From an uncultured Methanosarcinales archaeon (GTDB lineage Archaea > Nanobdellota > Nanobdellia > Woesearchaeales > GW2011-AR9): 37,577 bases of DNA. A program made the position numbers and the translations under genes. The stretch lies in NCBI GenBank assembly GCA_964542815.1, contig CAZIUU010000007.1, forward strand, positions 957-38,533, read 5' to 3'. Shown here in pieces: positions 1 through 37,577 of this stretch; within the stretch, counting starts at the first letter, position 1; every line of letters begins with the position of its first letter. A model generated the notes under the pieces. It was not told the DNA's origin and did no database searches. It saw only the letters and a list, made by a program, of their open reading frames with translations.

Positions 1-71
1 GGTGGATGGGGTTTGTTGTTGATTTGGTGGTGGGAGATTAATTTTTAGTGCAACAATTCCAACCGCAAAAC

Positions 72-79
72 CTATAAAA
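72..79 (+). promoter_or_regulatory. TATA-box-like element upstream of the RNase J-like gene
   Basis: CTATAAAA ends 23 nt upstream of the ATG at 102. The same spacing recurs at many genes in the window. Confidence 0.4.
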
Positions 80-101
80 CACCACAATATTTTAACCAGA
101 A

Positions 102-1496
102 ATGAAACTCTCCCTTTTAGGCGGCAAGAATGAAATAGGTGGAAATAAAGTATTGGTTGAACACAAAACCACCAAGCTCCTCTTAGACTTTGGCATGTCT
201 TTCTCGCAAGCCGGCAAATTCTTCTCTGAATTCCTTCAGCCTAGAAAATGCTCCTCCATTCCCGATTTAATAGAACTAAACCTTCTTCCAGACTTAAAAG
301 GACTCTATCGCAACGATTACTTAAAACACATGGGGCGAAAAGAAGAAAAGCGTGAGTTTGATGCTCTTCTCATCTCTCATGCCCACGCTGACCATGCCCA
401 ATATCTGCATTTTTTAAGGAACGATATCCCGGTTTATTGCACCAAACCAACTAAAATCATCCTGCAAGCGTTGGAAGAAATCGGTGCCAACACTTTCTCC
501 GATTTAATCACCACTGTAGAAACTTTCCAATTCAGAATAAACTCCAAAGGCGGACTCTCCAGAGTAACTCGAGCCAACGCAGAATACATCAAAGAAAGAC
601 CGTTCCAAATCACAGAAAAGAATAAGCGTTACAAAATCAAAGACTTGGAAATAGAAATGCTTCCGGTAGACCATTCTCTTCCGGGTGCCTGCGCTTTCAT
701 CATTTACTCTGATGAAGGCAACTTAGTTTACACCGGAGATTTAAGATTCCATGGTTATAACTCTAACTTAACCCAAGAGTTCATCAAGAAAGCCAAAGCC
801 ACTAAGCCTAAATGGCTATTGTGCGAAGGAACCAGAATAGACCAAGAGACTTCTGTTACCGAAACCGAAGTTAAAGAACAGATCTCTAAGTTCATCAAAG
901 AAGCCAAAAATTTAGTCTTCGTAGAACATCCTATCAGAGACCTAGATAGAGTAATCTCTGTTTATAATGCAGCTAAAGCCAATAAGCGGGAATTTGTAGT
1001 TACGTTAAAGCTGGCTTATTTAATTGAAGCTTTACAAGAATATTGCACCTTCAAGCTAGATGAGGTAAAAATTCTCGTACCTAAGAAAAGTTGGGGGCTA
1101 ATCTGTAAAGAGGGGGCAGATTGCAAGCAGGTAGAACAAGACTATGAAAAATGGGAATTAACTTACATCAATAGAAAGAACGCCATAACTTATCCAGAAT
1201 TACAGAAAAACCCAAGCAAGTACGTTGTTTCCATGAATATGTTTGAAGTGAACCAGCTTTTGGACATCAAGCCAAAAGATGCCATCTGGATTAAATCTAG
1301 CTGTGAGCCGTTCTGTGATGAAATGGAACTTGATGATGAAAGAAAAAAGAATTGGCTGGCATATTTCAAGATTAAAGAATATTTCGCTCACGCTTCCGGA
1401 CACGCATCTGGAAAAGAAATCAAAGCCCTGATAAAAGAGATTGCTCCCAAAGAGTTGATACCAATTCATACCCAGAAGCCGGAGATGTTTGAATGA
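102..1496 (+). CDS. rnj: RNase J-like beta-CASP metallo-beta-lactamase ribonuclease
   Basis: 464-aa ORF with an N-terminal LLGGKNEIGGNK segment, the MBL motif HAHADH, and a C-terminal HASGHASGKE...IPIHT (beta-CASP motif C style). Confidence 0.65.
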   Translation: MKLSLLGGKNEIGGNKVLVEHKTTKLLLDFGMSFSQAGKFFSEFLQPRKCSSIPDLIELNLLPDLKGLYRNDYLKHMGRKEEKREFDALLISHAHADHAQYLHFLRNDIPVYCTKPTKIILQALEEIGANTFSDLITTVETFQFRINSKGGLSRVTRANAEYIKERPFQITEKNKRYKIKDLEIEMLPVDHSLPGACAFIIYSDEGNLVYTGDLRFHGYNSNLTQEFIKKAKATKPKWLLCEGTRIDQETSVTETEVKEQISKFIKEAKNLVFVEHPIRDLDRVISVYNAAKANKREFVVTLKLAYLIEALQEYCTFKLDEVKILVPKKSWGLICKEGADCKQVEQDYEKWELTYINRKNAITYPELQKNPSKYVVSMNMFEVNQLLDIKPKDAIWIKSSCEPFCDEMELDDERKKNWLAYFKIKEYFAHASGHASGKEIKALIKEIAPKELIPIHTQKPEMFE

Positions 1497-1900
1497 TCCC
1501 TAAAAAAGAATGCCCCAACTGTGAACATTTCAAAAAGAAACAACACTTAACTAAAACTAACCAAGTCATAACCAAAGAATATTGCCAGAGATTTAATCAA
1601 GAGCTGTTCTCCCATCAAGCCTGCCCTAAATTCCGCTACCATGAGGATTTAGAAGTAGATGTGGATTCAATTTATGGCAAAATTGCAGCTTTCTCCGGAA
1701 TGCTCATGATGGCATCTTTTATCGCCGTAATTGTAGCATTGGTAGCAAACTCACATTTAGCGGTGTGGATATCGGGAACCATTGCAGTAATAAGTATGAT
1801 TTCGTTAGCTATCTTTATGGTCATTGAGGAAAAGAGGGAAAAAAAGATACTTTATGGGGATTCAGCCAAATACTCTGGAGACGATGACGAATCTGATTAA
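1493..1900 (+). CDS. small zinc-ribbon-like membrane protein (hypothetical)
   Basis: 135-aa ORF whose ATG overlaps the upstream stop (ATGA, 1493-1496). It has N-terminal CPNC...C..F...ACPKF cysteines, two hydrophobic helices and an acidic tail. Confidence 0.5.
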   Translation: MIPKKECPNCEHFKKKQHLTKTNQVITKEYCQRFNQELFSHQACPKFRYHEDLEVDVDSIYGKIAAFSGMLMMASFIAVIVALVANSHLAVWISGTIAVISMISLAIFMVIEEKREKKILYGDSAKYSGDDDESD

Positions 1901-2124
1901 TGCTACTACTGCAAACACAAGTATTATCCCCCCACAGCAATTTCTCTTGGTTACGCGGTTATATTTAATGAAAGCCACCGCTTTATAAGCACTAACGACT
2001 TGGTTCCCCAAAAATAGTATGTTTCACCGTAACCCACATTCAAATTTCCCCAAAACCACAAAACCCACCAAAAGTAATAAAAAGGGGTGATAACTTCCTA
2101 CCCTTTCTTGGAAGTAGTAAAATA

Positions 2125-2253
2125 ATGTGCATAGCATCTTCAAAATCCTAGCAGAGTTGATTGTAGAGAGCCGCATCCCCGTATGGGGCAAGTCCCCCTG
2201 CGGCTCTAGATGAAATCGTCGAATGGATTTTGACCTGATGATGCTATGCACAT
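2125..2253 (+). ncRNA. candidate structured RNA, copy 1 of a two-member family (unidentified class)
   Basis: Nested perfect helices: 2125-2138/2240-2253 (14 bp), 2140-2148/2225-2233 (9 bp) and 2167-2174/2200-2207 (8 bp). There is a conserved 3' bulge CCUGAU and an AGAUGAAA element. A paralog at 4314-4443 has compensatory changes. Strand was assigned from the GA-rich motifs only. Confidence 0.45.
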
Positions 2254-2276
2254 ACGCAAAAGGTGTATAAATTAGT

Positions 2277-2750
2277 ATGAATGAATATTTACTGGAAGCA
2301 CGGGAAGAGCTTAAGCGTTTAGAACACATAATTTATGTGAGCTTAAAGTACACTAGAACTACTGACGTAATTATTAATGCCCTTAATCGCCTTCTGAGCG
2401 TATATGATCTTATAATTGAAGCTTATTTGGAAGATGCTAAGACTAAAGGATTGATTACCTCTCTACCTAAAAGTCCGGCATTAAGAGGAACTCGATTAGC
2501 TGAAATGCATCCCGAAGATAAAGAGTTGCAAAGGTTCATGTGCTTTTATGCTTTTCTTAAAACCGTTCTAAAATCTCCTTATACCAAACGAGAAGAATTC
2601 CGCCGACATGTTACAGTTATCGTGGAGTTAGGCAATTGCAGTGCAGAAGCTGATATTGACAGCCTTACTAATTACGAAAGATTTGTACGCCGATTCTTAG
2701 TTTATGCTTATCGGCAGATAGAAGGAGTTAAAGAAGAGGATGAGGATTAA
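2277..2750 (+). CDS. hypothetical protein (helical, acidic C-terminus)
   Basis: 157-aa ORF with no recognisable motif. It starts 24 nt after the candidate RNA. Confidence 0.55.
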   Translation: MNEYLLEAREELKRLEHIIYVSLKYTRTTDVIINALNRLLSVYDLIIEAYLEDAKTKGLITSLPKSPALRGTRLAEMHPEDKELQRFMCFYAFLKTVLKSPYTKREEFRRHVTVIVELGNCSAEADIDSLTNYERFVRRFLVYAYRQIEGVKEEDED

Positions 2751-2818
2751 ACTTTTCCAAAACCATTAAATACTTCTTTTCTTTTTTCTACTTAAAACCA
2801 TTAAAGAGATGATATGCC

Positions 2819-3541
2819 ATGACCAGATTTATTACTTTAGTTTCGGGAAAAGGCGGAGTGGGTAAAACTACCGCTGCGTTGAACCTCAGCCATGCTCTGC
2901 ATAGATTAGGAAAGCAGGTTATTCTGGTTGATGCAAATCTTGCTACACCTAATGTAGGATTACAACTAGGGTTAATTCAGCCGGAAGGAACGTTAAATAA
3001 GTTCCTGCATAAGAAGAAAGGATTACATGAAGTGATTTATCAGCATGAAAATGGGGTTACTTTAATCCCTTCTTCGTTAAATCTAAAAGACTTTCAGAAA
3101 ACTAACCCACATAAGCTGGTGGAAATATTTGAGCATTTGGATAATATGGCTGAATTTGTGATAATTGATGCTCCTAGCGGGTTGGGAGTAGAAGTTAATG
3201 AGATTTTGAAGCATAGTGATGAAGCATTGATAGTGATAAATCCAACTTTAAGTTCAGTGATGGATGCGCTAAAAACCATTCAATTAGCTCATTCTCATCA
3301 TAATACTATCGCCGGGATTATCTTAAACATGACTCACTTTGCCGGTTGGAATGAGATGAAATTAGAAGAGATACAGAAGATTCTGAGATTTCCAATTATT
3401 GCTAGCATAAAATATGACCGCAAGTTTAGAAAAGCATTAATGGAGCAGGATTTAGTGCATCATTTATTCCCCAAGTCAAAAATTGCGCAGGAGTTTAGAA
3501 GGATTGCTCGATATTTATCTCTGCATAAGCCAGAGGAGTAA
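2819..3541 (+). CDS. MinD/ParA-family P-loop ATPase
   Basis: Deviant Walker A SGKGGVGKTT near the N-terminus, and IIDAPSG (Walker B region). 240 aa. Confidence 0.8.
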   Translation: MTRFITLVSGKGGVGKTTAALNLSHALHRLGKQVILVDANLATPNVGLQLGLIQPEGTLNKFLHKKKGLHEVIYQHENGVTLIPSSLNLKDFQKTNPHKLVEIFEHLDNMAEFVIIDAPSGLGVEVNEILKHSDEALIVINPTLSSVMDALKTIQLAHSHHNTIAGIILNMTHFAGWNEMKLEEIQKILRFPIIASIKYDRKFRKALMEQDLVHHLFPKSKIAQEFRRIARYLSLHKPEE

Positions 3542-3553
3542 AGATGAGGGGAG

Positions 3554-4102
3554 ATGTTAGGTGAAACAAGAGGAAAACAGATGAATACTTTCCGTCGATT
3601 AGAACTGCAAGCCAAAGGTTGGAGCGACCGGGAGCTGCTGCGGGCTGAACAGATATTAGAGCATGCTGAGAAGCACGATATTTTTTTGTCTCGGTTCGCA
3701 TTGTGGAGCATCATAATTGTAGTAATCATCAGCAATATTATTGTTTCTTTGGTGTTGGTTCCGTTTTTAGTATTTTTTCAGCCATGGGCGTTGTATTTAG
3801 TATTAATATTACTTGCTGCTTTGGTTGGTTGGGTGTACAATTTTTTGATAACTGATGTAAAGCATCTGGAAAGAAAGCATCATATTCTGGCCGGAATAAT
3901 TGTTCCGTTAATTGCCCTGGGGAACATGGCTTTGATTGTGATAATGGCGCAGAAGTTCATGGAGAAAGGCGCAATAAGCAGTCCTGCTGTCAATCCGTGG
4001 ATGATGGGAATATTATTTGGGGTGGTGTTTATTATTCCATCGATTGTGGCTCGGATAAGAGTTGCGGTGAAGAATAAGAAAAGAGCAGTGTTGGTTAGAT
4101 AG
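3554..4102 (+). CDS. multi-pass membrane protein (hypothetical)
   Basis: 182-aa ORF with 4-5 hydrophobic segments. The ATG at 3581 has better Shine-Dalgarno spacing (AGAGGA 3569-3574), so the true start may be 3581. Confidence 0.55.
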   Translation: MLGETRGKQMNTFRRLELQAKGWSDRELLRAEQILEHAEKHDIFLSRFALWSIIIVVIISNIIVSLVLVPFLVFFQPWALYLVLILLAALVGWVYNFLITDVKHLERKHHILAGIIVPLIALGNMALIVIMAQKFMEKGAISSPAVNPWMMGILFGVVFIIPSIVARIRVAVKNKKRAVLVR

Positions 4103-4105
4103 TAT

Positions 4106-4138
4106 AGACGATTTTGAAAAACCTATTCAAAATCGTCT
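4106..4138 (+). terminator. perfect 13-bp hairpin immediately after the stop of the 3554-4102 gene
   Basis: AGACGATTTTGAA (4106-4118), a 7-nt loop, then TTCAAAATCGTCT (4126-4138). It starts 4 nt after the TAG at 4100-4102. A terminator function is assumed, not shown. Confidence 0.3.
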
Positions 4139-4313
4139 TAGAGGACTTTGGATAAGCTCAACTGTGCTGTTCATAGGAAGTTATTCAAAGTCTTCTATAC
4201 TTTGAATTAGCTTCCCGGTCAACGTTATTTTTAAGAATTTCCAAGCATCTTTGGTCGATAGATTCTTCTTTCAAGTCTCCTTCCAATATTTCTACCAGCT
4301 TGTCGATTATTTG

Positions 4314-4443
4314 AGTATTTGGTTAGCATCTTCGAAATCTCCGCTGTTGGTTTGAGAGCCGACGTTCTCCGTAAGAGACAACCCTCTTGTCGGCTAGATG
4401 AAAGAAGGGCATATATTTCGACCTGATGATCTAACCAAATACT
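4314..4443 (+). ncRNA. candidate structured RNA, copy 2 of the family
   Basis: Helices 4314-4326/4431-4443 (13 bp), 4328-4330/4428-4430, 4332-4338/4415-4421 (7 bp) and 4357-4363/4389-4395 (7 bp). It has the same CCUGAU bulge (4422-4427) and AGAUGAAA (4396-4403) as copy 1. It lies between convergent gene ends. A TATA-like AATATTT sits about 25 nt upstream. Confidence 0.45.
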
Positions 4444-4459
4444 TATTTGACATTAAAAT

Positions 4460-6085
4460 TTACTCCTCTTTTCTTAACAACAGTTCGGCTACTGCCGCGT
4501 AAGCCGGCCTGGCCACTAATACTCCAAATGAAATTCCTACGATAGTAGTAAATGCAAACCCTTTCAACATTCCTGCTCCCGCAAACCATAATGGAACCAT
4601 AGATGCTACACCCACCAGATATGCACCCATAATAATAAACATAGCATTCTTGATTCTAACTTTCCAATCCGTAGCCATTACTTCTCCGCGCAAAGTCTCA
4701 TCGGTAATAATAATAAGGTGGTCTACTGCCGTTCCGGCTACAATAATTATAGCAGCAATTGCCGCTAAGTCTAAATTCCATCCTACCATAGCAGCAAAGC
4801 CTAAAATCAGAATCATCTCAGAGATAATGGTGAGCACTATGGGTACGACAATCTTTACCCGGCGATATTTTACCAACACTACTCCACTAACTGCCAGCAC
4901 TGCTAAAAGACCCACTAACATCACATTGCTTAAGAATTCTTTTCCTAGTGAAGGAGAAATGGTATCCATCTTAACTACATCTAACTTGACCGGCAAGCTT
5001 CCAGTAATAATGATAGTTTGCAGGCGTTTCATGTTCTGCAAAGTAGTAGTTGCCGCTAACTGTTGGGTTGGCCCTGTGCCTGAACCGGAGATTTGAATTT
5101 CAGTAGCAGATTTGCCTTTTAATTCAGCGCCAATTTTCAGCCGATCCACTTCTTTATCATCTAGGAATAATACAATATCATCGCTCAAGTAATTCTCACC
5201 GCTGGTATCGCTTGAAACTACCGTTAACTTATTAGTTAAAGCTGCTTGCCTTTCTGCCGCTTCCGGGCTTAACGAAATAGAAAAGAAAAATCCGCAGGCA
5301 GAACCTTCTTTCACCGGAAAACATCCTTTTCGGGGATCAAGACCAGAACATTGCGCACTCCTGCATACATAAGTGATATCTTTCTTTCCACCAAAGAAAA
5401 CCGTTTCGTTTCCAATCTTGGCTTCAAACTTTCCCTGTGAGGCTAACAGATGTTTTACTTCTTCTTCCGTAACTCCGGCAATTTCAATCAAAATAAATTT
5501 CTCTCCGGATAAATCAGAAGCAGTTCTTACTACAATATCGCTTAATCCATATACATTTAAGCGCTGCTTTAAAGTATCTACGGTCATGTCTAAAGTATCC
5601 TGTGAAACTGCTTCAGATGGCTTTAACAATACTCTGGTTCCACCTTCTAGGTCTAATCCTTTTCTCAAGTTTGAGGAAGGAGCATCATACACTTTTAACC
5701 CCAATTCTGCCTGATAACTCCAAGAAGCATTGGGTAAAACTATATTTGGTAAAGCATCAGGCGTAATTAAATTATAACTGCTTTTGCTGGTATCAATTTT
5801 AACGGTGCGATTTGGGCCTATTTTTTCAATAGAAGCATAATAATCTTGAACTGTATTTATCTTCTCTCCATTGATAAACAATATTTTTTCCCGGGCTAAA
5901 GGGGCCAGCTTAGCTGCAGCGCTTTGCATTCCGGCATTAGATGCGGAAGAATTTGCGGCTACGCTTCGGATAGTTGCACCTTCATTTCCAAAAAAATGCG
6001 GTTGGATTGACCATACTGCCAGGATTAGCAATGTAAGTAATAAAATCACTCTCCAGCTGGTGAATATTTTTTTCCAGGGAATCAT
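4460..6085 (-). CDS. secD: protein-export membrane protein SecD
   Basis: 541 aa with an N-terminal TM, a large periplasmic-type loop and a C-terminal 5-6 TM bundle. It lies directly downstream of secF. Confidence 0.8.
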   Translation of the reverse strand: MIPWKKIFTSWRVILLLTLLILAVWSIQPHFFGNEGATIRSVAANSSASNAGMQSAAAKLAPLAREKILFINGEKINTVQDYYASIEKIGPNRTVKIDTSKSSYNLITPDALPNIVLPNASWSYQAELGLKVYDAPSSNLRKGLDLEGGTRVLLKPSEAVSQDTLDMTVDTLKQRLNVYGLSDIVVRTASDLSGEKFILIEIAGVTEEEVKHLLASQGKFEAKIGNETVFFGGKKDITYVCRSAQCSGLDPRKGCFPVKEGSACGFFFSISLSPEAAERQAALTNKLTVVSSDTSGENYLSDDIVLFLDDKEVDRLKIGAELKGKSATEIQISGSGTGPTQQLAATTTLQNMKRLQTIIITGSLPVKLDVVKMDTISPSLGKEFLSNVMLVGLLAVLAVSGVVLVKYRRVKIVVPIVLTIISEMILILGFAAMVGWNLDLAAIAAIIIVAGTAVDHLIIITDETLRGEVMATDWKVRIKNAMFIIMGAYLVGVASMVPLWFAGAGMLKGFAFTTIVGISFGVLVARPAYAAVAELLLRKEE

Positions 6086-6104
6086 TTTAGTTTGAATTAT
6101 TCGT

Positions 6105-7010
6105 TTAATTTATTTTATCCAATTTCTTTTTTTCTTTGTGTTCTAAGTATAATCTTAGGAATCCCACATTCTGGATCCAAGTCATTAGCATATCTATAAT
6201 CAATCCGATAAAAATGATAAACATTATCTGGCGGATAGCCTCGCTTTGCACTAAGAATAGAGCTACTAAAACCGCAGCTATGGTGGTGAAAGTCATAGTT
6301 AATCCGGTATTTATGGCGCCGTAAATCCTATCCATTACCGTTCCTTCTTTACGTTTCAATACTCGGCTGGTAAGCAAAATATCAGTATCAATAGAATAAC
6401 CAATTAACATCAGGAATGCTGCTACGCCGGCTGTGCTCAATTTCATCCCGGTAAGGTTGAAGATAGCAATGGTAATCACAATATCAGAAAACGCAGCTGC
6501 AATAACCGCTAAACTAGGAATCCACACCCGAAAATAAACGATAACTACGATCCCCATCAGTAAAAATGAAAATAATAATGCCAATCCGGCTTGTCTGAAG
6601 AAGCTCTCTCCTAATGATGCGCCCATAACTTCTACACTGTATTGAACGCTTTCCAAGCCAACTTTTTCTTTTAGGACATCAGTTATGGCATCAATTTCTG
6701 CAGTTTGCTGAGCATCAGTGTCTATAGCAATTGCATTAATTGTTCCCGTGGTGGTTAAGGTTCTGATCTCAATATCTCTGCTGGGGAATTTAGCTTTTAA
6801 GAATGATCCCAATTCATCAGGATTGATTCCTTCCACTTGATTTAACGTGATAGTAGAGCCGCCTTTTAAGCTTACTCCACGATTGATGAAATCTCCGGTG
6901 GTTACGGTTTGATATCCAATCAGCACCAAAGCTAGAACAACCAGTAAAATAGGGATAATCATCAACAGTTTATACTTGTGTTCGTAGATGTGTTTAATCT
7001 TACTTAACAT
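6105..7010 (-). CDS. secF: protein-export membrane protein SecF
   Basis: 301 aa with an N-terminal TM, a GVSLKGGS segment and a C-terminal TM bundle. It is paired with secD. Confidence 0.8.
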   Translation of the reverse strand: MLSKIKHIYEHKYKLLMIIPILLVVLALVLIGYQTVTTGDFINRGVSLKGGSTITLNQVEGINPDELGSFLKAKFPSRDIEIRTLTTTGTINAIAIDTDAQQTAEIDAITDVLKEKVGLESVQYSVEVMGASLGESFFRQAGLALLFSFLLMGIVVIVYFRVWIPSLAVIAAAFSDIVITIAIFNLTGMKLSTAGVAAFLMLIGYSIDTDILLTSRVLKRKEGTVMDRIYGAINTGLTMTFTTIAAVLVALFLVQSEAIRQIMFIIFIGLIIDMLMTWIQNVGFLRLYLEHKEKKKLDKIN

Positions 7011-7095
7011 GTTTTGAGTTAATTTTGAAGAGTATATATAAAGATTATGTGGATGGAGTGCATGGTTTGGTTTAACATTATGAGGCTGCAGTAGA

Positions 7096-7104
7096 ATTTA
7101 AATA
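7096..7104 (+). promoter_or_regulatory. TATA-box-like element upstream of mbf1
   Basis: ATTTAAATA ends about 24 nt upstream of the ATG at 7129. Confidence 0.4.
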
Positions 7105-7128
7105 GTAGCACTTATATTTTTAAGTAAA

Positions 7129-7623
7129 ATGTCCAATAAAGTGCCAGTATGTGAGATGTGCGGAAGAGCAGGAAACCTTTTAATTGCTGAGATTGAAGGA
7201 GTTGAATTAAAAGTATGTCCTAACTGCACTAAATTCGGCAAGGTCAGGCATCCCAATTCTCGAGGTTCTTCCTTGTCTGGCTTTAAACGCCAAACTGCAG
7301 CCCCGCCAAAAGATATGATTGAAGATAAAGTGGTAGATAATTTCGGACAACTGGTGCGGGAAGCGCGGGAGAGGAAAGGTTTGACTCAGGAAGACTTTGC
7401 TAAGCAATTGCAGGAACGGGAAGGTTTAGTTTCTAAATGGGAATCTGGCGGGCAGAAGCCCAGTTTGGAGACAGCTAAGAAACTGCAGAGGATTTTGGGA
7501 ATTACGCTGATAGTAAAAGATGAGGCTGTATCTGAAGAGAAGCTGGAAGCAGCAGTCGGTGGAAAGAAGGTTGGTGATGTTCTTACATTGGGAGATTTTA
7601 TTAAAGTAAAAAAGAGGAAGTGA
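7129..7623 (+). CDS. mbf1: archaeal multiprotein-bridging factor 1 (zinc ribbon plus Cro/C1 HTH)
   Basis: N-terminal CEMCG...CPNC zinc ribbon, followed by the HTH segment ARERKGLTQEDFAKQL...VSKWESG. Confidence 0.85.
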   Translation: MSNKVPVCEMCGRAGNLLIAEIEGVELKVCPNCTKFGKVRHPNSRGSSLSGFKRQTAAPPKDMIEDKVVDNFGQLVREARERKGLTQEDFAKQLQEREGLVSKWESGGQKPSLETAKKLQRILGITLIVKDEAVSEEKLEAAVGGKKVGDVLTLGDFIKVKKRK

Positions 7624-7634
7624 AAGATATTTCC

Positions 7635-8291
7635 CTATTTCTTGTTGTAGGTTAAGTCGACCGTATGATTTCCTTCAATCCCTTCGAAAGCGCGAACTGA
7701 GATGACTAAATCTCTGTCAGCTTCTCTAGCACCAATATTAAGGTAGCCTCTACTGTAAGAGTTGATGAAGTGTTGAAATTGGACTGTCACGTATACTCCT
7801 CCTTTTGTTGCAGTAAAACTATTAAACTGTTCGTTTGTTGTTAATTCGAATCTTTCTGTTGCAGTTAATTGCAAAATACCCCTAGCAACAATATCCGCAT
7901 TTCTATAAGCGCGTTTTAATGTTTCGGGATCTTCAACATTTCTGTCCCGAAGGTAAGTTATTTCAATGGAGGAATATGGATGAGGACTGTCGGTGTATCC
8001 AAAACAACGTGAATCTAACTGCTCGCAACCATTGTATGTTAAGTGAGCTTTTTCTGCTCCTGATCGTTCAACAACTTTGCCCAAAAAATCCAGCCAATTA
8101 CAAAGTGATACCCCTTCTGAACAATAGATCAAGATTTTTCGGTTATTATCTGGATTCAGACTTCTTTCAATACGTTCCGAAATACAAGAGTTTCCATCTT
8201 GCGTAATATATGAGTATTCCATGTATCCTTTGACAGTTTCCACTAAGTTGGAATCTATATTTCTATCAAATGATAATTCAATTGTGGTCAT
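7635..8291 (-). CDS. hypothetical cytoplasmic protein
   Basis: 218-aa ORF with no recognisable motif. TTTATAAA (8335-8342) and a GGAG lie upstream. Confidence 0.5.
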   Translation of the reverse strand: MTTIELSFDRNIDSNLVETVKGYMEYSYITQDGNSCISERIERSLNPDNNRKILIYCSEGVSLCNWLDFLGKVVERSGAEKAHLTYNGCEQLDSRCFGYTDSPHPYSSIEITYLRDRNVEDPETLKRAYRNADIVARGILQLTATERFELTTNEQFNSFTATKGGVYVTVQFQHFINSYSRGYLNIGAREADRDLVISVRAFEGIEGNHTVDLTYNKK

Positions 8292-8358
8292 TTTTCTCCG
8301 GTTTTAGGATAATGATCTCTAAAAAACAGCGGTATTTATAAACTTTTTGATTACGTTA

Positions 8359-8847
8359 CTATATTAGAGTAGTTATCCAAAACACTATCCCCCCCAACAC
8401 CGCTCCACCTAACAAATCCCACCAATCGTGCTTCTTTAAATAAATTCTAGAGTAAGCCACCATTATCGCTACCAAGACGAAGAAAGCAGCGGTAGGTGTA
8501 AAAAGTATAGTTGTATAATCATTCCAAAAGAAATAAGCCAGTGTTGTGCACATGAACACAATTCTAGCTGTATGCAAGCTAGGGAAAGATGAAGCGTCTA
8601 TCCTTTCCAGAAAGTTATGATATTCCTGTTTTGCTGGGCGATTTCTGAAGTAGAATATGCGGATTAAAGAGGTTATAGCTACACACAACACAAATCCAAT
8701 TACTAATCGAGTGAATAATTCTGTTTCTCCTGCTGCTAATGCCAACAGCGAGACTAATCCGTAAAAAAATGCTCCACCTAAAGAAGTTACATCTCTAAAG
8801 AAGATTTGGATATACTTGATGTATCGGTTTTCTTTTATTGGTTCCAT
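8359..8847 (-). CDS. PAP2-family (type 2 phosphatidic acid/polyprenyl phosphate) phosphatase
   Basis: All three PAP2 motifs are present: FRNRP, PSLH and SRIYLKKHDWWD. The protein is multi-TM. Confidence 0.7.
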   Translation of the reverse strand: MEPIKENRYIKYIQIFFRDVTSLGGAFFYGLVSLLALAAGETELFTRLVIGFVLCVAITSLIRIFYFRNRPAKQEYHNFLERIDASSFPSLHTARIVFMCTTLAYFFWNDYTTILFTPTAAFFVLVAIMVAYSRIYLKKHDWWDLLGGAVLGGIVFWITTLI

Positions 8848-8851
8848 GTTT

Positions 8852-9721
8852 TTAGGTAAGTAGAGGAAAGTAAATCAAGACTAATGTTACTAGCACCCAT
8901 AGCATCATCCCTACTATCATTGCCCGGTCTTTAATAACCTTTTCGGGATGTCTGGCTATTTCCGAGCCGGAATTTATCAAGTAATAAAAGCGAAAGATGA
9001 CAAAAAGAGCAAAAGGCAGAGTAAATAACAAGTTTGGGTGTTCACTGAGAAAAGAATAAAGTGCATAAGATATTATCAATAAAGTAGTGGATATCATCAT
9101 TAACGAATTAGTCAGTCCATGGTTATACTCTTTAAGCACTTTTCTGGTTTCTCCCGATTTTTCTTTAAGCAAAGTTATCTCTGAATGGCGTTTTCCTACG
9201 GATAAAAATAACGAGAGAAAGAAAGGACATAATATCAGCCACGGAGAAATCTTTACCTCAATCAGCAGGGCTCCAGAGATAGCTCGGATTACAAATAACG
9301 TCGCGATGCTTAAAATATCAGCGAATATCACTTCTTTTAGCCAAAAAGAATAAATTTGAGCTAAAACAACTAATGCAATAACAGAATAAAAGAACCATCT
9401 ACTTAGATAATAACTCAAAGTTAAAGATAAAATTAACAAAATAATCGCCAAGGCTATCGCTGAAGATTTGTTTATCACTCCAGAAGCCAAAGGCCGATAT
9501 TTCTTTTCTGGATTAAGCTTGTCTTTAGGCAAGTCTATTAAATCGTTAATAATATAATTTGCTGATGATGCTAAGCACAACGCGATGAATCCCAAGACTG
9601 CTGATATAATCAGCCCAATATTAAATAATTGTCCCGCAAAAAAAATTGCCAAAAAAATTACTAAATTCTTATACCATTGCCTAACTCGAGTTAAATACAA
9701 ATAATCTGCTGGTTTTGCCAT
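8852..9721 (-). CDS. UbiA-family prenyltransferase, decaprenyl-phosphate phosphoribosyltransferase (DPPR synthase)-like
   Basis: N-terminal RVRQWYKNLVIF signature and the NDLIDLPKD Asp-rich motif. The protein has 8-9 TM segments. It sits 4 nt upstream of the PAP2 gene. Confidence 0.7.
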   Translation of the reverse strand: MAKPADYLYLTRVRQWYKNLVIFLAIFFAGQLFNIGLIISAVLGFIALCLASSANYIINDLIDLPKDKLNPEKKYRPLASGVINKSSAIALAIILLILSLTLSYYLSRWFFYSVIALVVLAQIYSFWLKEVIFADILSIATLFVIRAISGALLIEVKISPWLILCPFFLSLFLSVGKRHSEITLLKEKSGETRKVLKEYNHGLTNSLMMISTTLLIISYALYSFLSEHPNLLFTLPFALFVIFRFYYLINSGSEIARHPEKVIKDRAMIVGMMLWVLVTLVLIYFPLLT

Positions 9722-9746
9722 AGAGGTAGTAATCGGATATTACTTT

Positions 9747-11192
9747 TTAATTTTTCGGAACTAAAATGGCATAAGTGCAGTTTTTGAATGAAGAGGAGAA
9801 CTCAACGGCGTTTTCATTGTTGATGGTTTCTAATAGCCCCTTTTTGCGGCTATAGCAATAATTATCTTGCGGCGGGCAGGCTAAGTCGCAGTCGTTTACA
9901 AACAATAATTTGTATTTTCCTTTTTGCCTGGAATAAATGGTAGAAGCAAATTCCATCCCGTCTAAAGTGATAATGGGATTGTTTAAGAAGGACACAAAAG
10001 AAGGGTCTGAAGCTAAAATAAGAGCATTGCTGTTAATGTTGTTATCCTCCATTATTTGTATTATTTCTGTTTCAAACGTAGGTGGGCGTTCAAAGTGAAG
10101 GTTAAAAGGTACGGGTAAGATAATCAATATTCCGAATACAACCCAGAACGCAGCTAGTTTTAATATTCTCTTCTCCTGATTTAATTCATATAAGTGATTA
10201 ATGAAGTTGCCAATTATTAACGAAAGAAAAGGCAGAGCTAGCACCACATATCGAACTTCTTTGCGGGGCAGGTACCAAAAGTAAGCTAAAATTAATATGG
10301 CTGCCAATACAATGGTGCTTTTCCGTGGGTCATACCATTCTTTCCTTAAATAAAACAGGTATAATGCTGGAAAAGACAGCAGGTATACTGGATTTTTTAC
10401 AAAGAACCAATACAGATAATACCACCATTCTGAGTTGTATGCCCAAGTAGCAGTAGTGATAATCCAAGAACCGGAAGTGAACGGAAAAAAAATATCCTGA
10501 TAGAGGATATTGTTTAAGGCGAGATAAGGAATTACCGGGATCAAAAAACCAAATCCGAGATAGAATAATGAACTTAACTTTTTCAGTAACGGGCGGTGCA
10601 GTTGTTCTCTCAGCCGGTTTTTGGTTAAAAGTAGAGAGATGGCTACCGCAGCCAATAATATCCCCTGCGGAAATTTAGTTAAAAATGATAAAGCTATAAA
10701 TAATCCGCCCCAAAAATAATTCTTGGCAGAAGTTTCCTGAACTAAACAATAAATTCCAATTAATCCTAACAATATGGCTAACGGCTCAGTCAGGATTAGC
10801 CCGGTGAACATGATAAATACGGGAGAAAAGGCGAATATTATGGAAGAGATTATAGCTGTTCTTTTAGAGTAAACTTTATCAGCAATGTTATATAATAAAA
10901 TTATTGATGTCAATGAAAAGATTAAATCTAATATTTTTCCAACCCAAATTACATTAAATCCGGATTTCCAAGTCATTCCTAAGAGCAAAGGATGAATCAA
11001 CGGGCGGAACGGTTCCCACATTCCCATTTTTCCTTCCGAAAATAAGAATTTGCCCATTCCAATGTACACATGTGAATCCCACCACAAAGGGTAATCGACA
11101 GCTAGAAAAATTAACCTAATCACCAAAGCCAGGGTCATAATCGGCCACAGCGGCTGTTCAGAGAGCTTTGATAAGGTTTGTTGGATCTGCAT
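9747..11192 (-). CDS. GT-C fold glycosyltransferase (ArnT/PMT-like, polyprenyl-phosphate-sugar dependent)
   Basis: 481 aa with about 11 TM segments, a first-loop acidic motif (WWDSHVY) and a C-terminal soluble domain. Confidence 0.65.
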   Translation of the reverse strand: MQIQQTLSKLSEQPLWPIMTLALVIRLIFLAVDYPLWWDSHVYIGMGKFLFSEGKMGMWEPFRPLIHPLLLGMTWKSGFNVIWVGKILDLIFSLTSIILLYNIADKVYSKRTAIISSIIFAFSPVFIMFTGLILTEPLAILLGLIGIYCLVQETSAKNYFWGGLFIALSFLTKFPQGILLAAVAISLLLTKNRLREQLHRPLLKKLSSLFYLGFGFLIPVIPYLALNNILYQDIFFPFTSGSWIITTATWAYNSEWWYYLYWFFVKNPVYLLSFPALYLFYLRKEWYDPRKSTIVLAAILILAYFWYLPRKEVRYVVLALPFLSLIIGNFINHLYELNQEKRILKLAAFWVVFGILIILPVPFNLHFERPPTFETEIIQIMEDNNINSNALILASDPSFVSFLNNPIITLDGMEFASTIYSRQKGKYKLLFVNDCDLACPPQDNYCYSRKKGLLETINNENAVEFSSSFKNCTYAILVPKN

Positions 11193-11229
11193 AGGAAAGG
11201 AAAATCAAATTTGATGTTGCCGGTTATGC

Positions 11230-11997
11230 TTATTGTGCTTCAACGCATTGCTCCGATTCTTTAACTGAACTGCAGATTAGTTTCAGTAATTGTTCTTTGT
11301 TGAGCACACCTTCATATTTTACGCTATCGATGACCAGTGTGGGCTGTTTTACTATATTAAATTGGCTCATGATTATATCTACTAAAGGCTCTTGTTCCCG
11401 AAAATCAAGATTGATTGGGAATACTAATAATTTCTCTCCGAAGAGCTGCTTATAATAGCTTAAGATAGTGCCTTGGTTGGGGCAGGAAGGGCATTCACTG
11501 GAATAGAAATAGAGTATGGGAACGATATCTAAATCACATTTATCTTTGCTTTCTTTGGCTAATAACCAATAGCGCAAATTGTCTAACAGATAACGGCGCA
11601 TGATAATCTGCTTCCTTTTTTCTGAAAGCTTTTTCTCATCCTGTTCTTCATAGGCAATAACTTCGCTGAGTGAGTCTGAAAGGTCTTTGATAGTCCCCTT
11701 TAATGCAGATGATAACATGGGGCAATTGTCATAGCTGCTGAATGCATTTAGATATAGATATTGCGATTGCAGGCTGAGATAATTAACTTCCTGTTCCATG
11801 TTCACTTCTTCAACCAAATTGTAGCGGTAGTCATCTACGATGATTCCAATCGTTATCCCCAATAAGAAAATCAAGAGCGTTATCACGCCGGCGATGATAT
11901 ACTTATCAGTACTTATTTTACGGAAACTTTCATCTTCTGCGGGCAGTTTAGATACTTGGTCCTCTTCGATGTGTTTTTTGTTCATGGTTATTTCCAC
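11230..11997 (-). CDS. membrane-anchored thioredoxin-fold protein (CxxC)
   Basis: A single N-terminal TM and a CPSC active-site-like motif within YFYSSECPSCPNQ. The C-terminus looks Trx-like. Confidence 0.55.
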   Translation of the reverse strand: MEITMNKKHIEEDQVSKLPAEDESFRKISTDKYIIAGVITLLIFLLGITIGIIVDDYRYNLVEEVNMEQEVNYLSLQSQYLYLNAFSSYDNCPMLSSALKGTIKDLSDSLSEVIAYEEQDEKKLSEKRKQIIMRRYLLDNLRYWLLAKESKDKCDLDIVPILYFYSSECPSCPNQGTILSYYKQLFGEKLLVFPINLDFREQEPLVDIIMSQFNIVKQPTLVIDSVKYEGVLNKEQLLKLICSSVKESEQCVEAQ

Positions 11998-13307
11998 TTA
12001 ACTTTTTTACGATAGGAGAACTCAGCTAGTGAGGTTAGCAAAATTATTCCTTTGACCATATAGTAAAATAGCGCATAAGGTATCAATGGAACCCACCCTG
12101 CTCTTAACATTTTCTCATGAGCATTGCGGTGAGCCTGGTAAAAGAAAAATAATCCAATCAGCATTAGTGATATCATCAGGAACCCAATTCTAAAATCGGA
12201 TAATAAAAAGCTCATAAAGCTTAACTTTAATTTTAAATTTAGGATATATGGGAGCAGGTTGAATTTTATCAACATTAAATCGCTGATGGTTCTAGATGTT
12301 GGGAGCAGGAAGAGGTATATCGCCAGAATTATGCCGGTGACAACCAATATAAATCCCAATACGTTTTTTACCATCTGCATCATCCCAAAGTCACCGTATT
12401 TTTTATTAGCAACTAATTTGCGATATTGGTGCAGGCAGGTTATCCCTCCCACATACCATCTTCTTCGTTGGTTGTAAAATGGCTTTAATTTATGTGGTGC
12501 AACAGTGAATACGTAACCCTCGGGGCATTGTTTTATTTGGTATTGGTGTTGCTGCACGCGATAGGCGATCTCCTGGTCTTCAGTGATGTTTTTCTCGTCG
12601 AACCCTCCCAGTTTTTGAATAATACTGGTTCGATATAACGAGAAAGGTACGGGAGCAACATACAACGAGTCCAGCTGGCTGGTAAGGCGGGAAATGAAGA
12701 TGATTACAATATATTCCAGCCATTGCAGCCTTTGAAGCAGGTTCTTCGGATTATGAACTTTCATCGCGGGGGTTATTATGGCTAATTTAGGATTATTTTC
12801 ACGTTCGTAAATTGCCAACATCTTTTTTAGGGTAGATTTATCTACAAATGAATCAGCATCGAGGCAGGCAAAAAATTCTCCTTGCGCTTGTTTTAAAGCG
12901 CGGTTTAATGAAGCTCCTTTCCCGCAATTTGGATGCGAGATCAATTTGAATTGAGGCTTGTTTCGGATATATTGTTGTATTACTGATTTGGTGCGGTCAG
13001 TAGAGCCGTCATTTATTACAATTACTTCCAGCTTGTTTTTAGGATAATCTAAGTTGGAGAGCGATTCTAGGGTTTTAGTGATAGTGGATTCTTCGTTACA
13101 TGCTGGAACAAGCACTGATACCAGTGGGAAATGGTCGAGTGTTGGAGTAATTTCTCTCTTTTGGCGGAAAGCTTTTCTACGATCAAAATAAACTAATAGT
13201 AAGAATATAGAAAAGTACAGTGAAATTGCGTATGCAATCCATAAGATGAGATTTACTATTGTATTCATAAAAACTTGCCTCTTTAGTATGTGCATATGCA
13301 CGTACAC
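11988..13307 (-). CDS. processive family-2 glycosyltransferase (PgaC/NodC/cellulose-synthase-like)
   Basis: Motifs VINDGSTD, LDADS, TED (NITEDQE) and QRRRW, plus N- and C-terminal TM segments. The probable true start is the Met14 ATG at 13268 (MNTIVNL...). Confidence 0.8.
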   Translation of the reverse strand: MYVHMHILKRQVFMNTIVNLILWIAYAISLYFSIFLLLVYFDRRKAFRQKREITPTLDHFPLVSVLVPACNEESTITKTLESLSNLDYPKNKLEVIVINDGSTDRTKSVIQQYIRNKPQFKLISHPNCGKGASLNRALKQAQGEFFACLDADSFVDKSTLKKMLAIYERENNPKLAIITPAMKVHNPKNLLQRLQWLEYIVIIFISRLTSQLDSLYVAPVPFSLYRTSIIQKLGGFDEKNITEDQEIAYRVQQHQYQIKQCPEGYVFTVAPHKLKPFYNQRRRWYVGGITCLHQYRKLVANKKYGDFGMMQMVKNVLGFILVVTGIILAIYLFLLPTSRTISDLMLIKFNLLPYILNLKLKLSFMSFLLSDFRIGFLMISLMLIGLFFFYQAHRNAHEKMLRAGWVPLIPYALFYYMVKGIILLTSLAEFSYRKKVKWK

Positions 13308-13547
13308 TCTTTAAGCAGCTGAAACAATTTATGGGGGTTATTATTCTGACCAGTTCTGCTTGTACATCCACACTTCAGCCTGTTGGGAGGAATGCACCAT
13401 TTTAAATCTTTCGTTTTTTAATACTAAAGCTAACCCTTGCTGAACTGCTGGTTCTTGTTTCATCTGAGGAGACATATATATTGTTGAAATGTGGTTTTGC
13501 TCCAATAGTGGGAAAGTATCGTTAGTGTAAGATAAGATTGAAATGGC

Positions 13548-14852
13548 TTAAGGTAAATCTATTGCTTCAGCAGTTGGTAGATGGAACGGAAATAAAGGCT
13601 GTTTCCCAGCAAAGTAAGTTAGATAATAACTGTTTTCTGGAGAGGAGAATATTTTTCCATCATCAGGAATGTTTTCTTTGATCCATGTTAATGTTTCTAC
13701 CTCATTTTGGTCTGGGCCAATTTCAGTAACCCGATTGAGGTAAGTAAGAGTGGAAAATAGTATCCCTAAAATTACCACTAAAATGGTGAATTTCTTAATG
13801 GTCTCCAGGTTCCATTGGCGTTCAAAGAGTTTTATGAATCCAACTGCTGAGAATAGTAAGATGATAATTGCGAGGGGGAAGATAAAATTAGTATGTAAGA
13901 GGTAGGCTGGAATCACCAACGGCAAAAATAAGTAGGTGAAATAATATCTTTTTTCTTTCCATAGATGAAACAACCCTCCGAGAGCCAACAGCAGGGCAAA
14001 TAAAGAAATCCCGCTGGTCCCGCCCAGATCTGAAAGCAGATCCTGAATTACGCTCTCGGTTTGGAAAGGGCCCAACTGCAAAGGGACATCAAATAAAAAG
14101 AAATGCGCTAATGCCACAATGGAGGTAACTGCTACAATGGTAAACATTAGGTTTCGATTCGTTTCTTTCTCTTTTTCAGTACGATAATGAAAAAAAGTGA
14201 GCAAAGCTAATATCACCAACAATGAAGAGAATAAGTCGATGGAGGTTGCCAGCATGAGTGGAAGCATAGATAAGTAATTCCATAACTTATGGCTGAGCGT
14301 GAGCAGTAGTATCCCTAATAATAATAGTATTAATAACCCCGAGTAAGCTGAAATAGTGGTGAATGAGAAGATAAATACCGCGGAAGAAATTAATAAAGCC
14401 AAAAATAAAAAAGTAAAGTGTTCCGAGATGCCTAATCGCTGGGCCACGTTTAGGATTAGAAATACGAAGAGAAGAGCTAGGATTATGGGCAGTAAAGCAA
14501 GAATGCCCATAGGTAAAACTGAATCCAGCCGGTTTAACGGGAGGTAATAATAATTTTTCCAGCTGATTTGTTGCGCTTCCGAAAGATGATAATAACTCTC
14601 CGGCCCTTTAAGCAGGGGCTGGTTTTGCCAGAGGTTAGATAGGAAAGGGATTCCTAATACCAGCAAGGTTAGGCATAGAAGATAAAGATATTTGTGTTTT
14701 ACCAGATGATTGAGAACTTCATCGTATTCTACTTTATCAAATAACTGTTCGTATTTTCTCAGGTGATGTTTCAGGCTATCTTTAATTGTACTTTTGGAAG
14801 TTTCTGCTGACAGTTCAAGTGCCACTTTATTCTTTTCTTTTTCTTGGGTCAT
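13548..14852 (-). CDS. STT3/AglB-like polytopic membrane protein lacking the WWDYG motif
   Basis: 434 aa. PESYYHL sits in the first loop (compare AglB DPxSYYH). The C-terminal WIKENIPDDGKIFSSPENSYYLTYFAGK segment aligns by eye to the STT3 WL..NTP....V.SWWDYGY..y region. Confidence 0.5.
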   Translation of the reverse strand: MTQEKEKNKVALELSAETSKSTIKDSLKHHLRKYEQLFDKVEYDEVLNHLVKHKYLYLLCLTLLVLGIPFLSNLWQNQPLLKGPESYYHLSEAQQISWKNYYYLPLNRLDSVLPMGILALLPIILALLFVFLILNVAQRLGISEHFTFLFLALLISSAVFIFSFTTISAYSGLLILLLLGILLLTLSHKLWNYLSMLPLMLATSIDLFSSLLVILALLTFFHYRTEKEKETNRNLMFTIVAVTSIVALAHFFLFDVPLQLGPFQTESVIQDLLSDLGGTSGISLFALLLALGGLFHLWKEKRYYFTYLFLPLVIPAYLLHTNFIFPLAIIILLFSAVGFIKLFERQWNLETIKKFTILVVILGILFSTLTYLNRVTEIGPDQNEVETLTWIKENIPDDGKIFSSPENSYYLTYFAGKQPLFPFHLPTAEAIDLP

Positions 14853-14853
14853 T

Positions 14854-16353
14854 TTAGATTCCTTCCGGTGCAGTTTCTGAGGAGATTAGAGTACAGCTGA
14901 TATGGTAGATTTTCGTTTCTTCTTTGTATTCCTTCTGGAAACAGCCTTCTCCTAAGTAATTAAATCCATGTAGATCATATTTTAGTTGGGCGGCAGGGGT
15001 CAATACCATAAATTGTATGTTATATTTGTCGAATATGCTTAAAGCTTGAGTCTGAAATTTAGTGGTGTAAGCGTTGTTTAAATCGTTGAATCTGGTTTCG
15101 ATGTTGTCAATTAAAGTAAATTGGGTGTCCATGAAATTGCGGCGCTGGGAGTAATAGGTTACTAAATGCCCTTCCTCAAGGGTGGAGAGTACTCCAACAT
15201 CTTTTGGAGTGTTGTCTTTGAGCCATTTGAATGCAGTTATCTCTTTAGTTGAAGGGGTGCTTTGGTTTAAAGCAGTGCCCAAAGTAAGGGGAATGATGGT
15301 AATGGTAAGCAGAATCAACACTACCGGAAGCAGATATCTTTTTAATGAGGCCAGTTTTGTTTTTTCTATGTACATGGCCAAGTCTTGATAAAATAAGGCG
15401 AATAGTATGGCTAAGGTTATTCCAAAGAAAGAGAGGGAGAGATTGAAGCGCAATAATCGGAACCAGGCTAAGATAGTAGTAGCTATTACTAAACTAATCA
15501 ATAGAAACATTTTTCTACTTTTTACTTGGAATAAAGATTGATATACCACCCATATCCCAGTGAGGAAAGGTATTACGCTCACTAATACGATGGCATTCGG
15601 TATAGACAAGTGCGGAAAGTATTCTAAAATTATCTTTGGAGGGATATTTTGCCAGATGAAGCTTATGCCCGAGGAGATGAGCACTTTTTTGAAGAACAGG
15701 AATTGGAGCCAGATGAACATGAATAATGAAAATAACATCACTTCTTTCTCTTCTGGCTTAATCTGCCGCTCTTCCAGGAAGGATAAGAGCAGGTAGATGC
15801 CGAAGCCCATGATTATTAATGATGCGGCAGAACTGGTGAGGGAGAGGAGTATGAACGAAGTTAGATAGAGGTAAAGATATTTTTTTTCGGAGAGGTTAAG
15901 ATAACAATAGATAGTAAAGAAGATTAACGGAAGGAATAATGTTTCAGGGACAAAGTTGTTGGGAGTAGCTAGTACTGGTAAGAAGCCGGCGATGAAAGCA
16001 GAGATTAATGAAGAGGTATCGTGATTGGTTATTTTCTTGCTGATGAGATAAACGATAATTGTTAATAGTGCCATTAATATGTTGGGTATGAGTTTAGCGG
16101 CTAGTTCTAATGGTAATATTAAGTTAAAGAAAGCCATGAAATAATGAAAGAAAGGCAGGAAAACGAGATCTCTGCCCCCATAAGATAAAGTATCATGATA
16201 TAATGGCAGTCCGGTTTCGGTTATCTGCTGCACTTGCCGCAGGTTAAAGTAGGATTCATAGGTGAAGTTAGGGATAAGAAAAGCGAGGAGCAACCTTACG
16301 GTTAGAGTTAATAAGAATATTCCAATGAGCCAGTACTGAGTCCTTTTTTTCAT
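14854..16353 (-). CDS. STT3/AglB-like polytopic membrane protein lacking the WWDYG motif
   Basis: 499 aa. YESYFNLRQ sits in the first loop. KWLKDNTPKDVGVLSTLEEGHLVTYYSQRRNFMDT resembles PglB/STT3 ...VTWWDYGYPVRYYS....VD, with TLEEGH in place of WWDYGY. Confidence 0.55.
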   Translation of the reverse strand: MKKRTQYWLIGIFLLTLTVRLLLAFLIPNFTYESYFNLRQVQQITETGLPLYHDTLSYGGRDLVFLPFFHYFMAFFNLILPLELAAKLIPNILMALLTIIVYLISKKITNHDTSSLISAFIAGFLPVLATPNNFVPETLFLPLIFFTIYCYLNLSEKKYLYLYLTSFILLSLTSSAASLIIMGFGIYLLLSFLEERQIKPEEKEVMLFSLFMFIWLQFLFFKKVLISSGISFIWQNIPPKIILEYFPHLSIPNAIVLVSVIPFLTGIWVVYQSLFQVKSRKMFLLISLVIATTILAWFRLLRFNLSLSFFGITLAILFALFYQDLAMYIEKTKLASLKRYLLPVVLILLTITIIPLTLGTALNQSTPSTKEITAFKWLKDNTPKDVGVLSTLEEGHLVTYYSQRRNFMDTQFTLIDNIETRFNDLNNAYTTKFQTQALSIFDKYNIQFMVLTPAAQLKYDLHGFNYLGEGCFQKEYKEETKIYHISCTLISSETAPEGI

Positions 16354-16441
16354 AGGATAATAGAGTTAATCGGCTGGATTTTATAAATATAAGGGTGAGG
16401 TTTGTGCTGTTTTTAATGGTGAGGAAGAAATTAAATCTTAA

Positions 16442-17083
16442 TTAACCCCTAAACACCAGATGGTCTATGGTCTTATGTTCATTACCTCTTCGATATTCAA
16501 AAGCTACAGTTTCTAGATCTTTTGCTCCGTTTGATTTCTTGATTACAACTGAAAAATTACCTGCTTTTTCTATCTGCTCCAGCTTATCGAATAATATTCC
16601 TGGCTCTAACATCTTTAAAGTGCAGGATGAACTGAAATCTACTTTTTCGAACGTGTCTTGTTCTGCGGTAAGCCAGCTTCCATCTGGGTTGGAAACTTTT
16701 AGGCTAGTTCTAATACCATCTACCGGCACTACCGTATATGGTGTTTCAAAGAAGTGTTTGTAGCTTTTAGGGACGTCCTCAAATTTCTCAGCTCTTACGG
16801 GCACTACTTTTGACCGGATAAACTGTTCTAATTCATCTACAAACTCGTTGCTGGTGTAAATGGTTTCATTAAACACGTAAAACAAGTCTGAGTCCAGTTT
16901 TCTTAATTGGAACACCTGGATTTCAGGGCTATATTCTGGCCGCGCCTGTAAGTCTACAATCTCAGAAGTAACTTTTTGCAGGTCAATCTTTCTGGCAGCA
17001 AACTCTTCGGTATAAGATTCAAATTCGGTTCTGAGTTGAGAGCTTTCCAATCCGGTTATTCTTGTAAGTGCGTATTTTTCCAT
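16442..17083 (-). CDS. hypothetical cytoplasmic protein
   Basis: 213-aa ORF with no recognisable motif. Confidence 0.5.
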   Translation of the reverse strand: MEKYALTRITGLESSQLRTEFESYTEEFAARKIDLQKVTSEIVDLQARPEYSPEIQVFQLRKLDSDLFYVFNETIYTSNEFVDELEQFIRSKVVPVRAEKFEDVPKSYKHFFETPYTVVPVDGIRTSLKVSNPDGSWLTAEQDTFEKVDFSSSCTLKMLEPGILFDKLEQIEKAGNFSVVIKKSNGAKDLETVAFEYRRGNEHKTIDHLVFRG

Positions 17084-17295
17084 GTTGTTAGATGGGCTTT
17101 TTACTGTCTTATAAGCTTATATTTACTAGAATAGTTACGATACTGCGAGGCGTATAGCGGTGAAGAGTAATTTTTAGTGGCGTTCAATCAAGCGAACACG
17201 GGGAGTAACTTAAAGAGTATCAAAGGTGGCTTTATTTCCGAAAGATTTATTAAATTATACCTTTAGTTATTGTCTCTTAAGAGGTGGGAGTTACC

Positions 17296-18336
17296 ATGAA
17301 AACAATTCAGATGTTATTTTTCATAACAGTCGTTATTGTGATTTATGGCTGTGCACCACAGACTTTAGAAGGGCTCGATTCACCTTCAAAAATAGCCTCG
17401 CCACCCTTAAATCCAGAAACAACCTCCGGCGATTTCCTGACTTATGAGAATTTTGATTATGGGGTTAAGATTGGCTATCCCTCTGATTGGGAGCAGAAAG
17501 AAACTGAAGCGGTGATTATTGCATTTGTGCCGCCAAAAACCAACGCGTCTGACACTTTTCAGGAGAATCTCGGTTTGACCATGAATGATTTGGCTGGGCA
17601 GGGCTTGACATTACAAAAATATAATGAGATTGTTATTGAGCAATTGAAACAAACATTCTCAGATATAAATATTATCGAATCGGGCTCAACCGTATTGTCT
17701 AAGAATCCAGCGCATAGGGTGGTATTTACAGCATCCAATTTGAAATTCATGCAGGTTTGGACAATTAAAAATGATTTAGCGTATGTGTGGAGTTATGCTG
17801 CAGCAGAAAACTCATATTCAGATTACCTTAACAATATACAAAAAATGCTTGATTCTTTTGAGATAACAAGAAATATTATGGCGCAGGCTGAAGATAAAGT
17901 AACAGAAGCCAAGGCAGAGAAGGAAACAGAAGAGGAAAAAATAGGAGAAACAGCACCGATTCATTTAGCCAATTCACCATTTGTAGGAAGTTGGAGAGTA
18001 TATTCTGATAGAATATTCTACGGCCTCGGCGGCGCAGGAGCGCTTGGTATCCCAATCACCAGAAATTTAGAGCTTTTTAAAGATGGGGCCTGGAAATTTG
18101 GCGACTCAAAAGGCACATGGGCTATAACTGAAATAACCAGTGAAGACTGGAGCAGATGGGATATTAATCCTTATGGGCCAACAAGAAAAATCGTGTTGGA
18201 TAAGTGGAATAATGCCGTTGCTGATGGGCCAATTGAAGAAGATAATAGCCAGATAGACTTTATCTGGGTAATATACAGTATTGAGCCTCCGCTGGTGCAG
18301 AACGCGGGGACAGTTTGGCTAAAGTTTGGGCCTTAA
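17296..18336 (+). CDS. lipobox-containing secreted protein, PsbP/DcrB (DUF1795)-like N-domain
   Basis: The ATG at 17296 is preceded by GAGGTGGGAG; the ORF track starts at the GTG at 17284. The signal plus lipobox is MKTIQMLFFITVVIVIYGC. The YPSDWEQKE... domain is paralogous to the next gene. Confidence 0.6.
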   Translation: MKTIQMLFFITVVIVIYGCAPQTLEGLDSPSKIASPPLNPETTSGDFLTYENFDYGVKIGYPSDWEQKETEAVIIAFVPPKTNASDTFQENLGLTMNDLAGQGLTLQKYNEIVIEQLKQTFSDINIIESGSTVLSKNPAHRVVFTASNLKFMQVWTIKNDLAYVWSYAAAENSYSDYLNNIQKMLDSFEITRNIMAQAEDKVTEAKAEKETEEEKIGETAPIHLANSPFVGSWRVYSDRIFYGLGGAGALGIPITRNLELFKDGAWKFGDSKGTWAITEITSEDWSRWDINPYGPTRKIVLDKWNNAVADGPIEEDNSQIDFIWVIYSIEPPLVQNAGTVWLKFGP

Positions 18337-18364
18337 ATAAATTATTGAAAGGGGGTGTTTCATA

Positions 18365-18904
18365 ATGAAGAAAAATTTTCCGATAATCATTGTTGAAATA
18401 CTTCTAGTCCTATTTATTAGTGGTTGTGCGCAGAAGCTTTCTGAGGATAATTCCGGCGATTTTACCTCCTTCAAAAACGACTTTTACACCATCGATTACC
18501 CTTCCAGCTGGGAAGTGGAGGAGCATGAGGCTTTTGTTTACTTTAGGCCGCTGCTGGTGGGTGATGATGCTGAAACTCAGGGAAACGTCGTCATTTATGT
18601 CGCGCCAGCAGAATCTGAAACCCAGACAATTACTGAGTTTTTTCAAGCGTCTGTAAGAGTATTAGTTGAGACCGCATATCCTGAATTTACATTTATTGAA
18701 TACAAAGAGGAAAAGCTTTCTTCTACTCCCGCTTACAGGATTGTTTATGCCAAAGGTAAAGGCTCTGAAATAATACAATATTTGCAGGTTTTTACACTTA
18801 AAAAGGGCAATACCTATGTCATAACTTATGCTGCCCCTCCAGAAACCTACAAAAAAGATGTGAGTAATATTGAAAAAATAATCCGTTCCTTTAGGATAAA
18901 ATGA
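18365..18904 (+). CDS. lipobox-containing secreted protein, PsbP/DcrB (DUF1795)-like
   Basis: The signal plus lipobox is MKKNFPIIIVEILLVLFISGC. YPSSWEVEE...YVITYAAPPETY is paralogous to the 17296-18336 product. Confidence 0.65.
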   Translation: MKKNFPIIIVEILLVLFISGCAQKLSEDNSGDFTSFKNDFYTIDYPSSWEVEEHEAFVYFRPLLVGDDAETQGNVVIYVAPAESETQTITEFFQASVRVLVETAYPEFTFIEYKEEKLSSTPAYRIVYAKGKGSEIIQYLQVFTLKKGNTYVITYAAPPETYKKDVSNIEKIIRSFRIK

Positions 18905-21900
18905 CTTCAAAAAATAAACTCGAACTTTTGGGTATGATTACATTAAATTTTATGCTTCTTTTCGCAGCCAATGCTTATGCAGCGGCTACATTGACCGTCG
19001 AAGCGCAGGGCGATGGTTATGTTGATTCTTACCCTTCAGGAATCCTCTGTGGCGCAGCCTGCGTTGAAACATATGACACCGGCATTGCGATTACATTGAC
19101 TGCGCATTTAAATGAAGGGGCAACATTCTCCGGATGGACTGGTTGTGATCAACCGAGCGGAACAACCTGCACTATGAATTTGGATTCTGACAAGACGGTT
19201 ACTGCCACATTTTCCGGTGAAGTGAAATCTGATTATAATCTGCGCGTCTACAGGACAGGAGGCTTGGGGGTTGTTCAATCAGACCCTTTTGGGATTTACT
19301 GCGGTTCAATCTGCTCTTATGACGAGGCGAAGTTTGAAGCCGGTTCAACCGTCATAGTGACTGCTTCTGCCCAGAGTGGTTACATGTTTAACGGCTGGAG
19401 CGGCGACTGCTCTGGAACTTCACCAACTTGTACAGTCACGATGGGCAGCTCGAAAACGGTTACGGCCTCATTTAGAAGCGGGACTTCTTCTGATGGCAGT
19501 GCCACAGCAACTCCATCTTTAACCATACAAAAAAAAGGGGAAGGGACTGTAAAAAGCGGCGATAAGAAAATAAACTGCGGAACTTCTTGTTCGTCCGCCT
19601 ATAATCCGGGTGACTCAGTTACTCTTACTGCAACAACATTAGTTGCCGGAACAACGTTCTTAGGGTGGAGCGGTGCATGTTCTGGTGCAAAAAATACCTG
19701 CATCGTTACTATTGATGCTGCAAAAACTGTTACTGCTAATTTCGGCGCTCTAACTTTTCCGCTTACAGTAAGTGTGACGGGAATAAGCGGAGGAACCGGC
19801 TCAATAGCTGACTCCAAATATATTAACTGCAGCATAGGAACCTGCTCTGCAAATATTTCATTTGGTACTTCAGTAACTCTTTCTCCCTCCGCCGGAACGT
19901 ATTCATATTTCTCGGGATTTGGCGGCTCCTGCTCAGGAAACTCCTGCACTGTTGTAATTAATTCTGACAAAAAAGTCAGCGCCTCGTTTACTATCCTGAG
20001 CTATGCGCTTGCAGTTGCAAAATCTGGAACTGGTGTCGGAGAAGTTGCATCTTCGGACAATATAATCAACTGCGGCACATCCTGCACCTCAAAATATAAT
20101 CATGGCTCATCGATAACTTTGACTGCCAACCCCGATGCTATCTCAACTTTTACTGGATGGGGTGGGGGCGGCTGTACTGGCATCGGCAGCTGCACTGTAA
20201 CTATGGACTCTGCAAAAACCATTACTGCAGCTTTTTCTAGGATATATAGGGCGACGGTTGAAAAGAAAGGAGAGGAAACCGGAATCGTAAAATCAGCCGA
20301 TGGTACAATAAACTGCGGCAATGTTTGTACTGCAACTTTACTTGAAGGTACTGAAGTCGCTCTTGAGGCCAGCCAATCGGGAATTTTTATTCCGGACGGA
20401 TTTGAAGGGCCGTGCAATTGCACGGCCCTGCAACAATCATGGCAAAGACCGGATTTGCACTCTCACCATGAATTATGATAAAAAAGTTGTTGCTAAATTC
20501 GTGCCACTAACTCAGGAAATAACTGTTGCAAAAACCGGGAAAGGAAAGGTTGAATCAACGGATGCACAAAAGCAAATAGATTGCGGTGCAAAATGCTCTG
20601 CCAAATTCAGGGAAGGAAGCATAATCGCTTTTAAGGCGACTCCTGACAAAGGCTCAAGGTTTTCCCAATGGAATGGTGGATGCTCGGGGCGCAAGTCAAC
20701 CTGTGATTATGTAGTCAAAGTTGCCGAAGAGGGAAAAACTAAAAACATTGGTGCAGTTTTTGAGGAAGCGCCGGTTTTAACGGTCGTCAATAAGTATGGT
20801 AATGTGATAACCAGCAGTGTTTCACAGTTTGAACTTGACAGTCAAGGCGAGGCTGCTGCAGATATTGCTAAAGAAAAAATAAGTTGTGGCGAGAAGTCAT
20901 CAAAACAAAACCGGCAAACTGACTGCTCTATAGAATATAAAGCATCTGGATTTTTTGTTCGACTCTCGCTTAAGCCTAATTCCGGTGGTGCAAAATGGAT
21001 CGGTTGCAGCAATCCTCTTGTCACTGATACTTGTGACGTATATATTGACCGGAGCAAGACGGTAGAAGTTACTATGGTTCCTGACGGAGAGAGAGAATTG
21101 GTAAAACAGGCAATTTGGGAATTATATGGAATGAAAAATCCATCCTTGGACTCCTATATTACAACTGAAAACAACCCCCCATTTAAGCGGACGCTTGAGG
21201 ATTTGCAGGCTGGGAAAATGGGGCATACTATTATTGAGATTGAGGGGTGGATTGCTCAGAATGGGCAATGGTATCTTAATGAGGGGGGAATAAACAGAAT
21301 AACTGATGAATGGGAAAAGGGAACTGCAAAGCAGGTATTGCTTGAAGTATTTGCAGCAGAAATTGCGGGGTATCCAACTCTTGTAGATTCCCTTACAGAC
21401 GAAAGCCAGAAACCATTTCAGACAGCATTAGTTGATCTAAAAGCTGGCAGAGATGAAGGCGAAGGAAAAGAGGGATTAAAAAAATGGATAAGTCAGCCGC
21501 AGAACAGACAGTGGTATTTGGATGCAACTGGGATAAGTACACAGATAACCGCTATTGAGCAAGCAAAGCTGGAGGAGGAAAAAAGCGCCAAAGCGCCGAG
21601 TATCACTAGCATCTCTCCTGACAACGGAAAAATCGGCGGTCGACCTTTAATTGTTGGAAAATTTTATGATGTCCAGCTTGTTACCCTTAATGATAATCCT
21701 GTTTCTTATACTGTAGATTTCCAAAAGAGCAGCATAACCATCAATAATATCCGGTGGGGCACTGACCCTTACGGTGTAGAAGTTAATGTGCCGGGAATAG
21801 TTAAAGTGTATACAAATTGGGGAACGGCTACTTCAAAACTAATTTCGCCTTCCGGACCAATCTATAAGAATGCTGTTGGAAAAGAAGAGGGATGTTTTCC

Positions 21901-22414
21901 TGGGGTGGGCAGCGGCTGTGATGGAGGAGGGGCTGCTGTACAGGCAATTTTAAGAGGAATGTTTGGAAAGCCAATTGGGTGTGATGTACAAAACGATGGT
22001 TCACTGGTGTGCTCTATTGCAGCCGGAAGCATAGAGCATGACAACTGCTGTGTCCGTTTTCCAAATGGGAAATGGTGCGGCGGTCCAGGACTCGACGGTG
22101 AAGGCGGGCAAGATGCATGGGAACTTAACCATGACGGCCATTGTTCCTATGAATGGGATCACGCATTCTGGGATGTGATGGGGGGAAATGGGTGGAATCA
22201 GCGCTATGAGCGAGGCCAGAAATTTGACTTAACACCATCTGGCGGAAGCAGAAACAATGTGTATGTCCTGGGAGAAGCTGTAAGCAGCCTGTCCTACTGC
22301 GCTCCAAGCGGTCACGTGATGCGTGAAGCTGATGATGCACCTTTCTGCTGTTCTAAGAAGATTAAGTATCCTGGTTGGTTTGGGTGGGGTAGCGATAAGC
22401 CCAGATGTGTATAA
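18901..22414 (+). pseudogene. giant secreted repeat protein (8 InlB-B-repeat-like modules, tandem helical module, beta-sandwich-like module, Cys-rich C-terminal domain), frame interrupted at about 20410-20428
   Basis: Two overlapping ORFs (18901-20478 and 20321-22414) lie in frames offset by +1. The ~80-aa repeat signature (..C....G..V.L.A....F.GW.G.C.G...C.V.M...K.V.A.F) runs continuously across the break. The N-terminal signal is MTSKNKLELLGMITLNFMLLFAANAYA. The ATG overlaps the upstream stop (ATGA). Confidence 0.6.
20407..20428. repeat. perfect 22-nt palindrome at the frame break
   Basis: GGGCCGTGCAATTGCACGGCCC equals its own reverse complement. Removing 16 nt (for example 20410-20425) restores the frame and the repeat consensus FEGPCNNHGKDRICTLTM. 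Confidence 0.9.
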
Positions 22415-22419
22415 GAGTA

Positions 22420-22433
22420 TTTTTTTCTTCTTT
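22420..22433 (+). terminator. oligo-T tract after the surface-protein gene
   Basis: TTTTTTTCTTCTTT begins 6 nt after the TAA at 22412-22414. This is archaeal-type oligo-T termination (inference). Confidence 0.35.
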
Positions 22434-22621
22434 GGAATAAAACCTTCCCTAGTTCGTTTCGTTTTATCGTAGTTTAGAACTGTCCCCACCCTACCTTTTA
22501 GCTACTAAGTTATTGGACATAACCAGCGTTATGCCTAAGTCTTCAGTTTATCACTCAATAACCACTTTAAACAACAAATCTGAAGCTCATCCACCAATTA
22601 ATCTCCTCTACCCCAGAAATG

Positions 22622-22629
22622 TTTATAAT
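22622..22629 (+). promoter_or_regulatory. TATA-box-like element
   Basis: TTTATAAT ends 23 nt upstream of the ATG at 22653. Confidence 0.4.
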
Positions 22630-22652
22630 TCCGAGCCTACTTAGCTAGATAA

Positions 22653-22991
22653 ATGACCCCTGAACCACCCAAGACCCCTGAAGAATTAACTTTTGATGAT
22701 TATGTTAAAATTGGAATTATTTATTCTGGGCTTCCTGAAGCAGGGGTCAGAGAGAGAGCTCAAGAAACACAGAGAGAGTACCATTTTAAGACTTTAGAGT
22801 TGGGCTTAGGAAAATATTTACGAGGGCTGGGAGTTGCTCTCAAAAGTGATGGGGTACATTTTTATTCTCAAGAAATACTTCAATTAGGAAGAAAAATCTC
22901 CCCTCTGGAATTAGAAGCGTTGAGGTTGCGGGATAAAGTTAAAGCTTCTGGACAGAGCGGGATAGAAATTTATATTGAAGGTTTAGAATAA
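22653..22991 (+). CDS. hypothetical protein
   Basis: 112-aa ORF with a well-spaced TATA-like box and no recognisable motif. Confidence 0.5.
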   Translation: MTPEPPKTPEELTFDDYVKIGIIYSGLPEAGVRERAQETQREYHFKTLELGLGKYLRGLGVALKSDGVHFYSQEILQLGRKISPLELEALRLRDKVKASGQSGIEIYIEGLE

Positions 22992-23023
22992 GAGTTCTTT
23001 TCTTAACTTCTCCACTCTCATAA

Positions 23024-23031
23024 TCTTTATA
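23024..23031 (+). promoter_or_regulatory. TATA-box-like element upstream of radB
   Basis: CTTTATAT ends 23 nt upstream of the ATG at 23055. Confidence 0.4.
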
Positions 23032-23054
23032 TCCTACCCCCTTATTCTCAATCC

Positions 23055-23729
23055 ATGCCTAAACTCTCTACCGGAATTACTTTTTTAGACTTATTGCTTA
23101 ACGGCGGCTATGATGAAGATATCGTCACCACTATCTACGGCCCTTCAGGCAGCGGCAAGACCAACTTCTGTTTAATTGCGGCAGTTAAAGTGGCAGAATC
23201 AGGAAAGAAAGTTCTATTTTTAGACACCGAAGGGGGTATAGCTGTAGATAGAATCAAACAAATTTCTTCTGATTTTAATTACATCCTACCTAAGATGATT
23301 TTCTTCAGCCCGACGAATTTTGAAGAGCAGAAAGAAGTGTTTGAAACTATTCGCTCACTAGCTACCGAACAAGTTGGACTCATTGTAGTTGATTCTATCT
23401 CCATGTTATATCGCTTAGAATTGGGCAAGAATGAAGAAGTGTATGATGTGAATGCGGCTTTAGGCAGACAGTTGGCGTTTCTGGTAGAGATAGCAAGAAG
23501 AAGAAAGATTCCTGTGCTTCTAACTACACAAGTTTATTCTGACTTTGATAATCGGGATCAAGTTAAATTAGTCGGCGGAGATTTGTTGAAGTATGGTTCT
23601 AAGTGTTTAATTGAATTAGTGAGGTTAGCTAATGCTCGAGGAATAATTCTAAGAAAGCATCGCTCCTTGCCGGAAGGATTGGAAGCGAAGTTTAAGATTG
23701 TGGAGAAAGGAATTGAGGAAGTGAAGTAA
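23055..23729 (+). CDS. radB: DNA repair and recombination protein RadB
   Basis: 224 aa, with no N-terminal HhH domain. It has a GPSGSGKT Walker A and an LIVVDS Walker B, giving a RecA/RadA-core layout. Confidence 0.8.
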   Translation: MPKLSTGITFLDLLLNGGYDEDIVTTIYGPSGSGKTNFCLIAAVKVAESGKKVLFLDTEGGIAVDRIKQISSDFNYILPKMIFFSPTNFEEQKEVFETIRSLATEQVGLIVVDSISMLYRLELGKNEEVYDVNAALGRQLAFLVEIARRRKIPVLLTTQVYSDFDNRDQVKLVGGDLLKYGSKCLIELVRLANARGIILRKHRSLPEGLEAKFKIVEKGIEEVK

Positions 23730-23771
23730 CTTTAAAGAAAATATTATAAACTTCCCTTAATTTCTATCATA

Positions 23772-24419
23772 ATGATGCAAGCAGTTGACCATTCTATTCC
23801 GCTTTATCGTGAATCGCTGTATGCATTTCGTTCCATCGCTACGGATAAAAGAGACCTGTGCGTTTATCTGAAGCAAGTTAAAGATCATGACAAAGATACT
23901 TTTCTCCATTGTGTCAGAGTTGGTATTCTGAGCTTGGACTTGGGAGTGGAGAATGATATCAATTTTGGGTTGCTACAAGTATTGGGATATTCTGGATTTC
24001 TGCATGATGTGGGAAAGAAAGATATTCCCTTGCGGATATTGGCTAAAGATGGGCCTCTGGAAGGATTAGAGAGATTATTGATTAAAGCCCATCCCCGGCT
24101 GGGATTTTTATTTGCTCAAGAAGAAGAGATGACTACGGTAAGAAAAATAATCGTAGCGCATCATGAATACAAGATTAGTCCTTATCCGCGTAGTGGGAAA
24201 GATAGAAGAGCAGTTCCAAGAAATTCACCTGAACGAAGAAGCCATAATCTTGTATTGGACCAATTAGCGCAGATGGTGGCGGCAGCTGATATTTATGATG
24301 CATTAAAGCATAGCCGTTCTTACAAAAGCGCTTTGCCTCTGTTGGAAGTGGAGAGGATCATGAGAGAGCAGTATAAAGGTGATGTAAAGTATGTAGAGCA
24401 GTTGATAGGAAGAAATTAA
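23772..24419 (+). CDS. HD-domain (HD-GYP-like) metal-dependent phosphohydrolase
   Basis: Motifs H..RV, FLHDVGKKDIP and HHEY....YP. Confidence 0.7.
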   Translation: MMQAVDHSIPLYRESLYAFRSIATDKRDLCVYLKQVKDHDKDTFLHCVRVGILSLDLGVENDINFGLLQVLGYSGFLHDVGKKDIPLRILAKDGPLEGLERLLIKAHPRLGFLFAQEEEMTTVRKIIVAHHEYKISPYPRSGKDRRAVPRNSPERRSHNLVLDQLAQMVAAADIYDALKHSRSYKSALPLLEVERIMREQYKGDVKYVEQLIGRN

Positions 24420-24502
24420 AGCAACCTTTAAAAATAAGCCTCAATTCTAGGTTAAAATAGCCGACGCTTATCTTTGAGTTGGAAGAAAGCAGGGCTGCCT
24501 GA

Positions 24503-24544
24503 GGCAAAAGAAAAGGCAGACAAGAAGTAAAATTCTTGTTTGTA
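24503..24544 (+). repeat. ~40-nt direct repeat unit 1 with embedded hairpin and U-rich tail
   Basis: The sequence is GGCAAAAGAAAAGGCAGACAAGAAGTAAAATTCTTGTTTGTA. The hairpin is 24520-24526/24533-24539. Confidence 0.5.
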
Positions 24545-24611
24545 AACCTGATTAATGGGATTGAGCAAAGCGAATATCCCCTCAATAGGCGTGCGCCAAG
24601 CGCAATTGGCA

Positions 24612-24651
24612 GGCAAAAGAAATGGCAGACAAGGAGTAATTCTTGTTTGTA
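24612..24651 (+). repeat. ~40-nt direct repeat unit 2 with embedded hairpin and U-rich tail
   Basis: The sequence is GGCAAAAGAAATGGCAGACAAGGAGTAATTCTTGTTTGTA. The hairpin is 24629-24635/24640-24646, with a GUAA loop and one G-U pair that is only possible on the + strand. Confidence 0.5.
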
Positions 24652-24694
24652 TTCAATATTTTTACTCAGAATAAAATAATGAGGTAACCCAAAA

Positions 24695-25297
24695 ATGTCA
24701 GAACAAGAAATGTTATTAATCGAATCCAATGAGTACCTTAAGTCAGGTATCCATATCGGAACTAAATTTAAGACTAAATATATGGCTGATTTCATCTATA
24801 AAACCAGGCCAGACGGGTTAAGTGTTCTTAATTTGAAGAAGATTGATGAAAGAGTGGGGTTAGCTGCTAATCTGTTGTCTCAGTACGCTCCTGAAGATAT
24901 CTTAATCATCAGTCGAAGAGAGAATGGCTGGAAAGCATTGAAGATTTTAACCCGGCTTACTGGAATTAGAGTTATTACCGGAAGATATCCGCCAGGAATT
25001 TTGACTAATACTGGTTTAGAAACATTCACTGAGCCGAAGCTCTTGATGGTGTGCGACCCTTGGCCGGATAAAAATGCAGTTGATGATGCGAATAGAGTAG
25101 GAATTCCAGTGATTGCGTTGTGCGATACTAATAACCAGCCGAATAATGTAGATTTGGTTATTCCCTGCAACAACAAAGGTAAGAAGTCTGTAGGATTGAT
25201 ATTTTACCTGATAACTCGTGAGTTCATGCGCAAGAAAGGCATGCTGGCTACTAACGAAGAATTGCCGGAGAAACTCGAGGATTTCATGGAGGAGTAA
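24695..25297 (+). CDS. rps2: 30S ribosomal protein uS2
   Basis: 200 aa, with YLKSGIHIGTKFKT..M..FIYK.R.DG..VLNL and an archaeal-type short C-terminus. A GAGGT lies 8 nt upstream. Confidence 0.9.
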   Translation: MSEQEMLLIESNEYLKSGIHIGTKFKTKYMADFIYKTRPDGLSVLNLKKIDERVGLAANLLSQYAPEDILIISRRENGWKALKILTRLTGIRVITGRYPPGILTNTGLETFTEPKLLMVCDPWPDKNAVDDANRVGIPVIALCDTNNQPNNVDLVIPCNNKGKKSVGLIFYLITREFMRKKGMLATNEELPEKLEDFMEE

Positions 25298-25300
25298 ACT

Positions 25301-25747
25301 ATGAACATCGCACGATTAAACTACCAAACTTCAGACGGAACAACTTACTTAAAATATCTTCATGAACTAGGCCTTCACAGATTAATCACACCCAGCCAAG
25401 ACCGGAATTTAACTCCATATGGCTTGCAGGCAGTAAAAGATAATGGTTTAACTAGCTCTTTAGATATTGGAAAGTTGGTTAGAGCAGTACAAGTTCTTCG
25501 GCAGGGACGTCCAGACTTAAGCGAACTGGATGCGTTTGTTTGTGAAGCAGCCGATTGTGCTCATGCTTTAAGTCCTGATGCGGAAAAACAGGCTGTTGAT
25601 GTCTATGAATGCAAGCGGCTGTTCCCGCGCAAAGGCACTTTTGTTTTAGCAGGTATTTATGTTCTGAGAGAAGCTACGAAACAAAGATTGCTTGAGGTAA
25701 ATCCGGCTGGCTCTCCAAACGACCAGTGTTATGTAAAGTATGTTTGA
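25301..25747 (+). CDS. hypothetical protein
   Basis: 148-aa ORF beginning 3 nt after the rps2 stop, with no recognisable motif. Confidence 0.45.
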   Translation: MNIARLNYQTSDGTTYLKYLHELGLHRLITPSQDRNLTPYGLQAVKDNGLTSSLDIGKLVRAVQVLRQGRPDLSELDAFVCEAADCAHALSPDAEKQAVDVYECKRLFPRKGTFVLAGIYVLREATKQRLLEVNPAGSPNDQCYVKYV

Positions 25748-25826
25748 AGAAGATAATTGCCTTTTTCACACTGTTACGTTTTTCTCGCCAAAAACTATTT
25801 AAGGTTATATCAACTCTGTAATTAAA

Positions 25827-25958
25827 ATGGTAAAATGCAAAGAGACATTAAAATTGCACCAACTCCCTAAAGATACCTTTGGCATGCTTAAAAGAAAGTG
25901 GAATAAGAGTACACAACAGATTAAAGATGAGATTAGAGCAGAATTATACTCTGAATAA
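25827..25958 (+). CDS. small ORF (43 aa), possible antitoxin-like remnant
   Basis: The ATG lies about 25 nt downstream of TATTTAAGG. The product is MVKCKETLKLHQLPKDTFGMLKRKWNKSTQQIKDEIRAELYSE. It is below the ORF-track cutoff and the evidence is weak. Confidence 0.25.
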   Translation: MVKCKETLKLHQLPKDTFGMLKRKWNKSTQQIKDEIRAELYSE

Positions 25959-26066
25959 AAGAAAAAGGGAGTGAAGTTTCTTACAGGGGATAAAGAATTT
26001 GAAAAGATTGAAAACGTGGAATTTGTAAAATAATCTTACTTTCATTCTCTCCCTTTAATTCACAAC

Positions 26067-26074
26067 TTTTAAAA
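26067..26074 (+). promoter_or_regulatory. TATA-box-like element
   Basis: TTTTAAAA ends 27 nt upstream of the ATG at 26102. Confidence 0.4.
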
Positions 26075-26101
26075 ACTGTTTTTGGTTAAATCGAAGATTA
26101 G

Positions 26102-27070
26102 ATGAAAAAAGTAGTGACTATTGGCGGCGGTACCGGAAACTTCGTAGTTTTAAGCGGATTGAAGAGCTATGATGTAGACTTAAGCGCAATCGTATCCATG
26201 GCTGATGATGGAGGCTCTACCGGAGTTCTGAGGGATGAATTAGGTGTGCTTCCTCCAGGAGATGTGCGGCAATGCCTAATCGCCCTTTCCGATTCCAGTC
26301 GATTGATGCGAAGCTTGATGAATTATCGTTTTGATACCGGCCGTTTGTGCGGGCATAGTTTTGGGAATATTTTTCTGTCAGCGCTGGAAAAAACCACTGG
26401 CAGTTTTGAAAAGGCAGTAGAAGAAGTGGGTAAGGTTCTTTCTATCAAAGGAAAAGTTATTCCCGTAACCACACATCAAGTAAAATTGAAGATGCTGCTA
26501 AAAAATGGAAAGTTATTAGAAGGAGAAAAAGATATCCATTCTTCTACCGAGATTTGCAAAGGGTTTGATAACTTATACTTGGAGCCGTTTCCAAAAGCAA
26601 ATCAGCGGGCAATTGATGAAATAATGAATGCTGATTTAATTGTATTTAGTCCAGGAGGGATTTACACTAGCTTGATTCCTAATTTGCTGGTGGAAGGAAT
26701 CCCTAAAGCATTGCGGGAAACTAAAGCTAAGAAATTATTGGTGGTAAACCTGGTAAACAAACATGGCCAAACCCCTTTATTTAAAGCGGGAGATTACCTG
26801 CGCGAGATACAAAAGTATATAGGTAAAGATATCTTTGATTTCATTATCGTAAATTCCGGCAAAGCTCCTAAAGAATTAGTGGATAAATACGCGGCAGAGG
26901 GAAGCGTAGTAGAAAATGATTTAATTAAAGATGCTCGGGTAACTTTCACAGATGTATTAAGCAATGAATTAAAAGAAGTGCAGAAAGGTGATTTATTAGT
27001 ACGCAATTTAATTCGTCATGATCCTCAGAAATTGGCTAAAGTGATAATGGAGAAGGTAAATGAGCTCTAG
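26102..27070 (+). CDS. YvcK/UPF0052-family protein (CofD-like fold, gluconeogenesis factor family)
   Basis: IGGGTGNFVVLSGLK...IVSMADDGGSTGVLRDELGVLPPGDVRQCLIAL matches the YvcK signature rather than CofD. Confidence 0.8.
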   Translation: MKKVVTIGGGTGNFVVLSGLKSYDVDLSAIVSMADDGGSTGVLRDELGVLPPGDVRQCLIALSDSSRLMRSLMNYRFDTGRLCGHSFGNIFLSALEKTTGSFEKAVEEVGKVLSIKGKVIPVTTHQVKLKMLLKNGKLLEGEKDIHSSTEICKGFDNLYLEPFPKANQRAIDEIMNADLIVFSPGGIYTSLIPNLLVEGIPKALRETKAKKLLVVNLVNKHGQTPLFKAGDYLREIQKYIGKDIFDFIIVNSGKAPKELVDKYAAEGSVVENDLIKDARVTFTDVLSNELKEVQKGDLLVRNLIRHDPQKLAKVIMEKVNEL

Positions 27071-27554
27071 TTCAATATTGATTTTTGATCTGGACGATAC
27101 GTTATACCAAAAGCATGGGGTAGTGAATGATGATTTTTCAGGCATAGAAGATATTCAGCCCTATGCGGGGGCGTATGATTTCCTGCGCAAGACTTCCTGT
27201 AAGAAAATATTAGTTACTAAAGGTAATCCTACGATGCAGGTGAAGAAGCTAGAGATTTTAGGCATCAAAGATTTTTTTGAAGAAGTGCTTATTTGTTCTA
27301 CTGACGAGGAAAAGAAAGGAGTGTTTAAACAGTTGAAAGAGAAGTTTCCGCAAAGCGAGTTCTGGGTTATCGGAGATCGGATTGATTCAGAAATCCGTTT
27401 TGGGAATGAATTAGGAATGAAGACAGTATTGCTGCGGAAAGGGAAATATGCTGAGCTGATGCCTCAAGAACCGATTGAAGCTCCAACGTATGCCATTAAA
27501 GAGTTTTCTGAATTGAATGAGGTACTGTGCAAAGAATGCAAGCTGTTATTTTAG
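27060..27554 (+). CDS. HAD-superfamily hydrolase
   Basis: Motif I is FDLDDTLY and motif IV-like is GDRIDSE. It overlaps the upstream gene by 11 nt. Confidence 0.65.
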   Translation: MSSSSILIFDLDDTLYQKHGVVNDDFSGIEDIQPYAGAYDFLRKTSCKKILVTKGNPTMQVKKLEILGIKDFFEEVLICSTDEEKKGVFKQLKEKFPQSEFWVIGDRIDSEIRFGNELGMKTVLLRKGKYAELMPQEPIEAPTYAIKEFSELNEVLCKECKLLF

Positions 27555-28267
27555 CTGCCGGAAAAGGAACGCGGATGAACTGCGCAGAGCAGAATAGCAA
27601 ACCTAAAGTGATGTATCATCTTAATGGCATCCCCATGGTTAAATATGGCGTGGATGCTCTTAGAACGGCGGGCATTAATGATATTATCTTAGTGGTTGGT
27701 TATAAGAAAGAGCAGGTGCAGGATTTTTTTGGAGATACAGTTAGGTATGCCATTCAAGAAGAACAGTTGGGAACAGGGCATGCAGTGATGATGGCCAGGC
27801 CGCTTCTCGATGTCAGCGACGGAATTTTAGTGTGCTGTGGGGATATGCCTTTGTTTAAGCAGGAGACGATTAAGCATTTGATTGAGGTTTATCATTCCCA
27901 GAAACCAATGATTGCGCTTCTTTCAGCTGTTTTTACTGAGCCTTTTGGATACGGCAGGATTGTGCGCTCTTCAACTAATGAAGTTAGTTCTATTGTGGAG
28001 CAGAAAGATTGTTCTCCTAAACAGCAGGGGATTAAGGAATGCAATACTGGTTTTTATATTTTCAATGGGGAATGGCTGAGGCGTAATCTGTCCGGGCTGC
28101 ACACCAATAATTCGCAGAAAGAATATTATTTGACTGATTTAGTTGGATTAGCTGTAAGTCAGGGGCAGAAAGTAGTTGCAGTTCCAGTAGCTGATGAAAG
28201 CGAAGCTTTAGGCATCAATACGCCGGAGCAGTTAAGAATGGCAGAGAAGATGGTTAAGGAACGTTAA
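27527..28267 (+). CDS. sugar-1-phosphate nucleotidyltransferase, GlmU pyrophosphorylase domain only
   Basis: Motifs AVILAAGKGTRM, QEEQLGTGHAV, GDMPL, GYGRIV, EQKD and EYYLTD. There is no left-handed beta-helix acetyltransferase domain. The likely start is the ATG at 27536, since the ORF track starts at the GTG at 27527. Confidence 0.8.
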   Translation: MQRMQAVILAAGKGTRMNCAEQNSKPKVMYHLNGIPMVKYGVDALRTAGINDIILVVGYKKEQVQDFFGDTVRYAIQEEQLGTGHAVMMARPLLDVSDGILVCCGDMPLFKQETIKHLIEVYHSQKPMIALLSAVFTEPFGYGRIVRSSTNEVSSIVEQKDCSPKQQGIKECNTGFYIFNGEWLRRNLSGLHTNNSQKEYYLTDLVGLAVSQGQKVVAVPVADESEALGINTPEQLRMAEKMVKER

Positions 28268-28323
28268 AGCAAACAAAAGCTATAAAAACTATCTTTCTTT
28301 TCTAACTACAAAAGAGGTGCCCT

Positions 28324-29808
28324 ATGAAATTTAAAGTTCATGATATGAATATCGCTACTGGCGGTGCGCATATTGCAGTACTGCATAAAAAAGATGCCCG
28401 CCATATTGATTCCCGCTCCGGAGACAGGATTCTGGTTAAGCATGGGAAACATGAATTAGTATGTATCTTAGACATTGCTGAAAGCAAAAAAGAAGTTTCT
28501 GAAGGCCATATTGGGCTGTTTGAAGAGGTATTGGACAAGCTGAACCTACGTCACGGAGCTATCGTTGAAGTTAAGTTTTCCGGCAAGCCTGAATCGGTGG
28601 ATCATATTCGTAATAAACTGTATGGAAAGCATCTAAGTTATGATGAATTATTTCATATTGCTGATGATATTACTAATGACCGCTTAACCGATATTGAGAA
28701 AACTTATTTTGTTTCAGCTTGCTTTGCTCATGGGTTAAGCCATCGGGAAATTGTAGACTTGACTAAAGCGATGGTAAATACGGGGGACAAACTAAAATTT
28801 AGTAATATTACCTTAGACAAACATTGCATCGGAGGAATTCCCGGAAATAGAACTACTATGATAGTCATTCCTATTATTGCTGCTGCTGGATTTACTATTC
28901 CTAAAACTTCCAGCCGGGCTATTACTTCTCCAGCAGGAACTGCGGATACAATGGAATGTTTAGCCAAAGTGGAATTGCCCGCATCGAAAATCAAGCGGAT
29001 AATTAAGAAAATCGGTGCCTGTATTGTTCACGGAGGTTCGATGAATCTTGCTCCTGCGGATGATAAAATTATTGAAGTGGAACATCCTCTTTCTATCGAT
29101 GCGGAAGGGCAGTTATTAGCATCAGTTATGGCCAAGAAGTATTCAGTTTCATCTACACATGTGTTGATAGACGTGCCCATGGGCAAAAGCACTAAAGCTA
29201 AGACCTTGAAAGATGCTGCTCATCTTAAGAAAATGTTTGAGATGGTAGGAAAGAGTTTGGGGATGAAAGTAAAAGTAATCGTTACCGATGGCTCTCACCC
29301 CATCGGCAGGGGAATTGGGCCGTTGTTTGAAGCAGAAGATGTGATGTCTGTGCTAAAAAATGAGCATGATGCTCCTCAAGATTTGCGGAAGAAAGCTCTG
29401 TTTATGGCTGGAACTTTGTTGGAGATGACTGGGAGGTACAAAAAAGGAGAAGGTGAGAAAGCCGCTACGCAATTATTAGAATCGGGAAAAGCGTGGGTGA
29501 AAATGAATGAAATTATTGACGCTCAGGGAAGGATGAAGAAGCCGGTTAAAGGGAAATTCACTCATCAGGTATTCAGCGATAAAGCGGGAAAAATTATGGC
29601 AGTAGATAATGATAAAGTGGCCAAAATCGCCAGAATTTCCGGTAATCCGGAAGATAAAGGCGCAGGAATCATTCTCAATAAAAACGTAGGAGATATGGTG
29701 AAGAAAGGAGAGTTGTTGTATATTGTCTACGCTTATAGTAAAGTTAAGTTAGATTTGGCCGTTGATTACATCAATCATGACTGCGGGTATGGGGTGGAGA
29801 AGTGTTGA
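28324..29808 (+). CDS. deoA: AMP phosphorylase / thymidine phosphorylase family protein
   Basis: 494 aa. An N-terminal ~85-aa extension is typical of archaeal AMP phosphorylases. It also has DKHCIGGIPGNRTT and TSPAGTADTME. Confidence 0.8.
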   Translation: MKFKVHDMNIATGGAHIAVLHKKDARHIDSRSGDRILVKHGKHELVCILDIAESKKEVSEGHIGLFEEVLDKLNLRHGAIVEVKFSGKPESVDHIRNKLYGKHLSYDELFHIADDITNDRLTDIEKTYFVSACFAHGLSHREIVDLTKAMVNTGDKLKFSNITLDKHCIGGIPGNRTTMIVIPIIAAAGFTIPKTSSRAITSPAGTADTMECLAKVELPASKIKRIIKKIGACIVHGGSMNLAPADDKIIEVEHPLSIDAEGQLLASVMAKKYSVSSTHVLIDVPMGKSTKAKTLKDAAHLKKMFEMVGKSLGMKVKVIVTDGSHPIGRGIGPLFEAEDVMSVLKNEHDAPQDLRKKALFMAGTLLEMTGRYKKGEGEKAATQLLESGKAWVKMNEIIDAQGRMKKPVKGKFTHQVFSDKAGKIMAVDNDKVAKIARISGNPEDKGAGIILNKNVGDMVKKGELLYIVYAYSKVKLDLAVDYINHDCGYGVEKC

Positions 29809-29809
29809 G

Positions 29810-30139
29810 TTACAGATTTGTTTCTTTGGTGTAAACATAATCAACTATCTGTTCGTATCTCTCTATGGATACTCCTTGCTGTAAGGCATATTCTCTTATT
29901 GCTACATTGACATATCTGGCTGAATCCCGCAAGCCTTCCACATAAGGCCCAATTTTACTCGCAACATAATCATCGTCTTTACCTAAGTCATGTGTACATA
30001 AATGTTGTAAACGTGATGTAAATCCCCGAATCGCTTTTAACCCTAAAGCCGTCTTAGCTACTAGTATCTCTTCCGAGGATAGGTTTTCTCCATCCGGAAG
30101 TACAATTTCTAAATCTGTATTTCTTTCTGCCAGGTGTGT
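29810..30139 (-). pseudogene. 109-codon open frame with no ATG/GTG/TTG start near its 5' end
   Basis: I translated this by hand from the minus strand: THLAERNTDLEIVLPDGENLSSEEILVAKTALGLKAIRGFTSRLQHLCTHDLGKDDDYVASKIGPYVEGLRDSARYVNVAIREYALQQGVSIERYEQIVDYVYTKETNL. It contains no Met. It is in frame with the upstream ORF across TAG-AGT-TAA-TAA. Confidence 0.3.
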
Positions 30140-30148
30140 TTATTAACT

Positions 30149-30916
30149 CTAATTCTGCTCTTTCACTTTCTGGGTATACTTCTCCGCCAGAATAGGCATT
30201 ACCGTCTCGCTAAGCGGATAGCTCTCGGTATTACGGACGATGATAACCGAGCCCAAAGGCTTAGAAGGAACATGCTGGACCAGGGCCTCTTCCAGAGAAG
30301 GAGAGCCATATTCTGAAGTAGGCTGAAAGGTTATGGTCTGAGTATTTTTACAGCAGGGGCAAGTGTTCTGGAAATATTTGAATACGAAAGCTCCCCGGTC
30401 TCGCATAGTGGTAAGAAATACAAAATAGCCTTGCCCAAGAATGGTGCGTTCCCCGTCCAGGATTTCGTTGGGAAGGACTTCCATTTGGATGTGCTGGGAG
30501 ATGCTATCTCGCATATAAACAAATCTTTGTGCCCGCTCTTCCAGGCTTTCCGCAGCGGCCTGAAAAGATTCCTGCGCTTTGTCCAGCTTGGAAAAAGGGA
30601 TTACAAACATGAAAAGATATCGGTCTAAATTGTGCACCAGCCCTATCTCTCCGGCATTAGTTTGGATTGCCCTGAAATGTTTTCTTCTAATTTCTGCACA
30701 AGTCTGCCGAAATTTTTGGCTTATGGTTACGGCATCGTCCTGAAGCTCTCTAGCAAGATTTTGGTAAGGTTCTACCGCAAATCTGCTGATAGCTGTATCC
30801 AATAAATTAGAAATCTCTGTGGATAATTCTCTAAATTCATCTAAAGTATGAACTAATCGGTTTTGGTGCAGCCTGCTTAACAGGTTTAAATAATCTTGGA
30901 GGGGTTTTGTGTGCAT
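30149..30916 (-). CDS. hypothetical protein (helical N-half, CPCC-containing C-half)
   Basis: 255-aa ORF. A TATA-like GCTTTTAAAG on the minus strand (30938-30947) lies about 23 nt upstream of the ATG. No family was recognised. Confidence 0.55.
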   Translation of the reverse strand: MHTKPLQDYLNLLSRLHQNRLVHTLDEFRELSTEISNLLDTAISRFAVEPYQNLARELQDDAVTISQKFRQTCAEIRRKHFRAIQTNAGEIGLVHNLDRYLFMFVIPFSKLDKAQESFQAAAESLEERAQRFVYMRDSISQHIQMEVLPNEILDGERTILGQGYFVFLTTMRDRGAFVFKYFQNTCPCCKNTQTITFQPTSEYGSPSLEEALVQHVPSKPLGSVIIVRNTESYPLSETVMPILAEKYTQKVKEQN

Positions 30917-30938
30917 AGATTACTACACTAGAGTAGTC

Positions 30939-30946
30939 TTTAAAAG
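30939..30946 (-). promoter_or_regulatory. TATA-box-like element for the 255-aa gene
   Basis: The minus strand reads CTTTTAAA about 23 nt upstream of the ATG (30916-30914). Confidence 0.35.
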
Positions 30947-31011
30947 CTTTTCGGGTGGAAATTAGTCAAAATTTAATAGCATGAAAACACTTTAACTTTT
31001 CCCACAGATAT

Positions 31012-31461
31012 TTAAGAGTTCACTATCGAGAATAATTTTTCCATTCGTTCTACAAATCTGTTCGCCGCACTTAGTGCTTCTCCAGCTTCTTCTTTTGTAA
31101 CGTAGAAATCAGTGCCGTATTGGTCATCATGACGCAATCCACGGTAATGATCAAGCAACAGAACCCATTCTTCCTCCAACTGTTTTTTCTTAACATAATT
31201 CTCTTCGAGAAATCTTGCTATACAGTAATGGCTCTTCTCCCGAAAACCATCCCGAAATAGAATAGACCGAGAAGCATGAAACATGGCAAGATACGATGAA
31301 ATTGCTGAAGAGTTGAGTGCTCCGGCATTTAGGTTCTTTTCCGCTTCATTAAGCCATTTGTAAGCGGTCTTTAAACTATTTTCTGCCTCCTTTCTGGATA
31401 TAGGAATCTTGCGCAATAGCCCATCTTCCAAGCATTCTTTATAGGTTTTCAAGTTTTTCAC
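31012..31461 (-). CDS. HEPN-domain protein (toxin-like partner of MNT)
   Basis: 149 aa and all-helical, with an R-x-x-x-H...Y segment (HYRGLRHDDQYG). It overlaps the upstream nucleotidyltransferase gene by 23 nt. Confidence 0.7.
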   Translation of the reverse strand: MKNLKTYKECLEDGLLRKIPISRKEAENSLKTAYKWLNEAEKNLNAGALNSSAISSYLAMFHASRSILFRDGFREKSHYCIARFLEENYVKKKQLEEEWVLLLDHYRGLRHDDQYGTDFYVTKEEAGEALSAANRFVERMEKLFSIVNS

Positions 31462-31960
31462 CGTAGATTGTTATTGAACTGAAGATTAATGAATGATAAA
31501 ATAAAGGGTTTTCTTCTTTTATTAAATTAAATTTATCTTTATTCAGGAATAATGGTTTTACTTTTGGACATATTTTCTTTAATTCTTGACTGAGAGAGGC
31601 TAAGTTCTGGCTTTTGTTGATAAATACATAAATATCTAGATCAGATTCTTCAGTATCTTCTCCTTTTGCTGCACTTCCATAGATTCCTACCGATAATGTT
31701 TCGGGGTACTTCTTAAACATTTTTGGAGGGATTATCTGTAGGTTCAAAAATATCTTTAAAGCTTTTGTATTTGGGTGAGAATGATTTATCTTACAATTCT
31801 TGGTAATACTTTCTTTTTTGAGAAGTGCGAGATATTTTGATATCAATCCTTTGCTTATTTTTAATTTTCGAGAAATATTACTAACACTCAATTTTTCCTT
31901 TTTGTAAATTACTTCCTGTAGAAGCTTTATCCTCTCTGTTGAAGATAATAATTTGTGCAT
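31439..31960 (-). CDS. wHTH-fused minimal nucleotidyltransferase (MNT)
   Basis: The N-terminal LSVSNISRKLKISKGLISKYL is HTH-like. The GIYGSAAKGEDTEESDLDIYVF segment matches the GS-x10-DxD polymerase-beta-type motif. Confidence 0.75.
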   Translation of the reverse strand: MHKLLSSTERIKLLQEVIYKKEKLSVSNISRKLKISKGLISKYLALLKKESITKNCKINHSHPNTKALKIFLNLQIIPPKMFKKYPETLSVGIYGSAAKGEDTEESDLDIYVFINKSQNLASLSQELKKICPKVKPLFLNKDKFNLIKEENPLFYHSLIFSSITIYGEKLENL

Positions 31961-32014
31961 AACTTGAGAAAACGTTCACAATTTATAAACATTTTGTTCA
32001 TGATTTGTGAACAG

Positions 32015-32440
32015 TTACCTCTCCCCTGTGCTTCCAAACCCGCCAGTTCCACGCTCAGTACTATCTAACTCATCTACCTCTGTTATCTCCAGCTGGTGCA
32101 CCGGCTGAATTAAGAGCTGGGCAATCTTGCTTCCTTTCTCTACTACGAATGATTTATCCGAAAGATTGTGCATCAATATCTTAACTTCTCCACGATAACC
32201 AGAATCAATCACTCCGGCCATAGTCTTAATTCCATGTTTGCTGGCGATTCCTGATTTATCCCACACCAACCCTACAAATCCGGCAGGAATAGCCATAGAG
32301 ATTCCGGTAGAAATTAATTTACGTTCATTAGAATTAATTATAGCTGCCTCGTTAGAAAATAAGTCCATTCCGGCGTCATTCGGCAGAGCATACCTAGGTA
32401 AGACTGCTTCCGGATGAAGTTTTTTGATGTGAAGTGGCAT
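32015..32440 (-). CDS. dut: dUTP diphosphatase (trimeric dUTPase)
   Basis: Motifs AGMDL, GVIDSGYRGE and RGTGGFGSTG. Confidence 0.9.
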   Translation of the reverse strand: MPLHIKKLHPEAVLPRYALPNDAGMDLFSNEAAIINSNERKLISTGISMAIPAGFVGLVWDKSGIASKHGIKTMAGVIDSGYRGEVKILMHNLSDKSFVVEKGSKIAQLLIQPVHQLEITEVDELDSTERGTGGFGSTGER

Positions 32441-32477
32441 TTTAATACGATAATAACAGTGTGATATTTAATGATTG

Positions 32478-33584
32478 TTATTCTCCTAACCCTAACTTCA
32501 ATAACTCTTTCTTCAGCACTTCCCTCTGCCATTCTTTTAACGGAGATGAAGTTCCGTTGACCACACATTCAATTATCTGCTCTTCACTGGCTAGAATATG
32601 GCCGCGAAGACCAAGCTGTTTAGCGGATTCATTACGCAGTTCAGTAAATTCTTCTTTTTTCTTAGATTGTTCGGGAGTAAGTTTTTTGTAATGGGAAACA
32701 CAACTTTCTCCTGGGCCAGATAGAGCTTTCTTTATAGTATCAACCCACATTTTTGCTTCTGTTCTAACTATGGGATGCACTCCATGCAAATTTCTAAATG
32801 CACTAATTTCAGTTATCGGAGAAGCTACTAATCTCATCAATATCTTGTTACCCATTATCATAAACGCCGGAAGATCTCTTCTTTTGGCCGTGGTCTCTCT
32901 TAGGCCAAATAGTGCATGAAGCAAAGCTAATTCTTTAGGGGGAAGTTTTTTTGCTCCAGACAAATCTAAGTATATTTGTGGTTCATAGGTAAAATCTAAA
33001 TCATCCAACGCGGAACATTCATCTTTAAGCCAGCTTAAACGATTAAGCTTAGATAATTCTTGTTCCAATTTTAATTTTAATTTCAGCAAGTAAGCAGTAT
33101 CTTTAACTGCATATTCTAACATTTGGGATGATAACGGTCTTCTGCACCAGTCTACTCTCTGGAAGCGGGAATCTTTCTTTATCCCAAAATATTCATCCAA
33201 CAGGCTGCTTAATCCTAACTTTTCTTTTCCCAGCAACAATGCCGCCATCTGTGTATCAAACACATTCTTAGGATGAATGTTAAACTGATAATTTAATATG
33301 CGGAAGTCAAAGCTTACGTCGTGAAACACTTTGAGAATGTTTTTGTTTTCCAGAACTTCTTTTAACGGAGTGATATCTTTAAACTGAAGTATATCTACAA
33401 TCCAATTTTTGTTTGGAGAAGATATTTGAACCAGACACAGAAAAGTTCCATAATGATGCAGGCTGTTTTCACATTCTAAATCGATGGCCAGTTCAGCATG
33501 TTGCATCAATTCTTTTTTTAATTGGCTTAATTGTTCCGGTGTTTCCACAAAAGTGAAGTTAATCATTATTACATCTTCCGGCAA
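32478..33584 (-). CDS. rnd: RNase D-like DEDD 3'-5' exonuclease with HRDC domain
   Basis: The DEDDy motifs are AIDLECE, FHDVSFDFRIL and YAVKDTAYL. The C-terminal HRDC-like segment is LFGLRETTAKRRDLPAFMIMGNKILMRL. Confidence 0.7.
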   Translation of the reverse strand: MPEDVIMINFTFVETPEQLSQLKKELMQHAELAIDLECENSLHHYGTFLCLVQISSPNKNWIVDILQFKDITPLKEVLENKNILKVFHDVSFDFRILNYQFNIHPKNVFDTQMAALLLGKEKLGLSSLLDEYFGIKKDSRFQRVDWCRRPLSSQMLEYAVKDTAYLLKLKLKLEQELSKLNRLSWLKDECSALDDLDFTYEPQIYLDLSGAKKLPPKELALLHALFGLRETTAKRRDLPAFMIMGNKILMRLVASPITEISAFRNLHGVHPIVRTEAKMWVDTIKKALSGPGESCVSHYKKLTPEQSKKKEEFTELRNESAKQLGLRGHILASEEQIIECVVNGTSSPLKEWQREVLKKELLKLGLGE

Positions 33585-34303
33585 AAAGTCAAGAATCCAG
33601 TATGCCCCAGCATCTCAAATTCAGGTCTTAAGATTCTTTCTTCGATTTTCCATTTGCGTTCTAACAATTCGATGGTTTCTATGATTTGAAGTTGGCTTCT
33701 CCTGGCGCTATCAATAAATTGCTGTACTTGGGTTAAGTTAGGCAGGTAGGTTACTAAAAATGCTCCGGCTTTTAACGCTTTCTCCGCATGAGGAATTACT
33801 TTCCATGGTTCAGCTAAGTCTAAAGTTATTAAGTCTAATTCAGTTTCGTCTATTCCTTTGTAGACATCATCTTGTTTTAAAGTTATGTTGGATAAGTTGA
33901 ATAATTGTTTGTTTTTTTGTAATATTGCTAGGTGTTCTGGATTGATTTCATACACGGTTATTTCTTTACAAACATTAGCTAGGTGAAAGCATAATGAGCC
34001 AGAGCCTCCGCCGGCATCAACTACCTTTGAATTTTTGTTTATTCCGGTTTTGGCGATGATAGCTCCGATGTCTTTAGGCAGCATTACTTGTGGCCCTCTG
34101 ACTAGATTCTCCCATAAATCGGGAAAGGTTGGATTTAATAGCAGAAACTTCTCTTTTTTGGTGCTGGTTATCATTTCTTTGTTTCCTTTGAATTCAGAAG
34201 CAGGGATAATTCCATATTGGGTGTGGAAATCTTCAGTTAAATCTTTCACTAAAAACTTCTTCCCGGTCTTTAGGTGCAGGAGTATTTTTTGGATGGTGCG
34301 CAT
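33569..34303 (-). CDS. trmI: tRNA (adenine-N1)-methyltransferase TrmI (Gcd14 family)
   Basis: It has an N-terminal beta domain, PQVMLPKDIG, and the SAM motif VVDAGGGSGSL. It overlaps the rnd-like gene by 16 nt. Confidence 0.8.
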   Translation of the reverse strand: MRTIQKILLHLKTGKKFLVKDLTEDFHTQYGIIPASEFKGNKEMITSTKKEKFLLLNPTFPDLWENLVRGPQVMLPKDIGAIIAKTGINKNSKVVDAGGGSGSLCFHLANVCKEITVYEINPEHLAILQKNKQLFNLSNITLKQDDVYKGIDETELDLITLDLAEPWKVIPHAEKALKAGAFLVTYLPNLTQVQQFIDSARRSQLQIIETIELLERKWKIEERILRPEFEMLGHTGFLTFCRKM

Positions 34304-34401
34304 GAGTAATATGATTCTGAGAGCTATTTTTTAATCTTTCGTGAATTTAGTCAATTTCATACAAAAATTTTAAATAATCCAACCTCTTTTAGTATAAAAT
34401 C

Positions 34402-34515
34402 ATGGAAAATTGCCATATTATCGAAAATGAAAGAATGAGGGAAACTCTTCAGATAGTCGGAGCGGTAATCGGAGTGGTTGGAGTGATTATAGTTGTGCTT
34501 TCATTCATAATATAG
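34402..34515 (+). CDS. small ORF (37 aa), single-TM peptide
   Basis: The product is MENCHIIENERMRETLQIVGAVIGVVGVIIVVLSFII. TTTTAAATA lies about 25 nt upstream. It is below the ORF-track cutoff and the evidence is weak. Confidence 0.25.
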   Translation: MENCHIIENERMRETLQIVGAVIGVVGVIIVVLSFII

Positions 34516-34619
34516 TCTTAGTGTTGTTCTTTTTTGACTAGGTAACACGATAAATTTTTTTAATCAGAAATTAACATTTAATCGGGAAAAATTAAAACAT
34601 TGGTAGTATAACTATATAA

Positions 34620-35066
34620 TTAATCTTTCTCCTCATAAAAACGCCGTTCTTTCATCCCACTTGGGTGTTGATATTGTGTTGCCATCTCTGGTCTCTTGGG
34701 CGCCACATGTTCTCTATTTTGGACCACATATTCTCTAACAATAACAATATGGCTATTATTAATAGGGCTCTCTCGAGGTTGTTCTTGTCTTTCAAATCTT
34801 AACTCTAAATCCTCCAAGGGAATACGTTCTAGATTTAATTGCCTTACAATGTCATTCGGAGAAACATCTTTCCGGATTAAATCCAGAAGAGTCATAGCTT
34901 TTTCTGGTGGAACATAATACTCTCCAGGAAAAGTAGATCTTGAAACAATTCCTTTAGGTATTGGATGTGATGAATAATACAATACTTGGTAACCTTTTTG
35001 AGCTTTTTCAAACTCGTGTTCTTCTGTACACTTATGAACCGCAAAAAATTCTCTCCTAAGCACCAT
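34620..35066 (-). CDS. hypothetical protein
   Basis: 148-aa ORF with a TATA-like CTTTAAATAG about 25 nt upstream on the minus strand. No motif was recognised. Confidence 0.5.
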   Translation of the reverse strand: MVLRREFFAVHKCTEEHEFEKAQKGYQVLYYSSHPIPKGIVSRSTFPGEYYVPPEKAMTLLDLIRKDVSPNDIVRQLNLERIPLEDLELRFERQEQPRESPINNSHIVIVREYVVQNREHVAPKRPEMATQYQHPSGMKERRFYEEKD

Positions 35067-35223
35067 GATAAATTAAAATGTGATGAACTATTTAAAGATT
35101 TCCGTTTTAACAGTATCCCCGAAGAGTTTAATAAATGTTTAGGACATCCATTTTCAACTATTTTTTCTTTAGTTTAATCATCGTCCACCCCCTTTTTTTG
35201 ACCAAATAACCCGTTAAAGTTAG

Positions 35224-36189
35224 CTAAGTCAACTGCGCCAGCACATCTTTTCTACCATGTTCATACCTACACTTTCCTATCTCACAATGCTTCAATCCCA
35301 ACGATTGATACTTCCCATAACCGTCTGGGAAGATGGTAACCACTGTTCTAAATCTGTTCTCCAGCTTTTTCGCTGCTAGAAAATTCGCTCCGGAAGAAGC
35401 TCCTACACAGAAGCCGTGTTCCTGTCTGATATAATCTGCTGCAGCTTTTGCTTCTTGGCTAGAAATGCAGATAACTTCATCTATTGATTCATGCAATCTA
35501 CCGTTTTCTCCCTGTGCTATCTTAGGAATAAAACCATCACCAATACCCTGAATCTCATGCTTTCCCGGCTTTCCTCCGCTCATCACTGGAGATTCGGAAG
35601 GCTCTATCGCAGCCAGATGAACGCACAAATTAATTTCCCTAAGCGCTGTTCCTACTCCGATTAAAGTTCCTCCGGTGCCTACTCCGGCAACGAAAGCATC
35701 AATAGAAGTTCGGTTGTAAGAGGTTATCTGTCGTAGAATCTCTTGTCCGGTAGTGCGATAATGACATTCTACATTCAGTGGATTGGAAAATTGGTCGGGG
35801 TTGAAATAGCCTTTCTCTTGAGCTAGTTGGTCACGGATATTTGCCGCTTCAGCAAAGCTGCCTTTTTCAGAACAGAGGATTAATTCTGCACCTAAATTTC
35901 GAATAAGTGTTTTTCTTTCTTCAGTCATGTTTTCTGGCATGACAATTGTAACTGGATACCTTTTCTGCCGGGCATAATAAGCTAGAGAAATTCCAGTATT
36001 CCCACTGGTTGCTTCGATGATACGTTGGCCTTTCTGCAGTAAGCCTCGTTTTTCGCTTTCTTCCAGAATATATACTGCTATCCTATCTTTGATGCTCCCG
36101 CAGGGATTAGTGCATTCTAATTTGGCATAGATGTTCTCTATTTTGATGAGAGGAGTGTTGCCAACGGTTATCGCTTCGATTTTAGCCAT
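35224..36189 (-). CDS. cysK: PLP-dependent cysteine synthase / cystathionine beta-synthase family enzyme
   Basis: Motifs VGNTPL, NPCGSIKDR (PLP lysine), SGNTGISLA and GVGTGGT. Confidence 0.8.
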   Translation of the reverse strand: MAKIEAITVGNTPLIKIENIYAKLECTNPCGSIKDRIAVYILEESEKRGLLQKGQRIIEATSGNTGISLAYYARQKRYPVTIVMPENMTEERKTLIRNLGAELILCSEKGSFAEAANIRDQLAQEKGYFNPDQFSNPLNVECHYRTTGQEILRQITSYNRTSIDAFVAGVGTGGTLIGVGTALREINLCVHLAAIEPSESPVMSGGKPGKHEIQGIGDGFIPKIAQGENGRLHESIDEVICISSQEAKAAADYIRQEHGFCVGASSGANFLAAKKLENRFRTVVTIFPDGYGKYQSLGLKHCEIGKCRYEHGRKDVLAQLT

Positions 36190-36270
36190 GCTTTTATTGT
36201 TAGCGGAAGATTTTTATTTAAAGGTTGTGTGAGTAGAAACGATAAATCCATTGCGCTAAATACAGAGGAA

Positions 36271-36280
36271 AATTTAATAA
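36271..36280 (+). promoter_or_regulatory. TATA-box-like element upstream of hicB
   Basis: AATTTAATAA ends 22 nt upstream of the ATG at 36303. Confidence 0.4.
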
Positions 36281-36302
36281 ACACACCCCTATTTTAATTA
36301 TT

Positions 36303-36527
36303 ATGGCACGAAAATTCACGGTACTTATTGAACAAGACGAGGATGGGATCTATGTAGGTAAGGTTATAGAGTTAAAGGGTTGTTTAAGCCAAGGAGATAC
36401 CATTGACGAGCTTCTGAAGAATATTAAAGAAGCAGTTGAACTTTGTTTGGAAGTGGAGAAAGAAGACACTTCAGAAGTAGAACTACATTCTAAGTTTGTG
36501 GGTGTCCAACAAATCGAGGTTGCCTAA
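36303..36527 (+). CDS. hicB: HicB-family antitoxin (UPF0150)
   Basis: The sequence FTVLIEQDEDGIYVGKVIELKGCLSQGDTIDELLKNIKEAVELCLE is typical of the HicB N-domain. It sits directly upstream of hicA. Confidence 0.8.
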   Translation: MARKFTVLIEQDEDGIYVGKVIELKGCLSQGDTIDELLKNIKEAVELCLEVEKEDTSEVELHSKFVGVQQIEVA

Positions 36528-36530
36528 AAG

Positions 36531-36755
36531 ATGAAATTGCCTCTCCTTTCTGCGAGAGAGGTTTGCAAGTTTCTGGAGCAGGAAGGGTTCGAAGCGATTA
36601 GGCAAAAAGGCAGTCATCGTTTTTATCGCCACCAAGATGGAAGAACCACCACGGTTCCTATTCACAGCAATAAGGATATTGGTCGTGGTTTGCTGAATGC
36701 AATTTTGGACGAAATCAACCTCAGTCGGGAAGAATTCTTTCGGAAATTCAAGTAA
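36531..36755 (+). CDS. hicA: HicA-family mRNA interferase toxin
   Basis: The sequence LSAREVCKFLEQEGFEAIRQKGSHRFYRH.DGRTTTVPIHSNKDIGRGLLNAIL is the YcfA/HicA signature (GSH). Confidence 0.85.
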   Translation: MKLPLLSAREVCKFLEQEGFEAIRQKGSHRFYRHQDGRTTTVPIHSNKDIGRGLLNAILDEINLSREEFFRKFK

Positions 36756-36772
36756 TTCCTATGGAGATAACT

Positions 36773-36868
36773 ATGCCCAATTTCCCAAACAACAAAAAGA
36801 CGTTTCTGGCAAAACTAGATAAATCCAAGAAAGGAGAGGTTAACCGAAAATCGGCTTTTGGGCTTTAG
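36773..36868 (+). pseudogene. 31-codon fragment duplicating the 5' end of the taw3/TYW3-like gene
   Basis: It encodes MPNFPNNKKTFLAKLDKSKKGEVNRKSAFGL*. Its first 64 nt are 62/64 identical to 37514-37577. Confidence 0.45.
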
Positions 36869-36945
36869 CATCCGTAATATTTATATACTTTAACTTACAT
36901 ATAAGTGAAATACCTATAATCAGAGTGGTTTTAATGGAAATAATA

Positions 36946-37137
36946 ATGAGCAGGCATGCTTTGGAACAAGCTAGGGAAAGAGGTGTGTCTATCAGTGAGA
37001 TAAAGAAAACTATTCAGCAAGGTGCGAAATATATTCAAGTTCCGGATAAAATTGTTTCGGAATTTATGCATGTAAAATTGGTTTATAAAAAAATAGAAGA
37101 CAAATGGTTCGTAATAACCGTAATGATTAGAACATAA
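36946..37137 (+). CDS. DUF4258-like small toxin candidate
   Basis: MSRHALEQARERGVSISEIKKTIQQG... resembles DUF4258 (HA..R...RgI). The ORF track begins at the GTG at 36925, and alternative ATGs lie at 36934 and 36946. TATA-like boxes are at 36877-36887 and 36912-36920. Confidence 0.5.
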   Translation: MSRHALEQARERGVSISEIKKTIQQGAKYIQVPDKIVSEFMHVKLVYKKIEDKWFVITVMIRT

Positions 37138-37147
37138 GGTGCCTAAA

Positions 37148-37477
37148 ATGAAATGTCCAATATGTGAAAAAGGAGAACTCCTCCAAAAGAAAATAAAATA
37201 TTCAGTGTATGGTGTGGACTTGGGTATTTTTCCGGCTCAAGTTTGCACAGAATGCCATGAAGAATGGTTTGATGAGAAGACTTCTAAAAAAATAGAAGAA
37301 CTCGAAAAGAAAAAAGGGTTGTTTGGCGTTAATAAGCGAAGCAAAGTGTCTTATTCGGGGAATTCCCTTATTATCCGCATTCCAGAATCAATTGCCAGCT
37401 TTATGGATATCCAAAAAGAAGACGAATTTGTAATTCACCCGGAAGGGAAAGGAAAGCTTTGCGTGGAATTTGTTTAG
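37148..37477 (+). CDS. MqsA/YgiT-type zinc-ribbon antitoxin candidate with AbrB/SpoVT-like C-terminal domain
   Basis: It has a CPICEKG...CTECHEEW zinc ribbon and a C-terminal GNSLIIRIPESIASFMD swapped-hairpin-like motif. AAGGTG lies 6 nt upstream of the ATG at 37148; the ORF track starts at the GTG at 37139. Confidence 0.5.
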   Translation: MKCPICEKGELLQKKIKYSVYGVDLGIFPAQVCTECHEEWFDEKTSKKIEELEKKKGLFGVNKRSKVSYSGNSLIIRIPESIASFMDIQKEDEFVIHPEGKGKLCVEFV

Positions 37478-37513
37478 ATTAGAATGATAGTTTCCAAGCA
37501 AGAGATTTTGAGA

Positions 37514-37577
37514 ATGCCTAACTTCCCAAACAACAAAAAGACGTTTCTGGCAAAACTAGATAAATCCAAGAAAGGAG
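37514..37577 (+). CDS. taw3: 5' end of a tRNA wybutosine-synthesis TYW3/Taw3-like gene (partial, runs off the window)
   Basis: MPNFPNNKKTFLAKLDKSKKGE fits the remembered TYW3 N-terminal pattern F..(K)K...L.K.D.S.KG.(V/I)D. Only 21 codons are visible. Confidence 0.4.
   Translation, partial: MPNFPNNKKTFLAKLDKSKKG

Follow-up and report, generated by a model that had tools for sequence, protein, structure and literature searches.

A 16-nt palindrome-forming insertion splits a secreted repeat-protein gene of a DPANN archaeon, probably through a short-range template switch

The split gene and its palindrome

The window (the whole stretch of DNA analysed, 37,577 nt) is ordinary chromosome of a small archaeon, with genes for a RadB/Rad51-like protein, CofD, SecD/SecF, ribosomal protein S2, dUTPase, glycosyltransferases and a HEPN/nucleotidyltransferase pair, and no transposase, integrase, recombinase or other mobile-element gene was found in it. 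The locus considered here comprises a PsbP-like gene, a gene broken into two overlapping reading frames, and a palindrome at the break:

18365-18904, forward strand: PsbP-like gene, directly upstream of the split gene and overlapping it by 4 nt
18901-20478, forward strand: ORF1, the 5' fragment of the broken gene (525 aa), with a signal peptide, five and a half InlB-B-type repeats, 23 out-of-frame residues and a TGA stop
20321-22414, forward strand: ORF2, the 3' fragment in the +1 frame (697 aa), with the rest of repeat 6, repeats 7-8, a helical domain, an Ig-like domain and a Cys-rich tail
20406-20429, no strand assigned: 24-nt perfect palindrome, AGGGCCGTGCAA joined to TTGCACGGCCCT, giving as a single strand a 10-bp stem with a 4-nt loop

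The start of ORF2 was set by the gene caller at the ATG at 20468, which results in a protein of 648 aa. When 16 nt were taken out at the break, a single ORF of 1165 aa was obtained. The mended protein starts with a signal peptide (...FAANAYA/AAT), followed by Cys-patterned repeats of approximately 82 residues, seven of them clear and one degenerate. It matched the Pfam family PF18998 (Flg_new_2, divergent InlB B-repeat) along five stretches (E-value 2.4e-46, 156 bits against a cut-off of 23.6), and the gene was assigned to this family on the basis of its tandem copies, seven of which could be aligned. The break lies inside repeat 6, which in its mended form fits the consensus G(W/F)xGxC...C(T)x(T)(M)...K.V.A.F, whereas the frame as read does not; the proposal of an earlier sequence-only reading of this DNA, that a 16-nt deletion restores both the frame and the repeat consensus, was thus borne out. 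The C-terminal 437 residues were predicted to form a helical domain (pLDDT above 90), an Ig-like sandwich, and a Cys-rich tail modelled at low confidence. Only a generic Ig-like sandwich was recognised in a fold search of this part, and a sequence search of the C-terminal domains against solved structures returned zero matches.

Orthologues sharing 30-69% identity were found in metagenome-assembled genomes labelled as Micrarchaeota, Iainarchaeum, Nanoarchaeia and Woesearchaeota, each orthologue being one uninterrupted ORF, 1049-1175 codons long wherever the contig does not end within it. Within the family, conservation was highest inside the C-terminal 660 residues, where many columns are invariant. 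A PsbP-like gene preceded the orthologue in all four DPANN loci whose neighbours were inspected (L003, L004, L005 and L060), as in the window.

ORF1 and ORF2 overlap across the palindrome and their frames differ by +1, in agreement with the sequence-only reading, which had placed the frame change precisely there. The frame shifts after ...GFEGPCN because 16 = 15 + 1. A 525-aa product, in which 502 native N-terminal residues are followed by 23 nonsense residues, can still be produced and exported; the C-terminal 660 residues can only be translated from an ATG inside the gene, and would then lack a signal peptide. Because these conserved residues are severed from the signal peptide, the split gene is most likely a null allele, with a presumed loss of function.

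The stretch GGGCCGTGCAATTGCACGGCCC at 20407-20428 is exactly self-complementary, as had been claimed; however, the length of 22 nt given for the palindrome fell short, since the full perfect palindrome comprises 24 nt (AGGGCCGTGCAATTGCACGGCCCT, 20406-20429), one base more on each side. When one mismatch was allowed, the arms extended to 16 nt each (20402-20417 and 20418-20433). No other perfect palindrome in the window exceeds 12 nt, and among 300 first-order Markov shuffles a 24-nt palindrome never appeared (0/300) and a 22-nt one appeared in three. No second copy of the pattern was detected in the window with up to 3 mismatches tolerated, nor was any tandem or simple repeat found at the insertion site. 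The folding energy of the 44 nt around the palindrome was -15.6 kcal/mol as DNA and -24.3 kcal/mol as RNA (z about -5.3).

Sequences identical to the 20-nt core of the palindrome were present in 45 metagenome contigs, with no matches in viral contigs. All 45 copies showed an A-run/hairpin/T-run arrangement, in roughly a dozen unrelated contexts with GC contents of 34-72%, and correspond to bacterial intrinsic terminators with GGCCGTGCAATTGCACGGCC. Judging from their A-run and T-run flanks, those copies are probably intergenic, whereas the site in the window is part of an archaeal ORF and lacks a T-run. As the core copies occupy unrelated terminator-like contexts, their likeness to the palindrome in the window is attributed to convergence in a small sequence space, and the terminator stems are convergent and non-homologous to the window's site. 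A mobile or iterated palindromic element (REP/MITE/RPE-like) was rejected on these grounds, with one copy in the window (up to 3 mismatches) and metagenome matches that are unrelated bacterial terminators. An intrinsic terminator at the window's site was likewise discarded, given its flanks (gaa/tgcaac), the missing T-run and its position inside an ORF. In loci L001-L013, no perfect palindrome of at least 14 nt with the window's sequence was found.

Intact sibling alleles

The genome was present in four groundwater-metagenome runs of one study (X1-X4), and their Logan contigs were compared with the window. In the three independent runs X1-X3 (word depth 24, 19 and 14), one contig per run crossed the site, in each case with 16 nt missing at 20413 and with A instead of C at 20438. 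These sibling contigs read GGGCCGTGCAACAAT, without the 16 nt TTGCACGGCCCTGCAA. In two of the three crossing contigs, which were fetched (L001 and L002), the sequence TTTGAAGGGCCGTGCAACAATAATGGC corresponded to TTTGAAGGGCCGTGCAA-TTGCACGGCCCTGCAA-CAATCATGGC in the window, and the insertion and the substitution at 20438 were the sole two differences across 4.3 kb. The sibling contigs encode intact proteins of 1148 aa (the start being lost at the contig end) and 1165 aa. The two differences are located as follows:

20418-20433, forward strand: the inserted 16 bases, missing from L001/L002 and X1
20438, forward strand: substitution, C in the window and A in X1-X3 (His vs. Asn), 5 nt downstream of the insertion

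The insertion can be placed equivalently from 20413-20428 through 20418-20433. Of the two deletions considered interchangeable in the sequence-only reading, that of 20417-20432 (like 20418-20433) yields the exact ancestor, with codon CCG, but that of 20410-20425 gives the synonymous CCC instead. The codon at 20438 was variable among relatives (CAG, GGG), and the difference found there may be a strain marker or the result of collateral error-prone synthesis.

The contigs from X1-X3 were otherwise at least 99.97% identical to the window. Across the whole 37.6 kb, approximately 10 substitutions were observed (12649, seven within 13522-13584, 16350 and 20438), with no fixed indels besides the 16-nt insertion. 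Because its alleles differ from the X1-X3 majority at 12649, 13522-13584, 16350 and 20438, the window is, by this comparison, a distinct haplotype, which carries the insertion together with a linked private SNP at a distance of 5 nt. The SNP cluster at 13522-13584 was considered as a possible second template switch and rejected, as the inverted repeat was absent from both alleles, and is regarded as ordinary strain polymorphism. Apparent joints and loose ends near 20256-20275 and 20440, which come from a more abundant foreign contig with seed matches of approximately 20 nt, were gone on narrower comparison and were regarded as noise. Run X4 (2-4x) was identical to the window wherever covered; it had no contig over 20303-20440 and is therefore silent on the allele.

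More distant relatives were also open across the site, including L059 (77% identical; GAAGGGCCATGCAACAATGGG at the site), L005 (up to 69% identity; GAAGGTCCATGCAGCAATCAG) and eight more distant orthologous loci. A comparison with orthologues had been put forward by the sequence-only reading as a check, and its outcome was uniform: the near-identical strains and all orthologues lack the insertion and are single ORFs. Since the siblings are without the 16 nt and all DPANN orthologues are uninterrupted, the insertion is, on the sequences compared, derived and private to the deposited contig.

The same comparison bears on a programmed +1 ribosomal frameshift, by which the hairpin would stall ribosomes and lead to a full-length protein with five extra residues. 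The stable RNA hairpin (-24.3 kcal/mol) does lie within the 155-nt overlap of the two frames. However, neither the near-identical strains nor any orthologue carries the insertion, so that the frameshift is not conserved; moreover, the hairpin is located at the shift point and not downstream of it, no slippery motif was seen, and the product would gain two extra Cys within a disulfide-patterned repeat. Recoding was consequently rejected, all relatives having a single ORF, and its probability is close to nil; the sequence-only reading had already ranked it last among its explanations, rightly so in view of the intact near-identical strains and orthologues.

Origin of the insertion

In an exhaustive four-point template-switch search, the window was enumerated as a prefix of the ancestor (L001), the reverse complement of any ancestral stretch, and a suffix of the ancestor. 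Exactly two solutions, equivalent to each other, turned L001 into the window: forward to ...CCGTGCAA, a reverse-complement copy of 11 or 12 nt, and resumption at (T)GCAACAAT, 5 or 4 nt upstream, respectively. The elements involved are the following:

20406-20417, forward strand: template of the inverted copy, AGGGCCGTGCAA, whose reverse complement is the first 11-12 inserted bases
20429-20433, forward strand: TGCAA, repeating the TGCAA of 20413-20417; the two copies form a 5-nt direct repeat on either side of the novel bases, with 7/8 matching positions in context (CCGTGCAA/CCCTGCAA)

The derived sequence is hence reproduced by one switch and return, and the ancestral state was set independently by the siblings (L001, L002, X1) and by outgroups (L059, L005 and others). 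By chance alone, 11 inserted bases would mirror their neighbours as a reverse complement with a probability of about 4^-11. No further point mutation is needed to account for CCG as opposed to CCC, as the C at 20428 complements the G at 20407, and CCC complements the GGG at 20407-20409. The C/A difference at 20438 was also considered as a product of the same switch and dismissed, as the enumeration yielded no solution for it. The view of the sequence-only reading, that the inserted bases are an inverted copy left by a fold-back or template-switch event, agrees with these results: the siblings lack exactly 16 nt, and one template switch regenerates the sequence.

In the mechanism proposed, a polymerase would copy the forward strand up to ...AGGGCCGTGCAA, ending in GTGCAA, and would then turn onto the complementary strand, copying back 11-12 nt (TTGCACGGCCC(T)). 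It would subsequently return to the original template 4-5 nt upstream of the point of departure, where (T)GCAA would be copied again. The return would be aided by local GGCC/GGCC self-complementarity, through which the new 3' end GGCCCT pairs at GGCCGT (5/6 positions). A single short-range template switch (inverted duplication) would in this manner produce the 24-nt perfect palindrome in one step. The second TGCAA would represent the stretch re-copied after the return switch, and could also act as a substrate for precise deletion.

In RNA genes, the de novo formation of perfect stems by single template switches is documented and statistically enriched, as are insertions within one half of a stem (PMC8794818). 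The event in the window resembles such short-range template-switch and quasipalindrome mutations, in that a reverse-complement copy of the neighbouring 11-12 nt was added to the ancestor and a perfect stem was formed de novo (PMC8794818), yet it affects a protein-coding repeat of an archaeon, as opposed to the RNA genes or reporters of the known cases. As in quasipalindrome mutagenesis, the site was already a weak quasipalindrome (TTGAAGGG/CCGTGCAA, 6/8 complementary). Classic quasipalindrome mutations, in contrast, perfect an existing imperfect repeat with little change in length, whereas here there was a net gain of 16 nt and a U-turn with zero spacer.

The outgoing switch was an exact U-turn with zero microhomology, which replication models do not particularly favour and which was counted against the template-switch explanation. 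A covalently closed hairpin tip, on the other hand, predicts a zero-spacer U-turn, and a repair of a hairpin-intermediate break or a transposon-excision footprint fits the sequence exactly (left flank, its own reverse complement, (T)GCAA and right flank). Taken together, we consider this pair of routes improbable. A double-strand break after ...GTGCAA would have been hairpin-capped, opened off-centre so as to leave 11-12 palindromic 'P' nucleotides, and re-joined, and the duplicated TGCAA would be a former target-site duplication of 4-5 bp. P-nucleotide additions and hairpin excision footprints do share the arrangement seen here, in which a flank runs into its reverse complement and a short direct duplication lies beyond. 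However, P tracts of 11-12 nt are unusually long, the tract in the window being far longer than those of P nucleotides; the window holds no transposase, integrase, recombinase or other mobile-element gene; and no contig of X1-X4 had an element occupying the site. To our knowledge, flank-hairpin transposition belongs to eukaryotic hAT/Transib/RAG-type enzymes and is not known from archaea, and we know of no documented P-nucleotide or hairpin-footprint mechanism in this domain.

Genuine allele, artefact or switch

In a collection of 15 billion proteins, the 525-aa and 648-aa half-proteins each occurred exactly once, both on the same NCBI contig of 38,533 nt, from which the window must derive. 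Words spanning the insertion had no match in public runs, the deposited contig being the only carrier on record; the window-specific alleles at 13490-13620 were matched by no public run, and the 24-nt flank pattern gave no match in genome or metagenome collections. Downstream of the insertion, no differences were detected in approximately 2 kb of ORF2, and therefore the allele, if real, would be extremely young.

This distribution lends weight to an in-vitro or assembly artefact, with the gene actually intact: a polymerase would have switched strands in library PCR or whole-genome amplification, or the sequence would have been assembled or polished wrongly at this spot, and the error would have reached the consensus through a low coverage of the window's haplotype. 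We regard such an origin as a serious alternative of clearly lower probability than a true mutation. The allele is restricted to a single deposited contig, its junction words occur in no public run, the intact allele alone was recovered from three runs of the same population at 14-24x, and downstream decay is absent. In addition, strand-displacing polymerases typically leave U-turn junctions in vitro, and inverted chimeras from MDA or library PCR also consist of an inverted junction made by polymerase strand switching. Nevertheless, these chimeras normally run long in the inverted orientation and occur at low frequency per site, whereas the event in the window returns after 12 nt and became the assembly consensus. 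A de Bruijn assembler cannot invent novel 21-31-mers, so that the reads must hold them. The insertion is the sole length difference in 37.6 kb, which speaks against an assembly generally ridden with chimeras, and the haplotype carrying it, which has a private SNP linked to it, also departs from the X1-X3 majority at other positions. Nothing points to MDA; adapter remnants were seen in the contigs of X1-X3 (related runs, not the window's own library), and we take them to derive from the Nextera (tagmentation) adapter.

A spacing of just 12 nt between two strand switches is characteristic of short-range switching in vivo, and unlike long inverted amplification chimeras. The sequences compared show an insertion that is derived and templated and that shifts the frame. 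The sequence-only reading had listed both a genuine inactivating mutation and an amplification or assembly chimera among its explanations. On balance, we favour a genuine, recent, strain-specific null mutation produced by a short-range template switch, which is probably the correct explanation, and we infer that the insertion was present in cells and not in the library alone, having originated at replication or repair.

A further possibility is a reversible on/off switch of the surface protein, in which the palindrome would come and go repeatedly, being lost precisely when slippage occurs between the TGCAA repeats on either side of the hairpin, so that expressed and silent states would be found side by side in the population. 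Secreted repeat proteins are the usual type of phase-variable gene, and both states exist in populations that are at least 99.97% identical: X1-X3 carried the ON allele and the deposited contig carried the OFF allele, bearing in mind that contigs drop rare variants. With its flanking TGCAA repeats the palindrome would be prone to precise loss, as in palindrome deletion in bacteria, and the palindrome together with its 5-nt (7/8) direct repeat would be a plausible hot spot for precise deletion, either product of which restores Pro-Cys. Against this, the forward step is complex and involves two switches, with no repeat tract, invertase or other device that would make it frequent. Each of X1-X3 provided one unbranched contig with the ON allele, no relative carries a variant at the site, and a single mutation accounts for the data equally well. 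Neither a simple-sequence tract nor an invertible segment with a recombinase was found at the site or in the window, and the phase-variation option raised by the sequence-only reading is therefore supported by no switch machinery. Programmed phase variation is unlikely, and a reversible switch of any kind is, in our estimate, slightly less probable still than the hairpin or footprint routes.

The insertion is an ordinary case of a known class of mutation or a laboratory artefact, and involves no new mechanism. If a reversible switch were true, this would be an ultra-small archaeon with phase variation that needs no repeat tract and no recombinase, and the finding would gain greater importance only if both alleles cycle within one population. 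In terms of annotation, the deposited 525-aa and 648-aa 'proteins' should be treated with caution, as they are halves of one gene. On the favoured reading, a genuine template-switch mutation, this would be one more natural template switch that made a perfect hairpin and knocked out the gene of a conserved secreted DPANN protein, and the ancestral allele, kept in sister populations, would make it a clean teaching case.

Paired intergenic elements

Two intergenic stretches of the window resemble each other (79% column identity in an alignment of both).

2125-2255 and 4315-4440: paralogous intergenic elements, ~130 nt each

Common to both are, in this order, TAGCATCTTCrAAATC, further on GAGAGCCG, then CGGCTCTAGATGAAA and, again further on, ATTTyGACCTGATGAT; a variable hairpin with compensatory changes lies between GAGAGCCG and CGGCTCTAGATGAAA. 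The outer arms are inverted, and GATGA/CTGA motifs of k-turn or C/D-box-like character were observed. Contig depth at both elements was 2.5-5 times that of the flanks and loose ends were numerous, indicating a multi-copy family. Searches of both elements against Rfam and for tRNAs gave no match. They are candidates for a structured RNA or a small repeat of this archaeon.

Strain variation

The window was compared with contigs from four groundwater metagenome runs holding a near-identical genome (X1-X4). Seven substitutions within 62 nt (13522-13584) separated it from the X1-X3 contigs, covering the stop codon of the gene at 13548-14852 (minus strand), whose product ends in …AIDLP* in the window and continues past this point in the X1-X3 allele (…AIDLTQ…). 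No inverted repeat was involved at 13522-13584, and the cluster looks like a recombined strain tract. A second cluster, 10 substitutions in 34 nt (10209-10242), was found in X1 only, the window's allele being present in X2-X4. In an intergenic A-run (position 4122), a 1-base deletion variant accounted for about half of X1-X3 contig depth, with values between one quarter and two thirds. At 31012-31960, X1-X3 contigs broke and depth fell; the predicted gene pair located there matches the usual HEPN/MNT toxin-antitoxin arrangement.

9747-11192, minus strand: PMT_2-type glycosyltransferase gene, containing the X1 cluster
31012-31960, minus strand: overlapping genes for a HEPN-domain protein (149 aa) and a Pol-beta-type nucleotidyltransferase (173 aa)

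Hairpins and palindromes at other loci

In 45 metagenome contigs (L014-L058), the exact 20-mer GGCCGTGCAATTGCACGGCC forms the stem-loop of A-run/hairpin/T-run sites, the layout usually seen in bidirectional terminators. These contigs represent about twelve bacterial sequence contexts that are unrelated to one another, with GC contents from 34 to 72%. GGCCGTGCAATTGCACGGCC is an instance of one putative terminator hairpin being reused convergently. The related archaeal MAG at locus L003 carries a further palindrome, flanked by an AhpC-like and a ParA-like gene, which may be an operator or terminator.

L003 5040-5065: intergenic 26-nt perfect palindrome CGTTAAGGAACAGCTGTTCCTTAACG

PsbP-like and InlB-B-repeat genes

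17284-18904: PsbP-like gene(s) (PF18933)
18901-22414: InlB-B-repeat gene

One or two PsbP-like genes lie directly 5' of the large InlB-B-repeat gene in the window and at four loci of related DPANN archaea (L003, L004, L005 and L060), frequently overlapping it by 4 nt. This conservation of gene order across DPANN lineages suggests that the two products are a functional pair of secreted proteins.
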